Virus record (IMG/VR): IMGVR_UViG_3300027808_000009
Coordinates: 1-64,000 of that record
DNA from: a virus
Reading direction: 5' to 3' (one strand)
Length of the DNA: 64,000 bases
Shown: piece after piece, positions 1-64,000 of the stretch
How the letters are laid out: every line of letters starts with the position of its first letter
How positions within the stretch are numbered: the first letter of the stretch is position 1
The notes under the pieces: model-generated
What the model was told of the DNA's origin: nothing
Databases searched by the model: none
What the model saw: the letters and a program-made list of their open reading frames with translations, nothing else
Translations under genes and position numbers: made by a program

Positions 1-188
1 ATAAATGATGCTCCAAATATTTTTTCACATTCAAATATACCTTCACTATGGTGTCTAAACATTCTATGTTTACTATGTCCAATCCATGCCTTAGTTTCAT
101 CAAACCATTCATGAATAGCCTGATAGTCAGACACTTGACCTCTCCATTTTCTAACAGATGACTTGCAATGCTCTAAAGGATGACTCAT
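1..188 (-). CDS. DUF6915-like His-rich protein (3' end runs off the window)
   Basis: Manual translation from ATG at 188: MSHPLEHCKSSVRKWRGQVSDYQAIHEWFDETKAWIGHSKHRMFRHHSEGIFECEKIFGASF. Matches the recalled DUF6915 pattern (HP..H..SS.KKW...DY..IH.WFD..K....HR..RHH..GIF). Start overlaps the upstream stop (TAATG). Confidence 0.7.
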   Translation of the reverse strand, partial: MSHPLEHCKSSVRKWRGQVSDYQAIHEWFDETKAWIGHSKHRMFRHHSEGIFECEKIFGASF

Positions 189-583
189 TATTTCTTATTT
201 TTCTCAAATAAATTACCAGTATGAATAAACTCTTCATAATCAGTAACTCTTATACTATTTTGAATCTCATAGGTACCTTCTTCTACATCAATATTTACAT
301 GTCCAAAGCCACCATCATTGTTCCACCAGTCTTCAATGTCATTTAATAACATCTCTTGACAGTAGTCTTCAAGTAATGTATATAACTCTGAGTTATAATC
401 ATTTAAATCAGTTGCATCACTAGTCCATCCTTGGAGGTCATCAAAATCAGTATCTGAATTAGTACTTATTTTTATAGCTTCAATAGATCCCTCATCTCCA
501 CCTCCATCATAACTTACACATACCTTTTTAATACCTGCATTTACTAAACCAATCATAATTGATTCTAATTTATTTTCAGCCAT
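188..583 (-). CDS. DUF6878-like acidic protein
   Basis: V.YDGGGDEGSIE motif and E-x-W-W-N-N-D-G-G-F-G-x-V motif. Adjacent to the DUF6915-like gene. Confidence 0.6.
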   Translation of the reverse strand: MAENKLESIMIGLVNAGIKKVCVSYDGGGDEGSIEAIKISTNSDTDFDDLQGWTSDATDLNDYNSELYTLLEDYCQEMLLNDIEDWWNNDGGFGHVNIDVEEGTYEIQNSIRVTDYEEFIHTGNLFEKNKK

Positions 584-592
584 AACTTTTTA

Positions 593-1018
593 TTATTTAA
601 ACTTATAAAATTTACCAAGTATATTCCCATTAAGAAACTCCTCTTTCTCAAGCACTTCATATTTAAATTGATGCTTTACTTCTTGATAAGTCAATTCTGT
701 TGCTGAGTAGCAAATCATTAGAATTTCCCTTTTAATTTTACATCCAGCTTTATGAGCTTCTTTTAATTGTTGATTACTACTATGGTAAGCCATAAAGTTA
801 GGTTTAGTAACCCTAGTGTATTTCTTTAGTCTTTTATCAGTAGTTTGAGCTAATGCTTTTTTACCCATAGGTTTCTTGATATTAGCAAAGAAATTCTTCT
901 TACCAATATATGCATAGCTATTACCATTTAATATTACTGACATATGATATACAAAACCAATAGCTCCTTCAGGAATATGTGAATCATTGAATTCCTGGCC
1001 CTTATGTATCCAACTCAT
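593..1018 (-). CDS. GIY-YIG family endonuclease (Seg-like)
   Basis: GFVY...YIGKK motif, KREIL..C...ELTYQE, C-terminal NGNILGKF. Confidence 0.75.
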   Translation of the reverse strand: MSWIHKGQEFNDSHIPEGAIGFVYHMSVILNGNSYAYIGKKNFFANIKKPMGKKALAQTTDKRLKKYTRVTKPNFMAYHSSNQQLKEAHKAGCKIKREILMICYSATELTYQEVKHQFKYEVLEKEEFLNGNILGKFYKFK

Positions 1019-1029
1019 AATCTTAATTT

Positions 1030-1263
1030 TTATGCATCACCTTTTGACATAATCTTAACACCAGCAAATCCTGCATTATTATTCAATAATTCTAATATTT
1101 TTCTTTGATCATCATCATCTGCATACTTTTCTAATATTTCTATAAGAGTAGTTACAGCTGATGCAATATGTAATGGTGTTATACCATCAATGTTTACCTT
1201 TTTAGTAAATGATCCTGGATTATCTTTTTTGAATTTATATTCAATTACAATCTTGCCTTTCAT
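1030..1263 (-). CDS. hypothetical protein
   Basis: 77-aa ORF translationally coupled to the primase. Confidence 0.6.
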   Translation of the reverse strand: MKGKIVIEYKFKKDNPGSFTKKVNIDGITPLHIASAVTTLIEILEKYADDDDQRKILELLNNNAGFAGVKIMSKGDA

Positions 1264-2239
1264 GTATTGCTTTTTTTAATAGTGGAAATAATTCTTCTTT
1301 TACTTTTTGTAACCCGTGCACTTTAATTGAATCTGAGACATCTTTCTCCATATCTAATATGATATAATTAAGACCATATCTTTCTTTATATTTCTTCATA
1401 GAACTGATACCTGCTTCATCATTATCAAATAGTACACATATACTTTTATATTTCTCTTTAAGCTTATCTATACTAGATTCTTTAATCATAGTATTTTCAC
1501 TGTCTGGAGCAATACATTCAACATTGTTAAACATAAGTTTATTAAATGCCATTACATCTTTGAGAGATGACGTGATAACTAAATAGTCTTTAGTCAATGT
1601 TAATTGCTGTGAACCTTGAGTATAATTACCCAACTTTAAGAACTTTTTATTCATATTCTTAGGCTGATAAATTTTATACATAGTACCATCACTCTTAAAA
1701 TAACCATACAGATACAATCCATTAATAGTTATTTCAGATACTGTACCATCAAGTTCAGTTCTTGTCATTTTATAATATTCTAGTGGAGATACATTATATG
1801 CTTCTAACATGGTAGAACCTATATAATATTGTCCCCAATACTTTTGATCAAAGTTACTCCAGTGCCTAATAGTATAATCAGATACTTTATAATTTTCATA
1901 TATTTTAATTTCAGGTTGCTTATAAGATTTATTATCACCAAGATATGTCTTATAATCATTAAGTATCTTAAATGATGCAGATGCTCTATCTTCAATATTA
2001 AATATATTCTGTACTAGAGTAATAGAATCACCTTGAATACTTGATGAAAAGTCTTTAAACTTATATGTCATTGTAAAAGCATCCATATAAACTATCATTG
2101 ATGGAGTCTTCTCTGTTTTAAATACTGATTTAATCTTAATCTGTTGACCATCTAACTGTTCTGTTAGATTTAAATAATGCTCAAAGATCCATGTTGTTGG
2201 AACATCTTTGAATTGCATTGCACCTTTTGTAGAAATCAT
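1241..2239 (-). CDS. DNA primase (TOPRIM)
   Basis: TOPRIM-like LVITSSLKDV and VLFDNDEAG motifs, located in the replication cluster. Confidence 0.8.
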   Translation of the reverse strand: MISTKGAMQFKDVPTTWIFEHYLNLTEQLDGQQIKIKSVFKTEKTPSMIVYMDAFTMTYKFKDFSSSIQGDSITLVQNIFNIEDRASASFKILNDYKTYLGDNKSYKQPEIKIYENYKVSDYTIRHWSNFDQKYWGQYYIGSTMLEAYNVSPLEYYKMTRTELDGTVSEITINGLYLYGYFKSDGTMYKIYQPKNMNKKFLKLGNYTQGSQQLTLTKDYLVITSSLKDVMAFNKLMFNNVECIAPDSENTMIKESSIDKLKEKYKSICVLFDNDEAGISSMKKYKERYGLNYIILDMEKDVSDSIKVHGLQKVKEELFPLLKKAIHERQDCN

Positions 2240-2258
2240 AATATTTAAATTTAATAAT

Positions 2259-2288
2259 AAAAAGGGAGCCCTTTTACTGACTCCCTTT
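2259..2288 (-). terminator. intrinsic terminator-like hairpin
   Basis: Minus strand AAAGGGAG-tcagtaaaaggg-CTCCCTTTTT, downstream of the SSB-like gene. Confidence 0.55.
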
Positions 2289-2295
2289 AAACTTA

Positions 2296-2982
2296 TTAGT
2301 CTAAATCAAAGTCAGAAGCTACCTTACTTGGTACTGCAAAGTCATCATCACCGTTTCCAAATGATTCAACTTTCTTTGCTTCTAGTTTTTTAAGATGATC
2401 AGTTTCACTATATAATAAGTGTTTACCTGATCCAAGTTTAGCAAATGCATAACCATTCTTAGAAGATTTTGGTAAAAATAAGTCATAATTTGTATAACCT
2501 GTTTTACCTTCATATTCTTTTCCTGCAATACAGAAATCTAAATACTTATCTTTAAATGGAGCTGTTTCATTAAATGCATTAATGAAATCTTCAATAGTAT
2601 CATGCACATTATCTTGAGTATCAAACCATTCAGTCATGTCTAATGCTGTACAAACAGATTTTAAGAATACTAATATAGAATTATCTCTATAGATTTGTAT
2701 TCCAGATTTAGTCTGACCATCAGCAAATGCATACTGACCAGCTTTTACTCTACCAATTTGACCTTTATAATGACCAGCATCTGGCATATCTTTATTCAAC
2801 ATAAAACCTTCAAACCCCTCAATTGGTTCAGTTTCTACGTTTAAAGTTATAACTATTGCTCCTGGTATGAATTTGAAGTCTTCTGCTACTACACTATTGA
2901 TTTTCAATTTGTGATTACCTGGTGTGATTGTTTTTGGTAATCCACTTCCTCCTGCACTTACGTCTTTAGTTCCTATTGCCAT
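2296..2982 (-). CDS. putative ssDNA-binding protein (DUF669-like)
   Basis: ITPGNHKLKINSV N-terminus, acidic aromatic tail (DDDF...SDFDLD), and position next to an AAA_24 ATPase. Confidence 0.5.
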   Translation of the reverse strand: MAIGTKDVSAGGSGLPKTITPGNHKLKINSVVAEDFKFIPGAIVITLNVETEPIEGFEGFMLNKDMPDAGHYKGQIGRVKAGQYAFADGQTKSGIQIYRDNSILVFLKSVCTALDMTEWFDTQDNVHDTIEDFINAFNETAPFKDKYLDFCIAGKEYEGKTGYTNYDLFLPKSSKNGYAFAKLGSGKHLLYSETDHLKKLEAKKVESFGNGDDDFAVPSKVASDFDLD

Positions 2983-3007
2983 GTTTTCTTATTTTTTATA
3001 TTATTAA

Positions 3008-3736
3008 TTATTTATATACTTCATCCCAGTGAGTTACTACATCACCTTTATCATTAACTTCACTCAATACTATCTCAGCATTTCTCAAATGATCTGGTCT
3101 AGCACCACAAGTAGTCTCTTCATTAGTTTTAAAACTCAAGATAACCTTGTTACCTTTTCTGAACATATAACCAATTGCATCTGCATTTGCGCAGATTAAA
3201 GACTTGATCTTACCAGTCAAATCAATATTTGCTGACATTACCATCTCACCTTTATCATCTACCTGCTTATCTTTGATATGCCCAGATAGAATAACGTGCT
3301 CTGCAAGAGTATCAACATAGTTTAAAATATCAAAAAATGCTTCTCTTATGTACAAATAACCTGCACCATTAGGTAAAGTAATTACATTATCACCGTCAAA
3401 GTTTTTACCCATTGGTGTTGCTCTGTACTTTTTTACTGCTAATGGAGCTACCATTTCTTCTAATGCAGTTACGGTATCAATAGTAATAAACTTATAAGGT
3501 TTACCTGCAGCTATTACTTGTTTACCAATCTCTAATAACTCTTTTAAATTATTAGCTTTTACTTTCAGTGCATCTACATAATCAGTCCCATTCTCCAAAT
3601 CAATGATTAAATTGTTATCCAACCCTGCAAAAGCGGTAGTTTTACCAGTCTTAGGCTTTGAATAGACAATTAATCTCTTTGGATTCACTCTTGTAGCACT
3701 TACTTTTTTAGTAGGCAATACTAATCCTTCACTCAT
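3008..3736 (-). CDS. AAA_24 / Sak4-like ATPase
   Basis: Walker A YSKPKTGKTT, IIDLENG, Walker B ITIDTVT, ILSGH, and ADAIGYM motifs. Confidence 0.85.
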   Translation of the reverse strand: MSEGLVLPTKKVSATRVNPKRLIVYSKPKTGKTTAFAGLDNNLIIDLENGTDYVDALKVKANNLKELLEIGKQVIAAGKPYKFITIDTVTALEEMVAPLAVKKYRATPMGKNFDGDNVITLPNGAGYLYIREAFFDILNYVDTLAEHVILSGHIKDKQVDDKGEMVMSANIDLTGKIKSLICANADAIGYMFRKGNKVILSFKTNEETTCGARPDHLRNAEIVLSEVNDKGDVVTHWDEVYK

Positions 3737-3740
3737 ACTT

Positions 3741-4301
3741 TTACTTTATTAAATCATTTAACCATTTCTTATTGCTTACTGGTTTCTGTAATAATATAGC
3801 AGCTAGATCTCTTACAGTTAAACTGCTTAGAGGTGCATCTAAATCTGCATCCATTATCCCATCAAAATCAGGAAACAATCCTTCTACTTCAGTCTTTGTA
3901 GGTTCAGTCTTCTTAGTTTCAGCCGTTACTTTTATCAATTCAGATACAGGAATTAAATACCTCACATGACCTTGGCCATTTGGTTCAGTAGTTTCATACT
4001 CCTCATCATAAAATGGATTATATTTCCATTTATACAGTGTTCTTGTTGGGTCTTCAGACTCAAGAGCTATACTAGTATACTCAGTATAAATATCTTGATC
4101 TCTACATAATTCACTTTTAAAGAATCCCATGTGCAATTCATCTTTGCCATAAGGTCTATAAGCACATTTAGGAATATATAATGGATTAGATACTCCTAAT
4201 GCATTAAATACCTTTTGATGATATTTCATCAATTCTTCAGTCTTCTCTTTTCTGTTAAATCCACTGGTCTGATTACCACCTTCTTTTGTTGTTAATGCCA
4301 T
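3741..4301 (-). CDS. hypothetical replication-cluster protein
   Basis: 186-aa ORF packed between the helicase and the ATPase. Confidence 0.65.
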   Translation of the reverse strand: MALTTKEGGNQTSGFNRKEKTEELMKYHQKVFNALGVSNPLYIPKCAYRPYGKDELHMGFFKSELCRDQDIYTEYTSIALESEDPTRTLYKWKYNPFYDEEYETTEPNGQGHVRYLIPVSELIKVTAETKKTEPTKTEVEGLFPDFDGIMDADLDAPLSSLTVRDLAAILLQKPVSNKKWLNDLIK

Positions 4302-4308
4302 ATATTAT

Positions 4309-5322
4309 TTATTTGGTACCTATTCTTTTCTCTTGCTGTGCTGGAGTATTCATTTCTGCAATCTGCATCTTTTCAAACTCAGCTCTGAAGAAACTTAATC
4401 TGGTATCACCATTTCTACATTTAAGAAAGTGTAATACCATTACTCTATCATTTTCTATTATAAATCTATCAGGACCATAGAATCTGATCTTCTGTTTTGC
4501 AGGTCTATTAATTCCTATTACAGTATCTGCATGTTGTAATAACGCATCAGCACCAAATATATCTGATTCTAATACATAATTACCATACTTACCGTCCTCT
4601 GACCTTTCAGGATTATCAATATTTCTATTCAACTGACTTAATATAATAAAAGCAATAGGATATATTCTTTTGAGACCTGTTAATGCCTCACCAAGATTAT
4701 TTAACGTTTCATTCTTGTCTTTTTCAGTCTGTGCTTTCTTTATCAGTAAAGAGTGATCTAATGATATTAGAGTTTTCTTATACTTTCTTACACCTTCATC
4801 TGATACCTCAGAATAATGTGCCATATACTCATGTATAGTTTTAATAAATTCATCTACAGTACATGGTTTTTCTACAATGTCAATTGGATACTTAACCTTT
4901 TCTTTAGCATAATCATAACATTTCTGTAAATCTTCTGGACTTAATGTTCCATCAGCACTACATAGATACTTATATGATCTACCAATGATACTTGAGTATT
5001 CTCTAATTGCAGATGATCTTGCAAGCATCTCAAACTGAAACTGCAGAACTCTAAAGTCATCTGCTGGATTAAGTATAAAAGATTCTCTTACAATTTGCTC
5101 TACTATTAAAGTCTTACCACTAGCAGGTCTACCACCAATAACAGTCATAGTATTCCATTCAATACCATCAGTCATTGCATCATTAAATTTAGGCCACGGT
5201 GTTCTTAGACTTTTAATATCACCAACCATTCTTCCCTTTAGATAATGCAAGGATTCTTGAAAGCCTTCTTTCTGGCTATTCCATTTGAGATTATCTTCTT
5301 TTTTCTTAAGGGCCATATACAA
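4309..5322 (-). CDS. DnaB-like (SF4) replicative helicase, motor domain only
   Basis: GGRPASGKT Walker A, FQFEM, ISLDH, ILSQLNR, QHADTVI and KCRNG motifs. Confidence 0.9.
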   Translation of the reverse strand: MYMALKKKEDNLKWNSQKEGFQESLHYLKGRMVGDIKSLRTPWPKFNDAMTDGIEWNTMTVIGGRPASGKTLIVEQIVRESFILNPADDFRVLQFQFEMLARSSAIREYSSIIGRSYKYLCSADGTLSPEDLQKCYDYAKEKVKYPIDIVEKPCTVDEFIKTIHEYMAHYSEVSDEGVRKYKKTLISLDHSLLIKKAQTEKDKNETLNNLGEALTGLKRIYPIAFIILSQLNRNIDNPERSEDGKYGNYVLESDIFGADALLQHADTVIGINRPAKQKIRFYGPDRFIIENDRVMVLHFLKCRNGDTRLSFFRAEFEKMQIAEMNTPAQQEKRIGTK

Positions 5323-5325
5323 TTA

Positions 5326-5502
5326 TTAAATAACTTTTACTTTTACTCTGTTGAAAGTAGCATGCATGATGCTAATTATTATCTCAACCACTATAAAATT
5401 AATCATACTGATCTCAATAATAAATGCATCAGTAACTACGTATGCAAACAGAGTTCCCACTATTGCACATAGCAATAAGGATAACCTGGACATTTTACGC
5501 AT
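5326..5502 (-). CDS. small membrane protein (58 aa, not in the ORF track)
   Basis: MRKMSRLSLLLCAIVGTLFAYVVTDAFIIEISMINFIVVEIIISIMHATFNRVKVKVI. Two hydrophobic stretches. TAATG overlap with the upstream gene. Confidence 0.6.
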   Translation of the reverse strand: MRKMSRLSLLLCAIVGTLFAYVVTDAFIIEISMINFIVVEIIISIMHATFNRVKVKVI

Positions 5503-6092
5503 TATACAACTTTTTCTTTAAAATGTGTTTGTGACGGATCCTCAGATCCATTTAAGAGCATATCACAATAATTAGCTAACTCAGAGTCATATGTTTTATC
5601 TGATCCTTGCTTTCTAATAAAATACTGTGAAGTTCTCATGTACTTGTATCCTGTAGCTTCATACTCATCAACATAAAGCTTAGTAGCATTTAATACAGTT
5701 TCCCAACTATAAGCATGAGAATCAAAAAACCACCTAAAATTATTCTCTAAATTCTTCTTGTCTGACCTAGCATACTTACCACTTGGGAGTTTAAATTTAG
5801 GAAAAATATCTAGATATTCATCTATGTTTTCTATAAATTTATCACCCATTATTACTGTGCTAGTCTTCTTTTTACTTGTCTTGAAGAATGTTTCTAATTC
5901 TTGTATTAGCATTACTGATTTACCGCTTAATGTTACATCAGCTTCTAGCCAATCTCCTGACTCTAAGCGTTTTATCTCTAATGCATCATTTACAAAATCA
6001 TTAGTTTTGATTTTATATTTAATACAATAGAGTATATACAATTGATTTGGACTCAGGTTTTTCTTAATTAATAGATTGAATATCTCATCCAT
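5502..6092 (-). CDS. hypothetical protein, possible replication/helicase-loader factor
   Basis: 196-aa ORF with a wHTH-like N-terminus, immediately upstream of the helicase. Function is inferred from position only. Confidence 0.5.
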   Translation of the reverse strand: MDEIFNLLIKKNLSPNQLYILYCIKYKIKTNDFVNDALEIKRLESGDWLEADVTLSGKSVMLIQELETFFKTSKKKTSTVIMGDKFIENIDEYLDIFPKFKLPSGKYARSDKKNLENNFRWFFDSHAYSWETVLNATKLYVDEYEATGYKYMRTSQYFIRKQGSDKTYDSELANYCDMLLNGSEDPSQTHFKEKVV

Positions 6093-6093
6093 A

Positions 6094-6807
6094 TTACCAT
6101 TTTATATCAAAGTTATAATTCTTTTTTGTAAGATCAGCTACCTTGTTGAAAACATCTTTGCAATCCCATTCTTTTAAGTGTGAATATGCAGCTGATGCAG
6201 GATGAGATACAAAGAATTTATAACAGTTATCATTAACATGAATTGAGTCTTCTTGTGCTTTCTTACCCATGAATACATAAGTCAATCCTGGATTATATGA
6301 ATTAAGATAGTCTAATAAATAAGCCATCATAGGTTTCCATAACTCTGAATGAGATCCAGGTTTACCTATGGTACACGTAAAAGCACTATTAATCATAAGA
6401 ATACCCTGATTACTCCATCTTTTTAGATCAATATCTGTAGATTCTAACTCACCATGGTAAACAGTTCTGTTTACTGCATCAAGTATATATCTAAGACTTG
6501 GTAATGCTTTCTTTTCAAAACTACACGAGAATGCTATCCCGTCTGCTTGCTCAATTCCTGAATAAGGATCTTGACCTATTACAACTACTTTAAGATCAGT
6601 ATAAGGTGTTTCCTCAAATGCTCTAAACAAGTATTTCATAAATGGTGTAAATCTTTTATCCTCTTGTGAGTCTTTAATCAATTTCAATAAAATATTATCA
6701 AACTCAGTACTATATAAAAACCCTCTAAGCACTCTAGCCCATCCTGAATCAATAAGTTTTGCGTTTAATTTTTCTTTTATATCATTAATATCTATATTTG
6801 TTGTCAT
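6094..6807 (-). CDS. ung: uracil-DNA glycosylase, family 1
   Basis: VVIGQDPY catalytic motif, GIAFS, QGILMIN, and SHPAS leucine-loop variant. Confidence 0.92.
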   Translation of the reverse strand: MTTNIDINDIKEKLNAKLIDSGWARVLRGFLYSTEFDNILLKLIKDSQEDKRFTPFMKYLFRAFEETPYTDLKVVVIGQDPYSGIEQADGIAFSCSFEKKALPSLRYILDAVNRTVYHGELESTDIDLKRWSNQGILMINSAFTCTIGKPGSHSELWKPMMAYLLDYLNSYNPGLTYVFMGKKAQEDSIHVNDNCYKFFVSHPASAAYSHLKEWDCKDVFNKVADLTKKNYNFDIKW

Positions 6808-6827
6808 ATTAATTTTAATTATACATT

Positions 6828-7148
6828 ATGGCTGTTAAAGTAAAAGAACTAAAGGATGATGCTTTATTAAGTGTCCAAGTAAACAAAGCATATTACTTCA
6901 TGTTGAAGAATACACTTTTTTACTTATTTAATCAGATTCAAGCTCAAGGAGCAGAAGCATCTGAGAAATCTATTGAAACAATTAAAGCTGCTGATTATTC
7001 AAAGATGTCACAAGTTGAACAGTGTTTCTACACTACAACTTTAATGATATCAGAAATTGAAAAAATATCTGTTGAACAAAACCTTTTTGATGAAAAAGAG
7101 GTTCTTGAACCAGGAGATGAAGGTTATGTAGAACCTACGCTAGATTAA
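6828..7148 (+). CDS. hypothetical protein (only clear plus-strand gene in the minus arm)
   Basis: 106 aa with phage-like codon use and an acidic C-terminus. The opposite strand carries no long ORF here. Confidence 0.7.
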   Translation: MAVKVKELKDDALLSVQVNKAYYFMLKNTLFYLFNQIQAQGAEASEKSIETIKAADYSKMSQVEQCFYTTTLMISEIEKISVEQNLFDEKEVLEPGDEGYVEPTLD

Positions 7149-7521
7149 TATTATACTCTGCTCCAATTTCAATACATGCTTGAACAGCTTGAGATAACTC
7201 ATCACTTGAACATTCACCAAATGATTTGCACATCTCAAGCTGTTTACCTTCATCATTTACATCAAAACACAATCCTGCTTGTTTCTTAACAAGCTTTTTC
7301 ATTTCATCAAATGTATAACCAGACTCTTTTGCCATCTCTCTAATACATACATGTATCTTTGAGATTTGTGCATAAGAACCAGCTGTTCCTTTTATACTAA
7401 TAAACATATCTAATTCTTCACCCTCTTTGATAGAGTCAACAAAGTTTTTATATGCTAGACCATCTTTCTCTGTAAGATATGTCATTTTTCCCTCTTTCTT
7501 CACAAATTTTGCACTGAACAT
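7135..7521 (-). CDS. NinB-like protein
   Basis: S.AQ..KIH..IREMA...GYT..EMK pattern, followed by SF..CS..EL. Confidence 0.45.
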   Translation of the reverse strand: MFSAKFVKKEGKMTYLTEKDGLAYKNFVDSIKEGEELDMFISIKGTAGSYAQISKIHVCIREMAKESGYTFDEMKKLVKKQAGLCFDVNDEGKQLEMCKSFGECSSDELSQAVQACIEIGAEYNINLA

Positions 7522-7546
7522 ACTTTTAAATTTTATAGGTTTAAAC

Positions 7547-9900
7547 TTATAATGGTATTTTACTCCACTTTTTAAATAAATTGATAAGAGTTATTACATC
7601 ATCAATATCTGTCATAGCAACACCCCAAGAGTGTTCATATACTTTCCATATATTGTTGTTTATTGTATCACTTTCATTTGATGTAAGAATTACATCAGAA
7701 TTGATCTCATACTTGTAATAATAATAGTCATTCTTATTACCTGACTCTTCTTTAGATACAAATACTCTTTCAAAACCTGCTTCTTCTAGATCTTCTTTTC
7801 TCATTTTCTTGTATTTTTATCTTCTTTTAACAATTTCTCAATATGATCTTCAGCTTCCATTGCTGTAGAAAACAGTATGATAAACCCATCACAATCTTTT
7901 ACATATTTCCAAAAACTAAAAATCCCTGCTTTAGTTTGCACAAAATACCCACCATATGAGTACTGTGACTTTAAAATTCTAAATCTCTTTTTCATATAAC
8001 TACTGACCAAAGTATTTAATCAAACTCAGGATTCTTATAAAATCCACTCTTTGCTTTTTCTCTTATTACAGAATTGTTTAACAATCTGTGATTATGTTTT
8101 TTAATAATCCTTGAGTTGTTTTCAATACCTTTTCTTATGAGTTTTTTCTTTCTCATCATACTTGCCTTATTTGTTACTCTTTTATTAGCCCACTTCATCA
8201 TCAATACTACTTTATATAGATCTTCCATAGCTTTAAATTTTAATTATTTACTTGTATACATTTGATATGCAATTATCAATAATGCTAAAATAACTAATAT
8301 AAATAATTCAATCATGATTATTACTATTATATATTAACAATGTAATCTCATAAATACTTGGTGCACCTACAGTGCCGAATTCTTCATATATCTCTTCCAT
8401 AATCTCTGAATTTAAAATATAACTCTTTCTCACCTAACTCAAATGCTAGGTTTCTAATATAACTCAACTGGTATATACTAGTTTTATCTACACTTTCCCA
8501 TAAGTGCATCAATGCTTCTTTATTTGTCATCTTGTGTTAGTTTATCATAATACTTTTCTCCATATTGAGTACCATCAGTACCAAACATATCTTCATATGC
8601 AGATGCTGCAGCTTTAATTATCTGTTGTTTCTCCAGTATCATTGCTAATTCCCATACTCTTTGATTATGGTTAAAATCTAATTCAGAATATGGCTCAGAT
8701 AATAAGTTTTCTTCTAACCATTTTAGTGCTATCTGTTTCATATTATAAAAATAAAGGTTTAGTAGCTAAATATTCTGCATGCTTATCAGCTTGTGTATAT
8801 CCACCAGGATATGTTCCATCATAAACTTTTACTGTAAACCACATAAATAAAAATCTTACTTGTACATAATACTCAAGATCCTCATCATTTGCTACAAGTC
8901 TTACTCTTTTGCTGTATTTATATTCTACGGGATAATTCATCTTCTATATCATTAATTAAATAAACAGATTCAGTCCCTTTATCATTGCGGTACAAAGACT
9001 CCTCTCTAACCTTTCTATCCTTTATAATTACTTTCTTATCTGTTACTCCTAATAAGATATAGGATAACAATACTAATACAAATACTTTCATACTAATCTA
9101 TTTGCTAATGATTTAATATACTCTTCTTCTTCAGTAGTTAATTGCAACAATCCAGTACTAATTTTATTTAAAGCATCTAATACATTTGCCTGATTTATTC
9201 CACATTTAGTATTATATCTCTGCATTAACCATTCTTGTACTTCTTCTACTTCAGCATTATCTAGAGTATCTAAATATTCTTCAGGATCAAAGTGTTCAGG
9301 TTTAATCTTTTCTCTATCAACTAAATATTCAATCACTTCAGTAATCTCTGAGTCATTACAGTTACCCATAAAATCATATACATCAATATCTACATCTACT
9401 ACTATATTTACACCTACTTCTGCCATAACTTATTTTTTAAATTGTTCTATCCAACCATTAAACTTATTCTCTCTTGGATTATCCATTTGACCTAAGCAAA
9501 AAGCATTATATGCAATGAATCTTATATCATCATAAGTATACATTCTTTCAGCTTGCCATTTAGCACCCCTAATAAAATTCTTCCTTTTATCTCCATGTAT
9601 GTGTCTATCTGCAGCTTCTTCTAATGTTTCCATACTATTTCTTTTTAGATTCATCAATTGCCATATTAGCAAATACAATATGTAATGTTACATCATCATC
9701 ACATTTCTCACATCTATAGTTTGCTCTTGATCTTATATACCAACCTGCATTACAACATGCAGTTTTTATATCACTTATCTCCAGTTTCTTCTCTTTCTTC
9801 TTCATTTTCTCTTCTTTTAGCTATATAGTCATCCAATTTGATATCTACTGGAATATCATCTACATGTCCATACTGATTAATTAAATCAATATAAATCTCC
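7547..9900 (-). other. cluster of small hypothetical ORFs (including 7547-7804, 7801-8010, 8016-8228, 8520-8741, 8743-8940, 9088-9426, 9430-~9632, plus several under 60 aa, one a CC..CxxC Zn-finger peptide)
   Basis: Tightly packed, overlapping short minus-strand ORFs typical of phage accessory regions. Confidence 0.7.
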
Positions 9901-9901
9901 T

Positions 9902-10360
9902 TTACTCTTCCCATAATTTTAATACTGATATGATTAATTGCTTTGCTCCATCACTTGGTTTATCAATCTTTTTAGATTTTAAATACCTTGTGAAGCTTGC
10001 TAACTGATGATGTGATAATGTTATTGATATAGTTGCTGCAGTAGTATTATAGTCCCGCGTTTTTACATCAAAATTATCAAAATCACATGGATACTTTTGT
10101 ATTAATTCATTAACGTTTTTCAAAAACAGTTTATCTTTAATCTTATACAATTCAAATGCTGTCCTTTTAGCATGATTGATTGTACTCCTTGAAGTCAAGT
10201 TAGTATAAATAATGATTTCTTCCTCAGTTGCTTTAAATGTGTAGTAAAGAATAGCTATTAAATAGTTTCTTTTATCTACAATATGAGGAGCTTTTGTTTT
10301 TGGTTTACTGCTGATTTTTAATAGCTCATCAATTATATCCTGTTTGGAATAATTTATCAT
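9902..10360 (-). CDS. HTH DNA-binding protein, DnaA C-terminal-domain-like
   Basis: K.....IVDKRNYLIAILY.....EEI......RSTINHAKR resembles the DnaA domain IV pattern (R..IV..RQIAMYL...RDHTTVLHA). Confidence 0.45.
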   Translation of the reverse strand: MINYSKQDIIDELLKISSKPKTKAPHIVDKRNYLIAILYYTFKATEEEIIIYTNLTSRSTINHAKRTAFELYKIKDKLFLKNVNELIQKYPCDFDNFDVKTRDYNTTAATISITLSHHQLASFTRYLKSKKIDKPSDGAKQLIISVLKLWEE

Positions 10361-10623
10361 ACTAATTCTAATTCTTCTTCTACTATTTCTACAGCCATAT
10401 CTTTCTGATCTACCATGTCTTCTGGTAAAAATCTCTTAGCATCATAGAACTCATAAGGAAAACATCCCTCTAAGTTTACCTCCTCAAGATCAAATCCAAG
10501 TGTATTGGCTTGTATACCCATTTTTACAACTCTCACTACTGTGTAAGCTTTACCTTTTTCTATCCATTGTGCGGCAGGAATAGAAACTGGTTTTTTGCTG
10601 CTATTAATGCACACTACTTTCAC
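10357..10623 (-). CDS. hypothetical protein (SH3-like)
   Basis: MKVVCI...IEKGKAYTV pattern common in small phage beta-barrel proteins. Confidence 0.5.
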   Translation of the reverse strand: MKVVCINSSKKPVSIPAAQWIEKGKAYTVVRVVKMGIQANTLGFDLEEVNLEGCFPYEFYDAKRFLPEDMVDQKDMAVEIVEEELELV

Positions 10624-10852
10624 TTAATTCTACTTTAAGTTCATACATCTCTAATTTGACCAGTAAGTCATACATGTCATCAAATGACCCTGACTTAATA
10701 TCATATGATTCTCTTCCATCAACTAAGACTGCACATTGTTCAGCTTGTTCAGGGTTGTGATCACAAAATCTTATAAGACAAGCAATAACATAAAGAAAAT
10801 CATGTTTGTTGTCATTATATAACGTTAATTTATGTGTCTTTTCCAATACCAT
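10604..10852 (-). CDS. clpS: ClpS-like adaptor protein
   Basis: LTLYNDNKHDFLYVIACLIRFCDHNPEQAEQCAVLV...IKSG closely follows the Bacteroidota ClpS pattern (IVLYNDDVNTFDHVI..LI.VC.H..EQAEQC..IVH..G). Confidence 0.8.
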   Translation of the reverse strand: MVLEKTHKLTLYNDNKHDFLYVIACLIRFCDHNPEQAEQCAVLVDGRESYDIKSGSFDDMYDLLVKLEMYELKVELSESSVH

Positions 10853-10869
10853 AGTGTTTATATTTTAAT

Positions 10870-11382
10870 TTACACATTTTCAGGCTTAGTTCCAACTATT
10901 ATTGTCTCACCTACCTTGTTCATAGACTCAACAATATCAGTATAACCTTTACCATACGGATCTACATAATTTTTATATGACTTAAAATAACCTTTATTAA
11001 CCAGATCTTCTATATTAGTAATTAATATTCCCATTCTAGACTTATTATCAGCTCCAAGCTGGATTAAGTCCCATCTTGCTGACTCAATTTTAGCTAAAAA
11101 TAAGTTTAATCTTGTATTGAATTCACTTTTTATAAAGATTTTATTACTGTAGTCATCAAATAACTCTATCAGATCCATTAAAGCTTTAACATCTGTTTTA
11201 CCAAATACATTCATAGGTTCTTTGATATATTCTTCAGACCACTCATGCCATTTGCTAACATCTATTTTCATGCTATACTTAAACTTATTACTCTTTTTCA
11301 TTACATCAATATCATACAGAGCACTGGATATTTTCACCACTGCTCTGATGAATCTGATATTGTCCTGATCATATTCTGACAT
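10870..11382 (-). CDS. hypothetical protein
   Basis: 170-aa ORF. Confidence 0.6.
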   Translation of the reverse strand: MSEYDQDNIRFIRAVVKISSALYDIDVMKKSNKFKYSMKIDVSKWHEWSEEYIKEPMNVFGKTDVKALMDLIELFDDYSNKIFIKSEFNTRLNLFLAKIESARWDLIQLGADNKSRMGILITNIEDLVNKGYFKSYKNYVDPYGKGYTDIVESMNKVGETIIVGTKPENV

Positions 11383-11384
11383 AA

Positions 11385-12485
11385 TTACAACTTAATATTA
11401 AAATTTTTCCACTCTATTTTACTCTGATCAAATCCTGATAATGCTTCAGTAACCCATTTCTCATCTATGGTATCCATATAACATAGAATATGAATAGTAG
11501 CTGTTTCATCAACAGATAATCTGAGGCAACGACCTATACGTTGTGAGGCCTTACGCTCATTACCATAAGCATGTAGTATAATACATTGTTTAAGATTAGG
11601 AATATTGATACCCTCACTTAATTGTAATACACAAGATAGTTTAGTAATATCACCTGACTTAAACATGTTAAGATTATCACTAGACTCAGGATTATTACTA
11701 TGATAACTATAATTACATAATTGATCAGCTTGTTCTTGAGTATTTGCAAATATAATACACTTAGATTTAATTGAGTTACTCAATATCTTAGTATATGCTT
11801 CTTTACTTGGAAATGCCATCATAGCTTTCATCCTCATTACTCTTGAAATTTGCTGCTCTTTTCCCGGTCTAGAATCCTCTATCCTACTGCACCAATAATT
11901 ATAATTAGCTAATTCAGTAGTAAAGAATGATTTATACTTACTACCTGCTTTAACATTCTTATTACTATTGTCTAACTTAATTTGATGCACAATGATTTTA
12001 TAATCATTTAAGATATTATCATTAATAGCATCATCAGTTAAGTATTCATATACTATAGGATAGAACTCTTGCATCATCTCACCTTTTTCACTATTTACCA
12101 TTTTAGGAGGAGTACCGGTAAGTCCTAAGATCTTACCTTCATACTCATCCAAAAAATCTCTATGTGACGGGAGCAATGAATGTGCTTCATCAAAATATAT
12201 CATATCATATTCTCTAGGGTCTAGCTTATTCAAACTTAAGTAAGTAGTGAATTGTGCTGTGTCTAGTAAATGTGATTTATTAAACTTAATTGCTTCAGTT
12301 CTCCAAGATGTAAAAATACTAAGCTTTGGAGCAACAATAAGCACACTCATTAATGGAGTCAAATTTCTTTCCATATGCATAAGACCTACTAAAGTCTTAC
12401 CAACTCCAGTGGCTAAACTAAGTCCAGCACGTTTTCTCTTATCAGTAGCTTCTAATGATGCCATTTGTATTTCTTCTCTTGTCAT
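11385..12485 (-). CDS. SF2 (DEAD/DEAH-like) helicase
   Basis: LATGVGKT, DEAH, GLTGTP, LSEGINIP and QRIGRCLR motifs. Confidence 0.92.
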   Translation of the reverse strand: MTREEIQMASLEATDKRKRAGLSLATGVGKTLVGLMHMERNLTPLMSVLIVAPKLSIFTSWRTEAIKFNKSHLLDTAQFTTYLSLNKLDPREYDMIYFDEAHSLLPSHRDFLDEYEGKILGLTGTPPKMVNSEKGEMMQEFYPIVYEYLTDDAINDNILNDYKIIVHQIKLDNSNKNVKAGSKYKSFFTTELANYNYWCSRIEDSRPGKEQQISRVMRMKAMMAFPSKEAYTKILSNSIKSKCIIFANTQEQADQLCNYSYHSNNPESSDNLNMFKSGDITKLSCVLQLSEGINIPNLKQCIILHAYGNERKASQRIGRCLRLSVDETATIHILCYMDTIDEKWVTEALSGFDQSKIEWKNFNIKL

Positions 12486-12486
12486 C

Positions 12487-12684
12487 TTATTCTGATTTTA
12501 AATTTTTTAACTCTTCCCGCAACTTAGCTATTTTATCATACATTTCAGTTATTTGCTCAACTGTAGGAAATCCTCCAAGTATACCATATGTAGAATTTGC
12601 TTCTATTTTTATGCATGCTATTTCACGTTCTAACTGAGACTTTTTACTTGAATTGCTGTTTTGTATTTCTTCTCTTGTTGTCAT
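12487..12684 (-). CDS. hypothetical coiled-coil protein
   Basis: 65-aa ORF. Its N-terminus (MTTREEIQ) resembles that of the helicase (MTREEIQ). Confidence 0.5.
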   Translation of the reverse strand: MTTREEIQNSNSSKKSQLEREIACIKIEANSTYGILGGFPTVEQITEMYDKIAKLREELKNLKSE

Positions 12685-13043
12685 CTTTTTATTAGTGTTA
12701 CATTTTTAGTACCCTTGCATCTTGGATAATTTTTACATCCAAAAAACACCTCATTAGTTTTACCATTTACTCTACGCACCATAGGTGAATCACACCTTGA
12801 ACATTTAAAAGTAATACCAGATAATACAACTTTCTCCTCTTCAGTTAATTTTTTATCTAAATTCTCAAGTCTTACTTCATCATTCTTTATCTCTGATAAG
12901 TGTAATTGTTCAAATTTAGATTTAACATCAGCTTCTCTCAGCAATATTCTACAATGAGGACAAGTAACAAATTTAGCTACTGTTACCTCAATAACATGTG
13001 GATGATTGCAATCAATACCTTTAGCATGTCTTAATGTTTTCAT
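12681..13043 (-). CDS. topoisomerase-type C4 zinc-ribbon protein
   Basis: CSRCDSPMVRRVNGKTNEVFFGCKNYPRCKGT is a zf-C4_Topoisom signature. An additional CPHC is present. Confidence 0.8.
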   Translation of the reverse strand: MKTLRHAKGIDCNHPHVIEVTVAKFVTCPHCRILLREADVKSKFEQLHLSEIKNDEVRLENLDKKLTEEEKVVLSGITFKCSRCDSPMVRRVNGKTNEVFFGCKNYPRCKGTKNVTLIKR

Positions 13044-13044
13044 A

Positions 13045-13791
13045 TTAAATTAAGTTGAATACCTTTTTTTGTATAAATTCATTAGCAGAAGATGGATCTG
13101 ACATAACTTTAATTGTCTTGATATGCTTATCAATATTCTTTAAAGTTTCTTTATGATCATATGATTCATATGCTTGAATAAACACATTTAAAAATTGTTT
13201 TTTAACCCATCTGTCAGCAACACCAATTTTAATAAATAAATCACTAAAAGCTTTACACATTTCTTTAGCTTTTGGATTGTTAATTTTAAACTCTCCATTT
13301 TTAATTTTAGCACTTGAAGTTGCAATAGCATTATATGTGTTTGTATTATTACAAATTGATGCAATCATAAGAGCTTCTAAATGATATAGACCCATATATT
13401 CTTGCAAAGTAGCATAATCAGGATTACAATATGAAAATGCATGAATATAATCTTTTAACAACCATGCTTTAGATGAATTATTATAACAAGCCATTGTTTC
13501 AACAAGATCTTCTTTGCTAATTATTTCAATATATTCATATCTTACTGGAATACCTTCTCTTCTACAACAGTCTAATAAATGATCACCATCTATTACATAT
13601 GTTAAATTTGTTCCAGTAAAAAAATCTACTTTACAACATATAACTTGTCTAGTGTTACCTTTTTTACGGACACTTTCTACTAAATCTTGTGTATGCTTAG
13701 ATCCTGTTGGTCTTTGCATAGGTAATCTGTTAAACATATTATAATTTGTTGTAACAGCAATTTTAATAAAATCATTTTTAGTTTCTTTCAT
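13045..13791 (-). CDS. ParB/Srx-like domain protein
   Basis: TTNYNMF...QRP....HTQDLVESV.......YVIDGDHLL pattern, a variant of IDGQHRL. Confidence 0.55.
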   Translation of the reverse strand: MKETKNDFIKIAVTTNYNMFNRLPMQRPTGSKHTQDLVESVRKKGNTRQVICCKVDFFTGTNLTYVIDGDHLLDCCRREGIPVRYEYIEIISKEDLVETMACYNNSSKAWLLKDYIHAFSYCNPDYATLQEYMGLYHLEALMIASICNNTNTYNAIATSSAKIKNGEFKINNPKAKEMCKAFSDLFIKIGVADRWVKKQFLNVFIQAYESYDHKETLKNIDKHIKTIKVMSDPSSANEFIQKKVFNLI

Positions 13792-13831
13792 CTTTTCAGT
13801 TTTTTAATTTCAGTTATTATTTTTTTTCAGT

Positions 13832-14224
13832 TTATTTTAGCCAACCCATTGTTCTTGCTTCTGCTGGAGCTAAGTGTATGATATTGTGGCAGTTACGGCA
13901 AACAACAAGCCACGTAGACTGAATCAAATAGAATGCATCTCTGTTTGATCCAGCAAAAGTGTGGTGTATGTCACTCCCGATATTAGTACAACCAGTTGTT
14001 TTAACTTGACATAGTGGAAACTTTTCCATATGCTTTTTTCTTAGTACTAGATAATCAGCATCAAGTTTCTTTCTCTTAGCTGATACTTGAGGTATAATCT
14101 TATGATCTGGATCTTTAGATTGTATTTTACCCCAACAGTTTTTGCAATATTTATTGCTCTCAAAGTTTTTCCAAATATACTGCTCAGAATCACACCCTGA
14201 GCAGTACTTTTTTTTCTTTTCCAT
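13832..14224 (-). CDS. HNH endonuclease (NinG-like, Zn-binding)
   Basis: CxxC...CxxC N-terminus, CQV...C...DIHH, and VCRNCHNIIH. Confidence 0.75.
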   Translation of the reverse strand: MEKKKKYCSGCDSEQYIWKNFESNKYCKNCWGKIQSKDPDHKIIPQVSAKRKKLDADYLVLRKKHMEKFPLCQVKTTGCTNIGSDIHHTFAGSNRDAFYLIQSTWLVVCRNCHNIIHLAPAEARTMGWLK

Positions 14225-14721
14225 TAAGCTTTTCTTAATCTTGGTAATGCATTAGTATCTCTCTGCAAACTATGAAAGTTTTTAGGTAAGATACCCTCAG
14301 CTACAAATATATTAACTACTTGATCTTTGGTAATACCAAGATCTTTAAATGACAATGTATTTTTAAACTCAACATCTGTCTCTTCAGTCTCCACAAGAAA
14401 TTGTGTAAGGGGACTTTCAGGAAACAATGTCTTGAATATAAAATTACTATAAGCATTAGTTAACTTTTGCTTATACAGATTAATAATACTTTGACCTTTC
14501 ATATATACTTTACTTACTCTCTGTTTCTTTTTACTACACATAGTAGCTATTTCTTCTTGAGTAAACGCACTTAAACCATATAAGGCACGTTTATATAAAT
14601 GATTTTGATAATCATTATAATTATCTTTTTCATATTCTGTATAAGTATTACCCTTATACAATTGGTAAGACTCCATCTTACCTTTATACTCTAAATTCTT
14701 TTCTTGTATCTCCATGACCAT
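14224..14721 (-). CDS. hypothetical protein
   Basis: 165-aa ORF. Confidence 0.6.
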   Translation of the reverse strand: MVMEIQEKNLEYKGKMESYQLYKGNTYTEYEKDNYNDYQNHLYKRALYGLSAFTQEEIATMCSKKKQRVSKVYMKGQSIINLYKQKLTNAYSNFIFKTLFPESPLTQFLVETEETDVEFKNTLSFKDLGITKDQVVNIFVAEGILPKNFHSLQRDTNALPRLRKA

Positions 14722-14734
14722 TAGGATTTTAAAT

Positions 14735-14765
14735 AAAAAAAAGGGATGGCTGTTACACCATCCCT
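14735..14765 (-). terminator. intrinsic terminator
   Basis: Minus strand AGGGATGG-tgtaacag-CCATCCCT followed by a T run. Confidence 0.75.
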
Positions 14766-14789
14766 GTATACATTGTTGATTATATATAC

Positions 14790-15269
14790 TTAATCAATAT
14801 TGAACTCATCAGATGCTGAAGAGTTTATTGCTGATACTTTAATTTTACCAGTATCATTAGCTGCTCTAATCTCATCTACATTATCATGCTTTACTAATTC
14901 ATCAGATAAATTTACGATGATAGTATAAAGTGTTCTTCTGTAGATTGGATTACCTGCTACTTTACACACTACTCCAGTATTACCTGCAGTTTTAATGTTT
15001 TTAGTAGCATCCTTTTTGTTAGTAGGATTTAATGATTCAATGATAACAACTTTTCCTGGTAACTCTTGACCAAGATAATAACCTTCTTGTTTTAAGTCTT
15101 CCATTGTACCTTGTATCAATGCACTAACTTTTCTTCTTCTTAAGAAAGAGTTATCATCATACATACTTCTTACTTGCTCTACTCTAACGTATCCATAATC
15201 TGGATTGTTAACTGACTGAGTGATAACATTACCTAGTTCATCACCAGTTACTTTGGTTTTTGATTCCAT
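14790..15269 (-). CDS. hypothetical protein with an acidic tail
   Basis: 159 aa, beta-rich, ends SDEFNID. Has its own terminator. Confidence 0.65.
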   Translation of the reverse strand: MESKTKVTGDELGNVITQSVNNPDYGYVRVEQVRSMYDDNSFLRRRKVSALIQGTMEDLKQEGYYLGQELPGKVVIIESLNPTNKKDATKNIKTAGNTGVVCKVAGNPIYRRTLYTIIVNLSDELVKHDNVDEIRAANDTGKIKVSAINSSASDEFNID

Positions 15270-15366
15270 AACACATGTTTTTTACGGTTAAACACTTATT
15301 TTATTTTTAATTGATTTTTGTGTATGATTTTAGCTATTCCTTGGTCTACACTCCCAAGTTAAGATT

Positions 15367-18300
15367 TTAATTATCCAGACTATCTATTCTATCTATATCA
15401 TCTTGAGTTAAATCTTCAAGTGATATCTCTTTTATTTCTGCTTCATCATCAACATTGAATGTGAAGTCATAAATTTTTTCTTGTTTTTCTGTGGTGTTTT
15501 CATCTAGTGCAGAGCCAGTGAAAGGATTGTGAATTGTATCACCTGCATTTGTACATAATAAGTACTGAATATCATTATCACTCATAGACAAATACTGTTC
15601 TATTGTGATGTTTATTACACGACCATTTGGTAACTGATATTGCATTATTTTTAAATATGCCTAAAGTTAAGGCTTATATGCAAAATAATGATAATTTCAG
15701 TCATAAAGTTGGCATTATATGGCTAAAAATAACAATGGGGAATATATATACTCCCCAAATTATTATTTTTCTGGTCATGTAGTATACTCAGATACTATCT
15801 TTAAAATTCCACATTAGATATTTTATCATCTTCCAACCATATAAATTCATCATAGTCTAATCCTGTTGATATAACAGCTATTGCACCTGACTCATTATAT
15901 GTTGGTAATTCTACTTTAATTGGTGAATAATCAGTATAAGCACATAATCCAGTTACTCTACAAGATACATAACCTTTTAAATCTAGGTCTGTATCCTTTG
16001 TAGTATCTTTATTACTGAACCACTGAGTAGACATTTTAAATAAACCCATCTGACCAATTTTTGGTTTAATAGGTAAAGACTCACCTAATAATAACTTACC
16101 TAGCATTTGCTTTGACTTATCATTATGATTAAACATGTCTTTGATAAGATCTCTAATACCACCTTGTTTAATAAAAGCATCTAAAGCATTTACTATTGTT
16201 TCTTCTTCTACTGAAAATGTTACTCTACTCATAATGACTGCTTTGCTGATCTAAGCTTAAAGAATAACTCCCAGTTAAAGTGATCAAATACCTCAATATC
16301 AAGTGTATTGTTAATACATACTTCACTTACTATACCAAATACAGGTGGCATAACTGATCTAGTTACACCTCCTGTAAGTACTTTACCGTCTACCTCAAAG
16401 TTACAGGACCTATCAAATCCTATAACTGACATAATTAAATCAGCATTCATTTTGATAAAGATTCAAATAATCTTAATAATGTACCACCTCTATCAGTTTC
16501 TCTTTCATGCAATCTACCTAATAATAAAGTAGTATAAGCTACCTCATTCTCATGTTTGCACTCACTAAATACTAAATCAATTGATTGAGATAGTTTTTCT
16601 AACTTGATTGCTTCTTTACATAGAGAAGCTAATTGATCTCTTCTACCGTCAGTTATACCTAGTACAACTGATAAATCTGTTGACTCATCATTAATGATGG
16701 ACAACTTGAACACTCTATTAGTGTTATAATTCTTTTTTCTGAATAATTTAAACATGACCAAATGTTTTATTTGTTTATACTTCTTTTATCTATCTCAATT
16801 ACTACTATTGCTATCAATAACACAACTGTTATTGAGCAAGTTATTACAATTAGTGTTTCCATATCAGTCTTCTATTGTAAATTCTAAACACATAATTGCA
16901 TAAGCAATTTCATTCTTGATGTACTCTTTTACGTCCCAAGATGCATTCAATGCATCAACATCATTTAGACTCTCTCTTAGACTTTTCAGTTCCTCTGCCA
17001 TTTTCTTTTTCTTTATTGTATTTAACTAACCTTTCCATGATTTTCTGGTTCATAGATTGACCATTATCTTTTTCATTACTCATTTATCTTTGATATCAAT
17101 ATAACCTACAATGCAACCTAAACCAGTTATTGCAGATACAGTATATACCATTTCTGCTTTACCTACTGGTTCCCAATTACAATCAAATGCTTTAAAAAGA
17201 CATTTAAATTCTCCTACTATAGCAGCTACTGTTAAAGCAATTACTATTAATGTTCCTGCTTTCATACTATTTATTTTTAATAATTTCTATTAGTTTATCT
17301 ATACAAGATGACTCTGCTTCTTCATAAGTTTTTAAAATATCAGAATTAAAAAACTTTTCATCAAATTTATCTATATAAAATCTATATGTACCTTTTGTTG
17401 CTTCTTTAAGATAAGAACAATATCCATATTCTTTTCTAAACCACTTGAAGACTTGTTGTTTAAGTGGTACCTTAGCACAATTTTCTATACCTAAGTATGT
17501 TTCACAATAGCCTTGTCTAAATAGATTACCTTCCTGATTAGAATACCAACCAAAACAAGGTTCATCAAAACCTAACTCTTTAAGAGCTAAAGCTTGATTA
17601 TAATTTACAAATTCCTGAGTCATAGTGTATAATATTCAGTTAATTTACATACTGGTACAGTAACAAAACCTGTACTTATTTCTCTATGTTTAGGAAATAT
17701 TATACCTGCCTTTAACAAAGCATCATATACTCCTTTATTTTCTGAATAGTCTTTTATAGCTATTTCATCTGAGTCAAGACCATCAATGTTAGTTGTAGCA
17801 ACTACTACCGGCAATCCATCTTCTAAATCTAATAATCTGACTGCTAGATTACCTGTACCATATTTTTGAATCATTACATCACACTTAAATCCCGCAAACT
17901 CTACCATTATTCCTCAATTATTATTGTTGTACCATATTTATCATAGTGTCTCAAGCGCACTAACTTATACCTTAATCTTTCTACTTGACTATATATCTCA
18001 TCTGATTTCCAATAGTCTTCATTTCTTACAGTTCTCCAATCTTCTAAATCAAATCTTGATGTAATAGTTTTGAACTCTTCTTCATCATTGCTCATGTATA
18101 GTAATTTGGTTTCTTAATATATCATTTTCAAGCATGACTAATTCAATAGCCATGCATAATTCACCTACAGTAGTACAGTTAACTATCTCAGTAAACGGTA
18201 ACCTACCTATTGTATAAGTAATACTAAAATTCATTTATATCTAGCATTAAACATTTCTTGAGTAACCTCTTCATAAGAGATACCTTCATTAAATGCTATT

Positions 18301-18995
18301 TCATTTACATACTCATCATTTTCTGGATTATGTATATCATCAGCATCATACTGATCTGTTGTGGTATGATCTCTACCTAACAACATTATTAATATCAATA
18401 TCAGTTTCATAATTCTTGTATTTGTTTCATAAACTCAGTTACTTGTTCAGGTGTTAAGTGACCTTCTACATTATTTGTAACAGGTGTGTCATAACATATT
18501 TCTGAATACTCCATTTCTGGAGTCATTCTGAGTACTGCAATTTCATACAGTCCTTGTTTACCACCATAACTATATGGTCCTCTTATTACAGAGATACCAT
18601 AATGATTTGGATACAATTCAAAAGCATGTTCTCCCATTTCATCATGCTCAAATTCTAAGTCTTTAAATTCTTTCATCTTTTCAGTTTTAATTTCAGTTAA
18701 AATTATAATCTTCTTCTTGTTGTTCTTTATCATATTCAAGTTTAATCTTGTATTTTATATATTCATATAATTCACGGTTATTAAACTCAAACATTCTTGC
18801 ATCTTCTGCTAACTTAGCTTGTTTTGCCATCATTAACATATTTGCTAATTCTTCAATGGTGTATTCACATGCTTGTTTTGCAGGTCTTTCAGTACTAATA
18901 TAAACCTTTGAGTTAGGGTTTGTATCTATACCAATCATTGCTACTAATTCAACAATAGTTGTATTTTTTAGCGTATTAAATCTAATTGCTTTCAT
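15367..18995 (-). other. cluster of hypothetical ORFs (15367-15645, 15801-16232, 16229-16450, 16447-16761, 17080-17265 membrane, 17267-17623, 17620-17907 DUF4313-like, 17907-18095, 18407-18676, 18693-18995)
   Basis: Packed minus-strand ORFs. 17620-17907 has VATTN...IAIKDYSEN..VY..L..AGI (DUF4313-like). 18407-18676 has the widespread phage pattern YGISVI...SYGG..GLYEIAVL...YDTPVT. Confidence 0.7.
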
Positions 18996-19020
18996 AATTT
19001 TCAGTTTTAGTTTCAGTTAA

Positions 19021-20126
19021 TAAAAAAGTACCTAACAATGGGGTATCTCATTGCTAGGATTAGTATATTTAGATCCCTCTTCAGGGTGAAGGTATAAGAC
19101 TTTACTGACCCCTGTAAAGAATATAGAGCCTCACATAATGCGTCCATTACATTACAATCTCTACACCTAGTGTGTTTTACACCTAAAACTTTCAACTTTC
19201 TTTAACGTTTCTGAGCATCTATGCTTATTTATGTGCACGGCATAGACTCTAAGTTATATAGTTCTCAAGGTTATAATCCCATACATAAGTTCAATATCTT
19301 ATGTTTTGACAGGGAAATGATGTACCTTCATTACACGATTTACACGTGCAGTATGATAACTTGAACTACTGTGATTGAAAGAAACTGGTGTCCTCAACAT
19401 CTTGGAAAGAGTTAAGTTTTTTATAAAAAATGGGAACACTATGGTAGTTCCCAATTCACCCTATGGCTTCACCCACCCTAATTACACACGTGTAATAACT
19501 GGTACTCCAAGAGTTTCCCCCCATAGTTGTTGTACTCTTACAAGGTTCTAATCCTTGATACATATCCCGTTACTACACTGATAGCCTTTTATTGACTGTC
19601 TTCATAACTTAAGGGTTTAACTAATAAGTTTAACCTGTTTCAGAGGGTAATGCAACTATTGCATAAGAGTAAAATCACAAGCCCTCTTCAAGTCCTGTTA
19701 AGGATACTGTTGAGATACTACTCTTGTGATAAATCCAGTAGTGTGGATATTTCCCTCTGTACTCAGTTGTAATAGTCATAGATTTTTAAAGTTTCTCAGG
19801 CTTTATCATCTATTTCTTATTGTTTATGAGGTTATATACCAAGTTCTTTACACGTAGTTGAGCTACATACTTAGTTCTTGTAATGTATATACACGCAACA
19901 GCCCTCAATCTGATCCTTGACCCACCTTTCATTGGTGTCTAACAGACTATTACAACTGTCTACCCTTGGGAAGTAGAAATGGTACATTAACGAAGGGCTT
20001 GATTACCCCTTCTGACCGTTTAGCAGGTTGAAGCTTGCTCCTTATAAATCCTTCCCGTGCACAGAACAAGAAACTGGGGAGACGTTGTTTCTACTTTAGT
20101 ACTCTCACAAGGTTGCAACCCTTGAA
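19021..20126 (-). ncRNA. candidate large structured non-coding RNA(s)
   Basis: About 1.1 kb without a convincing ORF and visibly more GC-rich than its flanks. Contains nested stems (19641-47/19753-59; 19674-81/19723-30; a perfect 14-bp stem 19764-77/19945-58), many local hairpins, and a terminator-like end near 19030-19060 whose G-U pair favours the minus strand. Confidence 0.55.
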
Positions 20127-20330
20127 TTACTTGCTTAGATGAGAGTAATTATCTTTAATCACTTGTCTTAATTCTTCATCTACCTTTCTAGTATATCTAA
20201 TACTATCAAAGAACATGTATGTTTTTAAGACTGTACCTATTTCAGGTAACTCAGCAGCAACTAATTGTTCTACTGTTTCAATACCTAATATATTAAGTAC
20301 TGTACTACTTCTTACTGTTAAGTCTTCCAT
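20127..20330 (-). CDS. stand-alone RNA polymerase alpha-CTD-like protein
   Basis: EDLTVRSSTVLNILGIETVEQLV...LKT...KVDEELRQVI aligns by eye to the alpha-CTD consensus LELTVRSANCLK..GI..IGDLV....LLKT..LGKKSL.EIK. Confidence 0.65.
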   Translation of the reverse strand: MEDLTVRSSTVLNILGIETVEQLVAAELPEIGTVLKTYMFFDSIRYTRKVDEELRQVIKDNYSHLSK

Positions 20331-20356
20331 TGTTTATATTTTTTAGTTGAATTAAA

Positions 20357-20442
20357 AACTACAATTCAGCATTCAGGAACCTTTAGATATCAATAAGGTA
20401 TTCCAACTGAGTTTTACAGTGTATCTTTGCTGAACTGTAGTT
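20357..20442 (-). ncRNA. 86-nt stem-loop element (small RNA or leader)
   Basis: 14-bp arms AACTACAGTTCAGC / GCTGAATTGTAGTT with one G-U pair on the minus strand, an inner GGAA-T-ACCTT/AAGGT-TCC stem, and a following T run. Confidence 0.4.
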
Positions 20443-20449
20443 AATGGTT

Positions 20450-20746
20450 TTATAAATTTTCAAAAATCTGGATACTATATACTGACCATTTAATGTTTAA
20501 GTTAATATATACCCATTTCATATAAGAAGGATGTAACTTACAAGCTTCTTCTACTGTAATATTAATTAGTGCAGGTTTATTACTAAACCAACATTTATCC
20601 CATGGTCTAGTTCTTCTTCTTGTACCATAGTTACCTTTATCATTTTTCATATCAAAGTCTTGAAACTCTGGTCTTGCCTTATACTTTATGTATCTAAGGT
20701 CTTGCTGAGGAGGTTGTGCTCCAAATGTCATTGTTGAGATTTTCAT
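20450..20746 (-). CDS. hypothetical protein (likely start 20746, not 20920)
   Basis: MKISTMTFG...PSYMKWV. The 5' extension in the ORF track is low-complexity AT-rich sequence. Confidence 0.55.
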   Translation of the reverse strand: MKISTMTFGAQPPQQDLRYIKYKARPEFQDFDMKNDKGNYGTRRRTRPWDKCWFSNKPALINITVEEACKLHPSYMKWVYINLNIKWSVYSIQIFENL

Positions 20747-21202
20747 AGTTGTATATTTTAGTTGAATTATTATTAAACCCGATTTAATGTCTATAATACT
20801 ATTACTCTTTATATAAGTAATACATAACATAATACTATAACTAGTGTATTTATAGTGTAAAGAGTATAGACTAGTGTATTTAGCTATATAATTTATTATA
20901 TGTATAGCTGTATCAGTCATTTAGCTGACCGACTTAAAGTGTTAGTTTAGGTGATAGTTTTTCTGTCAATCACATTCTCACCCTCTAACACGTATAATTT
21001 ATATATATACCCAAAAGTTAACTGACTGATTATCAATATCAAAGTCTACTTGTTACACACGGTGGAGACCGCTGTGTATAATAATCATATTGATTATGTA
21101 CTACGGGATAGTACTGTCAATTTGATTATAATGATATCAATATGCTGTTAATATATACTTAATGCATCTGACTGAGTATATATGTACTGTAATAACACAA
21201 TA

Positions 21203-21244
21203 AAAAACAGTATACTCACACCAATTAAGGCATAAGTATACTGT
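21203..21244 (-). terminator. intrinsic terminator closing the early cassette array
   Basis: ACAGTATACT...AGTATACTGT inverted repeat followed by a T run on the minus strand. Confidence 0.6.
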
Positions 21245-21253
21245 ATAAGGGGA

Positions 21254-21550
21254 CTAGAACTCTACATCTAGGCTTTTAGCCACAGGCTTGAAAGTCATAC
21301 TAGATACTTTCTCAGCACCTTGACCCGCATGGTGTAGCATCCAACTAGCCTCTCCGTCTTCAGGACTAAACCAACTAACTACTAAGTCATCAGATAGACT
21401 AGTAATATCATTAGCAATACGGAAAGTTATTCCCGTATCTGTTGTACCAAATAGTTTACCTGTCTTTGGGTTCTTCAATATCTCTATTGAAGATAGACCG
21501 TTAACAGATGCGAACTTGTTGATAGACTGTGTTTTTGAAAATGTGCTCAT
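21254..21550 (-). CDS. early protein, paralogue 1 (KNPKTG family)
   Basis: Tandem paralogue of 21662-21955. Shares FSKT.SI..FA, ILKNPKTG, and VSWFSPEDG.AS.MLH. Confidence 0.8.
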   Translation of the reverse strand: MSTFSKTQSINKFASVNGLSSIEILKNPKTGKLFGTTDTGITFRIANDITSLSDDLVVSWFSPEDGEASWMLHHAGQGAEKVSSMTFKPVAKSLDVEF

Positions 21551-21661
21551 AATAATTAATTTTTAGTGTTAAACAATTTATATCAATTTCAGTTCTAAAA
21601 TGGTAAAAGCTGCGTAGCAAAAAAATAATAAACCTCTACCAATCAAGGTAGAGGAATATAA

Positions 21662-21955
21662 TTAGAACTCGTGCAATGTAGCAGGAGCTTTTGCAAAGGA
21701 CATAGAAGATACAACCTCTGCACCCGCACCTTTCTTATGCAACATATAAGATGCATCACCGTCTTCAGGTGAAAACCAGGATACCTGCAAATCTGTAGTT
21801 AATTCTTGGATGTCTTTAGCAACACGGTACGTGTTACCTAAATCATCTACCAAGAAATTAGAACCTGTTTTAGGGTTCTTAAGGATATTCAACTCTGAAA
21901 TACCTTGTTTCTCTGCGAATGCAGAAATGCTAATTGTTTTTGAAAAACTGCTCAT
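21662..21955 (-). CDS. early protein, paralogue 2 (KNPKTG family)
   Basis: See paralogue 1. Confidence 0.8.
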   Translation of the reverse strand: MSSFSKTISISAFAEKQGISELNILKNPKTGSNFLVDDLGNTYRVAKDIQELTTDLQVSWFSPEDGDASYMLHKKGAGAEVVSSMSFAKAPATLHEF

Positions 21956-22055
21956 AACTCAAATTTTAAATAGTTAATAAATATATCAATGTCAGTTTTA
22001 AAATGGTTAAAGCTGACGCAGTCAAAAAAAAAAGAATGGGTATAACCCACTCTTG

Positions 22056-22232
22056 TTATTCATTATTACTGATATACTCACGCAATAAATGAACGTGACC
22101 CATTAGAGCATCGTGATATCCTTTAATGTAGCCAGTTTCAAATGGATCATTAGTAGTATCTATATGCGAAATCATTGACTTAGCATCATTTTCAAGATCA
22201 GCAATTATACTGTTTATAAGTTCTGTATTCAT
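22056..22232 (-). CDS. small early protein (58 aa, not in the ORF track)
   Basis: MNTELINSIIADLENDAKSMISHIDTTNDPFETGYIKGYHDALMGHVHLLREYISNNE. Has its own motif copy and terminator. Confidence 0.7.
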   Translation of the reverse strand: MNTELINSIIADLENDAKSMISHIDTTNDPFETGYIKGYHDALMGHVHLLREYISNNE

Positions 22233-22309
22233 AATCTTTAGTTTTAATTAATATTATTAATAGTTAAAAAATGGTAAAAAATAAAGGGGATGTTATTCCC
22301 CCTTAATAT

Positions 22310-22681
22310 TTATATGTCTTTAAACATAGCAACTAAGTCAGCATGGTCATCATTACCATTACTATTCTCTAACTTAGGTAACTTAGGTAAGTTAACGTCT
22401 TTACCTGAATATGCATACCAATCTATTGAACCACAACCTGAGCTTTTACTATAGGTCTCTATGACATATTTCTCAAGCATTTTCCATATATCATTACAAT
22501 ACATACCTGTTACTTTATGATATCCATCAATAGTAAGGCCATCAAATCTTGGTACATAACCCATAGTATTCCATGAGTAACCATCTTCAAGTATTCTAAC
22601 TTTTTCTGCAACAAATGTGATAACAGGAAAAGGTATAGTAGCTTCTACCTCAATCTTTTTTTTATACGTTATTGTTTTCAT
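22310..22681 (-). CDS. early hypothetical protein
   Basis: 123 aa, follows the motif copy at 22711. Confidence 0.7.
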   Translation of the reverse strand: MKTITYKKKIEVEATIPFPVITFVAEKVRILEDGYSWNTMGYVPRFDGLTIDGYHKVTGMYCNDIWKMLEKYVIETYSKSSGCGSIDWYAYSGKDVNLPKLPKLENSNGNDDHADLVAMFKDI

Positions 22682-22748
22682 AATCTTTAATTTAAATTAA
22701 TATTATTATTAGTTATAAAATGGTCCCCAAAGGGGTAAATAGTGTGCA

Positions 22749-22970
22749 TCATTTGACACACACTATTTTAAACACACCTTGAGTATATCCATTACTCATC
22801 AGTTGCTTCTTCTTCCAAAGGGCTAATGCCTTAGAAGGAAACACAAAACTCTCTAAGAGTCTTGTGTTATTGTGGTACTCAAGCCTGTACAACGGATATG
22901 ATTTTACTACCATCAATCTCAGTATATTCAGTGAACATATCAAAATAGTGGTTAGCATAATTATCCGCAT
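22749..22970 (-). CDS. early hypothetical protein (start probably internal)
   Basis: Overlaps 22879-23133. Second gene of its cassette. Confidence 0.45.
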   Translation of the reverse strand: MRIIMLTTILICSLNILRLMVVKSYPLYRLEYHNNTRLLESFVFPSKALALWKKKQLMSNGYTQGVFKIVCVK

Positions 22971-23133
22971 TCATACAACGGCAGGTAACTTTCTGCTCTT
23001 CAGGTGAACCATAGAATGAATATGTTAATTCACCCATAGTAAATGAACCCGCATATAACCAACCTCTCTTGATACCACGCATTAAATGTGTACTGTTTAA
23101 TGCTTTTTCCAATGCTAATCTAATCTCTTCCAT
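22879..23133 (-). CDS. early hypothetical protein
   Basis: 84 aa, follows the motif copy at 23152. Confidence 0.7.
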   Translation of the reverse strand: MEEIRLALEKALNSTHLMRGIKRGWLYAGSFTMGELTYSFYGSPEEQKVTCRCMNADNYANHYFDMFTEYTEIDGSKIISVVQA

Positions 23134-23193
23134 AATATATAATTTAATGACAGTTAAAAAATGGTTAAAAAAAGGGGGAATTACCCCCTATTG

Positions 23194-23517
23194 TTAAAAC
23201 AAACTAATCTCTGCTTGATTAAGTTCTTCCTGTATTTCATCAGTTACAGGTATGCTAAATACTATATGTCCTGAACATACGTCCATAACATTATCTTTAA
23301 CATAAAACCCAACACCTGAAGTACAACTGTCTCCATCATCAAGCAACATAACAGTACAAGAATAATGATCCCAACCTACATAATCTGTATCAATGAAGAT
23401 TGTACCTTCTTTGTATACTGTTTTATGTAGTGATTTAACCTCTCCTGTTACTGTTTCACCAAAGTTATCAGAACCTTGGTTAAATGCTTTTATAGCAATT
23501 TCACTTAAATTTTTCAT
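23194..23517 (-). CDS. acidic early hypothetical protein
   Basis: 107 aa, follows the motif copy at 23537. Confidence 0.7.
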   Translation of the reverse strand: MKNLSEIAIKAFNQGSDNFGETVTGEVKSLHKTVYKEGTIFIDTDYVGWDHYSCTVMLLDDGDSCTSGVGFYVKDNVMDVCSGHIVFSIPVTDEIQEELNQAEISLF

Positions 23518-23555
23518 AATAAATAGTTTTAATGACAGTTAAAAAATGGTTTATT

Positions 23556-23695
23556 AAAAAAAAGAATAACAAGTTAAACATAAAGCTCTCCTTTTTGGAA
23601 CTTTTTGCATCATTTCTCTACTTGACTTGCAAGCTTGTCAGTGCACCAAGGTGTACAAGCTTCTTGTAGAGAACAAACATTTAACTGTGTTATTC
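23556..23695 (-). ncRNA. candidate ~140-nt structured small RNA
   Basis: Occupies a whole cassette. The 5' and 3' ends pair (GAATAAC/GTTATTC and AGTTAAA/TTTAACT), there is an inner long hairpin (TTCTCTAC/GTAGAGAA, AAGCTTGT/ACAAGCTT), and it ends in U8. Confidence 0.65.
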
Positions 23696-23745
23696 AATAT
23701 GAGTTATAAAATGGTTGACTAAAAGAGAGATGACCTCTCCTTTCT

Positions 23746-23895
23746 TTAGAAAGGGAGATCATCATCATCACACGGATAAGTCATATCCGCTTGTTCTATC
23801 ATCCAAAGAGCAAAGGCTTCTTGCTCTTCAAAGATGAAGTCAGAGAGTTCTTGGTAGAACTCTCTTTCCATACGAGTGTATTCATCTTGTGTCAT
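23746..23895 (-). CDS. 49-aa acidic peptide ending DDDDLPF (SSB C-terminal-tail mimic; not in the ORF track)
   Basis: MTQDEYTRMEREFYQELSDFIFEEQEAFALWMIEQADMTYPCDDDDLPF, with 15 D/E against 2 R. Has its own motif copy (23920) and terminator. Confidence 0.75.
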   Translation of the reverse strand: MTQDEYTRMEREFYQELSDFIFEEQEAFALWMIEQADMTYPCDDDDLPF

Positions 23896-23955
23896 AATAT
23901 AAAGTATTAAGTTATAAGGAGTTATAAAATGGTAAAAAAAGGGGTATAATACCCC

Positions 23956-24114
23956 TTATTTAATCTTAACAAAGCCAAATTCTAACCATCTTTTAATAAA
24001 GTCAGTACTGTATGTATTTTTATCAGTAATAATCTCACCTGTAGTTCTATTGTTATTGGCTTTTATAATAACCTCTTCTCTGTCTTTAAAAACAAGTATA
24101 TTTCCTTTTTTCAT
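23956..24114 (-). CDS. small early protein (52 aa, not in the ORF track)
   Basis: MKKGNILVFKDREEVIIKANNNRTTGEIITDKNTYSTDFIKRWLEFGFVKIK. Follows the motif copy at 24134. Confidence 0.65.
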   Translation of the reverse strand: MKKGNILVFKDREEVIIKANNNRTTGEIITDKNTYSTDFIKRWLEFGFVKIK

Positions 24115-24175
24115 AATAATAAGTTTTAATTATAGTTATAAAATGGTGACAAAAAAAGGGGAATAATCCCCTTAA

Positions 24176-24322
24176 TTAATTTTCACTCCAAAACTCTAAT
24201 ATATAATTACCACATATATCTTTTCCCATTCCTCCATATAATTCATATAATTCCTCAACAAAATATTTTTCTCTATCTATTTCATTATTACATTCATCAT
24301 ATATAATTTTATTATACCACAT
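24176..24322 (-). CDS. small acidic early protein (likely start 24322)
   Basis: MWYNKIIYDEC...EFWSEN. The motif copy at 24353 lies inside the longer ORF-track call. Confidence 0.6.
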   Translation of the reverse strand: MWYNKIIYDECNNEIDREKYFVEELYELYGGMGKDICGNYILEFWSEN

Positions 24323-24409
24323 AATCTTTAAATTTAAGTTAATATTAATAACAGTTATAAGATGGTCACAAGAAAAAAACATAAGAGCCATTAGGCTCCT
24401 ATGTTGTTA

Positions 24410-24616
24410 TTAACTCCAACCTTTATACTTCTTCAAGTATTCAGGTGTATATTTTTCTGAGTCAGGGGTCCTAATGCCTCCGAACCAAAAGATAAATCCT
24501 ATTACACTGAAGCAAACGCACAGTGTTGGTAGCATCTCTAGGTATGCTTCCACAGCACCACCTAGAAATACACATGATACAAAGATCATGTATCTAAAGT
24601 AATTAGTATATTTCAT
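24410..24616 (-). CDS. early membrane protein
   Basis: Two hydrophobic helices. First gene of the minus arm. Confidence 0.7.
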   Translation of the reverse strand: MKYTNYFRYMIFVSCVFLGGAVEAYLEMLPTLCVCFSVIGFIFWFGGIRTPDSEKYTPEYLKKYKGWS

Positions 24617-24657
24617 AGCAATTAATTTTAATTAAAGTCAGTTCTAATATGGTCTAT

Positions 24658-24815
24658 CTTGCGTAGCAAGCATAGGGGGTACCACCTCCGGGCTGAGGGG
24701 GTGGGGGTGTTGTAGGGAGGGTCCACCTCCTTCTCTTACATACATCATCCCCAAATTCCGTAGTCCCTCTCTTAATGTATTTCACTCAGGAAGAATTACC
24801 GGGGAATGTTATCTG
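24658..24815. other. GC-rich island at the strand switch (possible genome terminus/packaging site or origin)
   Basis: GGGGGTACC, G runs, and a GGAGG/CCTCC hairpin within an otherwise AT-rich sequence, exactly between the divergent arms. Confidence 0.45.
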
Positions 24816-24928
24816 GTATCAGTAATTATATATATATTTGTACTGTATCATAAAAACTTATGTTAGGTAAGAAGATCCTCAGACTCCTGTCTGGGGATTT
24901 TGTTTTATATTTGTATTTTAAATATGTT

Positions 24929-25195
24929 ATGATGAAATTATATACAGAGAGACCAAGAACTATTGAGGCTATGCAATATGATGGTACAGAGAAAATGGCA
25001 ATTGAGATTGCTGGTATGAAAAACTTTGAAGGTATGCTAGATTATAAACAGAAAAAGTTTTCTACTTTATGGATTGAGATAGGGGGTAAAGAATTTAAAG
25101 TTGACCGGGGGGACTATCTTATACAAGACTGGGAAGAGCAGTTCTCTATAATGTCTGAAAAAATATTTGAAAAATTTTATAAAGAATTGGTATAA
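24929..25195 (+). CDS. conserved phage protein (IEAxQ...GDYxI family; likely start 24929)
   Basis: RPRTIEAMQYDG...VDRGDYLIQ...IMSEKIFEKFY pattern. Confidence 0.7.
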   Translation: MMKLYTERPRTIEAMQYDGTEKMAIEIAGMKNFEGMLDYKQKKFSTLWIEIGGKEFKVDRGDYLIQDWEEQFSIMSEKIFEKFYKELV

Positions 25196-25314
25196 AATAC
25201 TTATCTTTATATCCGTAATGTAGATGTTTACGGTTCATTTATTTTATTTAATTGATTGATGGTTATAAAGCTCTGAATTAAAAACTCAGGGCTTTGTTTT
25301 TTTAAAGAGATAGC

Positions 25315-26283
25315 ATGGCAGTATTTGATGGACAGTATAAAAAGATATTAGAAGAAATCTATTATGGAGGATATAAGTATCAGGATCCAAATAGAAAAGG
25401 AGTTGAGAGGATAGAGATATCCATGATCAATCTTTATTGCAGACCTAGTATTGGGTTTCCTGCATTGACTACTAAAGAGGTTTATTTTAAAGGAGCAATA
25501 GCTGAGTTGATATTCTTTATGTCTGGTTCTACTGATATAAGGAAGCTTTGGGAAATGGGTGTTAGATTCTGGGATAAGGATTGGGCACACTTCCATAACT
25601 ATTCAGAGGCTGCAGCAAATTATTTATATGAAGGTTGGAAATCAAATAAGGAAGACTACAAGGATGCATCTGTATCAAAAGTTTATGACATGGGTAAGAT
25701 CTATTCTCATCAGTGGAGAAACGCCAATGGAGTTGATCAGTTATATAAGCTTGTTTCTTCCATGATTAAAACTCCTATGTCAACATCATTAATCGTTAAC
25801 TCTTGGAATCCCGCAGATCTTCCTGATATGTGTTTGCCTCCGTGTCATTATTCTTTTCAGATTATATGTCAACCTGTAAAAGATACTTACACATTCAATC
25901 TTGTATGGAGTCAAAGGTCTACAGATTTTTTCTTGGGTACTCCCGTTAACATAATGTTCTATGCAACCCTTGCTCAAGTGTTAGAGATAATGACGGGATA
26001 TAAATGTGCAGCAGTTATTGGAGAGTTAAAGAATGTCCATATATATGATAACCAAATTGAGGTAGCTAAAGAGTTAATGTTTAGAGATCCTGAATTATAT
26101 GGAGAAAGTAAACTTGTAATTGATAAATCTAAGTTTAAACTTTTTTTAGATAATCCTTCAACTTTAAACTTTAATAGTGTAATAAATTCACTATCTTTAC
26201 AGGACTTTAGTTTGGTTGGCTATAACAGTTATCCAAAGTTGAAAGTAGAAATGTTAAGTTATAATAAAAAACAAGAATCATGA
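25315..26283 (+). CDS. thyA: thymidylate synthase
   Basis: FPALTTKEV, IYSHQWR, catalytic LPPCH, QRSTDFFLGTPVN, and HIYDNQ motifs. Confidence 0.95.
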   Translation: MAVFDGQYKKILEEIYYGGYKYQDPNRKGVERIEISMINLYCRPSIGFPALTTKEVYFKGAIAELIFFMSGSTDIRKLWEMGVRFWDKDWAHFHNYSEAAANYLYEGWKSNKEDYKDASVSKVYDMGKIYSHQWRNANGVDQLYKLVSSMIKTPMSTSLIVNSWNPADLPDMCLPPCHYSFQIICQPVKDTYTFNLVWSQRSTDFFLGTPVNIMFYATLAQVLEIMTGYKCAAVIGELKNVHIYDNQIEVAKELMFRDPELYGESKLVIDKSKFKLFLDNPSTLNFNSVINSLSLQDFSLVGYNSYPKLKVEMLSYNKKQES

Positions 26284-26570
26284 GTACAGCATTTAAGAGC
26301 CTAAAAGGACGAAGAGTATTGGTTAATCAACCAGAGATGAAAGAGTCAGCTATCCAATTGAGTGAAGCAGACAAAGCACACATTGAACAAGAGTCAATGA
26401 AACAGTGGACACGTTTAGAAGTGTTTGCAGTAGGTGAAGAAGTTAAAACTGTAACAGCAGGTGATTCAGTTTATATTTCAGTTGCAGCAATTAAAGGAGC
26501 AGAAGTTATTGAAGTAGATAAAACTATCAAGCTTATGCTTAGTGAGTATGACGTTGCAATTGTTTGGTAA
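26280..26570 (+). CDS. groES: GroES-like co-chaperonin
   Basis: LKGRRVLV...EVFAVGEEVKTVTAGDSV...LMLSEYDVAIV matches the Cpn10 pattern. Confidence 0.7.
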   Translation: MSTAFKSLKGRRVLVNQPEMKESAIQLSEADKAHIEQESMKQWTRLEVFAVGEEVKTVTAGDSVYISVAAIKGAEVIEVDKTIKLMLSEYDVAIVW

Positions 26571-26997
26571 GATGAAGCCTTTAGTTTGTGATGATTATAA
26601 AAGGATGGTTGGAAAACCTGAGACAACAAGTACATATAAAAAGAGTTTGAAAATTATGGCTGAGATTGCTGCAAATAAAAACCAAGAAATGTATAATGAT
26701 TATATCAGGAAAACTACACCAAGTCCTTATGTAGGAAAAGATCCTTTTGCAGGAAAAAAACCTACAGCAGTAAACTTACCTAGTACCGCACTAAGACCTT
26801 CTCATTATGGAGGAGCTGATAGTACTTATGAAGTATTCAATGTACTTGAAGCATGGAAACTAGATAAAGACTTTTACTTAGGTAATGTAATTAAGTATAT
26901 TGCAAGAGCAGGTAAAAAAGATGCTACTAAAGAATTAGAGGATCTGCAAAAAGCTGAAGTGTATTTAAAAAGAAGAATTGCTGAACTGAAAAAATGA
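26542..26997 (+). CDS. DUF3310 domain protein
   Basis: PSHYGG...YEV...FYLGNVIKYIARAGKK...EDLQKAEVYL. Confidence 0.85.
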   Translation: MSMTLQLFGKMKPLVCDDYKRMVGKPETTSTYKKSLKIMAEIAANKNQEMYNDYIRKTTPSPYVGKDPFAGKKPTAVNLPSTALRPSHYGGADSTYEVFNVLEAWKLDKDFYLGNVIKYIARAGKKDATKELEDLQKAEVYLKRRIAELKK

Positions 26998-27227
26998 AAT
27001 GTTTGTTGCTTGTATTATTATTGTGTTCCTGCGCTCCCCGTATTATTGGTCCTAACTATAATCAAGGTAGGACTCACAATTCTGATCTAGGTAATAGAGA
27101 AAGAACTGTAATGGCAGAGGATGCAAGAATGAAAAATACAATGATAAAACATAGACAACAGGCAAGACGTGGTTTAGTTAAAACAAAAAAAGTTAGAAAA
27201 AAGAAAGGTAAAAGGTTTATTAATTAA
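26994..27227 (+). CDS. putative lipoprotein with a basic C-terminus
   Basis: MKCLLLVLLLCSC is a signal peptidase II-type lipobox. Confidence 0.55.
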   Translation: MKCLLLVLLLCSCAPRIIGPNYNQGRTHNSDLGNRERTVMAEDARMKNTMIKHRQQARRGLVKTKKVRKKKGKRFIN

Positions 27228-27455
27228 AATATTATATCTAATATTGCAACTCCTTTTTTGTTCTCAGTTTTTCGCTGGCTGAAGATTTCCCAATAAGTTA
27301 ATTCTTATTGGGATTTTTTATTTATATTTGCACTGTATCATGCAATACTTACTAGATGAGTTAGGTAAGGAAATCCCGGATAATTAATCTGGGATTTTGT
27401 TTTTATATTATTATTATGTATATTATATTATATAATTAAATATAAAAATAAAGTC

Positions 27456-28343
27456 ATGGATATTTTAAATATTATTTCTTGGGTAAAAGGTAAACGTCAA
27501 GTAACCTCTGTAGATCCAACTAAATCTCTTATACCAGTAGGAATAAAAGATGACCGCAGAGATGATGGTTACTTAACAGGTGTAATAACCGTTGAAGATT
27601 TGTTAGCTGCATCAGCATCAGCAATAGGAGTTAATGGTACATCATTATATTCTACTACTCCATTAGCTGGACCAGTAGGTCCTGATAATAATATTGTATT
27701 AGGTGACCAAGCAGGAACTGGTAGTGCAAGTACTGCGTATAATTCAAACTTTTTAGGGCAAACTGCGGGCTATGATAGCAATAATGTTGGGCATTCAAAC
27801 TTTTTTGGGACAGCTGCAGGAAAAAATTCAAATGTTAACCTATCTAATTTTTTAGGTTATTATGCAGGACACAATGCAACTAATGCCAATTATTCTAACT
27901 TTTTAGGACCACAAGCAGGACAAAATGCAACTAGTGCCGACACTTCTAACTTTTTAGGTGTATATACTGGTTATGCTGCAACTAATGCATTCTTTTCAAA
28001 TTTCTTAGGGTCTCGTGCTGGGTTTCAGGCTGCTAGTGCTTATTTTTCTAACTTTATAGGGGTGGATGCTGGAAGTGGTGCAACTACCGCAAACACTTGT
28101 AACTTCTTAGGAAAAGAAGCAGGAATGAACTCTACAGGTGATAATGTAAATGCATTTGGTTATCAAGCACATAAAGGAGGAACACTATCAGGACAAACAG
28201 TTTTTGCTAATGGTTCTTTACCTTCTTATACAAATAGAACTGCAGCAACAACCGCTATCAGTATTCCTAATGGAGCTGTATCAGGAAGTACATACTTATA
28301 TTATAATCAAACAACTTTTGCCATAGAGGCAGTAAGACTTTAA
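27456..28343 (+). CDS. fibre/decoration protein with shared MDILN N-terminal module and SNFLG repeats
   Basis: N-terminal module shared with 28652, 29243 and 31169. About 14-aa repeats (SNFLG..AG..A..A) suggest a beta-roll or YadA-like head. Confidence 0.7.
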   Translation: MDILNIISWVKGKRQVTSVDPTKSLIPVGIKDDRRDDGYLTGVITVEDLLAASASAIGVNGTSLYSTTPLAGPVGPDNNIVLGDQAGTGSASTAYNSNFLGQTAGYDSNNVGHSNFFGTAAGKNSNVNLSNFLGYYAGHNATNANYSNFLGPQAGQNATSADTSNFLGVYTGYAATNAFFSNFLGSRAGFQAASAYFSNFIGVDAGSGATTANTCNFLGKEAGMNSTGDNVNAFGYQAHKGGTLSGQTVFANGSLPSYTNRTAATTAISIPNGAVSGSTYLYYNQTTFAIEAVRL

Positions 28344-28363
28344 TAAATAAATAAAAACATATT

Positions 28364-28594
28364 ATGAAAATCACATTTGAAACACCAAAAGAAGTAGTTA
28401 TAGTTCAAGAGTTAAAAAGAACTATTGAAGAAATAACAATTGAAGAAGTTATAGATAGCAACTCTAGAAAAGAAGTAAAAGCATATACGCAAGAAGTAGG
28501 TGTCTTAGTTCTATGGACTGGAGATGCATATGATGCAATTGGTGAATGGACTGATGCAGATGTAGTTACTAGAGTAAAAGAACTTTATAAATAA
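28364..28594 (+). CDS. small acidic protein (possible fibre chaperone)
   Basis: 76 aa, immediately after a fibre gene. Confidence 0.55.
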   Translation: MKITFETPKEVVIVQELKRTIEEITIEEVIDSNSRKEVKAYTQEVGVLVLWTGDAYDAIGEWTDADVVTRVKELYK

Positions 28595-28651
28595 ATTTAA
28601 TTAAACTACCACAGATAAAATAAGTCTGTGGTATTTAAATATATATGCATT

Positions 28652-29188
28652 ATGGACATTTTAAATTTTATTTCCTGGATTAAAGCAAAGCGTGTAACTA
28701 CTACACCTCCAGATGGATCTCTAATTGCAGTTGGTGCACCATCAACTAAAAGAGATGATAAGTATCTTACTGTAGCAATGACATTAAATGATGCAGTACA
28801 ATCAGGTAATATTGGTAATACTAAACATTATGAGTTAGACATGGCAATTACTAATACTGTAACAGTAGATACTCCCCGTGGTATTATTGATGTTCTTAAT
28901 ACAGGAACACTACCTTTTCTTCCTGATCCAGCTTATGGTAGTTCAGTATTTTTCTTAATTGATAATTTAGATTTAGATCTTACTTTAGCTAATAGAGATA
29001 ATATATATGTACAGTATTCTGTATATTACAGCCAAGTTTTTGGTGATAATGCTATTCCACATTTAATTGCTTCAGGAGTTTCAACTGGATTAGGATTTCA
29101 GCTTTATAATGCTAATCCTGCAATAGCTGATGCTAATAACTGGGATGGTGAGTTGTATGTATATTATGAATTATATACAATTAATTAA
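28652..29188 (+). CDS. structural protein with the MDILN N-terminal module (likely start 28652)
   Basis: MDILNFISWIK...LIAVG...KRDDKYLT. Confidence 0.7.
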   Translation: MDILNFISWIKAKRVTTTPPDGSLIAVGAPSTKRDDKYLTVAMTLNDAVQSGNIGNTKHYELDMAITNTVTVDTPRGIIDVLNTGTLPFLPDPAYGSSVFFLIDNLDLDLTLANRDNIYVQYSVYYSQVFGDNAIPHLIASGVSTGLGFQLYNANPAIADANNWDGELYVYYELYTIN

Positions 29189-29242
29189 TAAATAAATACC
29201 ACAGATATACTATATCTGTGGTATTTTAATATATAAAAAGCT

Positions 29243-31144
29243 ATGTTAAATAATATAACAAACTATACTAACCTTATTAATAAAAGAAAGGTTAGAACAC
29301 TATTAGAAGCAACAGACTTGTTCACGGTAGGTGTAAGAGATGCAAACTTCTATGGTAATTACCAACCAGCATTAATAACTACAACTGATTTAGTTAGTAG
29401 TGTTGCTAGTTTATTACCTCCAACTACTCCTACATGGGGATCTATTATTGGTAACATTAATACTCAAGGTGATTTAATATCTTTATTAAACGCTAAACAG
29501 GATGATATTACATTAACTACTGTAGGATCATCTGGTGCAGCTACGTTAATTGGATCAACTTTAAATATTCCTAACTATGCTGGAGGATCCTTACCTTATT
29601 GGTTAGAATATGATGGTACAGATCTTACTATTTGGAATAACGGTAAAGGTAATATTGCAACTAATACTTCATATGGTCAATATGCCCTTAATAGTAATAC
29701 AACAGGATATAGTAATACTGCAGTTGGTGTATCAGCATTAAGAAATAATACTACAGGTGCCACTAATATTGCAGTAGGTTTTGAGGCATTAAAAAATAAT
29801 ATAACTGGAACTTTTAATGTTGCTATTGGTGAATCTTCATTAGCAAATAGTAATAATGCAGCATCACAAAATATTGGAATTGGTGCTTATTCTTTGTACG
29901 ATAATACAACTGGTTTTGATAATCTTGCAGTAGGTATAAATGCACTTAGAAATAATAATGCGGGTAGGCAAAATATTGCATTTGGTACTAATTCATTAGT
30001 AAATAATACAACGGGTATTAATAATATTAGTATAGGAACAACTTCATTAAATAATAATACAACTGGTCTAGGAAATATAGCAGTAGGAGTTAATTCTTTG
30101 TTTTATAATACAACTAATAGTGCTAATACTGCAATAGGTCATGAATCATTAAAAAATAATACAGCTGCATTAAATACAGCAGTCGGTTATCAATCATCTT
30201 TCTTTAATACATCTGGAACAGAAAATACTACAATAGGTTTTAGTTCAGGATTAAGTACAACTACAGGAAGTTATAATACTGCACTTGGTGCTTATTCATT
30301 ATATTATAATACTACGGGTAGTGAAAATGTAGCAATAGGTACATCAGCATTGTACAATAATACAACTGGTTTTTTTAATATTGGTTTAGGGATTTTATCA
30401 CTTGGAGCAACAACTACAGGATATGAAAATATTTCAATTGGTAATTTATCATTACGAAATAATACTACAGGTAATAATAATATAGCTGTAGGTCATCAAG
30501 CATTGTATAGAAATACAACAGGTAATACAAATATAGCAATTGGTAATTTCTCATTAGACTCAAATACAACAGGATTAGGTAATTCAGCATTAGGTCAGGG
30601 TTCATTAAGTGGTAATATTACAGGTAGTAATAACGTTGCTATTGGAGAAGCTGCAGCAGCATTTAATACTACTGGTAATAATAATACTAGTGTTGGTGTA
30701 CAGGCATTGTTATTTAATACAATAGGGAATGATAATACTGCTCTTGGAAAGTCTGCTATGTATTCAACAACTACAGGAATTGGCAATACAGCTATAGGTG
30801 CAGGAGCATTAAATAATAACACAATAGGACAACAAAATACAGCAATAGGTAGTGGAGCATTAACAAATAATATTACAGGAACTAATAACATTGCTATAGG
30901 AAATACAGCTGGAACAACAAATGTATCTGGTAATAATAATACTATGATTGGTGTTGCTACACTTTCAGGTAACTTTAGTGGTTCAGTAATATTAGGTTTT
31001 GGAGCAGCTGCTACAGCAGCTAATCAATTTTCAGTAGGATCAGCAGGAACAAATGCAGGTTCAGTAACATCAGAAGTTAACACTTCTTCAAATGTATGGA
31101 ATGTAGTAATAAATGGTGTAGCAAGAAAAATTTTATTAGCATAA
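29243..31144 (+). CDS. long fibre protein with many 14-aa NTA(I/V)G..AL..NTTG repeats
   Basis: Roughly 30 imperfect repeats, a divergent copy of the shared N-terminal module, and a C-terminus shared with 31169. Confidence 0.8.
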   Translation: MLNNITNYTNLINKRKVRTLLEATDLFTVGVRDANFYGNYQPALITTTDLVSSVASLLPPTTPTWGSIIGNINTQGDLISLLNAKQDDITLTTVGSSGAATLIGSTLNIPNYAGGSLPYWLEYDGTDLTIWNNGKGNIATNTSYGQYALNSNTTGYSNTAVGVSALRNNTTGATNIAVGFEALKNNITGTFNVAIGESSLANSNNAASQNIGIGAYSLYDNTTGFDNLAVGINALRNNNAGRQNIAFGTNSLVNNTTGINNISIGTTSLNNNTTGLGNIAVGVNSLFYNTTNSANTAIGHESLKNNTAALNTAVGYQSSFFNTSGTENTTIGFSSGLSTTTGSYNTALGAYSLYYNTTGSENVAIGTSALYNNTTGFFNIGLGILSLGATTTGYENISIGNLSLRNNTTGNNNIAVGHQALYRNTTGNTNIAIGNFSLDSNTTGLGNSALGQGSLSGNITGSNNVAIGEAAAAFNTTGNNNTSVGVQALLFNTIGNDNTALGKSAMYSTTTGIGNTAIGAGALNNNTIGQQNTAIGSGALTNNITGTNNIAIGNTAGTTNVSGNNNTMIGVATLSGNFSGSVILGFGAAATAANQFSVGSAGTNAGSVTSEVNTSSNVWNVVINGVARKILLA

Positions 31145-31168
31145 TAATTAACTTAAAAATAAATAAAA

Positions 31169-31981
31169 ATGGATATTTTAAATTTTATATCATGGATCAA
31201 AGGTAATCATGTAGTAAATACAGTTGATACCTCAAGAACACTTATACCATTAGGATTAAAAGATGCAAGAAGAGGTGATGGATATTTACCTGGTGCAATA
31301 TCAGTAACTGATTTCTTAGATTTGGTACCAGCTCCAGTTCCTCCAACTGATGCTTTAGGAAACACGTTTGTTGGTGAAGATGCTTTTGCAAATAATGTTA
31401 GTGGGTCAGCAAATGCTTTTTTTGGATGGAGAGCAGGTTATACAGGGACAAATCAAGTCTACAATACTGGAATTGGAAGAACTGCATTACATTCTAATAC
31501 AACAGGTTCTGAAAATACAGCAATTGGTGTTAATTCATCATACAATAATATAAATGGAATTGGTAATGCTTCAGTTGGAAATAATTCTTTGTATTTTAAT
31601 ATCAGTGGTAATAGTAATTCATGCTTAGGAATTTCAACATTATTTTACAACACAACTGGACAAAAAAATATAGCTATCGGTGAAAATTCATTATATGCAA
31701 ATACAACAGGTCAGTATAATATTGCAATCGGTGCATCTGCTGGAAACAGTAATACAACAGGTCAGTTTAATATTATGATAGGATCTGATATTGATAATCA
31801 AAATTATAATAATTGTATAATATTAGGAAAACAAGCTCAAGCAACAGCTAATAATCAATTTGTAGTAGGATCTTCTGGAACTAATGCAGGTACAATTGCT
31901 ACTGAAGCACTAACACCTACAGTATCTTGGACAGTAAAAATCAATGGTGTTGATTATAAAATACCATTACAAATAGCATAA
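31169..31981 (+). CDS. short fibre paralogue (MDILN module, NTAIG repeats)
   Basis: Same N-terminal module. C-terminus NQFVVGSSGTNAG...INGV..KI.L is shared with 29243. Confidence 0.8.
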   Translation: MDILNFISWIKGNHVVNTVDTSRTLIPLGLKDARRGDGYLPGAISVTDFLDLVPAPVPPTDALGNTFVGEDAFANNVSGSANAFFGWRAGYTGTNQVYNTGIGRTALHSNTTGSENTAIGVNSSYNNINGIGNASVGNNSLYFNISGNSNSCLGISTLFYNTTGQKNIAIGENSLYANTTGQYNIAIGASAGNSNTTGQFNIMIGSDIDNQNYNNCIILGKQAQATANNQFVVGSSGTNAGTIATEALTPTVSWTVKINGVDYKIPLQIA

Positions 31982-32020
31982 TAAAAAATAAATATATTAA
32001 CTTTACAAAAAACAAATATC

Positions 32021-32239
32021 ATGGAATTAGAATTAACAGCAGAGCAAGTAGCAAAATCAGTATCAGCAGCATATGATAGTGTAGCATTATTAAATGAGTT
32101 AAAAGCTAAAGAGTCTTTAACTATAGAGGAAGTAGATACACAAAGACGTAATGAAGAGCACATCAGAATTATGATGGGTAAAGAATGGTTTGTAGGTGGA
32201 CTTACTAAAAAACAAGTAACTGAATTGCAAGCAATATGA
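32021..32239 (+). CDS. small protein (possible fibre chaperone)
   Basis: 72 aa, after a fibre gene. Confidence 0.6.
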   Translation: MELELTAEQVAKSVSAAYDSVALLNELKAKESLTIEEVDTQRRNEEHIRIMMGKEWFVGGLTKKQVTELQAI

Positions 32240-32382
32240 AAACAGAAGATGCAAAACAAGTAGTTGAACAAGCTTTAAATCAAGCATTCCTTAAAGGAGC
32301 ATTTAGTTTACAAGATGCAGCTATGATCACACAAGCATTAGGAGTTCTATTTGCAGAACCACAACTAGTTCAAGAAAACTAA
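32236..32382 (+). CDS. 48-aa protein (not in the ORF track)
   Basis: MKTEDAKQVVEQALNQAFLKGAFSLQDAAMITQALGVLFAEPQLVQEN, with an ATGA overlap. Confidence 0.6.
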   Translation: MKTEDAKQVVEQALNQAFLKGAFSLQDAAMITQALGVLFAEPQLVQEN

Positions 32383-32469
32383 ATTAAGAGCCACAGAGAT
32401 GTGGCTTTTCTTTTTATATTTGTATATATAGAAAGTTTTCTGTATATTATTATATATAAATCAATTATT

Positions 32470-33075
32470 ATGTCTGTAGGAAATTTAAAAACATACGGTG
32501 GTAAAGGAACAAACATGCCATGGCAATTAAAAATGCTATTTGGTCAAGAGTGTGCATGTGATAACCTTACTGATATTAACACAAATACAAGTAATGTAGA
32601 TTCATTACTTAACCAAATACTTGCAGCAATACAGGCGGGAGCTGATTATGAAGCAGCTCTTGTACTTGATGCTAATGATGTAACTTGGTTAGAGATAAGA
32701 CTTTATAATGCTGGTACGGGAACTTTTGATCCACCAGTTTATTATCTTGCAGGAACAAATACTCCAGGTACACCAGTTGCACCAATAACGTATATTAATC
32801 CTAATAGTTATTTATCTCAAATAGTAAGTAATACATCAGCTGTTAGTAGAACACCTAATTATATTAGAACATTTGTAGCAGGTACAGTTGCTCCAATAAC
32901 ATATAGCTTTTCTATAGCAAATGTAGGATCAGCTAATGGAACTTTTTTAGGTGCTCCTATTAAACCAGGAGAATCAGTAAGTTTTGGATCTGATGGTATT
33001 AATAATTATTATGCTGCTTCTACATTTACATATGACGGAACAGGTACTGAATTACTTATTACTTATAATACATAA
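32470..33075 (+). CDS. virion structural protein (likely start 32470)
   Basis: MSVGNLKTYGGKG..., beta-rich C-terminal domain. Confidence 0.65.
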   Translation: MSVGNLKTYGGKGTNMPWQLKMLFGQECACDNLTDINTNTSNVDSLLNQILAAIQAGADYEAALVLDANDVTWLEIRLYNAGTGTFDPPVYYLAGTNTPGTPVAPITYINPNSYLSQIVSNTSAVSRTPNYIRTFVAGTVAPITYSFSIANVGSANGTFLGAPIKPGESVSFGSDGINNYYAASTFTYDGTGTELLITYNT

Positions 33076-33087
33076 TACTATATACTA

Positions 33088-34584
33088 ATGAGTACAGAAA
33101 TTAATATAAAGAAAAAATTAGCAATTCTAGATGAAGGTGTAAGTGTAACTACAGACGCAACTAGTATTGATTTTGTAGGTGCTGGTGTTACTGCAGCTAC
33201 AGTAGATGGTGATGTTACAATTACTATTCCAGGAGGTGTAGGATCTGTTACGGCTACTGCACCAATACAATCATCTGGAGGAACAACACCAGCTATTAGT
33301 ATGGCACAATCATCAGCAACAGTAGATGGATATTTATCTTCTTCTGACTGGTCAGTATTTAATGCAAAACAAAATGCAATTACTCTTACTACTACAGGAA
33401 CATCAGGAGCCGCAACATTAGTTGGTAGTACATTGAATGTACCTAATTACGCAACCAGTACAGGTGGTATATGGGGAATAGCAAATGCAAGTGGTGTTTA
33501 TACTTATTATGCAACATGGGCTTTAGCGGTTGCATCTGCGACAAGCGGTCAATGTATTGAATTATTTGCGGATATTACTGAAAATGCAGTAGGTTACACG
33601 TTAAAAAATGGTGTTAATATTAACGGTAACGGACATACAATTTCATTCTCAATAGTTGACGGATTTATTGCTACTTCTTCACCTACTATTTGTGAAATAA
33701 ATAACATAGTAGTTAATCAAGCTACAGCAAGTGTTTCTGGTTTATATATTAATGCTACTGGCTCAATAATTGGCGGTAATGCAACATTTAATAGTAATAA
33801 CGCTTCATCTTATGGTGTATATGGTCGGCTCGTGACTAGAATCTATGGATTTACGTGTAATGGTTATACTCCTATATTTACATCAAGTACAATTTCCCCA
33901 AATGCGGTAATAGATAATATTTATGTAGACTCAATTGGGGGTTCAGCCATAACAACTGGAACTTTATCAAATTCTATCATTAAATCAAATACTGCTGGTG
34001 TTTCTCCTGTTGGATTATGTTATACAATTAATAACTGTTATATATATGCTAATGGTGGGAGTGCAATTGCTACTACTATTGCAATTGAGGTAAACAACTC
34101 TACATTAATATCAGTTACTTCAAGAGTATTAACAGGTTCTGCTGGAGTATTTACACTTAATAATTGTTATGTAAAAACTTCAGCTGGAGATATAGGAATT
34201 GGAACATTTAATAATTGCACAATATTATCATTAATTAACCCAATAAATTTTTACATGGCAAGTGGAATATTTAATAATTGTACAATAACCGCAAATGCTT
34301 CAGCTGTTTTTTCATTATTGGGTAGTGGAAGTATCAATAATTGCAATGTTATTTGCAACTATAATAACGCTGGAGGTCATGGATTCTATTATTCAACTTG
34401 CTCTGTTAATAATTCAATTATTCAATTAGCTAATTCGGGGGCAACAGCTTTTACAAGTGCTGGGGCAATTACTATGTATTTAGCGAATAATTCAATAAAA
34501 GGCTCAACAAACTTTAAAAATGCAAATGTAACAAACGGTCAAACAAATACAGCAGATGCACAAGGAAATGTAATTTTACAATAA
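33088..34584 (+). CDS. tail spike / fibre with a right-handed beta-helix-like domain
   Basis: Shares the NAKQ..ITLTT.G.SGAATL.GSTLN.PNYA segment with 29243. YYATWALAVASATSGQCIELFAD entry and repeated NNC.I motifs resemble pectin-lyase-fold spikes. Confidence 0.65.
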   Translation: MSTEINIKKKLAILDEGVSVTTDATSIDFVGAGVTAATVDGDVTITIPGGVGSVTATAPIQSSGGTTPAISMAQSSATVDGYLSSSDWSVFNAKQNAITLTTTGTSGAATLVGSTLNVPNYATSTGGIWGIANASGVYTYYATWALAVASATSGQCIELFADITENAVGYTLKNGVNINGNGHTISFSIVDGFIATSSPTICEINNIVVNQATASVSGLYINATGSIIGGNATFNSNNASSYGVYGRLVTRIYGFTCNGYTPIFTSSTISPNAVIDNIYVDSIGGSAITTGTLSNSIIKSNTAGVSPVGLCYTINNCYIYANGGSAIATTIAIEVNNSTLISVTSRVLTGSAGVFTLNNCYVKTSAGDIGIGTFNNCTILSLINPINFYMASGIFNNCTITANASAVFSLLGSGSINNCNVICNYNNAGGHGFYYSTCSVNNSIIQLANSGATAFTSAGAITMYLANNSIKGSTNFKNANVTNGQTNTADAQGNVILQ

Positions 34585-34604
34585 ACTAATTAATAAATAA
34601 AAAT

Positions 34605-34778
34605 ATGGAAACAGTAGAAATAGGACAGATAATTGCACAGTTGAAAATGACTGAAAACATGAGAATCATCACTCAAGATTTAAACGGTAATAACGTGAAA
34701 GTCTTAGTGTGGGAAGACTTTACAGTTGAGGAACAGGCACAATTGGTAGCTTGTGTAAATATGATTGAATCAAAATAA
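34605..34778 (+). CDS. 57-aa protein (not in the ORF track; possible chaperone)
   Basis: METVEIGQIIAQLKMTENMRIITQDLNGNNVKVLVWEDFTVEEQAQLVACVNMIESK. Confidence 0.6.
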   Translation: METVEIGQIIAQLKMTENMRIITQDLNGNNVKVLVWEDFTVEEQAQLVACVNMIESK

Positions 34779-34790
34779 ATATAAAAAATT

Positions 34791-36056
34791 ATGGCGGTAG
34801 TAACAGTTTCGGGTAATCCCGTAGTAGGTACTAAATACACAGTAACTACAGCATCAAGTGCTGATTGGGCTTCTGTATCAAATAGTACATATTTCTTTGA
34901 TTTAACAGATAAATTAGTTCATTATAAAGACTCAACAGGAGCTATAATTGAATTATTTGGAGCAGCTGGTGGTTTAACATATTTTACAGAAGCACAAAGT
35001 ACAGCTTCACCAAATGCTACAGTTAACGTAGATTCATTAACAGCTATAGCTGGTACTACTGATGCGGATTTAGCAATTATTCCTAAAGGAACAGGAGCTT
35101 TATTAGGACGTGTTCCAGACGGTACAGCAACTGGAGGAAATAAACGTGGCGCAAATGCCGTAGATTTTCAAACATATATTGACCAACCCGACCACGTAGC
35201 AAGTGGAAACTATGCAGTTGTTGTTGGCGGTCAAGGAAATAAAGCCACAGCAATTAATAGTACCGTGGCGGGAGGGTATTACAATAATGCTACGGGTCAA
35301 TATAGCACAGTTATTGGCGGTTTTGGCAATAGTTCTATCGGTTCATTTTCTGTTACTGGTGGTAGAGATAACATTGCTAGAGGTACAGATGTAATGCTGG
35401 GTGAAGGGTGCTCAACCGTTAGTAGCTTAAATCACAACACCGCTATTGGTTATTATAATGTAATTACGGGTGGATACCATTCAGTTGCGTTAGGTGGATA
35501 TAATTCATGTACAGGACAGATTCACGTAGCTTTAGGCGATAGTAACACTCTTACAGCCCCTTACGGATCAGTTGTTTTAGGTATTAATTGTTTAGATAAT
35601 GGTTATAGTCGTTTTGTATATGGTAATCAAGGGTGGGTTAAGGGTGATACTCAAAGCTCAAAAATAGTTTTAAATAGAAGAACAACAAATGCAACTCCAA
35701 CGCCTTTAATTATTCAAACACCTAATGGGTCGGGTGAAGCAACAAATAATCAATTAACGCTAAAAGATAACAACGTATTCAGAGTTAAAGGTTCTATAAC
35801 AGGTAAACAAAGTGCTTCAACTAACGTGGGAGTTTGGGATATAGATTGTGTAATAGTAAGAGGAACAACCGCCGCATCAACAGTTATAGCAGGCACACCA
35901 ACGGTTTCACTTGTTGTAAATACAGGTTCTTTTGGAAATCCAACTTTAACTGCAAACACAACATTAGGGTGTTTAACAGTTACAGTTATAGGTCTTGCAT
36001 CGACTAACGTTCAATGGACTTGTGTAATTGACACTTGTGAAGTTATTTACGCATAA
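34791..36056 (+). CDS. fibre protein, paralogue A
   Basis: Shares GGLTYFTEAQ...GGNKRGA.AVDFQ and the C-terminal RVKGSI.GKQSA...DCVIVRGTTAASTVI with 36072. Gly-rich YadA-like repeats in the middle. Confidence 0.75.
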   Translation: MAVVTVSGNPVVGTKYTVTTASSADWASVSNSTYFFDLTDKLVHYKDSTGAIIELFGAAGGLTYFTEAQSTASPNATVNVDSLTAIAGTTDADLAIIPKGTGALLGRVPDGTATGGNKRGANAVDFQTYIDQPDHVASGNYAVVVGGQGNKATAINSTVAGGYYNNATGQYSTVIGGFGNSSIGSFSVTGGRDNIARGTDVMLGEGCSTVSSLNHNTAIGYYNVITGGYHSVALGGYNSCTGQIHVALGDSNTLTAPYGSVVLGINCLDNGYSRFVYGNQGWVKGDTQSSKIVLNRRTTNATPTPLIIQTPNGSGEATNNQLTLKDNNVFRVKGSITGKQSASTNVGVWDIDCVIVRGTTAASTVIAGTPTVSLVVNTGSFGNPTLTANTTLGCLTVTVIGLASTNVQWTCVIDTCEVIYA

Positions 36057-36071
36057 TAAAATTATATAACA

Positions 36072-37331
36072 ATGGGAGTAAATAGTAATCAATATCTTCA
36101 AGGTATAAATCAAACAACAGGAACAGGTGTTCCGTCACATTCAGCGGTTGCTGGAGATAGATATACAGATACAGCAACAGGTATTACTTATCAATATACT
36201 ACAAGTTGGCAAACTGTATCTTATAGTGCAGGCGGTTTAACGTACTTTACCGAAGCACAAAACACAACAGCACCTAATGCTACTGTACCTGTAGATAGTT
36301 TAACTGCGGTTACAGGTACTACTAATGGTGACTTTGCAATTATACCAAAGGGTGCTGGAGCTTTAATAAGTCAAATTTCAGACGGAACAGCTACAGGTGG
36401 GAATAAAAGAGGTGCAAGAGCTGTAGATTTTCAAAGAAGTAGGACTGGAGCTTCTCAGGTTGCAAGTGGTACTGATTCAGCAATATTAAGTGGTATTAAT
36501 AACGTTGCTTCAAGTACATATTCAGTAGTTTCTGGTGGTAGTGGTAACTCAGCGTTAGGGCAATATAATTTCGTTTTTGGTAGAAATGGATATGCTACTG
36601 GTGATTATGTATTTGAGTTTGGAAACAATGGTGGAGGTACAGCAGGCGGTGGTTTTGGTTTTTTATCTGCATCAACAGCAGGCAATGCTACTTCATTTAA
36701 TGGTACAGCAACTGGAACTGGCTCTTTTGCTAAAAATGGAGTTGCTTCAGGCAACGGAGCTTTTGTTGCTGGCGGCGTTAGTAACGGTGCAAGTGGTATA
36801 AATTCATTTGTAACAAATGACACTAATTCCGCAAGTGGAAAATATTCAGCTTGTTTTGGTGTTTATGGATCAACAAAAGGTATTGCTTCAAGAATATCAC
36901 TAGGTACTTTACAAGATATAGGACCATATTTGCAAGGTAATAGTCAAGTATCAACAGGAGTTGTAGGCACCCAAACATCAACAAATACAGCAATTAGTTT
37001 ACTTGTTTATAATGGAACAGCAATTGCTTTACCTTTACAAGATAATGAAGCAATAAGAGTAAAGGGTTCAATTATTGGAAAACAGTCAGCAACTACAAAT
37101 GTTACAAGTTATGACTTTGATTGTGTAATTGTTAGAGGAACAACAGCAGCTAGTACGGTAATTAAAGTAAATAACATGAATTTAGTTTGGGATGATATAG
37201 TTTGCACAGTTTTACCAACATTAACAGCGGACACTACAAATGGTGGTTTAGACATTAAATCAGGAGGTAAATTAACAACAACAATTAAATGGAGCTGTAG
37301 AATAGACAGCACAGAATCAATTTTAGCATAA
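36072..37331 (+). CDS. fibre protein, paralogue B
   Basis: See paralogue A. Confidence 0.75.
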   Translation: MGVNSNQYLQGINQTTGTGVPSHSAVAGDRYTDTATGITYQYTTSWQTVSYSAGGLTYFTEAQNTTAPNATVPVDSLTAVTGTTNGDFAIIPKGAGALISQISDGTATGGNKRGARAVDFQRSRTGASQVASGTDSAILSGINNVASSTYSVVSGGSGNSALGQYNFVFGRNGYATGDYVFEFGNNGGGTAGGGFGFLSASTAGNATSFNGTATGTGSFAKNGVASGNGAFVAGGVSNGASGINSFVTNDTNSASGKYSACFGVYGSTKGIASRISLGTLQDIGPYLQGNSQVSTGVVGTQTSTNTAISLLVYNGTAIALPLQDNEAIRVKGSIIGKQSATTNVTSYDFDCVIVRGTTAASTVIKVNNMNLVWDDIVCTVLPTLTADTTNGGLDIKSGGKLTTTIKWSCRIDSTESILA

Positions 37332-37359
37332 TAATTAGTAACTTTATAAAAAAAACAAT

Positions 37360-37707
37360 ATGAAAATTAAAACATTAGTACCAGTAACGTATAACAACGG
37401 AATAGCAGGTCAAGAAACAGGATTAGTAACAGGAAATCTACAAGCTTGTAGTCAACAATTAAGATTTGGATTTGATTCTCAGTATATGTTTGAATATGCA
37501 TCAGAAAGCGGTCAAACAATTGCTAACAATATGTACCCAGTTAGTGCTGAAGAAACAAACGCCTTATATGAAATAGTAAAAAGTGAAGTACCAACAGGTT
37601 TATCTTATACGGATTCAACAACTTATCTTTACTATTTAGGTTTCAGAATACAAATGGCTGCAACTTTTGGAATTACAGTAAATGATATTGAAATAATAAT
37701 TGATTAA
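37360..37707 (+). CDS. hypothetical protein (possible fibre chaperone)
   Basis: 115 aa, after the fibre pair. Confidence 0.6.
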   Translation: MKIKTLVPVTYNNGIAGQETGLVTGNLQACSQQLRFGFDSQYMFEYASESGQTIANNMYPVSAEETNALYEIVKSEVPTGLSYTDSTTYLYYLGFRIQMAATFGITVNDIEIIID

Positions 37708-37717
37708 TATATAAAAG

Positions 37718-38488
37718 ATGGCCGGGTCATATTGGAGTGAAGATGTTTTAGATACACTGTATCAGAAACCTTCAGAAATATATAGGGGTTTTACTTATAA
37801 TAATAACTCTACAACTGTACAAGCAGATGGTGGATTAGTTGCTTCAGCTTCTGCTTCTACATTAGCTCAATCTGTTGCATCTACTAATTTTGTATCAAAG
37901 CAAATAAGACTTAGATATTATGCATCAATTGTAGCAGGCGGAAGATATACAGGAATAAGAGGATCAGCTTTACTATGGTTTTTACACGGTGGGTTTAGAT
38001 TTGTTTGTGACTTTAATGTTTCAGATACAGCATATTCTGCAGGTTGTCAACAATTTTATGGTTTAGCTGGTCAAACAACTGACTTAGCTTACGGTACTGT
38101 ATCTGGTACATTAGTAAGTACATTGACTAACATAATTGGTGTCGGTAGTGAAATTGGTGATACTAACTTACAAGTATTCACCAATGATGCTACAGGTACA
38201 GCAACAAAAGTAGATCTTGGTGCAGCTTTTCCTGCTAATAGAGATGCAGGTGCTATAATGACAACTGTATATAGTATAGTATTAGTTAATAAACCAATGT
38301 CTACAAGTGTAGTATATAGAGTAACTAACAATGAAACAGGTGCAGTTGCAACAGGTACAATATCAACTGACTTACCAGCAACATCACAAGGATTAAATTT
38401 ATTTGCTAGTAGATGTATGGCTGTAACTTCTGTAACTAATACAGGACAATTTGATTTAATGAAATTAGGAGTATTCTCACAATTATAA
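37718..38488 (+). CDS. virion structural protein (lectin-like beta sandwich?)
   Basis: 256 aa, rich in Thr/Ser/Gly and beta-strand patterns. Confidence 0.55.
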   Translation: MAGSYWSEDVLDTLYQKPSEIYRGFTYNNNSTTVQADGGLVASASASTLAQSVASTNFVSKQIRLRYYASIVAGGRYTGIRGSALLWFLHGGFRFVCDFNVSDTAYSAGCQQFYGLAGQTTDLAYGTVSGTLVSTLTNIIGVGSEIGDTNLQVFTNDATGTATKVDLGAAFPANRDAGAIMTTVYSIVLVNKPMSTSVVYRVTNNETGAVATGTISTDLPATSQGLNLFASRCMAVTSVTNTGQFDLMKLGVFSQL

Positions 38489-38491
38489 GAT

Positions 38492-38734
38492 ATGGAAAAA
38501 TTTATACTAGTATCATCAATGATTATAGAAGATGACTTAGAAGCAAATGTATGCTTAAGACCTTCAAGTTCATTAATAGAAAACTATATAGCAACATATA
38601 GAACTTTTGAAAATGAGGTTGTTGCAATTGCTGAAACACCAGCTTTTATTGCTGAAATGACACCATTACTATTTGCTGAATTTGAACAAATGGATAATGT
38701 ACCAGTAGAAATAAGAAACCAATTTGAATTATGA
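38492..38734 (+). CDS. small acidic protein
   Basis: 80-aa ORF. Confidence 0.55.
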   Translation: MEKFILVSSMIIEDDLEANVCLRPSSSLIENYIATYRTFENEVVAIAETPAFIAEMTPLLFAEFEQMDNVPVEIRNQFEL

Positions 38735-38958
38735 AAAAGATAAAAACAACAGCAACAGAATTAAAAACAAGATGGAGTGGTAAGACACCAACCTTTTGGA
38801 AAAAGGTACAAAGAATTGGTATTATTGCTGGTTCAATTGGAGCAGCTTTAGTTGCAGCACCAATAACGTTACCCGTTGCTATAGTAACAGGAGCAGGATA
38901 TTTAATTGCATTAGGAACAGTAACTGCTGCTCTTTCACAATTAACAGTAGAAAAGTGA
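38731..38958 (+). CDS. holin-like membrane protein
   Basis: RW..KTP.FWKKVQ followed by two hydrophobic segments, upstream of the endolysin. Confidence 0.55.
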   Translation: MKKIKTTATELKTRWSGKTPTFWKKVQRIGIIAGSIGAALVAAPITLPVAIVTGAGYLIALGTVTAALSQLTVEK

Positions 38959-39035
38959 TTTAACTAAGAATTTAATTCTTAGAATAAAAATATTTGCGTA
39001 TATTATATGTATATATATTTATTAAAATTTAAAAC

Positions 39036-39350
39036 ATGGATTCAATACTTACAGTTTCATTATTTGTTATTAGTTTAGTAATAGCAATAATTGGTTATTT
39101 TTTAAAAAACACATACAATGATATTAAATCAAGTGTAGATGATTTAAAAGATGACTTTCACAAGCATACTGAAGAACAGGGCAAACTTAAAGGTAAGTTA
39201 GAATTAGTTGAACAAGAACACAGATTAAAGTATCAGTTAATACAAGAGGTAACACAACAAGAGATCAAAAACATGGCATCACAGATAGGAAAACTATCTG
39301 ATACTGTGGGTGAACTTGTGTCCTTTCAAATAAAACAAAACGCTAAATGA
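39036..39350 (+). CDS. membrane-anchored coiled-coil protein (lysis-associated)
   Basis: N-terminal TM (VSLFVISLVIAIIGYFL) plus coiled coil. Confidence 0.6.
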   Translation: MDSILTVSLFVISLVIAIIGYFLKNTYNDIKSSVDDLKDDFHKHTEEQGKLKGKLELVEQEHRLKYQLIQEVTQQEIKNMASQIGKLSDTVGELVSFQIKQNAK

Positions 39351-39838
39351 ATGCTACAGCATTAAAAACAGGAGACATACTACATTGTAGTGGAAAAAAG
39401 TTAATTAGTAGATTAATTAAAAAAGCAACAAAATCTGAATTTAGTCACTCAGCTCTATTTGTAGAAATATGGGGACAACCTTATGTGGTAGATGCACAAA
39501 AAGATGGTGTAAATGTAAGACCGTGGAATGACTGGTTAGAGATGTATGACTATAAAGTTACAGTACATAGATCATCTGACTTAGTTAATGAGAAAACATT
39601 TGCACAAAGAGCCCTTACAAGGGTAGGACATACAGCATATGACTTTGAAGGTTTACTTGTAAGACAACCAATTAAGTTAATACTTGGTGAATGGTTAGAA
39701 ACTGGTGATACAGAAAAGAAAATGTATTGTTCTGAATATGTAGCTTGGGTATATGGCGTAGAAAAAGCATACAAGTTTTCACCTCAAGATCTTTATGAGT
39801 GGTGTAAAACTAATTTCTTTTATGAAATAGTTATATGA
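39347..39838 (+). CDS. permuted papain-like NlpC/P60 amidase (YiiX/YebB-like)
   Basis: LKTGDILH, FSHSALFV (His before Cys), AYDF, and MYCSEYVAWVY. Confidence 0.85.
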   Translation: MNATALKTGDILHCSGKKLISRLIKKATKSEFSHSALFVEIWGQPYVVDAQKDGVNVRPWNDWLEMYDYKVTVHRSSDLVNEKTFAQRALTRVGHTAYDFEGLLVRQPIKLILGEWLETGDTEKKMYCSEYVAWVYGVEKAYKFSPQDLYEWCKTNFFYEIVI

Positions 39839-40107
39839 GTGAATCAAAAATAACTAGTGTACTTGATCTCTTCTTATCAAAATTAAAAGAGCAATCCTTT
39901 ACAATAGTATTAATGCTAGGTGGATTATATTACCAGAATAAAATATATGACACTCAGTTAATTAAAGATGAAGCTGAACTAGCAAAAAAAGATTTAATAA
40001 TAAATGAGTTAATTAATGATCAGATTGAGAGAATGACAATAAGAGAGTCATACTTAATACAACAGAGAGATCATTATGTTGAAGACATAATCACTAATAA
40101 ACAATAA
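39835..40107 (+). CDS. membrane-anchored coiled-coil protein (holin or i-spanin-like)
   Basis: Hydrophobic FTIVLMLGGLYY plus coiled coil, directly before the endolysin. Confidence 0.5.
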   Translation: MSESKITSVLDLFLSKLKEQSFTIVLMLGGLYYQNKIYDTQLIKDEAELAKKDLIINELINDQIERMTIRESYLIQQRDHYVEDIITNKQ

Positions 40108-40108
40108 T

Positions 40109-40705
40109 ATGATTTTAAGTCAAGTTAGAAATGCAGTATTGGCCAAAGGATACAAGTGGTTTGAAGATACAGCAGATAAAGGATATGATGTAAACATTGT
40201 AGGTATCCGTAACTCCTCAACAGGTAAAGTAGTTACTAACTTATTTGATGATACTATTACCATATCTTACAGAGATGAGAATGGTGTATGGCAATTCAAT
40301 GAGTGGAAAAATACTACAGAACCAGGTAAGAAAGGAGTACAACAGTATCATAATGTTAATGGTGTAGCTAGATTAGTTCCAGGACAATATAGAGGAGTTT
40401 ATTCAATTGATTTACATCAAGGTAAATATCAAGCACTATGTCAAAGACTTGGTGCTGTAAAAGTATTCAGAGATACTAATAAAGATCTAGTATATGATGA
40501 AGATAATACTGATACAGGAATGTTTGGTATTAATATACACAAAGCTGGACAAGATTCTACATGGGTAGAAAACTGGTCAGAAGGATGTCAAGTGTTCAAA
40601 AGAGTTAAAGACTTTGATGCATTCATGAAGATCTGCAAAAAAGCAGCTAAGATACATGGTAATCATTTTACCTATACATTAATTGAATCAAAAGATATAG
40701 TATGA
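40109..40705 (+). CDS. putative endolysin with an L,D-transpeptidase-like catalytic motif
   Basis: GINIHKAG...NWSEGCQV (His...S-x-G-C), LVPGQY. Flanked by membrane genes. Confidence 0.7.
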   Translation: MILSQVRNAVLAKGYKWFEDTADKGYDVNIVGIRNSSTGKVVTNLFDDTITISYRDENGVWQFNEWKNTTEPGKKGVQQYHNVNGVARLVPGQYRGVYSIDLHQGKYQALCQRLGAVKVFRDTNKDLVYDEDNTDTGMFGINIHKAGQDSTWVENWSEGCQVFKRVKDFDAFMKICKKAAKIHGNHFTYTLIESKDIV

Positions 40706-40860
40706 AAGTAAGAAATGCATGGAAGATAAAGAATAAACAATGGGACAAAGTCTGTGTAAGATTAAGACTTGGAGCTCTAGATTTATTCACAATTGAGATA
40801 GACGTTAGTAGAACCTTCTACATGTTGACAGTTTTAAACTTTACTATTAAAAATAGATAA
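40702..40860 (+). CDS. 52-aa protein (not in the ORF track)
   Basis: MKVRNAWKIKNKQWDKVCVRLRLGALDLFTIEIDVSRTFYMLTVLNFTIKNR, with an ATGA overlap. Confidence 0.55.
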   Translation: MKVRNAWKIKNKQWDKVCVRLRLGALDLFTIEIDVSRTFYMLTVLNFTIKNR

Positions 40861-40881
40861 CACTTTCCATAATATAGATTT

Positions 40882-40911
40882 AACTCAGGCTTTATAGGTC
40901 TGAGTTTTTTT
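40882..40911 (+). terminator. intrinsic terminator
   Basis: AACTCAG-gctttataggt-CTGAGTT followed by a T run. Confidence 0.7.
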
Positions 40912-40972
40912 GTTTAAATAATTAAAGTTTAAACTTATTTTGTATATTTGTGTAAACATAAATTTATATAAA

Positions 40973-41254
40973 ATGGAAAATGTAAACCAACAAGAGCAAG
41001 AAGTAGAGTTAACAGCAGAAGAATTAGCTGAAAAAAAAGAACAGATGCTTAAATTCTACACAGAATCATTACCTTATTTAAGAGCACAAGCAGAGTATGA
41101 AAAAACATTGTGTGAAATTGATGAAGCAAGATTCAAAAGAACATCAATCCAGTATCAGTATGCTATGATGGAGCAAAACCAACAAGAGCAACCAACAGGT
41201 TCTGATCATGACATTGACAATTCCCCAAACATTCCTGAGCAAGGACAAAAATAA
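40973..41254 (+). CDS. coiled-coil hypothetical protein (likely start 40973)
   Basis: MENVNQQEQE..., downstream of TATATTTG at 40943. Confidence 0.7.
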   Translation: MENVNQQEQEVELTAEELAEKKEQMLKFYTESLPYLRAQAEYEKTLCEIDEARFKRTSIQYQYAMMEQNQQEQPTGSDHDIDNSPNIPEQGQK

Positions 41255-41260
41255 TTAGAT

Positions 41261-41623
41261 ATGGCATTAGTAAATCAAGTACAGAAACGTATTGTGATGC
41301 CAAAATGGGAGATAGTTAAGTTTCAGATTTTAACTCATTGCTATACAAAACGTATAGTAGTGAGTGAATCTGACTTAAACTGTTTAACCTTATTAAGTAT
41401 CACTGGTCCAATGGAATTAACACACTTTTGTTATGATGCATCATCAGATGAACAGTTAATTTTTAAGTCACCACAAACAGTAAGAAATTCTATCAACAAA
41501 GCAATTAAGAATATGCTTGTGATAAAAGAGAATGATGATAAAAAGATCATTAAACTCAACCCTGCATTAATGATACAAACAGAGGGAGATGTATTATTAG
41601 ACTATAAATTTTTAGGAAGATGA
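41261..41623 (+). CDS. hypothetical wHTH-like protein
   Basis: KSPQTVRNSINKAIKNMLVIK pattern. Confidence 0.5.
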   Translation: MALVNQVQKRIVMPKWEIVKFQILTHCYTKRIVVSESDLNCLTLLSITGPMELTHFCYDASSDEQLIFKSPQTVRNSINKAIKNMLVIKENDDKKIIKLNPALMIQTEGDVLLDYKFLGR

Positions 41624-42009
41624 TACCAAGAAAACCTAAAGATCTGTATAAGCAAGTTGCTGAGGATATGAATATATCAGAAACTCTTGTAGATAACTTT
41701 ATGACCTTTTACTATAAAGAAGTTAGAAAGAATCTTACAGAGTTAAAATACTCAAAGATAAACTTAGATGGTTTAGGTGTAATGACTGTAAAGCCAAAAA
41801 CAGTAGAAGGTTTAATTAATAAATATACATGTAGATTTAAAAAATTAAACACTGATACATTTACAAGTTATTTTAATAAAAAAAGAATTGAGACTAAACT
41901 TGACCGTTTAAATTATATTAAGGGTATCTTAGATCAGGAAAAACAATTAAAGGAAAAATTTTTAAAAAGCAAACAAGATGGGAAAGCTGGGAAAGATTTG
42001 GGAGAATAG
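41620..42009 (+). CDS. HU/IHF-like DNA-binding protein
   Basis: KDLYKQVAEDMNISETLVDNFM...INLDGLGVMTVK. IHF-like genes are known near the packaging genes of crAss-like phages. Confidence 0.65.
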   Translation: MIPRKPKDLYKQVAEDMNISETLVDNFMTFYYKEVRKNLTELKYSKINLDGLGVMTVKPKTVEGLINKYTCRFKKLNTDTFTSYFNKKRIETKLDRLNYIKGILDQEKQLKEKFLKSKQDGKAGKDLGE

Positions 42010-42277
42010 AAAGCAAATCATGGAGGGTTTAAAAAACTCTATCATAAGAGATGCCTTTGTAGAAAAGGTAGCAGCAGAAAGACGTGAGGTATGTAATGTA
42101 TGTCCAAGAAAAGATGATGAAGGTACAACCTGTGTTATGAAAGGTACACAACCATGTTGTAATTTATGTGGATGTTCATTATCATTTAAAACAAGATCAT
42201 TATCATCTGAGTGTCCAGACTTAAGATGGCATGCAGTTATCTCAGAAGAAGATGAAGATAAACTTAATACATTATAA
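41978..42277 (+). CDS. Cys-rich Zn-binding protein
   Basis: RREVCNVCP...C...CCNLCGCSL.FKTRSLSSECP. Confidence 0.65.
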   Translation: MGKLGKIWENRKQIMEGLKNSIIRDAFVEKVAAERREVCNVCPRKDDEGTTCVMKGTQPCCNLCGCSLSFKTRSLSSECPDLRWHAVISEEDEDKLNTL

Positions 42278-42279
42278 TT

Positions 42280-42579
42280 ATGGGAGAATGGGTTATAAAT
42301 TCAATTACTGATAATCATATTGGTAGTAATGGTATGGATTTAGGTAGTACAATTACTACTACATCAACTAAATTTGCAATGGGTGGTGGTAATAGTACTC
42401 CACCTTCATATATAGATAGACTTGAGTTAAAAATGTATAAGCAGAGTATACGTATTATTCAACTTGAGAATAAACTAGATTCAGAAGAGTGTGAGAATTT
42501 AAAAAAGATGCTAGAGTCAAATGATGAAGCATCTGTAATATTAGCTAAAGAAATAATTGATAATCTTGAGACAGCATGA
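42280..42579 (+). CDS. hypothetical protein
   Basis: 99-aa ORF. Confidence 0.55.
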   Translation: MGEWVINSITDNHIGSNGMDLGSTITTTSTKFAMGGGNSTPPSYIDRLELKMYKQSIRIIQLENKLDSEECENLKKMLESNDEASVILAKEIIDNLETA

Positions 42580-43382
42580 GTATAGTATTTAAAGCAGATG
42601 ATCATAGTTATACTAGCATTGAAGGTGAAGAACAAATTCAATGGACTAGTGTAACAAGTCTTATATCAAAAATGAAAAAGCATTTTGATAAAGAGGCAGT
42701 AGCTAAAAAGGTTACTAAAAATTCTAAGTCTAAATGGTTTGGATTAGATCCTAAAGCTGTAATACAAATTTGGGATAATGAAGCATTAAGAGCTACAACA
42801 CTTGGTACATACTACCATAATCAGAGAGAGTCTGATCTGTGCAGTCTATCTTCATTAGAAGTTGATGGTGTTATTATTCCTATTGTACCTCCAGTACCTG
42901 AGATTAATAATTTAAAACATGCACCATCTCAAAAACTAGATCCAGGAGTATATCCTGAACATATGGTATTTTTGAAATCAGTAGGGATATGTGGTCAATC
43001 AGATTTGGTAGAAGTAGTAAATGACAAGATAAACATTATAGACTACAAGACTAATAAGAAGATAGATACAGAATCTTATAAAAACTGGGATGGTATTAGT
43101 GATAAACTACAACATCCAGTATCTCATTTAGATGACTGTAACTTTAATCACTATGCATTACAATTAAGTATTTACATGTATATTATGTTAAAGCACAATC
43201 CTAAACTAAAACCAGGAAAGATGTTTATACATCATGTAACATTTGAATTAGAAGGTGAAGATGAGAATGGTTATCCTATTACCAAGTATGATGACGGAGG
43301 TGATCCAGTTATCAAACAAGTAATACCAATGGAGATGCCATATTTAAAAGAAGAAGTAATAGCAATTTTAAAAAATTTATAA
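42576..43382 (+). CDS. PD-(D/E)xK nuclease
   Basis: GT..H, GICGQSDLV, IIDYKT, and HYALQLSIY motifs. Confidence 0.85.
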   Translation: MSIVFKADDHSYTSIEGEEQIQWTSVTSLISKMKKHFDKEAVAKKVTKNSKSKWFGLDPKAVIQIWDNEALRATTLGTYYHNQRESDLCSLSSLEVDGVIIPIVPPVPEINNLKHAPSQKLDPGVYPEHMVFLKSVGICGQSDLVEVVNDKINIIDYKTNKKIDTESYKNWDGISDKLQHPVSHLDDCNFNHYALQLSIYMYIMLKHNPKLKPGKMFIHHVTFELEGEDENGYPITKYDDGGDPVIKQVIPMEMPYLKEEVIAILKNL

Positions 43383-43383
43383 G

Positions 43384-43641
43384 ATGGTACATGTTTGTAA
43401 TGGTGTATTGGAAAATACAAGATTGAATGAGATAACAGGATCAGAGCACTTAGTATTTGTACCTACGTGTATTGATCTAGATTATATAGTTAGTATAAGA
43501 CAATCAGTAAACAATGATAGTGAACCAGAAGAGTATACAGTATTATATACAGATATGGGCACTACTTATTGCATAGATACACCTTATGAAGAATTTCTTG
43601 ATATATTTATAAAATCTAAAGCAGTAAAAAATGTACACTAA
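43384..43641 (+). CDS. hypothetical protein
   Basis: 85-aa ORF. Confidence 0.6.
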   Translation: MVHVCNGVLENTRLNEITGSEHLVFVPTCIDLDYIVSIRQSVNNDSEPEEYTVLYTDMGTTYCIDTPYEEFLDIFIKSKAVKNVH

Positions 43642-44146
43642 ACTATTTGACATTGACAATGGAGTGGTTATACCAACAGAACATTGTTATACTCTAGGTA
43701 CTCTTAAAAATATAATGGATAAATATCCTGATAATTATCTTAAGATATATCAGTATTTATTTTATATGACTTGTCCTAGTCCAGATTCTAATCCATTTTT
43801 TCATACTCCAGAAATAGATAAAGAAGAGATTGTACTACAAGAGATAGAAGCAGATTTTTCAACAGAGGATGAAGCAATCAGAAGAGCAAGAATGTTTTGT
43901 GATGATATGTATAGTACTGCAACATCTAGAGCATATAAAGGTATGGCATCTATGTTAGATAGATTAGCTAGATACATGGAGACTACACCAATTACTGCAG
44001 GTAGAGATGGAAATATAAACTCATTAGTAGCAGCAGCTAAAAACTTTGACCAGATAAGATTATCTTTCAAGGGTGTATATAAAGACTTACAGGATGAGCA
44101 ATCTAGTAAAGTAAGAGGTGGAATTGGTTTATCTTATGATAGTTAA
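43631..44146 (+). CDS. putative terminase small subunit / packaging-associated protein
   Basis: Helical 171-aa protein immediately upstream of TerL. Position-based inference. Confidence 0.45.
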   Translation: MYTKLFDIDNGVVIPTEHCYTLGTLKNIMDKYPDNYLKIYQYLFYMTCPSPDSNPFFHTPEIDKEEIVLQEIEADFSTEDEAIRRARMFCDDMYSTATSRAYKGMASMLDRLARYMETTPITAGRDGNINSLVAAAKNFDQIRLSFKGVYKDLQDEQSSKVRGGIGLSYDS

Positions 44147-44148
44147 TT

Positions 44149-46353
44149 ATGGAAAACATATATACAAATATACCAACCTGGGATAATGGTACATGGACTA
44201 CTACTACATTTGATAGTAGAAAAGATTTTGGTGATTATATAAAGTCAATATTTAAAGAACCTGGTGAGTATGAATTTGATGATAATACTAATACCATATT
44301 TAATTCTGAGTCTACAAGATTCAACAGGGACAAGGTATATTGTGTAGCTCCATTTAAATCTAAGGATTTTATTAAATACTGGGATGACCAGAAAGCTAAA
44401 TGCAGATTAGGTGTAATAGTAAGATCAAAAGATAAGTCTTGGTATCTTACTAGGGATTATTACATGTGGTTAAACTTCTTACCTATCTTTGATAAGGAGG
44501 AGCAAAAGTTTGGATTTGCAAAAATAAGAGATGCTCAATATCACATGGCGTTATATGAAATACTTGCAGAGATAAACTACATGCACGTAGCTATTCTTAA
44601 AAAACGTCAGATAGCATCATCATACTTTCACGCAGGTAAACTTATTAATCAGTTATGGTTTGAAGCAGGGGTTACTCTAAAGATGGGCGCCTCTCTGAAA
44701 GATTATATTAATGAGAAAGGTACATGGAAGTTCTTATCTGAGTACGCAGCATTCTTAAATGAGCACACGGCATGGTATAGACCTATGTCTCCAGACAAGG
44801 TAATGATGTGGCAACAAAAGATTGAGATAAGAAAAGGAGATAGAAAAGCTGAAGTAGGACTTAAAGGTACTATGCAAGGTATGTCATTTGAGAAAGATCC
44901 AACAAATGGTGTTGGGGGTCCGGTTAAGTTCTTCTTTCATGAAGAGGCAGGAATTGCTCCTAAGATGGATACTACATTTGGATATATCAAACCAGCACTT
45001 AAATCAGGTATGATAACTACTGGTTTATTTATAGCAGCAGGATCAGTTGGGGATTTGGATCAATGTGGTCCATTAAAGAAAATGATACTTGATCCTACCA
45101 GTAATGATATCTATCCAGTAGACACTAATCTTATAGATAAGGATGGTACACTTGGTCAGTCAGGTTTATTTATACCTGAGCAATGGTCAATGCCACCTTA
45201 TATTGATGACTATGGTAATTCACTTGTTGAAGAAGCATTAGTAGCATTAGATGAATACTTTGAAGAGATAAAGAGAAACAAGGAAGCTAAAGATTATCAG
45301 CTTGAAGTATCTCAGCATCCAAGAAATATAGAAGAGGCATTTGCATTTAGAAAAGCAGCCAAGTTTCCTCCTCACTTAGTTAATGCACAGATAAGAAGAA
45401 TAGAAGAAAAAGAATATTCATCAGAGCACTTAGATATATCTAGAGATGAGACAGGTAAAGTTAAAGTAAAATCTACAAGTAAATTACCTATATCTGAGTT
45501 TCCTATATCTAAAAAAACAGAAGATAAAACTGGTACACTAGTAGTATGGGAAAGACCAGTACCAGATCCTACATATGGAATGTACTATGCATCAATTGAC
45601 CCGGTTGCAGAGGGTAAGACAACTACCTCAGAATCACTATGTTCCATATATGTAATGAAAGCACCGGTTGAAGTGACTAAGATTACTAATGGTGAACCTG
45701 AGACATTTATAGAAAGAGATAAAATTGTAGCAGCATGGTGCGGAAGATTTGATGATATCAATAAAACACATGAGAGACTAGAACTTATTATTGAATGGTA
45801 TAATGCCTTTACAATTGTAGAGAACAATATCTCACAGTTTATAAATCATATGCTTGCTAGAAAGAAACAAAGATATCTAGTACCAAGAAACCAAATAGTA
45901 TTCTTAAAAGATGTAGGAGCTAATGCTAATGTATTTCAAGAGTATGGATGGAGAAATACTGGTGTACTATTTAAGAATCATATGATCAGTTATACTCAAG
46001 ATTTCTTATCTGAAGAGATAGATCATATACAGAAAGATGATGGTACTACTGTTAAGATACATTATGGGGTAGAAAGGATTCCAGATATTATGTTACTCAA
46101 AGAGATGCAAGCTTATCAAGACGGGCTCAACGTGGATAGACTTGTAGCTTTTGCTGCATTAGTATCTTTCTTGAAGATACAGCAAGCAAATATAGGTTAT
46201 GCTAAGAGAGTTGTTATGGATGATGCAAGTTTAAAATTGGATAAGTCAAAAAATTTGTATAAGATGCAACATTCACCATTCCGTCACATGGGAAGAAGCG
46301 GGTTAGGTGTTAATCAGAAACTAAACAGATCACCTTTTAAAAACTTAAAATAA
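44149..46353 (+). CDS. terL: terminase large subunit
   Basis: ILKKRQIASS ATPase motif, FFHEEAG Walker B, nuclease YASIDPV, and terminal VDRLVAF. Confidence 0.9.
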   Translation: MENIYTNIPTWDNGTWTTTTFDSRKDFGDYIKSIFKEPGEYEFDDNTNTIFNSESTRFNRDKVYCVAPFKSKDFIKYWDDQKAKCRLGVIVRSKDKSWYLTRDYYMWLNFLPIFDKEEQKFGFAKIRDAQYHMALYEILAEINYMHVAILKKRQIASSYFHAGKLINQLWFEAGVTLKMGASLKDYINEKGTWKFLSEYAAFLNEHTAWYRPMSPDKVMMWQQKIEIRKGDRKAEVGLKGTMQGMSFEKDPTNGVGGPVKFFFHEEAGIAPKMDTTFGYIKPALKSGMITTGLFIAAGSVGDLDQCGPLKKMILDPTSNDIYPVDTNLIDKDGTLGQSGLFIPEQWSMPPYIDDYGNSLVEEALVALDEYFEEIKRNKEAKDYQLEVSQHPRNIEEAFAFRKAAKFPPHLVNAQIRRIEEKEYSSEHLDISRDETGKVKVKSTSKLPISEFPISKKTEDKTGTLVVWERPVPDPTYGMYYASIDPVAEGKTTTSESLCSIYVMKAPVEVTKITNGEPETFIERDKIVAAWCGRFDDINKTHERLELIIEWYNAFTIVENNISQFINHMLARKKQRYLVPRNQIVFLKDVGANANVFQEYGWRNTGVLFKNHMISYTQDFLSEEIDHIQKDDGTTVKIHYGVERIPDIMLLKEMQAYQDGLNVDRLVAFAALVSFLKIQQANIGYAKRVVMDDASLKLDKSKNLYKMQHSPFRHMGRSGLGVNQKLNRSPFKNLK

Positions 46354-47135
46354 TGGCTTGTGTATATGAACATATAAGACCAGATACAAATGCTATTTTT
46401 TATATTGGTATTGGTAAAAAAAATAATAGAGCTTATAGTAAATACAATAGAAATACATATTGGAAAAATATTGTAAAAAAGTGTAACAATACATTTAATA
46501 TTAATATTTTACATGATGCTTTATCTTGGGAAGAAGCATGTGAAAAAGAAAAACAATACATTAAACAATATGGAAGAATTGATAACAGTACTGGTATCCT
46601 ATGTAATATGACAGATGGAGGTGAAGGTATTTTAAATTTACAACACACAGATGAAGCAAAATTAAAAATATCAATTGCTGCTAAAAAAAGATATAAAACA
46701 AAGCCACAGTGTAGAAAAGGACAAAGGTTTGTAAACAGGAACAGTAGAAAAGTTGTAATTATGGATTTAAAAACTTATATTATATATAAGTTTAATACAT
46801 TAATAGAAGTATCTTTATTTTTAAATACAACTGCGTCAAGAGTAAGAAGAGCATGTATTGTAGGTAAATCAATAAAGAATCATTATTTAAAATTTGGGAG
46901 TACTTTTAGTAAACAAGATATTGAACAATTAAAAAATAAAAAGATTTATGATTTATCTGTTATGAATATAAATAGGGATTATTCAGTTGTTCAAAAAAAA
47001 GTAATTAATACTGAAACTAATAAAATTTATGAATCAATAGCTGAGGTATCAAGACTCTATGGAATTAGAGCAAATACATTAAGTAGATATCTCAATGGGG
47101 TTTCTAAAAATAAAACAATATTTAAATTAATATAA
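46353..47135 (+). mobile_element. free-standing GIY-YIG homing endonuclease with NUMOD3/NUMOD1-like domains
   Basis: CVYEH...FYIGIG...R, EKQYI, NMTDGGEG, HTDEAKLKIS, and C-terminal KIYESIAEVSRLYGI. More AT-rich than its neighbours. Confidence 0.85.
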
Positions 47136-47136
47136 C

Positions 47137-49890
47137 ATGCAAGTATATAATGCTTTACAGCTTAAAAAAGGAGCCAAAACAGAACACAACAGGTTAGGTA
47201 GTATTACTCAACCATTACAGTTCATACCTAAAAAGGAAAAAGATGATAAGTGGGCTGCTTGGAATCTTGACTGGTTAGAGTGGAATGGTCTTAAACAGAT
47301 TAAAAGAAATGCCCGTAGGTTAATGAAGAACTACAAATTAGCAAAAGGTGTAATTGATAAATCTGATTACATTGTAGAAGAAGACAATGACTACAGAGAT
47401 ATTATTGAGACACTTACTAAAGAAGATGCATCTGCACTTGAGTTAAAGTTTTATCCTATTATCCCAAATGTTATTAATGTTCTTGTAGCTGAGTTTGCTA
47501 AAAGAGCAAGTAAGTTATCATACCGTGCAGTTGATGAAGGTTCCTATAATGAGATGATGGAACAAAAAAGACAAATGGTAGAAGATGTACTTATGTCTGA
47601 TGCAAGTATGAAGATTATTGCTGCAATGGTTGAACAAGGATTAGATCCTGAATCAGAAGAAGCACAACAACAATTAGCACCAGAAAAACTTAAATCATTA
47701 CCAGAGATTGAACAATTCTTTAAAAAAGATTATAGATCTATGGTAGAACAGTGGGCTACTCACCAACATGAAGTAGATGTTGAAAGATTTAGAATGGATG
47801 AGTTAGAAGAAAGAGGCTTCAGAGATATGCTTATTACAGATAGAGAGTTCTGGCACATGCGTATGATGGAAGATGACTATGATGTTGAGTTATGGAATCC
47901 TGTACTTACATTCTATCACAAATCTCCTGATGCAAGATATATATCACAATCTAACTGGGTTGGTAAAACAGACATGCTTACAGTAGCGGATGTTATTGAT
48001 AAGTATGGTTATATGATGAATGAGGATCAGATGGCATCACTTGAAGCTATCTATCCTATTAGATCTGCGGGATATAATATTGGTGGTGTACAAAATGACG
48101 GGTCATTTTATGATGCTACTAAGTCTCATGACTGGAATACTAATATGCCTTCACTTGGTATGCGTCAATATTCTACTGCAGCAGCAAATAGTATTTTCAA
48201 TGGAGGAGATATAGTTAACTATATTCTTAGAGAAGGTGAAGATTATTATGATCAAGGTACTGCATATCTTTTACGTTGTACAACAGCATACTGGAAATCT
48301 CAAAGAAAAGTTGGTCACTTAACTAAAGTTACTGACTCAGGTGAAGTAATAACAGAGATTATTACAGAAGACTATAAAGTAACTGATAATCCTATATATG
48401 ATACAAGACTCTTTAAAAACAAAACTAAAGATAATCTAGTATACGGGGAGCACATAGATTGGATCTGGATTAATGAAGTATGGGGTGGTATTAAAGTTGG
48501 ACCAAATATTCCATCATTCTGGGGTATGAATAATCCTGGTGGATTTACACCGCTATATATTGGTATTGATAAACAAAACATAGGGCCCTTAAGATTTCAA
48601 TTTAAAGGTGATAACTCTATCTATGGATGTAAACTACCTGTAGAGGGTGCAGTATTCTCAGACAGAAATACTAAGTCTACAGCATTAATTGATTTAATGA
48701 AACCATTCCAGATAGGATACAATATTGTAAACAATCAGATAGCGGATATCCTTGTTGACGAACTAGGTACAGTGATACTACTAGATCAGAATGCATTACC
48801 AAGACACTCAATGGGAGAAGATTGGGGTAAGAACAATTTAGCTAAAGCATATGTAGCTATGAAGAATTTTCAGATGCTTCCTTTAGATACCAGTATTACT
48901 AATACAGAGAATGCTTTAAACTTCCAACATTTCCAGAAACTAGATCTAGAACAAACTAGTAGGTTAATGTCAAGGATACAATTAGCTACATATATGAAAC
49001 AACAAGCATATGAAGTTATAGGTATTAATCCACAAAGAATGGGTCAACAACTATCTCAACAAACTGCAACAGGTGTAGAACAAGCTGTAGGTGCATCATA
49101 TGCACAGACTGAAATGTACTTCATGCAACACTCAGATTATTTAATGCCTAGAGTTCATCAGATGAGAACTGACTTAGCTCAATTCTATCACTCAACAAAA
49201 CCATCTTCAAGATTAACTTATGTTACTGCAGCAGATGAAAAAGTAAACTTCCAGATTAATGGTACAGATTTGCTTATGAGAGACTTAAATATATTTGCTA
49301 CAACTAAAGCAAACTATAGAGCAGTACTTGAACAGTTAAAAGGTATGGCTTTAAACAACAATACTACTGGGGCATCTATCTATGACTTAGGTAAATTAGT
49401 ACAATCAGAAAGTATTGCTGAATTAAATACAGTACTTAAAGATTCTGAGCAAAAAATCAAATCACAGAAAGATCAAGAGATGCAACATCAACAACAAATG
49501 CAAGAACAGCAATTACAAGCTAATGCTCAAGCAGAAAAACTTAAAGCTGATCACACAGATCTTCAAGCAGAAAAAGATAGACAAAGAGATATACTTGTTG
49601 CAGAAATTAGAGCTGCAGGATTTGGTGCTACTCAAGATATTAATCAAAATCAAATGTCTGACTTTACTGATAGCATGAGAGATATACAAAAGTCTGATCA
49701 GTTTACAAGTCAGATGAGTTTAGAAAGACAAAAAGAGTCTAATAGACAAGCAAATGATTCTCAAAAAGCACAACTTGAAAGAGAAAAACTACAAGTTCAA
49801 CAATCTATTGCAGATAAACAATTACAAATTGCAAGAGAAAACAAGAACTCATTTGATGTAAAAAGTAAAACTGATAATAAAAAGAAATAA
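47137..49890 (+). CDS. portal protein
   Basis: 917 aa between TerL and scaffold/MCP, with a long Gln/Glu-rich coiled-coil C-terminus typical of podovirus-type portals. Confidence 0.85.
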   Translation: MQVYNALQLKKGAKTEHNRLGSITQPLQFIPKKEKDDKWAAWNLDWLEWNGLKQIKRNARRLMKNYKLAKGVIDKSDYIVEEDNDYRDIIETLTKEDASALELKFYPIIPNVINVLVAEFAKRASKLSYRAVDEGSYNEMMEQKRQMVEDVLMSDASMKIIAAMVEQGLDPESEEAQQQLAPEKLKSLPEIEQFFKKDYRSMVEQWATHQHEVDVERFRMDELEERGFRDMLITDREFWHMRMMEDDYDVELWNPVLTFYHKSPDARYISQSNWVGKTDMLTVADVIDKYGYMMNEDQMASLEAIYPIRSAGYNIGGVQNDGSFYDATKSHDWNTNMPSLGMRQYSTAAANSIFNGGDIVNYILREGEDYYDQGTAYLLRCTTAYWKSQRKVGHLTKVTDSGEVITEIITEDYKVTDNPIYDTRLFKNKTKDNLVYGEHIDWIWINEVWGGIKVGPNIPSFWGMNNPGGFTPLYIGIDKQNIGPLRFQFKGDNSIYGCKLPVEGAVFSDRNTKSTALIDLMKPFQIGYNIVNNQIADILVDELGTVILLDQNALPRHSMGEDWGKNNLAKAYVAMKNFQMLPLDTSITNTENALNFQHFQKLDLEQTSRLMSRIQLATYMKQQAYEVIGINPQRMGQQLSQQTATGVEQAVGASYAQTEMYFMQHSDYLMPRVHQMRTDLAQFYHSTKPSSRLTYVTAADEKVNFQINGTDLLMRDLNIFATTKANYRAVLEQLKGMALNNNTTGASIYDLGKLVQSESIAELNTVLKDSEQKIKSQKDQEMQHQQQMQEQQLQANAQAEKLKADHTDLQAEKDRQRDILVAEIRAAGFGATQDINQNQMSDFTDSMRDIQKSDQFTSQMSLERQKESNRQANDSQKAQLEREKLQVQQSIADKQLQIARENKNSFDVKSKTDNKKK

Positions 49891-50004
49891 CACTTAGCTA
49901 TATAATGCTGAAAATGAAAAAATAAAATCTGCATATTTTAAATTTAAGAAGTTTATTTGTAAAAAAAATAGTTATATTATTTATAGTAACATAAAGACCA
50001 ACAT

Positions 50005-51261
50005 ATGAATACTGATGAGCAAACAACACAAGATAACACTTCCATTTCACAGGTAGATGTAAACTTGGATGAATTATTTGGAATGCCTGGAGCGGATAAC
50101 GTGATGCTACCAGAAGAGGAAGAAGAGAAAAAATCTCTTTTTTCTAAAAATGAAAAACCTGATTATGATTTTCTTGATAGTAAAACTGGTGTAACAAGTA
50201 AACCAGATACTGCAGAGCAAATTATTACTAAGGAAGAGGTTCAAGAAACAATTGATGAATTGGATGGACTTATTGCTCAGGAAGAAGAAGCAGGTAATAA
50301 AGGTAGACCTAAAGTAGATAAGTCAGGTTTATTTGAGTTAGCTTCTAAGATGATTGAAGAAGGTACACTTTTTGGATTTGATGATGACAAAGATCTAGAG
50401 GAGTATACTACTAAAGATTTTAGAGAGTTGTTTGAAGCTAACTTTCAAGAGAAAGAGAGAAAGATTAAAGAAGATGTGCCAAAAGAGTTCTTCAATGCTT
50501 TACCAGATGAATTGAAAACTGCAGCTAAGTATGTAGCAGATGGTGGAACAGATCTTAAAGGTTTATTTAGAACTCTTGCTCAAGTAGAAGAAGTATTTGA
50601 ATTAGATGCAGATGATGAGAATCACCAAGCAGAAATTGCAAGACAATACTTATACGCTACTAACTTTGGTACACCAGAGGAAATAGAGTCAGAGATTGAA
50701 GACTGGGCAGATGTAGATAAGTTAGGGCAAAAAGCTAGACAGTTTAAACCTAAGTTAGACAGAATGCAAGAAGAGATAGTATCTAGAAAACTTGCTGAAC
50801 AGGAAACTAAAAAAGAACAACAAGTTCAAGCAGCTAAAGTATATACTGATAATGTATATAATGTACTTTCAACTGGAGAACTTGATGGAGTAAAACTTGA
50901 CAAGAAAACACAAAACATGTTGTACAGTGGATTAGTTCAACCAAACTATCCTTCAATATCAGGTAAACCTACAAATATGTTAGGTCACCTATTAGAGAAG
51001 TATCAGTTTGTAGAACCAAGACATGATCTTATTGCTGAAGCACTATGGTTATTAGCAGATCCAGAAGGATACAGAGCTAAGATTAAAGACCAAGGCACTA
51101 AGGTGGCAACAGAAAAAACAGTCAGAATGTTAAAAACTGAGGAGGCTAAAAAGATTTCATCTTCTACAGCACCTGATGAAAAACAAACTACAAGAAAAAC
51201 AACTACAAATAACAGCACAATATCAAGATCATCTGGTAGTGGTATGTTTAAAAGATTTTAA
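50005..51261 (+). CDS. capsid scaffolding/assembly protein
   Basis: Highly acidic and helical, directly upstream of the MCP. Confidence 0.65.
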   Translation: MNTDEQTTQDNTSISQVDVNLDELFGMPGADNVMLPEEEEEKKSLFSKNEKPDYDFLDSKTGVTSKPDTAEQIITKEEVQETIDELDGLIAQEEEAGNKGRPKVDKSGLFELASKMIEEGTLFGFDDDKDLEEYTTKDFRELFEANFQEKERKIKEDVPKEFFNALPDELKTAAKYVADGGTDLKGLFRTLAQVEEVFELDADDENHQAEIARQYLYATNFGTPEEIESEIEDWADVDKLGQKARQFKPKLDRMQEEIVSRKLAEQETKKEQQVQAAKVYTDNVYNVLSTGELDGVKLDKKTQNMLYSGLVQPNYPSISGKPTNMLGHLLEKYQFVEPRHDLIAEALWLLADPEGYRAKIKDQGTKVATEKTVRMLKTEEAKKISSSTAPDEKQTTRKTTTNNSTISRSSGSGMFKRF

Positions 51262-51293
51262 AATAAATAATATAAATAAATAAATAAAAACAA

Positions 51294-52910
51294 ATGGCAA
51301 CTCCAGTATTAAATAATGGTATTTTCCTACGTGATACAGCATACAATGCTAGTTCACATGTTGATTCTTACCATTTACAAAACATGCTAAAAGATGCAGA
51401 ACCAATGGATTTAGGTCCAGTAGACTTATGGGCTATGGCTCAAAAAGTTGAAATGCCTTTATATCAGTTGTCTTCTTTTGGTGGAAAAAACGTTATCAAT
51501 GTAGATAACGCACGTGGTGAGTACAAATGGCAAACTCCTGTTTCACAAGATCTTCCTTACATAGTAGAAGATATTGAGCCTAACAACTCAGCTAAAGGTA
51601 TTGAAGGTACAACTTTCAAAATCAAACTTAACAAAAGAGAATTTGGACATGGTGATATCATCACTTATGACAAATACAATGGAGTTGAGATGTACATTAC
51701 TGCTGATGATATCTTACCAATTGGTGACGGATTCATCTATACAGTACAGTTAGTTAACAATGATAACTACAAGTACATTGATAATGCTTATTTAGCTAAT
51801 GGTACTAAAGTATTCCGTAAAGGTTCTGCTAGAGGTGAGTATGGTGAGAGATTCTCAGACATCCAAACTAACACAGGATTCCGTGAATACTATAACTTTG
51901 TTGGTGGTGCTGAAGCTCACGTTCATTACTCTATCTCTTCTAGAGCAGATTTAATGATCAAAGGTGGTATGAATGCAGATGGTACAGTTCCTGTAACTGA
52001 AATCTGGAGATCTCACTTAAAAGGATTAGATCCATCTATTTCATCTTTGGATGATATGGTTAAAGTAATGGGTAAAGACTCAGTTAAAAAAGCATTTGAT
52101 AATGGTGATTTATCAAGAACTTTCTTAACTAACATGGAGGCTGCTCACTTAACTAAGATTGCTTCTGATATTGAGACTTACCTTATGTGGGGTCACGGGG
52201 GTAGAGTACGTCAAGACGGACCAGATGATGTAAGATTATCAGTAGGTTTGTGGAAACAGTTAGATAACTCTTTCAAACGTATCTACAACAAAAACAACTT
52301 TAACTTAGATTTATTCAGAGGAGAGTTATATAACTTCTTCAATGGTAAAGTTGAGTTCCAAGGACCAGATCCTAAACGTCAACTTGTTGTTCAAACAGGT
52401 ATGGGTGGTATGAGAATGGTTAATGAAGCAATTAAACAAGAAGCTATTTCTTCAGGTTTATTGATTCAAGCTGCTGATATTGGTGCTATCACTGGTAAAG
52501 GTATGGACTTAAATTTTGGTTTCTCTTACACTTCTTACGTTATACCATTCTTGGCTAATGTTAAATTTGTATTGAACCCTGCATTTGACAATGTTCACAC
52601 TAATGATATTGAGAACCCTATCATTGATGGTTTCCCATTATCTTCTTACTCATTCATTATCTTTGATATCACAGATAACACTAATGACAACATCTACATG
52701 TTGAAATTATCTTGGGATAATCAATTGAAATGGTGGTACCAAAATGGAACAATGGATTACATGGGTAGATCTCAAGGATTCCAATCTTCTGGACAATTCA
52801 ACGGTTACCGTGTAATGATGTCTCAAACAATGCCAGCTATTTGGGTTAAAGATCCAACTAAAGTATTGAAAATTGTTATGAGAAACCCAATCACAGGTGG
52901 ATCATTCTAA
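51294..52910 (+). CDS. major capsid protein (crAss-like HK97 fold)
   Basis: 538 aa. Segments VVQTGMGG, FVLNPAFD, SSYSFIIFD and KDPTKV correspond to crAss MCP motifs (IKTGERG, VDPFYDD, SYRYDIW, LDPTRT). Followed by a strong terminator. Confidence 0.85.
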   Translation: MATPVLNNGIFLRDTAYNASSHVDSYHLQNMLKDAEPMDLGPVDLWAMAQKVEMPLYQLSSFGGKNVINVDNARGEYKWQTPVSQDLPYIVEDIEPNNSAKGIEGTTFKIKLNKREFGHGDIITYDKYNGVEMYITADDILPIGDGFIYTVQLVNNDNYKYIDNAYLANGTKVFRKGSARGEYGERFSDIQTNTGFREYYNFVGGAEAHVHYSISSRADLMIKGGMNADGTVPVTEIWRSHLKGLDPSISSLDDMVKVMGKDSVKKAFDNGDLSRTFLTNMEAAHLTKIASDIETYLMWGHGGRVRQDGPDDVRLSVGLWKQLDNSFKRIYNKNNFNLDLFRGELYNFFNGKVEFQGPDPKRQLVVQTGMGGMRMVNEAIKQEAISSGLLIQAADIGAITGKGMDLNFGFSYTSYVIPFLANVKFVLNPAFDNVHTNDIENPIIDGFPLSSYSFIIFDITDNTNDNIYMLKLSWDNQLKWWYQNGTMDYMGRSQGFQSSGQFNGYRVMMSQTMPAIWVKDPTKVLKIVMRNPITGGSF

Positions 52911-52928
52911 TATGTCAAACTAGAAAAT

Positions 52929-52962
52929 AAAAAAAGGAGGGGTTAGTTCTCCTCCTTTTTTT
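52929..52962 (+). terminator. intrinsic terminator
   Basis: AAAAGGAGG-ggttagttct-CCTCCTTTT followed by T. Confidence 0.8.
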
Positions 52963-53001
52963 ATATATTTACAATTATAAACATTTTAAAACCAACACAA
53001 A

Positions 53002-54012
53002 ATGGAATTTACACACGTAGAAGTATTTAACACAAACAAGAGTAACAAGATCTCAATCAAACCTTACTTTGACAATTCAATGTCAAACATGGGATTAGAA
53101 CATTATGGCCAATCATTATTTGATGGTGTAAAACATTATGAGCAACTTGCTTGTTTAGAGCAAAATGGAGTAGTAAGATATGTAACAGGATTGAATGAAT
53201 TTGCTCCTGAGATTAGATTATTACCAGCAGAAGAAAAAGCTGCAAAATCAAGAGAAATCAGAATTGCCGTTGCTGAACTAGAGAAAGAACTAGCAGCTAA
53301 TGTATTGGATGTAGAGAGTCCAACATTCTGGAATGAGGTAAAATTGCTTAAACCAGATAACAAAGAATTCTGGAATAAGATTACAATGTCATGTGGTAAT
53401 GATCCAGTATTTCTAGATCCTGCAAATCCATATGATAGAATAAAACTATATGCTGTTGAAGCTGGTGGATTCTCACTTATATCAAGAAGTTATGATGATG
53501 CAAGATCAAAAGCAGTACCGCCAAAATTTTACTTGGATAAAGTAACTGAAACAAGTGGTATTAAAACTGAATACAAAAAACTTAAAAATAAAGCACTTGC
53601 TGAATTACAAAAACTATTTGATAAAAATAGTACTAAGTTATTCTATATTGCTAAGTCTGTTGATACAGCTAGTGTACAGTATAAAAAACATACACCTAAT
53701 GATGTTATCTATGACAACATGGATAGACATATTAATGGTGAAGGTACAGAAGGTAATAAAGAAAGAGCTGCAAAAGGTTTCTTAGAAGCTGCTGCTTTAG
53801 ACATGGAGTCATTAAAAATCAAAGCAATTGTTAAAGATTCCATATTTTTTAAGTATATTATAAATAAGGCAGATGGTTATATTTATCATGCTAAGTCTAA
53901 TAGCTTACTTGGTAGAAATGTATCAGATGTAATTGAGTTTTTGAAAAGTCCTTTAAATGAGGATGTTTTAAAAGACTTAAACGCACAGGTTGAAAAACTG
54001 TGGAATATGTAA
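53002..54012 (+). CDS. conserved hypothetical (probable virion) protein
   Basis: 336 aa, directly after the MCP. Confidence 0.7.
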   Translation: MEFTHVEVFNTNKSNKISIKPYFDNSMSNMGLEHYGQSLFDGVKHYEQLACLEQNGVVRYVTGLNEFAPEIRLLPAEEKAAKSREIRIAVAELEKELAANVLDVESPTFWNEVKLLKPDNKEFWNKITMSCGNDPVFLDPANPYDRIKLYAVEAGGFSLISRSYDDARSKAVPPKFYLDKVTETSGIKTEYKKLKNKALAELQKLFDKNSTKLFYIAKSVDTASVQYKKHTPNDVIYDNMDRHINGEGTEGNKERAAKGFLEAAALDMESLKIKAIVKDSIFFKYIINKADGYIYHAKSNSLLGRNVSDVIEFLKSPLNEDVLKDLNAQVEKLWNM

Positions 54013-54022
54013 ATAACTCTAG

Positions 54023-54052
54023 AGTATACCAGTAATGCTGGTATACTTTTTT
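54023..54052 (+). terminator. intrinsic terminator
   Basis: AGTATACCAG-taatg-CTGGTATACT followed by a T run. Confidence 0.75.
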
Positions 54053-54065
54053 AAAACTATATATC

Positions 54066-54236
54066 ATGGCTAACGCAAAAGTAAACGCACAAAAAGTTGC
54101 AACAGGGAGAGTAGGTGGAACCAACGCTCCAGTATATGCATTAAAAAATGCAGGTGGAAAAACACCAGGTAAAGTTAACAAACCACAAGCTTCACCTAAA
54201 ATGAAAATGGGTGGTAGTAAAGGTAAAAAATGTTAA
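54066..54236 (+). CDS. 56-aa basic protein with MKMGG (not in the ORF track)
   Basis: MANAKVNAQKVATGRVGGTNAPVYALKNAGGKTPGKVNKPQASPKMKMGGSKGKKC. Confidence 0.7.
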   Translation: MANAKVNAQKVATGRVGGTNAPVYALKNAGGKTPGKVNKPQASPKMKMGGSKGKKC

Positions 54237-54247
54237 TCTGAAAGATC

Positions 54248-55537
54248 ATGGCTAGTAAAATTAATCCTAAAGGTATTTCAAACCTTAAACCAAAAGGACC
54301 AAATCCAAAGGGTATAAATAAAGTATCTCCTGCAGCAAAAATTAATCCAAAAGGTATTAACCCAAATGGTATTAATCAAACTAGACCTGGAGTTAATTCT
54401 GGTGGAATTAATCCTGGTGGAATAAACCCATCTTCATCTAACAGAACTAGTAAACCTGTAAAATCTATGCAAAAACCTGTTAGGTCAAGTGCTAAACCAG
54501 TACGCTCAGGATCTACATCTTCTACTAAAGCACCAGCTCCAAAAGCAACTACCGTTACAAAAACAGAACCTTTATCTTCTAAAACTGCAAATAGAACTAG
54601 TAGACCAGTAAGATCAGGAGCAAAACCAGTACGTACAGGAAGTAAACCAGTTAGAACAGGAAGTAAACAAATCAAGACTGGTAAAGGTACAAGTTTTAAA
54701 TCAGCACCAAAACCAGTTTCAGGTTCAACATCAGTAGCACCAAAATCTAATGTAGGAAGTGGAATTAGTAAATTAAAGGGTGCAGCTGGAAAATTAAAAG
54801 GTGTTGCAGGTAAAGCAGCAGGTGCCGCAGCATTAGTACAACTTGGTTCAATGGTTTATAATGATGTCAATGAACGTTCAAAAGCAATGTTTAAAAGAGT
54901 AAAAGCTAAAGAAGAAAAAGCTAAAAAAGATAAAAAAGCTAATGATAATAATAATGCTGATAAAAGTAAAGTTGCTGGAAAAGATAAATGGGGAAGATCT
55001 CCATCAGATAAATGGTATGGATTTAATCCAGAAAAGAAAAAGTATGAAGCTCCAACAGTAAAGAAAGAAGATAATAAAAAATCTGATACTAAAGTTGAAG
55101 TTAAAAAACCTGTTGTAACTCCAAAAGTTACTACACCAAAAACTACAACTCCTGCAGTTAAAAAAGCTGAACCAGTTGGTACATTAGCTCCTAAGTCTAC
55201 TTCAACAATTGCTAGTAAATCATTAGAAGAAGCTAAAACAGTTACACCAGCTAAAACTACTACTACCACTACTCCTGCAAGTACAACAGCTACTACAAGT
55301 TCAACTAGTACATCTAGTACAACTTCTCCAACAGTAACAGGTATGCAACCGAGAGCTACAATTGGAAATAAGATTAGAGGTATGTTAAATGAGAGTAGAG
55401 AAAGAAGAGCAGGAAGAGCTGCTTCAAGGGGTAATGAAGATAGATCAGAAAGACTAAAAGAAAAGATTTCTGCTACAGAGAAAAAAATGATGATGAAAAA
55501 AGGTGGTGTAGTTAAATATAAATCTAAAAAGAAATAA
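54248..55537 (+). CDS. Lys/Pro/Thr-rich low-complexity basic protein
   Basis: INPKGI and KPVR(S/T)G repeats. Ends MKKGGVVKYKSKKK. Confidence 0.75.
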   Translation: MASKINPKGISNLKPKGPNPKGINKVSPAAKINPKGINPNGINQTRPGVNSGGINPGGINPSSSNRTSKPVKSMQKPVRSSAKPVRSGSTSSTKAPAPKATTVTKTEPLSSKTANRTSRPVRSGAKPVRTGSKPVRTGSKQIKTGKGTSFKSAPKPVSGSTSVAPKSNVGSGISKLKGAAGKLKGVAGKAAGAAALVQLGSMVYNDVNERSKAMFKRVKAKEEKAKKDKKANDNNNADKSKVAGKDKWGRSPSDKWYGFNPEKKKYEAPTVKKEDNKKSDTKVEVKKPVVTPKVTTPKTTTPAVKKAEPVGTLAPKSTSTIASKSLEEAKTVTPAKTTTTTTPASTTATTSSTSTSSTTSPTVTGMQPRATIGNKIRGMLNESRERRAGRAASRGNEDRSERLKEKISATEKKMMMKKGGVVKYKSKKK

Positions 55538-55539
55538 TC

Positions 55540-56055
55540 ATGAAAAAGTTAGGATGCGCAAAATGCGGTGGTACTAAAAAAATGAAACTCGGTGGTACTA
55601 ATAATGTTAATATTAGTAAACCAGGTGCAGGTTTTGCAAAAGAAACCAAAGGTGATACTAATCAAAAGATGGGTATTTATGGTATTGCTCAAACTGGCCC
55701 AACTGGTCCAAATAATTCTGGTATTGCTACCATGAAAAAAGGTGGTACTAAAAAAGAACATCCAATTACTACTTTTAGAAAAGCTAATGATGCTAGAAAT
55801 GCAATGGTAATGAAATCTTTACCTAAAGCAAAAGACGGTGTGTCAACTCTTGCTACTGAATTATATGGTACGAAAAAAGAAACTATTGGTAAAAATGTAA
55901 ATACCAATAGAGTACTTGATAATAAAGGTAGAATAATAGGTTCTAGACCTACAAAAATGTCTACAAGTTCTAAAATTTCAGGTAATAACTCTAATGTTAC
56001 TAATACTCCTCTTTTTAAAAAGAAAGGTGGAGTAGTTAAATCTAAAAAGAAATAG
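55540..56055 (+). CDS. basic protein with MKLGG, MKKGG and KKKGG
   Basis: Its C-terminus KKGGVVKSKKK is nearly identical to that of the previous gene. Confidence 0.75.
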   Translation: MKKLGCAKCGGTKKMKLGGTNNVNISKPGAGFAKETKGDTNQKMGIYGIAQTGPTGPNNSGIATMKKGGTKKEHPITTFRKANDARNAMVMKSLPKAKDGVSTLATELYGTKKETIGKNVNTNRVLDNKGRIIGSRPTKMSTSSKISGNNSNVTNTPLFKKKGGVVKSKKK

Positions 56056-56057
56056 TC

Positions 56058-56435
56058 ATGGCAACTACTAATAGAGCAGTTAAAACATCTTGCAAAAATA
56101 CTAAAGTAAGAACAGCTGCAGGTGCATGTGCTCCTGAAAGAAAACCTATGATGAAATCTGGTGGAACTAGTCCATTTGGTATTCTATCTATTATAGCTGG
56201 TATAGATAATAATCCTGGTAAATCTAAAGCAGATAGAATCGCTGGTGCAAAAATGAACAATAAGACAATGAAAGCTGGAGGTACTACACATCCAGGTTTC
56301 AAATCTGTACAATCTAAGATTGCTGCTAAACAAGGTGTAAGTAAACAAGCTGCTGGAGCTATACTAGCTTCATCAACTAGAAAAGCTAGTGCTAAAGCTA
56401 AATCTGCTAATCCTAGACTTAAAAAAGTAAAATAA
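56058..56435 (+). CDS. basic protein with MKSGG and MKAGG
   Basis: Also contains the common phage motif GFKSVQSKIAAKQGVS...AGAILASSTRKAS. Confidence 0.75.
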   Translation: MATTNRAVKTSCKNTKVRTAAGACAPERKPMMKSGGTSPFGILSIIAGIDNNPGKSKADRIAGAKMNNKTMKAGGTTHPGFKSVQSKIAAKQGVSKQAAGAILASSTRKASAKAKSANPRLKKVK

Positions 56436-56440
56436 TTGTT

Positions 56441-56779
56441 ATGCCAAAAGATGCTTGTTATAGTAAAGTAAAATCTTCTTATGCTGTGTTTCCATCAGCA
56501 AGAGCTTCTCAAGCTATTGCTAAATGTAGGAAAGGTTCAGGTACTGTTAGAAAAACAGAAGCTGGTACTAAACTTAAAAGATGGCAAGCAGAAAAGTGGC
56601 AAGATACAAAATCAGGAAAAGCTTGTGGGGCTGGTGGTAAAAATGAATACTGCCGGCCAACTAAGAAAGTATCTAAGGATACACCTAAAACTAAGTATGA
56701 ACTTACTCCTTCTAAACTAGCTGCAAAGAAAGCTGAAAAGTCTAAAGTAGGTATGGGTAGAAGAGTTAAAAATGTATAG
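56441..56779 (+). CDS. basic Cys-containing phage protein (DUF5872-like)
   Basis: DACYSKVK...FPSA.AS..IAKCRK and LKRW..EKW.D..GK.CG....CRP.KKVS..TPKT. Confidence 0.65.
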   Translation: MPKDACYSKVKSSYAVFPSARASQAIAKCRKGSGTVRKTEAGTKLKRWQAEKWQDTKSGKACGAGGKNEYCRPTKKVSKDTPKTKYELTPSKLAAKKAEKSKVGMGRRVKNV

Positions 56780-56781
56780 TT

Positions 56782-57342
56782 ATGGCAACTAAAGTTAAAC
56801 TTACTACAGGTACTGAAAAGCATGTAGTATATAAAAAGACTACTAAAAGAGGTGAAGGTAAAGTTGGTGATATCATGGTGAATCATACAAATAAAAATAA
56901 AGGTTCATATGATACTATTAGCTTAACTAGAACAGCAAATGCTAAAACTGTTAAGCAAGGTGTTAAAGCTGAAAAGGATTGGCATAAGCAAAATGATAAA
57001 ATACCTAAAGGTTCTCATAAAATGCCTGATGGTACTATTATGAAAAATAGTGCACATAAAATGAAGACTGGAGGAACTACTGCAGCTTGGACACGCAAGG
57101 AAGGTAAAAATCAAACAGGTGGTTTAAATGCTAAAGGAGTAGCTTCTTATAGAGCTGCTAATCCTGGTAGTAAACTTAAGATGGCTGTTACAACTAAACC
57201 TTCTAAACTTAATCCTGATAGCAAAGATGCTAAGAGACGTAAAAGTTTTTGTGCAAGAATGTCAGGGATGCCAGGTCCTGCTAAAAAACCAAATGGAGAA
57301 CCAACAAGAAAAACTCTTGCTTTAAGAAAGTGGAACTGTTAA
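56782..57342 (+). CDS. basic protein with a DUF6321-like C-terminal domain
   Basis: HKMPDG..M...H, then MKTGG, then GGLNAKG.ASY...RRKSFCARM...RKWNC. Confidence 0.7.
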   Translation: MATKVKLTTGTEKHVVYKKTTKRGEGKVGDIMVNHTNKNKGSYDTISLTRTANAKTVKQGVKAEKDWHKQNDKIPKGSHKMPDGTIMKNSAHKMKTGGTTAAWTRKEGKNQTGGLNAKGVASYRAANPGSKLKMAVTTKPSKLNPDSKDAKRRKSFCARMSGMPGPAKKPNGEPTRKTLALRKWNC

Positions 57343-57354
57343 AATAAATAACAA

Positions 57355-58053
57355 ATGCAGAATAGTGTATTAGTAATAAAAGTAAAGCAGCGTTTAAATA
57401 AATTGGACAGCCAAGATTACGATAACATAGAGTGCTGGCAAGTTGTAGAGGCGTTTAATAAAGCTCAAGTAGAATGGGTTAGAAGACAACTTCATGGTAT
57501 TAATATTGTGAAAGAAGGTGATGAGCAATCAACTAGAAGAATAGATGATTTACAAATATTACTAGGAACTATTGATGTGCCATTTGTTAAAGGTGATATA
57601 TCATCTTACTCTGACTTACCAACTAATTATCTACAATGGAAACGTGTAGATATTATAGCTAAGAAAGGATGTTGTGATGATAGAAGAATGTCAGTGTATC
57701 TTGCAGAGGAAGGTAACTTAAATCAGTTACTTTTTGATAATGCTAAAAGACCTAGTTTTGAGTGGGCAGAAACATTTGCTACTTTAAAGAGTAATAAAGT
57801 TAATGTATACACTAATAATGATTTTGATATTAGTTCTGGTGCATTAACATATTTTAGACAACCGGTAAGAATAGAAGTACTAGGTTGTGTAGATCCTTAT
57901 ACAAGTGTTCAAACTACAGTAAATGTAGAATGTGAATTTAAAGATGATATTGTAGAAGTACTAATAGATGAAGCAGCAAGTATTCTAGCTGGTGATATTG
58001 AATCTGGTAACCAATTCTCTAGAGGAACAGAGACAGCAGAAAGAAACAATTAA
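57355..58053 (+). CDS. head-tail adaptor / ring protein
   Basis: Helical N-terminus (RLNKLDSQDYD...FNKAQ), YFRQP, and helical C-terminus (EVLIDEAASIL), as in crAss ring proteins. Confidence 0.6.
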   Translation: MQNSVLVIKVKQRLNKLDSQDYDNIECWQVVEAFNKAQVEWVRRQLHGINIVKEGDEQSTRRIDDLQILLGTIDVPFVKGDISSYSDLPTNYLQWKRVDIIAKKGCCDDRRMSVYLAEEGNLNQLLFDNAKRPSFEWAETFATLKSNKVNVYTNNDFDISSGALTYFRQPVRIEVLGCVDPYTSVQTTVNVECEFKDDIVEVLIDEAASILAGDIESGNQFSRGTETAERNN

Positions 58054-58064
58054 TATTTATAACA

Positions 58065-58562
58065 ATGGAACAAACAAGAATGCTAAAAAGAAATACTGAT
58101 ACTACAAAAATTAGTAGACCTCAACCTAAAGTTGAGCAAGCTAAACCTGAACCTGTTATAAATTCTGGTGTAGGTGGTAGTTCATTAGATACAATGGTTG
58201 CTGCTTGTGCTACTGAATTAATGAATGCAAGAACAAGTATTCATAAATTACATTTAAAAGTAACAGGAGAGGGATCCTTTGCAGCACATACAGCATTGAA
58301 TGAATTATATGATGCTTTACCAGGACATGCAGATACTCTTGTAGAAGGATATCAAGGAGCAGCTGAAAAAATTCTTTCTTATAGTGAAGTAGCTCCAAGA
58401 ACTCTTGACACTGTAGTAGATGGTGTAAATTATCTTAGAGACATTTATGCAATGATAAATAAATTACAAGGTAAACTACCTTATTCAGAAATAGTAAATA
58501 ACCTAGATCTTGTTAAAGATTCTATTAATTCTGCTAAATACAAATTATTATTTTTAAAATAA
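58065..58562 (+). CDS. ferritin/Dps-like four-helix protein (DUF5856-like)
   Basis: IHKLHL..TG.GSFAAHTALNELYD....ADTLVEGYQG and YKLLFL. Confidence 0.75.
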   Translation: MEQTRMLKRNTDTTKISRPQPKVEQAKPEPVINSGVGGSSLDTMVAACATELMNARTSIHKLHLKVTGEGSFAAHTALNELYDALPGHADTLVEGYQGAAEKILSYSEVAPRTLDTVVDGVNYLRDIYAMINKLQGKLPYSEIVNNLDLVKDSINSAKYKLLFLK

Positions 58563-58624
58563 TTTTGCTAAAACAAAATGTTTTAGTATATTATATATAT
58601 GTTTATAAATTAAAATTAAAAATT

Positions 58625-59929
58625 ATGGCTTATTTTAATCATGCCTTTCAAAAGGCTTTTGTTGGAACACAAGGTTTCACAAATCTTAATGATGGACAAT
58701 TAGGAACACCAGGTAACATTCTTACTACAGGTGATTTTGCTTTTGTTGATCCAAAAACTTGGGATATTGTTAATATTAACTCAGCACCTTCAGGATGTTG
58801 CCCATTAATTCTTGCTTCAGGATCATTGTATTCTAAAGATAAGATTGGTTCTCATGGTGGGTACTTAGAATCTAACAAATCTAAAACTATTAATCCTAAA
58901 TACATTAATAGATTTTACAGAGTAGATCCTAATCCAGCTCAACAAAATGTAATTAACATTGGATTCACTCCATTTACTGCAGCACAAGGTGGTTCATGTG
59001 AGAGAGATTTTTTATGTGATGAGACTTATTCTTTACGTATTGACGTTAAAGGTTCTCCAGCATTAAGATTCTTAAATCACAATGCTTACTTAACTGTTGA
59101 AGCTTACACAGGATGTTGTCCAGCAGGTTCAATTGCTCCAGTAGATGTTGATGGTACTTTAGTAATGATCCAATGGGCTCAAGCAATTGTTGGTGAGATT
59201 TTACCAAATACAATTGTTAATTCAGCAAGAACAATTATCTCTCCATTTGTATTACCAGTAGTTACTGCTGAAGATAATTCTTTATGGTATGCTCCAGGAA
59301 CTGTTACTGCAGGTTTAGTAGCTCCAGCTGGTTACACTATCGGTGGTACTTGGGATAACTATGTATCTCCAGGACACGTAGTAGGTCAATACGCAGGTAT
59401 TACTTTATTTGGTGCTTATGTTGGAACTGATTTCAGTGACTGTACATTCCAAACTTCTGACTTCTTTGAAAAAGAGCCAGTTAAATTGTATGCTTCTTTA
59501 GTTGATTATAATGGTGCTCCATGTGAATTTGAAGGATTATGTGTTGTTACTGAGTGTACAGGTTTACAAGCAATGGGTCTTGGTGAATCAGTTGCAAGAG
59601 ATGTAATCTTATCTGAAAGATACAGACAAAACTTCTTTGCTACAGATTTAAGAATCAGAGAGGTGACTCAAGGAAATGAGATTTTAAATACTATCAATAG
59701 AACAGCTTTCTATACAAGATACTATTTACAACATTCAGTTCCACGTTTCAATAACCCAACTGGTACATTTGATAATGATCAATACTTATTAGAGATTATC
59801 ACTGATGGTCCTGATTCAACATTTGAACAATTTGTTGCTTCATGGACTGATAACTGTGGTCAATGTATTGAGTTAGAAGTAATTGAAGCTATCACAGCTT
59901 GTGTTCCTTTAATTGACATTACTGCTTAA
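58625..59929 (+). CDS. major virion structural protein (likely start 58625)
   Basis: MAYFNHAF..., codon usage like the MCP, with its own promoter-like leader and terminator. Confidence 0.7.
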   Translation: MAYFNHAFQKAFVGTQGFTNLNDGQLGTPGNILTTGDFAFVDPKTWDIVNINSAPSGCCPLILASGSLYSKDKIGSHGGYLESNKSKTINPKYINRFYRVDPNPAQQNVINIGFTPFTAAQGGSCERDFLCDETYSLRIDVKGSPALRFLNHNAYLTVEAYTGCCPAGSIAPVDVDGTLVMIQWAQAIVGEILPNTIVNSARTIISPFVLPVVTAEDNSLWYAPGTVTAGLVAPAGYTIGGTWDNYVSPGHVVGQYAGITLFGAYVGTDFSDCTFQTSDFFEKEPVKLYASLVDYNGAPCEFEGLCVVTECTGLQAMGLGESVARDVILSERYRQNFFATDLRIREVTQGNEILNTINRTAFYTRYYLQHSVPRFNNPTGTFDNDQYLLEIITDGPDSTFEQFVASWTDNCGQCIELEVIEAITACVPLIDITA

Positions 59930-59954
59930 TAAGTAGATGACTTACAATACTAAC

Positions 59955-59989
59955 AAAGGGAGGTGAATTAGTTTTCCCTCCCTTTTTTT
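59955..59989 (+). terminator. intrinsic terminator
   Basis: AAAGGGAGG...CCCTCCCTTT followed by a T run. Confidence 0.75.
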
Positions 59990-59999
59990 ATAAATAATT

Positions 60000-60542
60000 A
60001 TGGCACATCATATATTAAGTTTAGAAATACCAACTGTATTAAATACATGTATAATGTCAGTACTTGATACAAGTGTATATACACAATCAATTACTGTATC
60101 ATGTCCTGCATTAAATGTAACAGTACCAGGATTTAATTACTCAACACAACTTACAATTGTACCAGGAGATAATACAATTCTTACAGCATGTGATTTACAG
60201 TTACAAACACAAAACTGTGCAACTGTTTTAAGTGATCTACCAGATGGTATATATGCATTTAAGTATAGTGTATCACCAAATGATTTAGTATTTGTAGAGT
60301 ATAATCATTTAAGAATATCTAAAGCATTAAATACTTATAATACTATTTTATGTAATTTAGATCTTGCTGCGTGTGAGCCACCAGCAAATATTAAACAAAA
60401 GCTGGAAAAATTAAAAATGGCAAAAATGTACTTGGATGCTGCTAAAGCAAAAGTAGAGTTCTGTCATGAACCAGGAAATGGAATGTCTCTTTACAACTAT
60501 GCTGTAAAGTTGATGAAAAAGATTGAGTGTAAAAATTGTTAA
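60000..60542 (+). CDS. hypothetical structural protein
   Basis: 180 aa, beta-rich N-half and helical C-half, several Cys. Confidence 0.65.
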   Translation: MAHHILSLEIPTVLNTCIMSVLDTSVYTQSITVSCPALNVTVPGFNYSTQLTIVPGDNTILTACDLQLQTQNCATVLSDLPDGIYAFKYSVSPNDLVFVEYNHLRISKALNTYNTILCNLDLAACEPPANIKQKLEKLKMAKMYLDAAKAKVEFCHEPGNGMSLYNYAVKLMKKIECKNC

Positions 60543-60560
60543 CCCTTAAAAACCAACAAG

Positions 60561-60695
60561 ATGGCAAATTGTCCAAACTGCAAAATAAGATTATCATGTG
60601 GATGTCAAAAAAGAGTTGCATCAGATAAAACACAAGTATGTACTGCTTGTATTAGTAAATATGAAATTAAACTTAAGCAACAACCAAAAAAATAA
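60561..60695 (+). CDS. 44-aa Cys-rich peptide (not in the ORF track)
   Basis: MANCPNCKIRLSCGCQKRVASDKTQVCTACISKYEIKLKQQPKK, with 6 Cys. Confidence 0.65.
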   Translation: MANCPNCKIRLSCGCQKRVASDKTQVCTACISKYEIKLKQQPKK

Positions 60696-60701
60696 AATAT
60701 A

Positions 60702-62495
60702 ATGGCAGGATCGATGACATTCAGATGTTGTAATATATCAGTTACAACAATATATCAAAGTGACTGTGGTGGAGGTACATCTGCATCATGTCCAATTACT
60801 GGTAATGTATATAGATTAATTATTAACAATGTAAGATCAAATGAATGTTGGGAAGCAGTTGATGGTTATTATCCAGAAGCTATAACTGCAATTATTACAT
60901 ATGATGCTTCATATGAACCATATGATTCATGTAATGATTGTTTACAACATAATTATAAATTATATAACTGTTTTGATGATACTATAATATATACTAACTA
61001 TCTTGAATGCCCCAATTGTATAAATTATATTAATCAAATGATGTATACTAATATTGAACCAAATCCATGTTGGTACATTACTGTTGCATCATTACCAATT
61101 GGACCAATAATTCCAGTATTAGAATTAGAGGGTTTTTGTGATCCTTGTGATCCAAGTTGTTATATTATTACGGGTATAGGTGTCATAACTTATTTTAATC
61201 AGTACTATGAACTAGCAACAGCAGATGCTCCAGCAAGAGTATGTGCGTCATCTTATCCATCTGTATCAGGAATTAATTATACAATTACTCAAGATGGAGA
61301 CTGTTCATATAGAAACTCTTGTCCAACTTATTGTTATGAATTAACTAATTGTATAACTGAAGAAGTAATCAGATCAACAAATCAAGATCTTGCATTTCCA
61401 TTTGTATTAAATGAAACTATTGAGATTGCTGAACGTGATGGTTGTTGGACAATAACTAGAGCATTAGTTGAAATATGCACAGGAGTTATTGAAACTACTA
61501 TTATAAATACATATGCAAATTGTGAAGATTGTATACCAGCTTTTTATTATAGATTAGAATCATGTGGTAACTCAGAACCAATTATACTTTATACATCTCA
61601 AGATTTATCAGCGTATGTTGGTCAAACTGTATCATTAAATGATTATATTGGGTGTTATAATGTAACAATATATCAAGGTCAAGTACCTAATCCAGTAACA
61701 ATATCATTTAAAAATAATTATCCTGACTGTATTGAATGTGCATTACCAAGATATAAATTAATTGATTGTGATGGTATAAGACCAAGTATATATACTACTA
61801 CAGATGTATCTGCATATTTATCTTCAGTAATTAAACTTACATTTTATCCTGATACTTGTTGGACGGTTGAAACAACAACTATTAATTCATCAGATGATTT
61901 AGTAATTATTGATAAAGAGTTTACAGATTGTCAAGAGTGTTCAATTGATTACCCATGTATATGTAGTACAGTAACAAATAATAGTGATTTTACTCAAACT
62001 TTTACATATAGAGATTGTGATGGTAATACAGAAGGTAATGATATTATACTTGCACCAGGTGAAGTAAGTATTAAACACTGTGTATTAAAATGGATATTTC
62101 CTGAGTTCTGGACTCTACCAAAAATCATTACTGAGTATGGTGAATGTGTAGAGGGCAAATGTGTTGTTGTATTACCTTTTAGAAGTGTAAGACCAGGTTA
62201 TAATTCTCCATCATGTTCAGTACAATACTATGAAAGAATTGCATGTGAGTATGCAGAAATACTTTATAGAGATGTAATAGCTCAAAGATATGGTATTGCA
62301 CCATGTTGTTCTGAAGAAGAATTATACAGAATAGATATTAAATTCCAATTACTTGAATTACAAGCAATTAATAATCTTGATTATTTATGTGCACAATTTA
62401 ATCCATGTTGTCATAGAGATGATAGTTGTGGATGCGGTTGTAATAATAACTCATGTCAACAAACTACAAATTGCGGATGTGGTTGTAATTCTTAA
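60702..62495 (+). CDS. Cys-rich repeat protein
   Basis: About 50 Cys in 597 aa, ~65-70-aa repeats Y.L..C...C[WY]...[YF].[DN]C..C, and a CGCGC tail. Confidence 0.8.
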   Translation: MAGSMTFRCCNISVTTIYQSDCGGGTSASCPITGNVYRLIINNVRSNECWEAVDGYYPEAITAIITYDASYEPYDSCNDCLQHNYKLYNCFDDTIIYTNYLECPNCINYINQMMYTNIEPNPCWYITVASLPIGPIIPVLELEGFCDPCDPSCYIITGIGVITYFNQYYELATADAPARVCASSYPSVSGINYTITQDGDCSYRNSCPTYCYELTNCITEEVIRSTNQDLAFPFVLNETIEIAERDGCWTITRALVEICTGVIETTIINTYANCEDCIPAFYYRLESCGNSEPIILYTSQDLSAYVGQTVSLNDYIGCYNVTIYQGQVPNPVTISFKNNYPDCIECALPRYKLIDCDGIRPSIYTTTDVSAYLSSVIKLTFYPDTCWTVETTTINSSDDLVIIDKEFTDCQECSIDYPCICSTVTNNSDFTQTFTYRDCDGNTEGNDIILAPGEVSIKHCVLKWIFPEFWTLPKIITEYGECVEGKCVVVLPFRSVRPGYNSPSCSVQYYERIACEYAEILYRDVIAQRYGIAPCCSEEELYRIDIKFQLLELQAINNLDYLCAQFNPCCHRDDSCGCGCNNNSCQQTTNCGCGCNS

Positions 62496-62529
62496 TTAAA
62501 ATACTTATATTATAATATATACAAAAGAT

Positions 62530-63984
62530 ATGAAACCATTAAACTTTGATAATTCTCCATGTAGTCCAACATCTTCAAATTGTGTAATTTGGGGTGGACC
62601 GGATTTACCATGTATTAATTTATGTAAAGGAGATAGTATTACAGATGTAATTGAAAAACTTGCTACTGAATTATGTGGAATTTTAGATGTACTAAACATT
62701 AGTGCATATGATATAACTTGTTTTAATTTAGCTAATTGTGCTCCACAAACATTTACTGATCTGATTAATTTCTTAATAGTAAAAGTATGTGAACTTGAAA
62801 ATATTCCACCAGATGGTGGAGGAACTACTCCTTCAACTGGATGCCCTACAGATTGTTTTATAGAAGTAGCACCATGTTTTGTAGTAGGTACTGCAACAAC
62901 AATGAACTTAATAAATTATGTAAATGTAATTGGTACAAGAATATGTGAGCTTGCAAATACTATTGCATTACAACAAATTGCAATTAACAGTTTAGATAAT
63001 AGAGTAACTGTATTAGAATCAGCTGGTCCTCCAGTTATTCCAGTATTGTCAATGGTGATGGCTGAGGAATTACCTTCAGTTCCTTCATTGCCTGCAGGAA
63101 GTACACAACTTATTCAAACAGTTGTTGATTCATTTGTAAACCAAATATGGTTTCCATTTGTTGCAACAACGGGTGACTCAGGTTTATTAGCTAATGCAAT
63201 TTCACAACAAACAGTAGCTGCAACTGACTTATCAAAAGTTAATCCAGCTGCACAAATGTCTGCACAGTATGCTGGTTTATGGACAACACCAACAGGAACT
63301 ATTGCAGGTACAATAAATAACATATGGGCATGTATTAAAGATTTAAGAAATCAAACTCCAGTTACAGTAACAGCATTAGATACTACAACTATTAATATGA
63401 CTGTTACAGGTGGACCTGCTTATGTAGTTAGTGCAGATGTAATACCTCAAGCTCCATCAGTTGCAGATACAGCTACTGTTAATTTATCAGTAGGTGTAGG
63501 ACCAACATACACATTAACAGCTGATGTTATTGTACCAGGTGCAATGTTTGCCTATGGTACTCCAAGTGATCTTGCTAACATTACTCCTACAATATCTACT
63601 AGTTTATCTGATGGTACTATACAAATAATGTCTGAAGATTATGATGAAGATAATGCATATAATCCATTAACAGGTATATGGACTTGTCCTGCTACAGGCG
63701 TATATAATTTAAGCTTTTTTATACAACTTCAAAAACCAGTATCAGGTTTTAATAGTGGTTCTATAATGGCTGGTATAACTGATGTAAGTGCAACAAATAT
63801 TGAACTAGCATCAACTGTTGCAATAGGAAATATTACAAGACTTGTTTATTTAAACGGTTGTATCTTAGGTCTTAGAATTAATGCAGGTATACAACTATGT
63901 CTTAGAATAGTTAATTTTACAGATGCTTCATATGTAGCAAACACAAGTGATACAGCAAGGATGACAATTCAAAAAGTTAAATAA
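62530..63984 (+). CDS. tail fibre-like protein with a Cys-rich N-terminus and C1q-like C-terminal domain
   Basis: YNPLTGIWTCPATGVYNLSF is a C1q/TNF-like signature. The coiled coil follows the Cys-rich N-terminus. Confidence 0.7.
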   Translation: MKPLNFDNSPCSPTSSNCVIWGGPDLPCINLCKGDSITDVIEKLATELCGILDVLNISAYDITCFNLANCAPQTFTDLINFLIVKVCELENIPPDGGGTTPSTGCPTDCFIEVAPCFVVGTATTMNLINYVNVIGTRICELANTIALQQIAINSLDNRVTVLESAGPPVIPVLSMVMAEELPSVPSLPAGSTQLIQTVVDSFVNQIWFPFVATTGDSGLLANAISQQTVAATDLSKVNPAAQMSAQYAGLWTTPTGTIAGTINNIWACIKDLRNQTPVTVTALDTTTINMTVTGGPAYVVSADVIPQAPSVADTATVNLSVGVGPTYTLTADVIVPGAMFAYGTPSDLANITPTISTSLSDGTIQIMSEDYDEDNAYNPLTGIWTCPATGVYNLSFFIQLQKPVSGFNSGSIMAGITDVSATNIELASTVAIGNITRLVYLNGCILGLRINAGIQLCLRIVNFTDASYVANTSDTARMTIQKVK

Positions 63985-64000
63985 AAAATATTATGAATAC

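Follow-up and report, generated by a model that had tools for sequence, protein, structure and literature searches.

A uniform 14-nt motif, probably a phage-specific promoter, heads each unit of a cassette array in an uncultured freshwater crAss-like phage

Array anatomy

What reads the 14-nt motif that recurs ahead of a row of mini-genes where the leftward (replication-gene) arm of an uncultured freshwater crAss-like phage begins? A preliminary description of the 64,000-nt stretch analyzed here (the window; positions 1 to 64,000 of IMG/VR record IMGVR_UViG_3300027808_000009) had proposed an array of self-contained terminator-promoter-gene cassettes served by a virion-delivered RNA polymerase. 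The positions of the motif pattern, terminators and ORFs show that the array of terminator-motif-gene units is real. We think it probable that these are 11 autonomous cassettes, each with a phage-specific promoter and a terminator, and that the promoter is read by a phage-encoded factor and not by host sigma-A.

The array spans ~3.1 kb of the minus strand and consists of 11 units, each made of a terminator hairpin, the 14-mer (minus strand ACCATnTTnnAACT; searched for as AGTTHWAADATGGT) and a mini-gene. Eleven exact copies of the 14-mer lie within 21591-24653, all in one orientation and all where the preliminary description had placed them, against a chance expectation of 0.04 and at most one copy in shuffled sequences. 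Beyond the array, the whole 117,919-bp genome holds zero further copies, and the motif is missing from the replication genes downstream. The features of the array and of the divergent junction beside it are:

24833..24913, plus strand: two host-type TATATTTG boxes (24833-24840 and 24906-24913) at the head of the rightward arm
24872-24901, plus strand: hairpin and T run between these two boxes
24668..24725, no strand assigned: C-rich conserved element at the divergent junction, directly upstream of the first motif
24658..24670, minus strand: mini-hairpin with 5-bp stem and 3-nt loop, 4 nt upstream of the first motif
24378..24653, minus strand: unit 1; motif 24640-24653, 68-aa two-segment hydrophobic protein 24410-24616, terminator 24378-24405
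24156..24366, minus strand: unit 2; motif 24353-24366, 48-aa acidic protein 24176-24322, terminator 24156-24173
23939..24147, minus strand: unit 3; motif 24134-24147, 52-aa protein 23956-24114, terminator 23939-23957
23721..23933, minus strand: unit 4; motif 23920-23933, 49-aa acidic peptide 23746-23895, 10-bp hairpin 23721-23743
23551..23715, minus strand: unit 5; motif 23702-23715, ORF-less 151-nt unit with a T8 run at its end
23172..23550, minus strand: unit 6; motif 23537-23550, 107-aa acidic protein 23194-23517, terminator 23172-23189
22725..23165, minus strand: unit 7; motif 23152-23165, 84-aa protein 22879-23133, 14-bp hairpin 22737-22768, 4-bp GC hairpin 22725-22735
22282..22724, minus strand: unit 8; motif 22711-22724, 123-aa protein 22310-22681, terminator 22282-22305
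22032..22275, minus strand: unit 9; motif 22262-22275, 58-aa protein 22056-22232, terminator 22032-22054
21633..22007, minus strand: unit 10; mini-hairpin 22013-22025, motif 21994-22007, 97-aa protein 21662-21955, terminator 21633-21654
21207..21604, minus strand: unit 11; mini-hairpin 21610-21620, motif 21591-21604, 98-aa protein 21254-21550, 16-bp terminator 21207-21244

On the gene (minus) strand, a GC-rich hairpin with a T tract precedes 10 of the 11 motifs, the motif following 0-12 nt downstream (terminator scan: 24 sites, 1.8 expected). A hairpin plus U tract had been described before every copy; the first copy is the exception and follows the 5-bp tri-loop mini-hairpin. The spacing from the motif end to the ATG is narrow, as had been noted, and measures 18-40 nt rather than 19-41 nt, motifs heading ORF-less units excepted. 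The leaders share an AT-rich box ~10-17 nt upstream of the ATG, and a purine stands directly 3' of the motif in 45 of 50 distinct instances of this motif type (V1). The 14-mer is non-palindromic and strictly strand-specific. The combined module of promoter-like motif and terminator stem-loop is thus repeated between the genes, ahead of ORFans. The motif is not a signal for translation, since it stands at the head of ORF-less units as well.

Cargo of the units

The ten cargo proteins gave no match above noise in Pfam or PHROGs, which leaves the earlier suggestion of an anti-defence function unsupported; presumably the mini-genes serve host takeover. Most are mutually unrelated, the proteins of units 10 and 11 being paralogues (59% identity). 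The unit 6 protein is a singleton among the compared arrays, whereas unit 3 recurs at 98% identity in the relative G002. The only functional hint comes from the unit 4 peptide, whose C-terminus, DDDDLPF, resembles an SSB tip and is retained in G002 and L021. Unit 5 has no ORF of at least 25 aa (its sole mini-ORF has 20 codons), and its 151 nt fold with an MFE of -37.3 kcal/mol (z = -2.8). Rfam at a permissive threshold left unit 5 unmatched and gave nothing credible in 19500-25500 or in L022 9100-9700.

Homologues of the unit 11 protein (family c1) were found in related phage metagenome contigs only, and none in five more partial genomes. AlphaFold predicts a small beta-barrel and a disordered tail (pLDDT 77). 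The best Foldseek match in the PDB had an E of 0.085, and the VIA-wide comparison reached a Z of 3.8 at most; a PDB profile search and an Atlas search returned nothing informative. Since the many OB-fold matches of the model were all far below significance, an SSB-like role of c1 is only a lead.

Concerted switching of the motif in relatives

Relatives have the same layout with other 14-mers at orthologous sites, and at least eight motif types were distinguished. Near-identical relatives carry a different 14-mer at every copy, and a uniform 14-mer is also found in relatives down to 35-45% polymerase identity. Within-genome uniformity thus goes together with a few positions switched in all copies among relatives, and because every copy is switched in close relatives, the 14-mer behaves as a phage-specific signal. 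The 58-aa cassette of unit 9 illustrates this. In the sister genome G001 the protein is 97% identical and the DNA 89% over 312 nt, and leader, gene and terminator are retained despite a swap of both flanking motifs at positions 1, 5, 6 and 8. In c1-cassette orthologues from 17 contigs, the upstream mini-hairpin and the downstream leader are likewise kept, and the block between them is hypervariable. Most variants share the 3' end A/T-A-C-T followed by a purine; the V3 type is without the common ACT end, an observation that counts against our best explanation.

The motif search by k-mer clustering initially gave coding artefacts (TTTACCA and similar), and a locality filter was then applied. Megablast found no GenBank phage that matches 20000-26000, and ThyA, used as an anchor, had no match in a set of 20 more distant genomes. 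When the viral collection was scanned for the V2 14-mer, almost all matches were single chance ones, and no array was recognised in G004, G007 or G017.

That such a signal should be a by-product of tandem duplication or a functionless selfish repeat seems to us very improbable: units 10 and 11 are paralogous and some intergenic modules near-identical, but the cargo is mostly unrelated while the 14-mer is invariant, and relatives have a different, equally uniform 14-mer at the same positions.

Host-type promoters and the giant polymerase

The Bacteroidota sigma-A promoter consensus consists of TTTG at -33 and TAnnTTTG at -7. A sigma-70-type scan found 27 sites against 27.5 in shuffles, and the TAnnTTTG box is absent from all 11 units. 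Exact TATATTTG boxes do exist elsewhere, ahead of plus-strand genes at 24833, 27323, 40943 and 66587. The earlier remark that the motif does not resemble the host consensus is correct. In the mechanism that we favour, the intrinsic terminator (GC-rich hairpin and T run) would stop transcription arriving from upstream, and a strand-specific 14-nt promoter directly after it, with its first 8 nt conferring specificity, would start transcription through an 18-40 nt AT-rich leader into a mini-gene or small RNA. The 14-mer would thus mark the transcription start site, the earlier placing of the start ~6-8 nt downstream of it being a guess, and the position of the array suggests early expression. The reader would be a phage-encoded, fast-evolving specificity determinant distinct from the host sigma-A holoenzyme, most likely a giant RNA polymerase of the gp66 type or else a protein partner encoded in the injected block, acting immediately after ejection.

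Such a polymerase gene lies outside the window, as had been presumed, at genome 90735-103085 (4116 aa, DFDVD at residue 2317). Its product is a gp66 homologue with DFDxD (tblastn against phi14:2 g066, E 3e-18), and by analogy with phi14:2 it is probably packaged in the virion. It is the sole polymerase-like gene found and is of the crAss DFDxD kind; the search for a T7-like polymerase (PF00940) gave no match, its control also matching nowhere.

We screened 143 ORFs for tracking of motif type, defined as likeness to the same-motif G002 with identity at least 20 points lower in the other-motif G001 and G008. Only ten ORFs track. They comprise the block of injected proteins at 78538-106378, one basic virion protein, two of the cargo genes and three small ORFs. 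For the polymerase, identity is 92% with same-motif G002 and 56% where the motif differs, with the opposite trend for ThyA (84% with the same motif, 95% with the other). Motif type and injected-protein block co-segregate in the G000/G001/G002/G008 set, which amounts to essentially one informative mosaic trio. In the V5/V6 clade motif and polymerase do not correspond one-to-one: the V5 core is common to G013 and G011, whose polymerases are 47% identical, while G012, at 56%, has a different motif. No protein of this clade follows motif type. The proposal of a virion-polymerase promoter thus gains from the phage-specific behaviour of the signal and from the presence of a giant gp66-type gene, and loses from the imperfect correspondence in this second clade. 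Judged from these sequence comparisons, it is plausible that the virion polymerase reads the motif.

Tri-loop mini-hairpins with covarying stems of 3-6 bp stand ahead of 3 of the 11 motifs (units 1, 10 and 11) and also occur in relatives, 4-13 nt upstream of a separate 14-mer; most units are without one. The stem ahead of the first motif covaries among relatives, with a TNC loop on the gene (minus) strand, that is, a template-strand loop G-N-A, closed by C:G. The neighbouring C-rich element is 81-83% identical in G001 and G003 and also occurs in L022, G008, G009 and G022; its fold is not significant. A more specific version of our explanation, which we hold tentatively and at somewhat less than even chance, is that the 14-mer is the promoter of the crAss two-barrel virion RNA polymerase. 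The at least eight switching specificity classes would keep co-infecting relatives from reading each other's immediate-early genes, and the G-N-A tri-loop (or the upstream terminator hairpin) would provide locally melted DNA, in convergence with N4.

The strongest alternative, which we regard as unlikely, is that host core polymerase reads the motif with a phage adaptor or sigma-like factor, perhaps unrecognisable by sequence, the array then being a delayed class. T4 gp55, which serves single-box late promoters, is a model for it. The lone AT-rich 14-nt box with no upstream element resembles such single-box phage promoters, and host polymerase is used by phi14:2 for middle and late genes. Several small proteins, such as the 125-aa basic protein encoded at 56058-56435, co-vary with motif type as well, but the co-varying proteins are virion or cargo proteins and not early regulators. 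Furthermore, the genome has no sigma-70 region 2 domain (the control worked), and the first gene of the rightward arm, preceded by a host-type box, tracks the general genome phylogeny and not motif type.

Cassette shuffling

The cassettes themselves are exchanged among relatives. Arrays range from 3 to 14 units, with conserved ends and a shuffled middle. Family c2 (unit 1) heads the arrays of V1 and V2 relatives and is the second unit in L022. Families c9 and c16 stand in opposite order in G000 and G003: c16 (unit 8) follows c9 in this phage and precedes it in G003. A 215-nt module (22678-22891) recurs at 97.7% identity in G002 between unrelated genes, and L022 has a V2 array containing one cassette with a retained V1 motif, which would be silent there, barring cross-recognition or read-through; this cassette, too, speaks against our best explanation. 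Cassette number and order thus vary, and cassette order is not invariant, in agreement with the earlier proposal of gain and loss through repeat homology; the sequence comparisons support the repeated intergenic modules as the joints of exchange. In the cassette model the regulatory module would double as short homology for recombination, and its repetition would let relatives acquire, drop and rearrange cassettes between a constant head (the small membrane protein) and a constant tail (the ~100-aa beta-barrel protein, then ORF-less units). The Sak4-like annealing protein encoded at 3008-3736 is enough for homology-driven shuffling.

The same variation, with its joints in the repeated modules, would also fit a protein-binding site with no promoter role, either a shut-off operator or a recombinase crossover site like attC in integrons, and co-evolution with a phage protein would explain the switching too. 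We nevertheless consider this reading improbable: the genome encodes no tyrosine or serine recombinase (the controls worked), neither an attC-like palindromic site nor an integrase gene was found, the 14-mer being non-palindromic and strand-specific, and shuffling already has a sufficient agent in the Sak4-like protein. An operator would still require a promoter, and no host-type one fits in the 18-40 nt before the ATG.

No better placed is a role of the motif in RNA, as a processing or cleavage site or as a stability or translation leader within a longer read-through transcript, which we give a slim chance. The motif does lie between hairpin and coding region, a frequent location of processing sites, and the leaders have their common AT-rich box. 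But strong terminators with T runs stand ahead of nearly every copy, ORF-less units are headed by the motif too, the host translation apparatus cannot account for an all-copy switch between near-identical phages, and no co-varying phage nuclease was identified.

Significance and comparison with known systems

With phage-specific promoter and terminator cassettes as the favoured explanation, the clade supplies a sharp, short candidate signal for the injected polymerase together with natural specificity mutants: at least eight variants in otherwise conserved contexts, including a genome pair that differs at four motif positions. This makes polymerase recognition accessible to simple experiments. 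The arrays also show the reshuffling of these phages' presumed first-expressed mini-genes and reveal a conserved core: the membrane protein at the head, the beta-barrel protein at the tail, small RNAs and a putative SSB-tip mimic. Our literature search found no paper on such a promoter or on the recognition signal of the crAss-like injected polymerase, and a 2023 review of Crassvirales leaves promoters unmentioned.

Integron cassettes are promoterless, carry a palindromic attC at their end and depend on an integrase. The array resembles them as a row of small exchangeable, mostly single-gene cassettes split by a repeated site, but here each cassette has its own candidate start signal and a terminator, the site is non-palindromic and there is no recombinase gene.

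Early 5' ends have been mapped in a single crAss-like phage, phi14:2 (Drobysheva et al., bioRxiv 10.1101/2020.03.07.982082). Its polymerase was seen to act on single-stranded DNA only, gp66 also transcribes the replication genes, and host polymerase transcribes middle and late genes (bioRxiv 10.1101/2020.03.07.982082). The two phages share a homologous DFDxD giant protein, and host-type promoters occur elsewhere in our genome. The early transcripts of phi14:2 showed no shared upstream motif (bioRxiv 10.1101/2020.03.07.982082), which counts against our best explanation; here the candidate motif is very sharp, and the replication genes are without it.

N4 injects a T7-like virion polymerase whose promoter is a hairpin of 5-7 bp with a 3-nt loop, centred at -11 and stabilised by a sheared G:A pair in the loop (PMC4496689). 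As in N4, a few short early units at the genome edge would be transcribed by an injected giant polymerase, and a subset of units has the same loop type (template-strand G-N-A closed by C:G). The hairpin differs in lying 4-13 nt upstream of a separate 14-mer and in only 3 of 11 units.

The promoters of T7, T3 and SP6 are contiguous and phage-specific, with a specificity block of few positions and a common initiation-proximal part (PMC4496689). The 14-mer is likewise uniform within a genome, differs at few positions between related phages and has a common 3' part. However, the one polymerase-like gene found in this phage belongs to the crAss two-barrel (DFDxD) type and is not T7-like, the motif has 14 nt against 23, its match with the polymerase is only partial, and its promoter role is a candidate one.

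The PeSL cassettes of the T4-type phages RB49 and phi1 carry a module of early promoter and terminator stem-loop before small ORFans (Arbiol et al. 2010, PMC2839356). The modules lie in a plastic region, where recombination between them leads to the shuffling, loss and replacement of genes among close relatives. The promoters follow the host sigma-70 consensus, and host polymerase reads them (PMC2839356). Our array is similar in its repeated promoter-like and terminator module before ORFans, with the joints of shuffling in the modules. It differs in its single 14-mer, which does not resemble the Bacteroidota consensus and changes in every copy between near-identical phages.

Anatomy of the array

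Exact matches to the degenerate 14-mer number 11 in the window, all in a single orientation, where dinucleotide shuffles lead one to expect 0.04, and no other copy was found across the entire 117,919-bp source record, which is rated complete and of which the window is the initial 64 kb. Read on the minus strand, which carries the array genes, the motif is ACCATnTTnnAACT.

Starts of the 14-mer (exact matches to the degenerate pattern)
21591, 21994, 22262, 22711, 23152, 23537, 23702, 23920, 24134, 24353, 24640

Ten of the 11 motifs follow a GC-rich hairpin plus T run by 0-12 nt, and copy 1, at the 24640 end, is preceded only by a 5-bp tri-loop mini-hairpin. A terminator scan returned 24 terminator-like sites versus 1.8 expected. 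The distance from motif to ATG is 18-40 nt in 10 units; unit 5 (23551-23715) carries no ORF of at least 25 codons and comprises 151 nt with a fold z of -2.8. The preliminary description had reported 11 recurrent 14-mers placed after a hairpin and T tract and before an ATG; all 11 were matched at the positions claimed, and the array is confirmed as real and non-random. One further stretch adjoins it:

20747-21206 (minus): 460-nt ORF-poor stretch past the last terminator, with homology to the ORF-less units that end the arrays of relatives, and 77% identical to the related genome G001; it lacks the 14-mer here, and the 14-mer stands at its head in G001, L022, G008, G012 and G013

Mini-hairpins occur 4-13 nt 5' of the motif in units 1, 10 and 11, and in relatives also in c1 or c3 cargo units, terminal RNA units and first units.

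Mini-hairpins in the window (GC-rich, 3-nt loop)
24658-24670
22013-22025
21610-21620

Their stems covary, with more than 12 stem sequences among 26 distinct versions, 22 of which have a C:G closure and 18 a T-N-C loop, that is, G-N-A on the template strand. This loop type is like that of the N4 promoter hairpin, which owes its unusual stability to a G-N-A tri-loop containing a sheared G:A pair (PMC4496689); we treat this likeness as a lead, not as evidence. At the divergent junction of some relatives there is also a conserved, structured-looking non-coding insert of ~150 nt (L022 9430-9600, G008 24890-25030 and a piece in G009 at ~107840-107880), which is absent from the window and for which no Rfam match was found.

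Motif types and their switching among relatives

Relatives were collected via the adjacent ThyA-like gene, the polymerase and the c1 cargo protein. Their units, too, are built in the order terminator, 14-mer, leader, mini-gene, and the 14-mer itself is lineage-dependent and uniform inside each genome.

Motif types, with the genomes (G) and contigs (L) that carry them
V1: ACCATTTTATAACT (first base A or T in G003); window, G002, L021, L023, L025, L009
V2: TCCAACTCATAACT; G001, L013, L022, L026
V3: TCTAACCCTTAGCT; L016, L027-L031, and G022 nearly so
V5: TACAGCTTTTTACT; G011, G013, G014, L343, L347
V6: TACTGTGTnnTACT; G012
V7: TTCAGCTCnnAACT; G008
V8: T-rich 14-mer with CACT end; G009, L334, L338

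Additional types were found 5' of c1 orthologues. Variation between types falls in the first eight positions, with an A/T-A-C-T end in most types, and a purine directly follows the motif in 45 of 50 distinct V1 instances. A separate conserved 14-mer was noted downstream of the arrays:

~20900-20913 (minus): 14-mer starting TACAGCT, also in L009, L022, L029 and L016; found downstream of V1, V2 and V3 arrays, and identical to the V5 promoter core of other lineages

This match could be chance or a relic, or the 14-mer could belong to a second class of promoter.

Switching is seen most directly at unit 9, whose 58-aa protein is 97% identical in G001 within DNA that is 89% identical over 312 nt. 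Pairwise alignment shows the leader, gene, terminator and next leader kept, with both flanking 14-mers changed at positions 1, 5, 6 and 8; G001 has no V1 and five V2 copies, and the window genome 11 and none. Likewise, 5' of c1 orthologues in 17 contigs, the mini-hairpin and leader are kept and the intervening block is hypervariable. The replication proteins of motif-switched phages are 91-100% identical, and host promoters could not change in this way between such phages. Because the motif has switched between phages this similar, its reader must, judging from these comparisons, be phage-encoded.

Candidate readers of the motif

The preliminary description placed the polymerase gene outside the window, and it lies at genome 90735-103085 as a 4116-aa ORF with DFDVD. 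This ORF matches phi14:2 g066, annotated as a catalytic RNA polymerase subunit, and other crAss-like phages (~24% identity, E 3e-18); the phage is an environmental crAss-like phage.

All 143 ORFs were compared with those of G001 (V2), G008 (V7), G002 (V1) and G003 (V1-like). Ten of them resemble their G002 counterparts but lose 20 points or more of identity in G001 as well as in G008: the block 78538-106378, in which the polymerase lies; a basic virion protein of 125 aa (56058-56435); two cargo genes of the array; and three small ORFs, two of them missing in V1-like G003. Best-segment identity of the polymerase is 92% with G002 versus 56% with G001, and whole-length identity is 83% with G002, 45% with G001 and 43% with G008; ThyA shows the opposite trend (84% with G002 versus 95% with G001). 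This co-variation would fit a virion-delivered reader. The association between polymerase and motif was drawn from one mosaic trio plus G008, and a second clade (G011, G012, G013 and G014) weakens the apparent link. There the V5 pair G011/G014 has polymerases 83% identical, identity is 47% for G013 (V5) and 56% for G012 (V6), and the polymerase core of another V5 contig shares 68% identity with G011 and 65% with G012; no protein tracking motif type was found in that clade. Polymerase identity and motif type do not correspond one-to-one there; specificity would be confined to a small part of the polymerase, if the polymerase is the reader.

An alternative candidate for an injected motif-binding protein is the basic virion protein:

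56058-56435 (plus): 125-aa basic virion-type protein; identity 90% in G002, 80% in G003, 40% in G001 and 0% in G008

On the present comparisons, the injected polymerase appears the likeliest motif reader.

Cassette gain, loss and exchange

Arrays range from 3 to 14 units among genomes. The usual head is c2, a small two-segment hydrophobic protein, and the end consists of a ~100-aa protein (c1, or c3 in other lineages) and ORF-less units; the middle differs among relatives.

Cargo order (c, protein family; x, singleton)
Window genome: c2-c6-c7-c8-RNA-x-c9-c16-c17-c1-c1
G002/L021: c6-c7-c8, then seven other families
G003: c16 before c9
G001: c2-c24-c17-c3-RNA

Cassette gain and loss with non-invariant order had been proposed, and both number and order do vary among relatives. 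Cargo families are common to different motif types. A 215-nt module at 22678-22891 (3' UTR, hairpins, motif and leader) is 97.7% identical in G002, with the flanking genes on both sides unrelated. The array of L022 is of type V2 but includes a cassette that has kept a V1 motif, and the cargo of this cassette, c23, also occurs in V1-like G003; therefore the cassette moved along with its own start signal. PeSL (promoter-early stem-loop) cassettes of T4-type phages show the same module-based exchange behaviour (PMC2839356). Together, the module shared between unrelated genes, the L022 cassette and the PeSL-like behaviour place the exchange joints in the repeated modules.

Cargo proteins

No array cargo protein had a match in PHROGs or Pfam. 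The 49-aa peptide of unit 4 (23746-23895, minus) contains 15 acidic residues and has a DDDDLPF end that is kept in G002 and L021. Bacterial SSB recruits partners by its C-terminal tip, which this ending resembles, and the peptide is possibly a decoy for SSB-binding host enzymes. Members of the c1 family are confined to related contigs; the predicted structure has a disordered tail attached to a small beta-barrel, and structure searches with c1 gave OB-fold rows only, all sub-threshold.

Genome context and host-type promoters

On the same strand, 3' of the array, lie ParB-like, helicase, DnaB-like, Sak4-like annealing and primase genes, and the rightward arm runs from a ThyA-like gene and a kinase to the structural genes. 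The motif had been described as unlike the host TAnnTTTG consensus, and this holds: no TATATTTG-type box (Bacteroidota -7 type) fits within the array units, and exact boxes stand ahead of plus-strand genes at 24833, 27323, 40943 and 66587, with an additional one at 24906. A sigma-70-type promoter scan gave as many sites as shuffles. Searches of the genome found no sigma-70 region 2 and no tyrosine or serine recombinase, with all search controls positive.

Other elements in the window
24833-24913 (plus): two TATATTTG boxes, the second at 24906, on either side of a 13-bp hairpin with its T run (24872-24901)
24668-24725: C-rich element adjoining the first promoter upstream
29696-31758 (plus): 633-aa tail-spike-like structural gene with the 8-mer AATACAAC 11 times

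The first could yield a ~60-nt RNA or act as an attenuator ahead of the first rightward gene, and from its two-box and hairpin layout that gene probably starts at the ATG near 24926 rather than at 24860. The C-rich element has no significant fold and is kept in G001, G003, L022, G008, G009 and G022, although the neighbouring promoter type differs between genomes. The recurrence of AATACAAC indicates internal coding repeats.

Comparison with known systems

In phi14:2, early transcripts made by gp66 have no detectable common upstream motif, and middle promoters are host-like (10.1101/2020.03.07.982082). A 2023 Crassvirales review does not mention promoters, and we found no published account of such arrays or of such a promoter in crAss-like phages. 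The array is best explained as terminator-insulated units under a phage-specific promoter, in which the block that sets specificity changes from one close relative to another. It resembles the PeSL cassettes of T4-type phages in being built of exchangeable cassettes with their own regulatory module, but PeSL promoters are host sigma-70 promoters, whereas the array motif is phage-specific; in its putative promoter specificity classes it resembles T7, T3 and SP6.

Follow-up and report, generated by a model that had tools for sequence, protein, structure and literature searches.

A probable small non-coding RNA gene in the early-type cassette array of an uncultured phage with crAss-like proteins

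CrAss-like phages rank with the most abundant known viruses, and to our knowledge their early genes, which are read by an injected polymerase, are almost entirely uncharacterised. In the crAss-like phage phi14:2, the g004-g006 intergenic regions give rise to abundant early non-coding RNAs (ncRNAs) of unknown function (Drobysheva et al., bioRxiv 10.1101/2020.03.07.982082), and this phage is the one cultured model. Promoter-early stem-loop (PeSL) junctions flank small non-essential early genes in T4-type phages (Arbiol et al. 2010, PMC2839356). Late, overlapping phage RNAs have also been described as LUZ7 sRNA1-3 (PMC9163698).

The locus examined here is a cassette that lacks a real ORF and lies within an array of small, early-type genes. 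Our analysis indicates that this cassette is probably an ncRNA gene of approximately 132-140 nt, expressed early and acting in trans, with locked ends and a closing helix that doubles as its terminator.

Source genome and early-type cassette array

The source is a 117.9-kb IMG/VR virus record, and the window analysed is the first 64 kb (64,000 nt) of this record. Terminase, portal and capsid proteins matched crAss-type PHROGs in addition to distant crAss-like and Flavobacterium phages, and judging by these matches the carrier of the RNA unit is an uncultured crAss-like phage. A 4118-aa ORF with a DFDVD motif was found outside the window, from position 90729 onward (+). This motif is a hallmark of the crAss-like virion RNA polymerase (bioRxiv 10.1101/2020.03.07.982082), and the ORF, roughly double phi14:2 gp66 (2180 aa) in length, presumably encodes such a polymerase fused to other domains. 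With respect to translation, GGAG was found upstream of none of the 94 ORFs of at least 100 aa, which is below background and indicates that Shine-Dalgarno sites are not used, and the gene leaders of this phage were A-rich at positions -13 to -10 and at -3. A-rich leaders of this kind without Shine-Dalgarno sites are what we take to be Bacteroidota-style translation initiation.

The array consists of eleven units on the minus strand (21604-24653), each arranged in the order of a GC hairpin with a T-run, a ACCATTTTATAAC-type motif, an AT leader of 19-41 nt, an ATG and a small ORF; the cassette of the RNA unit is one among these 11 and has no real ORF. The ACCATTTTATAAC motif (wider consensus ACCATTTTATAAC-T-NNN-ATT(G/A)A) occurred 18 times in the window in comparison to 6.0 expected matches, and in the whole 118-kb genome the only terminator-following copies were the 11 of the array, most of them directly 3' of a hairpin and T-run. 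Terminator-like sites numbered 22 vs 1.7 expected in the terminator scan, and sigma70-type promoters were not enriched (15 vs 19.3 expected). The motif has no -35 element and is not sigma70-like, and from its placement we infer that it acts as an array-specific promoter. Two more distant relatives had the same terminator-motif-leader-gene architecture with other motifs, suggesting that promoter and polymerase have co-evolved; this divergence of motifs between lineages would fit a phage-specific polymerase. Early arrays throughout the clade were mosaics, with frequent gain and loss of units.

Several further observations were made on genes of these arrays. The relatives with 61-64% identity in the 107-aa protein (L002:3200-4100 and L003:3200-4100) carried the repeated motifs AACTGTGC.TTACT... 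and TTAACATCTTATTACT. An acidic early protein of 49 aa (window 23746-23895, minus strand) has the C-terminus DDDDLPF, which is similar to the C-terminal tip of bacterial SSB, and its relatives keep a D-rich...DLPF end with 2-4 aspartates. A 47-aa gene (YRLEYHNNTRLLESF...KIVCVK; window 22749-22895, minus strand) has its own promoter cassette in the relatives L134 and L111. In the window it has no promoter motif and its apparent TTG start overlaps the end of an 84-aa ORF, an arrangement that appears to represent translational coupling; the same overlap is present in L165 with an ATG.

Layout, fold and conservation of the ORF-less unit

The features of the unit and of its immediate borders are given below, with RNA nucleotides numbered from the first paired base and base pairs numbered by alignment column.

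23721..23741 (-), weak terminator-like hairpin followed by T4 at the end of the upstream 49-aa gene, from sequence (terminator scan: inverted repeat 23725-23739)
23696..23715 (-), putative promoter, comprising the motif ACCATTTTATAAC (23703-23715) and a stretch of 7 nt (TCATATT) up to the first paired base, from motif counts
23564..23695 (-), predicted ncRNA body, nt 1-132, a three-way junction of P1, P2 and P3, from the MFE fold and a 44-pair consensus of 6 variants
23677..23695 (-), P1, 5' strand of the closing helix, nt 1-19, with changed pairs 11-124 (L183/L187) and 17-118
23614..23673 (-), P2, long interrupted hairpin, with compensatory pairs 37-62 and 40-59 in P2b
23582..23604 (-), P3, small hairpin of 8 bp with one bulge, with changed pair 96-111
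23564..23581 (-), P1, 3' strand, nt 115-132, adjoining the U tract and the likely terminator stem, with no local hairpin in the last 50 nt
23556..23563 (-), U8 tract, presumed 3' end, from sequence
23618..23680 (-), 20-codon ORF with its AUG inside P1, start not conserved
23538..23550 (-), promoter motif of the following cassette, which holds the 107-aa gene, downstream boundary of the RNA unit, from the motif scan

A preliminary description of this locus had proposed a whole early cassette devoted to a three-way-junction RNA of about 140 nt, and its account of the layout was borne out. The motif ACCATTTTATAAC at 23703-23715 (-) is followed by 7 nt and then by GAAUAAC at 23695, the 5' end is paired to UUUAACU-U-GUUAUUC, which immediately precedes U8 (23556-23563), and the inner helices, namely the interrupted hairpin (UUCUCUAC/GUAGAGAA and AAGCUUGU/ACAAGCUU), the CACC..GGUG helix and a small A-rich hairpin, are all present on the minus strand. 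The closing helix P1 (17 bp) joins the 5' and 3' ends. P2 is made up of P2a (8 bp), an internal loop of 3x9 nt, P2b (8 bp), P2c (3 bp) and an apical loop with a variable third base (U/A/G), and the loop of P3 is variable in both sequence and length (AAAAA vs AGUUAA). The U tract in the variants was either U6-U8 or UCUCUUUU(U). The window copy had a minimum free energy of -37.3 kcal/mol (z = -2.92), with only 2 of 200 shuffles folding as well, and three variants folded individually gave the same architecture with z values from -3.0 to -3.5. A K-turn reading of the 3x9 loop was rejected, as the motif does not fit.

Homologues of the unit were found on 23 metagenome contigs, representing 8 different sequences and at least nine gene neighbourhoods. 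Two copies were obtained from a 20-mer metagenome scan and many more from exact look-ups of the upstream 49-aa protein and variants, and a scan of species genomes added one further copy on a MAG contig. Six of the 8 variants were aligned (mean column identity of 94%) and their consensus was calculated by RNAalifold, which returned a fold of 44 pairs with none broken in any of the six sequences. Two-sided changes that kept pairing were identified at 11-124 (GC>CG) in P1 and at 37-62 (CG>UA) and 40-59 (GC>GU>AU) in P2b, and one-sided changes that kept pairing were found at 17-118 (UG>CG) and 96-111 (UG>UA). The other substitutions and both indels were confined to loops, bulges and linkers. Paired cells amounted to 100% in the consensus in comparison to 33-48% when partners were slid by 1-3 columns, and the covariation score was reached by 1 of 500 shuffles. 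The variants are close relatives (86-99% identical) and the covariation therefore rests on few events, with three pairs and approximately five independent changes in a small sample. Overall, the preliminary description had looked to homologues for covariation, and the 44 of 44 pairs kept in the consensus of six variants support its proposal of a structured RNA (about 135 nt) in which the ends pair and the helices meet at a three-way junction. In 12 of 15 genome pairs the RNA was also more conserved than the protein gene beside it, for example with 94% vs 81% identity.

The unit was complete from motif to U tract in all copies, as expected for the stand-alone cassette that had been proposed. 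It was preceded by the 49-aa gene (most often), by a gene of 52 or 64 aa or by other ORF-less cassettes, and at least five different units occurred downstream (107-, 105-, 83-, 85- or 102-aa genes, or other ORF-less cassettes), the downstream neighbour always having its own promoter and differing between contexts. Completeness of the unit in combination with these changing neighbours indicates an independent module rather than the leader or tail of any one gene. When 25 whole related viral contigs were searched by BLAST with the RNA, only the promoter motif matched, and this absence of the RNA indicates that the RNA family is narrow and dispensable; one RNA-less related contig encodes a 100% identical capsid protein. 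Searches of 162 loci by blastn-short and nhmmer gave no RNA match, and covariance model R1 run on 47 sources, including early regions of relatives, recovered known copies only. A phage GenBank collection gave no blastn match to 1.6 kb around the unit, and searching IMG/VR with a 25-mer, a gapped stem pattern and a 19-mer invariant block returned only two chance GC-rich matches.

Other cassettes in these arrays are similarly poor in ORFs. Among the loci sampled, 26 distinct ORF-poor cassettes fell into 8 families, vs 212 coding cassette instances. At least four further promoter-to-terminator families of this type were identified in the same early arrays of relatives, often beside the RNA studied here, and three or four consecutive ORF-less units were present in L166, L182 and L183. 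These families were located as follows.

Family Z, at L182:2692-2821 and L183:1595-1721
Family B, in L134/L084, L121, L125, L127 and L181 and at L182:3000-3149
Family Y, at L123:742-949, L166:2161-2368, L189:1210-1423 and L111:1906-2173
Family W, with no ATG at all, at L121:2758-2857, L125:553-651 and L182:2361-2462

Within family B, ORFs of 15, 26 and 32 aa lie in different frames due to indels, and its six sequences showed conserved hairpins with no two-sided compensatory change. ORF-less units thus form a regular cargo of these shuffling early arrays.

The 3' end of the unit is unusual. The terminator scan listed no GC hairpin at this end and no local hairpin was found in the last 50 nt of the RNA (-5.9 kcal/mol, z = 0.07), which leaves P1 as the only candidate terminator stem. 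As in an intrinsic terminator, the 3' strand of this 17-bp helix abuts a U run, ending no more than one base from U8; the two P1 strands are separated by 95 nt containing P2, P3 and linkers, which is not usual for such terminators. A long-range closing helix serving as the terminator stem would couple correct folding to 3'-end formation.

Competing readings and possible roles of the RNA

The ORFs within the unit have 20 and 19 codons, in agreement with the preliminary description, which had noted only ORFs of about 20 codons and one AUG buried in a stem, here P1. That the cassette encodes a 20-aa micropeptide (MFVLYKKLVHLGALTSLQVK), with the remainder as its 3' UTR, appears highly improbable. 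The AUG does lie 22 nt after the motif, within the spacing of the real genes of the array (19-41 nt), and an intact ORF is retained in the window type and in L182, L189 and L193, but only in these. Its start has changed from ATG to ACG in four of the six aligned variants (L165, L178, L183 and L187) and also in L184, with no other in-frame start, and this U>C change at column 17 converts a U-G into a C-G pair in P1, i.e. it improves pairing. Moreover, the AUG is buried in the 17-bp helix, and a structured tail of 60 nt is unlike any other cassette. The second small ORF is destroyed in those variants that lost the 20-codon start, and an antisense ORF of 45 aa is frameshifted by a 1-nt loop indel and matched only itself among 5.8 billion proteins. 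No ORF is therefore conserved, and the earlier view that small ORFs are not the product of the locus is upheld. We also observed the sequence AAGGAGA(G/A)CUUUAUG (window 23582-23599, minus strand), which is unchanged in all variants except for one base and stands out in a genome where such sites are avoided. Its constancy could be interpreted as AAGGAG-N6-AUG near the 3' end driving translation of a short hydrophobic peptide (MFNLLFFF...), an idea that we find scarcely credible given that the frame stays open up to the U tract and reads through the terminator and next promoter, its tail differs in each context, GGAG and AUG are both paired (in P3 and P1, respectively), and Shine-Dalgarno sites occur at 0 of 94 ORFs in this phage.

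Alternatively, the cassette may be a decaying early-gene remnant, or filler between promoter and terminator left by cassette shuffling, in line with the mosaic nature of the early arrays of this clade and with the absence of the unit from many close relatives. This is very improbable, as length and fold are constant in 8 variants and at least nine contexts, the RNA mostly has higher identity than the gene next to it and all substitutions in paired columns keep pairing, three of them being compensatory. Lost ORF starts, the kept fold and this higher identity led us to reject both the micropeptide and the remnant readings. A cis-acting device, such as an insulator/terminator, a promoter decoy that tunes polymerase flow or a recombination module, is improbable in a lesser degree: P1 and U8 form a terminator by sequence, the terminator of the upstream gene is weak (a 6-bp stem with T4), and P1 covariation fits selection for termination and could be explained by terminator function alone. 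However, two of the three compensatory pairs lie in P2b, far from the terminator, and the downstream neighbour has its own promoter and varies by context. The other array cassettes terminate with GC hairpins of 5-12 bp, so that a three-way junction of 130 nt is unnecessary for termination. The structure might also work at the DNA level, for example as an extruded ssDNA hairpin for replication or for the injected polymerase, since in the window copy the opposite strand gives an equally good fold (-37.4 kcal/mol, z = -3.9) and the phi14:2 virion RNAP prefers single-stranded templates in vitro (bioRxiv 10.1101/2020.03.07.982082). We hold this to be a most unlikely case; at four consensus pairs, among them 40-59 with its G-U intermediate, some or all variants have G-U, which would become an A-C mismatch on the other strand, and the fold is bounded exactly by the promoter motif and the U tract. 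These G-U pairs, together with the polarity of promoter and terminator, favour a minus-strand RNA over the opposite strand.

A unit that runs from promoter to U tract with its fold kept, no conserved ORF and no Shine-Dalgarno use points to an ncRNA gene, rather than to a micropeptide gene or a decayed remnant. Going by this architecture, transcription would start a few bases (7 nt) after the motif and would take place early in infection. P2 and P3 would fold first, after which the 3' strand of P1 would pair with the 5' end just before the U tract and so form the stem of an intrinsic terminator. P1 would also lock both ends, yielding a stable RNA that would then act in trans.

The conserved features of the RNA are structural, and our best but tentative guess for its likeliest mode of action is that it binds a host or phage protein, either titrating it or serving as a scaffold. 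Base pairing with host transcripts is a more doubtful proposal, and the remainder of the probability falls to a role of another kind that has not yet been imagined. Complementarity to the phage's own genome at 11 and 12 nt showed no excess (20 and 6 matches vs shuffle means of 20.3 and 5.7). The preliminary description suggested that the RNA could sequester RNA polymerase or a defence sensor, which may be entertained as speculation. It is also conceivable, if unlikely, that the RNA and the sibling ORF-less cassettes make up a swappable immediate-early RNA repertoire, produced by the injected giant polymerase, in which each member disarms a different Bacteroidota host factor (defence sensor, nuclease or host polymerase). 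Such a repertoire would be the counterpart of the arrays of protein anti-defence genes in other phages. As a compact, putatively early RNA with covariation support and sharply defined predicted ends, the molecule is small enough to be synthesised, mutated and used as bait.

Comparison with described RNAs and cassettes

Rfam gave no match for the RNA, either in the whole window at gathering score or on the RNA strand of 23500-23760 at E<=10, where 6S, Y RNA, ribozymes and Bacteroidota sRNAs were included, and ARAGORN detected no tRNA or tmRNA. No Rfam or ARAGORN match to a self-cleaving ribozyme, a riboswitch or a tRNA-like RNA was obtained. A hammerhead was considered for the UGAUG in the junction and was rejected, as the core G is replaced by A in variants and Rfam gave no match.

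The likeness to 6S RNA and Y RNA that had been put forward did not extend beyond the paired ends. The central bubble of 6S RNA mimics an open promoter, and 6S RNA binds the RNA polymerase holoenzyme and templates a product RNA. In common with the RNA described here, 6S RNA (including the Flavobacteria variant in Rfam) is small and, as predicted for ours, stable, with paired 5' and 3' ends, but it forms a rod (about 180 nt) that opens into a large central bubble, whereas ours is a three-way junction of about 135 nt whose largest internal loop (3x9 nt) lies within P2. Y RNA and YrlA also share a closing helix formed from both ends and internal modules; their lower stem, however, has conserved bulges that form the Ro-binding site, whereas the closing-helix bulges here are variable, with AC at alignment columns 6-7 deleted in three of six sequences (L178, L183 and L187). 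The Y-RNA-like bulged closing helix was accordingly not sustained, and unlike YrlA, the unit has no tRNA-like module by ARAGORN and no Rfam match. A Ro/Rsr gene was not noticed in the vicinity of the unit.

Among RNAs of other virulent phages, T4 species 1 RNA (rnaC) is reportedly about 139 nt and processed from a tRNA cluster transcript. Both rnaC and LUZ7 sRNA1-3 resemble the present RNA in being phage RNAs that measure about 100-250 nt, lack coding potential and are of unknown function, but they have no sequence or Rfam relation to it. The array shares with the PeSL cassettes repeated junctions of promoter and terminator hairpin as well as the shuffling of whole units between related phages, whereas the PeSL promoters are sigma70-like (PMC2839356) and the motif here is not, and differs between related lineages. 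PeSL also denotes the junctions, while the present finding concerns the cargo of one unit, which is an RNA.

The closest parallel is phi14:2, which like the phage studied here is crAss-like with a virion RNA polymerase and has gene-free transcription units among its early genes. Its RNAs are long and lie in a gene-free region of approximately 1.7 kb, whereas the present unit is about 135 nt, and unlike in this array no common early promoter motif was found in phi14:2 (bioRxiv 10.1101/2020.03.07.982082). A search of the first 9 kb of phi14:2 with model R1 gave no relative (best score of 10.5 bits, E = 0.6). In view of the early ncRNA precedent in phi14:2 and of the sibling ORF-poor families, a phage-encoded early small RNA is a known kind of molecule, of which the RNA described here is a new family.

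What the first reader, a model, noticed from the sequence alone, without database searches (positions are those of the whole stretch)
23746..23895. Unannotated 49-aa early peptide that ends in a bacterial SSB C-terminal tip (DDDDLPF)
The peptide has 15 acidic and 2 basic residues, a predicted amphipathic helix, and the terminus DDDDLPF. Bacterial SSBs recruit partners (ExoI, RecQ, RecJ, PriA, Pol III chi, UNG and others) through a terminal DD(D)(I/L)PF motif. This peptide has the tip but no OB fold, and has its own promoter and terminator in the earliest-expressed region. It may competitively detach host repair, replication or nuclease enzymes from SSB, or decoy defence systems that sense SSB or SSB-DNA. 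The acidic helix could additionally act as a DNA mimic.
Basis: partly seen in the sequence, partly recalled or inferred. Interest (0 to 1): 0.8.

Follow-up and report, generated by a model that had tools for sequence, protein, structure and literature searches.

The report
Phage microprotein with SSB docking tip
An uncultured crAss-like phage encodes a 49-residue acidic helix ending in an exact copy of the docking peptide that Bacteroidota SSB uses to recruit replication and repair enzymes, with no DNA-binding domain, so it probably plugs into or blocks that host network, though no binding was tested.

Summary
Window 23746-23895 (-) is a 49-aa ORF with 15 acidic and 2 basic residues, ending DDDDLPF. 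It sits in its own promoter-motif/terminator cassette in a small-gene array of a 118-kb crAss-like phage.

- **Coding:** four DNA variants keep the frame through three in-frame indels; pN/pS is below 1 in five of six pairs.
- **Fold:** AlphaFold2 gives one amphipathic helix (residues 3-35) plus a disordered tail. There is no OB fold and no detectable family.
- **Tip:** canonical SSBs sampled from Bacteroidota end in LPF in 25 of 31 picked ORFs, most often DDDLPF. None of 30 cyanobacterial ones do.
- **Second family:** an unrelated 112-121-aa early protein family in sister phages keeps D-x-L-P-F after a variable linker, so the tip is a portable, selected module.
- **Caveat:** the codons for DDLPF also form the 5' arm of the gene's terminator hairpin.

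Best reading (about 0.5): an OB-less SSB-tip mimic that occupies SSB-tail pockets on host genome-maintenance proteins, probably as a competitor.

I found no published stand-alone mimic. This scan has already noted similar SSB-tip microproteins in other phages.

The parts
23746..23895 (-). Coding sequence of the 49-aa acidic microprotein (stop codon at 23746-23748)
   Evidence: ORF list. There are 7 protein clusters at 80-100% identity. Four DNA variants keep the frame through three in-frame indels, with pN/pS 0.18-1.2.
23791..23889 (-). Amphipathic helix, residues 3-35
   Evidence: AlphaFold2 gives pLDDT above 90. Invariant residues point to 273 degrees on the helical wheel and hydrophobic residues to 252 degrees, while variable residues point to 91 degrees.
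23770..23790 (-). Flexible linker, residues 36-42 (ADMTYPC); its end varies in sequence and length between relatives
   Evidence: Low pLDDT. The variants C / RE / YDN, and indels of -6, +3 and +3 nt, lie here and in the adjoining Asp run.
23749..23769 (-). SSB-type C-terminal tip DDDDLPF, residues 43-49
   Evidence: Identical to the tips of Bacteroidota SSB, DUF3127 and DnaB proteins. LPF is invariant in all variants.
23729..23763 (-). Terminator hairpin; its 5' arm is the codons for D-D-L-P-F and the stop codon lies in the loop
   Evidence: RNA fold: -22.5 kcal/mol, z -3.4. Two substitutions in L303 keep the pairing, U.G to C.G and G.C to G.U.
23721..23728 (-). U-rich run after the hairpin (UCUCUUUU)
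   Evidence: Read from the sequence.
23921..23933 (-). Array promoter-like motif ACCATTTTATAAC, 25 nt upstream of the ATG
   Evidence: 12 matches in the window against 0.75 expected; 10 of them are minus-strand copies at 21.6-24.4 kb. The motif is conserved in L002, L302 and L303.
23934..23955 (-). Terminator of the upstream cassette (GGGG...CCCC hairpin plus U-run), abutting the promoter motif
   Evidence: Read from the sequence.

Best explanation
The gene encodes a real phage microprotein, probably expressed early. It is built like the tail of an SSB without the body: one conserved amphipathic helix, a short flexible linker, and the terminal peptide D-D-D-D-L-P-F with a free carboxylate.

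That peptide is the hub motif through which Bacteroidota SSB recruits its partners. In well-studied bacteria those partners are RecQ, RecJ, RecO, PriA, primase, the clamp loader, UNG, RNase HI and others. Some Flavobacteriales DnaB helicases carry the same peptide.

Because the head has a net charge of -9, it cannot bind DNA. The peptide therefore presents the tip away from DNA. It would occupy the SSB-tail pockets of host genome-maintenance proteins and most likely compete them off SSB-coated DNA. The outcome would be shut-off of host replication and repair, or protection of phage DNA intermediates.

The hydrophobic face of the helix is a second interface, either for self-association into a multivalent display or for extra contacts that select one partner.

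**Shown:** the gene, its conservation, its helix-plus-tail architecture, and tip identity with the SSBs of the likely host phylum.

**Inferred:** early timing, binding, competition and the biological outcome.
For: **The gene is real**
- All variants keep the frame through three in-frame indels, and pN/pS is below 1 in 5 of 6 pairs.
- The start context and the promoter-to-ATG spacing match the other cassettes.

**The tip matches the host-phylum SSB**
- In 120 bacterial ORFs found by the DDDLPF-stop pattern, nearly all are SSBs, including many from Bacteroidota genera. Pfam confirms SSB, DUF3127 and DnaB for those tested.
- In an even sample of 41 Bacteroidota genomes, 25 of 31 picked SSB ORFs end in LPF. 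DDDLPF occurs 10 times and KDDLPF 6 times, and DDELPF and DDGLPF also occur. In the cyanobacterial sample, 0 of 30 do.
- Shine-Dalgarno-like motifs precede only 1 of 78 genes, and the capsid is crAss-type. Both fit a Bacteroidota host.

**The tip is selected as a protein feature**
- An unrelated family of 112-121 aa, seen in 19 clusters at 57-76% identity, sits in the same array of sister phages. It keeps D, P and F invariant and L in at least 90% of members, after a linker of variable length.
- In that family the Leu codon differs (TTA versus CTT), and the tip lies outside the terminator.
- Two sister phages carry both families.

**There is no DNA-binding body**
- AlphaFold2 gives a single helix.
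- No Pfam, PHROG, PADLOC or PDB match was found.
- The head's charge density is -0.24. Among 229 other DDDLPF-ending ORFs the lowest is -0.14 and the median is 0.

**Published background**
- Blocking SSB-tail interactions with small molecules stops replication and recombination and kills bacteria (PMC3594151).
Against: - No binding, expression or phenotype data exist. The host is not identified.
- The family is tiny: it forms one cluster at 50% identity among 1.8 billion representatives. Conservation of LPF within it therefore carries little weight on its own.
- The LPF codons are also constrained by the terminator hairpin.
- A free tip usually binds partners only at micromolar affinity (established knowledge of SSB-Ct peptides), so effective competition needs high expression or help from the helix.
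- The phage encodes a Sak4-like annealase. This class is known to dock on SSB tails (PMC5928155), so the phage's own machinery could be the target, or could be harmed by a decoy.
Confidence: 0.5

Rival explanations
1. The peptide is an adaptor rather than a blocker. The helix holds a phage component or another host protein, and the tip recruits a host enzyme with an SSB-tail pocket to it, for example primase, the clamp loader, a helicase or a nuclease. That enzyme is thereby redirected to phage DNA or to a phage complex.
For: - The conserved face of the helix is hydrophobic, as expected for a protein-binding interface.
- Sister phages attach the same tip to a different, larger head. This suits a portable address label on different cargo.
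- Host DnaB helicases and a Prim-Pol protein carry the same tip, so in this phylum the tip is used for recruitment beyond SSB.
Against: No partner for the helix is known. The helix could equally mediate self-association.
Confidence: 0.2
2. The tip is read by the phage's own proteins, for example the Sak4-like annealase or the phage helicase or primase. The peptide would then regulate phage recombination or replication rather than act on host enzymes.
For: - The phage encodes a Sak4-like annealase at 3008-3736.
- HK620 Sak4 needs the last six residues of its SSB to load on SSB-coated DNA (PMC5928155).
- No canonical SSB was found in the phage.
Against: - The tip copies the host-phylum SSB exactly, rather than being a phage-specific variant.
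- The gene lies in the small-gene array, about 20 kb from the replication genes, and has its own promoter.
- A tip carried on a protein that cannot bind DNA would compete with recruitment of Sak4 to DNA, not assist it.
Confidence: 0.1
3. The resemblance is incidental. The last residues are simply what the terminator stem encodes, or the protein acts through its acidic helix (as a DNA mimic or in some other role) and the tip has no docking function.
For: - The codons for DDLPF form the 5' arm of a 15-bp terminator hairpin, and substitutions in L303 preserve the pairing.
- The family is too shallow for protein-level conservation to be decisive.
Against: - The chance of such an ending is about 3e-6 per ORF.
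- The acidic run extends upstream of the hairpin.
- The unrelated second family keeps the tip outside its terminator and with different Leu codons.
- The conserved face of the helix is hydrophobic, not acidic.
- No match to any anti-restriction or DNA-mimic family was found.
Confidence: 0.1

Closest known systems
C-terminal tip of bacterial SSB (SSB-Ct; E. coli ...DDDIPF, Bacteroidota and Bacillota ...DDDLPF)
   Same: The last six or seven residues are identical to Bacteroidota SSB tips. The tip sits at the extreme C-terminus, after a flexible acidic linker.
   Different: There is no OB-fold DNA-binding or tetramerisation domain. The head is one 33-residue acidic amphipathic helix, so the tip is displayed away from DNA.
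Acidic Phe-terminated tails of phage T7 gp2.5 (SSB) and gp4 (helicase-primase), which bind the same site on T7 DNA polymerase (from my knowledge of the Richardson laboratory's work; not read here)
   Same: One short acidic tail with a terminal Phe is placed on more than one unrelated phage protein as a portable docking module. Here it appears on the 49-aa family and on the 112-121-aa family.
   Different: The T7 tails belong to replisome enzymes and bind a phage polymerase. Here the carriers are tiny proteins in the small-gene array with no enzymatic or DNA-binding domain, and the tip copies the host's SSB.
HK620 SSB tail NDYPPF, which recruits the Sak4 annealase (PMC5928155)
   Same: A phage system in which a six-residue Pro-Phe tail mediates recruitment. 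This phage also has a Sak4-like gene.
   Different: In HK620 the tail is on a true SSB encoded next to sak4. Here it is on an OB-less peptide about 20 kb away.
Prophage DUF669 proteins, phage gp32-like SSBs, mini-OB proteins and SpoVG-like proteins that end in DDDIPF or DDDLPF (PMC13687109)
   Same: Mobile elements copy the host SSB tip onto non-canonical scaffolds.
   Different: Those scaffolds are, or are thought to be, nucleic-acid-binding. None of the 113 sampled viral ORFs ending DDDLPF was a stand-alone acidic helix.
Small-molecule inhibitors of SSB-protein interactions (PMC3594151)
   Same: The proposed mode of action is the same: occupy SSB-Ct pockets and so block replication, recombination and repair.
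   Different: Those are synthetic compounds with demonstrated effects. This is a natural peptide with no experimental data.

Membership tests
SSB-Ct hub motif (bacterial SSB C-terminal tip) | The motif lies at the extreme C-terminus and ends in Pro-Phe with a free carboxylate | tested here: met
   The ORF ends ...LPF followed by TAA. All 8 variants do the same.
SSB-Ct hub motif (bacterial SSB C-terminal tip) | Ile or Leu at position -3 and two or more acidic residues immediately upstream | tested here: met
   The window has DDDDLPF. Variants have 2 to 4 acidic residues before LPF. These fall within the range seen in Bacteroidota SSBs.
SSB-Ct hub motif (bacterial SSB C-terminal tip) | The tip is carried on a flexible, poorly conserved linker | tested here: met
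   pLDDT is about 60 over the last 14 residues. The linker varies in sequence and length.
SSB-Ct hub motif (bacterial SSB C-terminal tip) | Binds the hydrophobic pocket and basic ridge of SSB-interacting proteins | not testable with these tools
This needs biochemistry.
Bacterial or phage SSB protein (PF00436 and analogues) | An OB-fold or other ssDNA-binding domain | tested here: not met
   No Pfam or PHROG match was found. The AlphaFold2 model is a single helix. The head has net charge -9. The peptide is not an SSB.
DNA-mimic anti-restriction or anti-repair proteins (Ocr, ArdA, Ugi, p56) | Sequence or fold membership, with a conserved array of surface carboxylates that imitates the DNA backbone | tested here: not met
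   No match in Pfam, PHROGs, PADLOC or PDB sequences. The conserved helix face is hydrophobic, although several Glu residues are also invariant; the variable positions lie on the polar face. Functional mimicry itself cannot be tested here.
Self-contained cassette of the small-gene array of this crAss-like phage | The upstream terminator abuts the ACCATTTTWTAAC motif, the ATG lies 19-41 nt downstream, and the cassette has its own terminator | tested here: met
   The same arrangement is found in L002, L302 and L303.

The most novel reading that the evidence does not exclude
crAss-like phages of Bacteroidota use the host SSB docking tip as a portable address label. They attach it to several unrelated proteins of the small-gene array: the 49-aa helix, the 112-121-aa family, and possibly the Phe-terminated 96-105-aa paralogues. 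Together these would form a take-over toolkit that re-wires or disables the host SSB interaction hub at the start of infection. Combined with the similar microproteins this scan has noted in unrelated phages, this would be a general and so far undescribed phage strategy of short-motif mimicry against the SSB hub.
Probability: 0.35. Interest if true: 0.8.

Novelty: new variant of a known kind. Interest (0 to 1): 0.62.

Why it matters
The SSB tail is the central docking hub of bacterial genome maintenance and a validated antibacterial target (PMC3594151).

A natural phage peptide that consists of little more than that tail would be a new class of host take-over factor. It would give a ready-made probe for finding SSB partners in Bacteroidota, where this network is essentially unstudied. 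It would also give a first functional handle on the early genes of crAss-like phages, almost all of which are unknown.

The tip also discriminates between candidate host phyla. It matches Bacteroidota-type SSB tails and not cyanobacterial ones, which is useful for an uncultured phage whose nearest named relative infects a cyanobacterium.

Tried and rejected
**Searches that found nothing**
- Similarity searches against 50,697 phage records found nothing for the region or for the peptide.
- A profile search of 1.8 billion representatives found only the family's own cluster. There are therefore no distant homologues and no longer or fused forms.
- The ESM Atlas gave no usable hit, and PDB sequences gave none.
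- Pfam, PHROGs and PADLOC gave no match.
- Literature searches for a stand-alone phage SSB-tail mimic found none. The library is incomplete, so this is not proof of absence.

**Leads that failed**
- The AlphaFold2 model of the second family was too poor to search with (mean pLDDT 58). I ran no fold search, because a lone helix or a poor model gives meaningless matches.
- The 228-aa neighbour of the Sak4-like gene has an acidic tail, but I could not show that it is an SSB.
- Three apparent mini-ORFs ending DDDLPF in viral contigs turned out to be frameshifted tails of SpoVG-like or SSB genes.
- A 49-aa acidic ORF ending DDDDLPF in a Lyngbya MAG has no homologues and was dropped.
- The Bacteroidota promoter motif TAnnTTTG is not enriched upstream of genes.

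- The look-up of encoding contigs, so no DNA could be fetched for three protein variants.
- The look-up of sequencing runs, so no expression evidence could be obtained and read laying was unusable.
- Complex prediction, so I could test neither self-association of the helix nor docking to a partner.

Full report
**What is there**

The minus-strand ORF at 23746-23895 encodes 49 residues. Fifteen are acidic and two are basic, and the protein ends DDDDLPF. It is the only ORF in the whole genome that ends in [IL]PF. From the genome's own amino-acid frequencies, such an ending is expected about 3e-6 times per ORF.

The window belongs to a 117,919-bp virus record that is rated complete.
- Its capsid is crAss-type (PF23898).
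- It encodes a 4,116-aa protein with a DFDVD motif, of the kind found in crAss-like virion RNA polymerases (Drobysheva et al., bioRxiv 10.1101/2020.03.07.982082).
- The nearest named relative is only 28.5% identical in the capsid protein, and that phage infects a cyanobacterium. The host therefore had to be inferred.

**Setting**

The gene lies in an array of small cassettes on the minus strand, close to the point near 24.7 kb where leftward and rightward genes diverge.

Each cassette has the same layout: the previous terminator, then ACCATTTTWTAAC, then 19-41 nt, then ATG. The window holds 12 motif matches against 0.75 expected, and 10 of them are minus-strand copies between 21.6 and 24.4 kb. 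The next cassette downstream makes an RNA and was followed up by another agent.

By analogy with phi14:2, such small genes are probably early. In phi14:2 no common early promoter motif was found. Both the timing and the polymerase that reads the motif here are therefore inferred, not shown.

**Is it a gene?**

- The exact protein is in the protein collection, in a cluster seen on 18 contigs, and six further clusters share 80-92% identity with it.
- I obtained four distinct DNA versions: the window, L002 (identical to L003 and L304), L302 and L303.
- These differ by three in-frame indels, all in the linker or the Asp run. pN/pS is 0.18-0.64 in five pairs and 1.2 in one.
- Amino-acid changes cluster at a few positions: 11, 22-23, 33-35 and 42-43.
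- The family is very narrow. A profile search of 1.8 billion representatives returned only its own cluster.

**Architecture**

AlphaFold2 gives one helix, residues 3-35, with pLDDT above 90, and a low-confidence tail, residues 36-49.

On a helical wheel the invariant residues point to 273 degrees, close to the hydrophobic face at 252 degrees. The variable residues point the opposite way, to 91 degrees. The hydrophobic stripe is therefore a conserved interface, either for self-association or for a partner.

No Pfam, PHROG, PADLOC or PDB family matches the peptide.

**Is the tip really an SSB tip?**

I scanned bacterial genomes for DNA encoding DDDLPF followed by a stop. Of the 120 ORFs returned, almost all have canonical SSB N-termini. 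Many come from Bacteroidota genera (Chryseobacterium, Pedobacter, Epilithonimonas, Larkinella, Flavobacteriaceae, Bacteroidales and others) and many from Bacillota.

Pfam confirmed the families of the ones I tested:
- canonical SSB (PF00436);
- DUF3127;
- two Flavobacteriales DnaB helicases;
- a Prim-Pol protein;
- an Abi_C protein.

For an unbiased comparison I drew 41 genomes evenly from each of two phyla and read the tails of the best-scoring SSB genes.
- **Bacteroidota:** 25 of 31 picked ORFs end in LPF. DDDLPF occurs 10 times and KDDLPF 6 times, and DDELPF and DDGLPF also occur. The other six look like tail-less paralogues or mis-picked frames.
- **Cyanobacteria:** 0 of 30 end in [IL]PF. 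Fifteen end in ...EF, ...NF or similar.

The peptide's tip is therefore the Bacteroidota (and Bacillota) type. Shine-Dalgarno-like motifs are almost absent upstream of the genes (1 of 78), and the virion is crAss-like. Taken together, this points to a Bacteroidota host.

**Independent support from a second family**

The sister phage L002/L003 has, four cassettes downstream, an unrelated 121-aa gene ending DDGLPF. Its family contains 19 clusters at 57-76% identity. In these, D, P and F of the terminal D-x-L-P-F are invariant and L is kept in at least 90%, after a linker that varies in length and sequence.

In that family the tip is not part of the terminator, and the Leu codon differs between phages, TTA against CTT. 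The tip is thus conserved at the protein level.

L303 carries both families, with the second ending VDDDLPF. The window's own genome lacks the second family. The tip therefore behaves as a portable, selected module on unrelated heads.

**A complication**

In the 49-aa gene, the codons for D-D-L-P-F form the 5' arm of a 15-bp hairpin. The stop codon is in the loop and a U-run follows. In L303, two substitutions keep the pairing: a synonymous GAT to GAC change turns U.G into C.G, and a change in the 3' arm turns G.C into G.U.

Nucleotide invariance of LPF in this family therefore reflects both RNA and protein constraints. The second family is what separates the two.

**How unusual is a tip without a body?**

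Among 113 viral ORFs ending DDDLPF, the carriers were classic SSBs, gp32-like SSBs of 270-300 aa, mini-OB proteins of 77-99 aa and SpoVG-like proteins. The three apparent micro-ORFs were frameshifted tails.

The head of this peptide has a net charge density of -0.24. Among 229 other DDDLPF-ending ORFs the lowest value is -0.14 and the median is 0. It cannot be a DNA binder. No canonical SSB was detected in the phage.

**Mechanism**

SSB-tail peptides bind their partners on their own, without the rest of SSB (established biochemistry of SSB-Ct). Blocking these contacts stops replication and recombination and kills bacteria (PMC3594151).

The most economical reading is that the peptide occupies SSB-tail pockets on host proteins. 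Competition is the likeliest outcome. Recruitment, in an adaptor role, is a serious rival.

The phage's own Sak4-like annealase belongs to a class that reads SSB tails (PMC5928155), so a phage-internal target is also possible.

Defence systems that sense phage SSBs exist (bioRxiv 10.64898/2026.10.21.760695). Nothing here links the peptide to them.

**Novelty**

Six library searches found no description of a stand-alone phage SSB-tail mimic. The nearest published statement is that prophage DUF669 proteins carry DDDIPF and may mimic SSB tails (PMC13687109).

This scan has already noted similar acidic microproteins with SSB-like tips in several unrelated phages and in a phage-like plasmid. Those are unchecked AI notes and not evidence, but they suggest that the class recurs.

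This case adds four things:
- a Bacteroidota-type LPF tip in a crAss-like phage;
- two unrelated tip-bearing families in one array;
- a tip whose codons double as the terminator stem;
- a phylum-level match that informs host assignment.

**Limits**

There are no expression, binding or phenotype data. The host is not identified. The family is shallow.

Noticed in passing
L002:4507-4872 (+); also L006:7001-7351 and L303:1669-2010: A second, unrelated protein family of 112-121 aa in the small-gene array of sister phages ends in a conserved D-x-L-P-F after a variable linker (19 clusters at 57-76% identity). It is absent from the window's own genome. Its AlphaFold2 model was poor (pLDDT 58).
   Followed up: partly
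window 21254-21550 (-) and 21662-21955 (-); homologues in L005, L302 and L303: Two paralogous array proteins of 96-105 aa end in ...LDVEF...LHEF...FDVF...LDPF or ...LSPF; 7 of 8 copies end in Phe. Overall, 4 of 10 array proteins in the window end in Phe, against 4 of 92 other genes. This may be a third family with a Phe-terminated docking tail.
   Followed up: partly
L146:4731-6314 (Chryseobacterium), L179:3605-5128 (Avrilella), L135:1128-3437 (Prolixibacteraceae), L235:1562-2392 (Balneola): Host-side proteins other than SSB carry the same tail. Two Flavobacteriales DnaB helicases end DDDDFPF or DDDDLPF. A Prim-Pol/DUF5906 protein and an Abi_C (abortive infection) protein end DDDLPF.
   Followed up: partly
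L241, L243-L271 (cyanobacterial SSB loci): None of the 30 sampled cyanobacterial SSB tails ends in [IL]PF. About half end in acidic-x-F, such as DDEF, YEEF or PDNF. The rest are short paralogues ending ...RLLGSKRD....
   Followed up: partly
window 2296-2982 (-), next to the Sak4-like gene at 3008-3736 (-): A 228-aa protein with no family match ends in an acidic tail (...GNGDDDFAVPSKVASDFDLD). SSB genes usually lie next to sak4 (PMC5928155), so this may be the phage's own atypical SSB, with a tail unlike the host's.
   Followed up: partly
G000:C1:90735-103085 (+), outside the window: A 4,116-aa ORF carries a DFDVD motif at residue 2317, the catalytic motif reported for crAss-like virion RNA polymerases. 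It is a candidate for the enzyme that reads the ACCATTTTWTAAC motif.
   Followed up: no
L057:2159-2561 and L093:3040-3442: A SpoVG-like 116-aa ORF is followed, in another frame, by an acidic tail ending DDDLPF. This is either a sequencing frameshift or a programmed one inside a GAA/GAT-rich run. L063 has an intact SpoVG-like protein with the tip.
   Followed up: no
L237:627-776 (+), Lyngbya MAG: A 49-aa acidic ORF with a TTG start ends DDDDLPF in a cyanobacterial chromosome, between housekeeping genes. It has no homologues in the protein collection and is probably not a conserved gene.
   Followed up: yes
whole genome G000: Shine-Dalgarno-like motifs precede only 1 of 78 long genes, below the 6% background. 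Starts are preceded by (A/T)TTATG. This fits SD-independent initiation as in Bacteroidota.
   Followed up: partly
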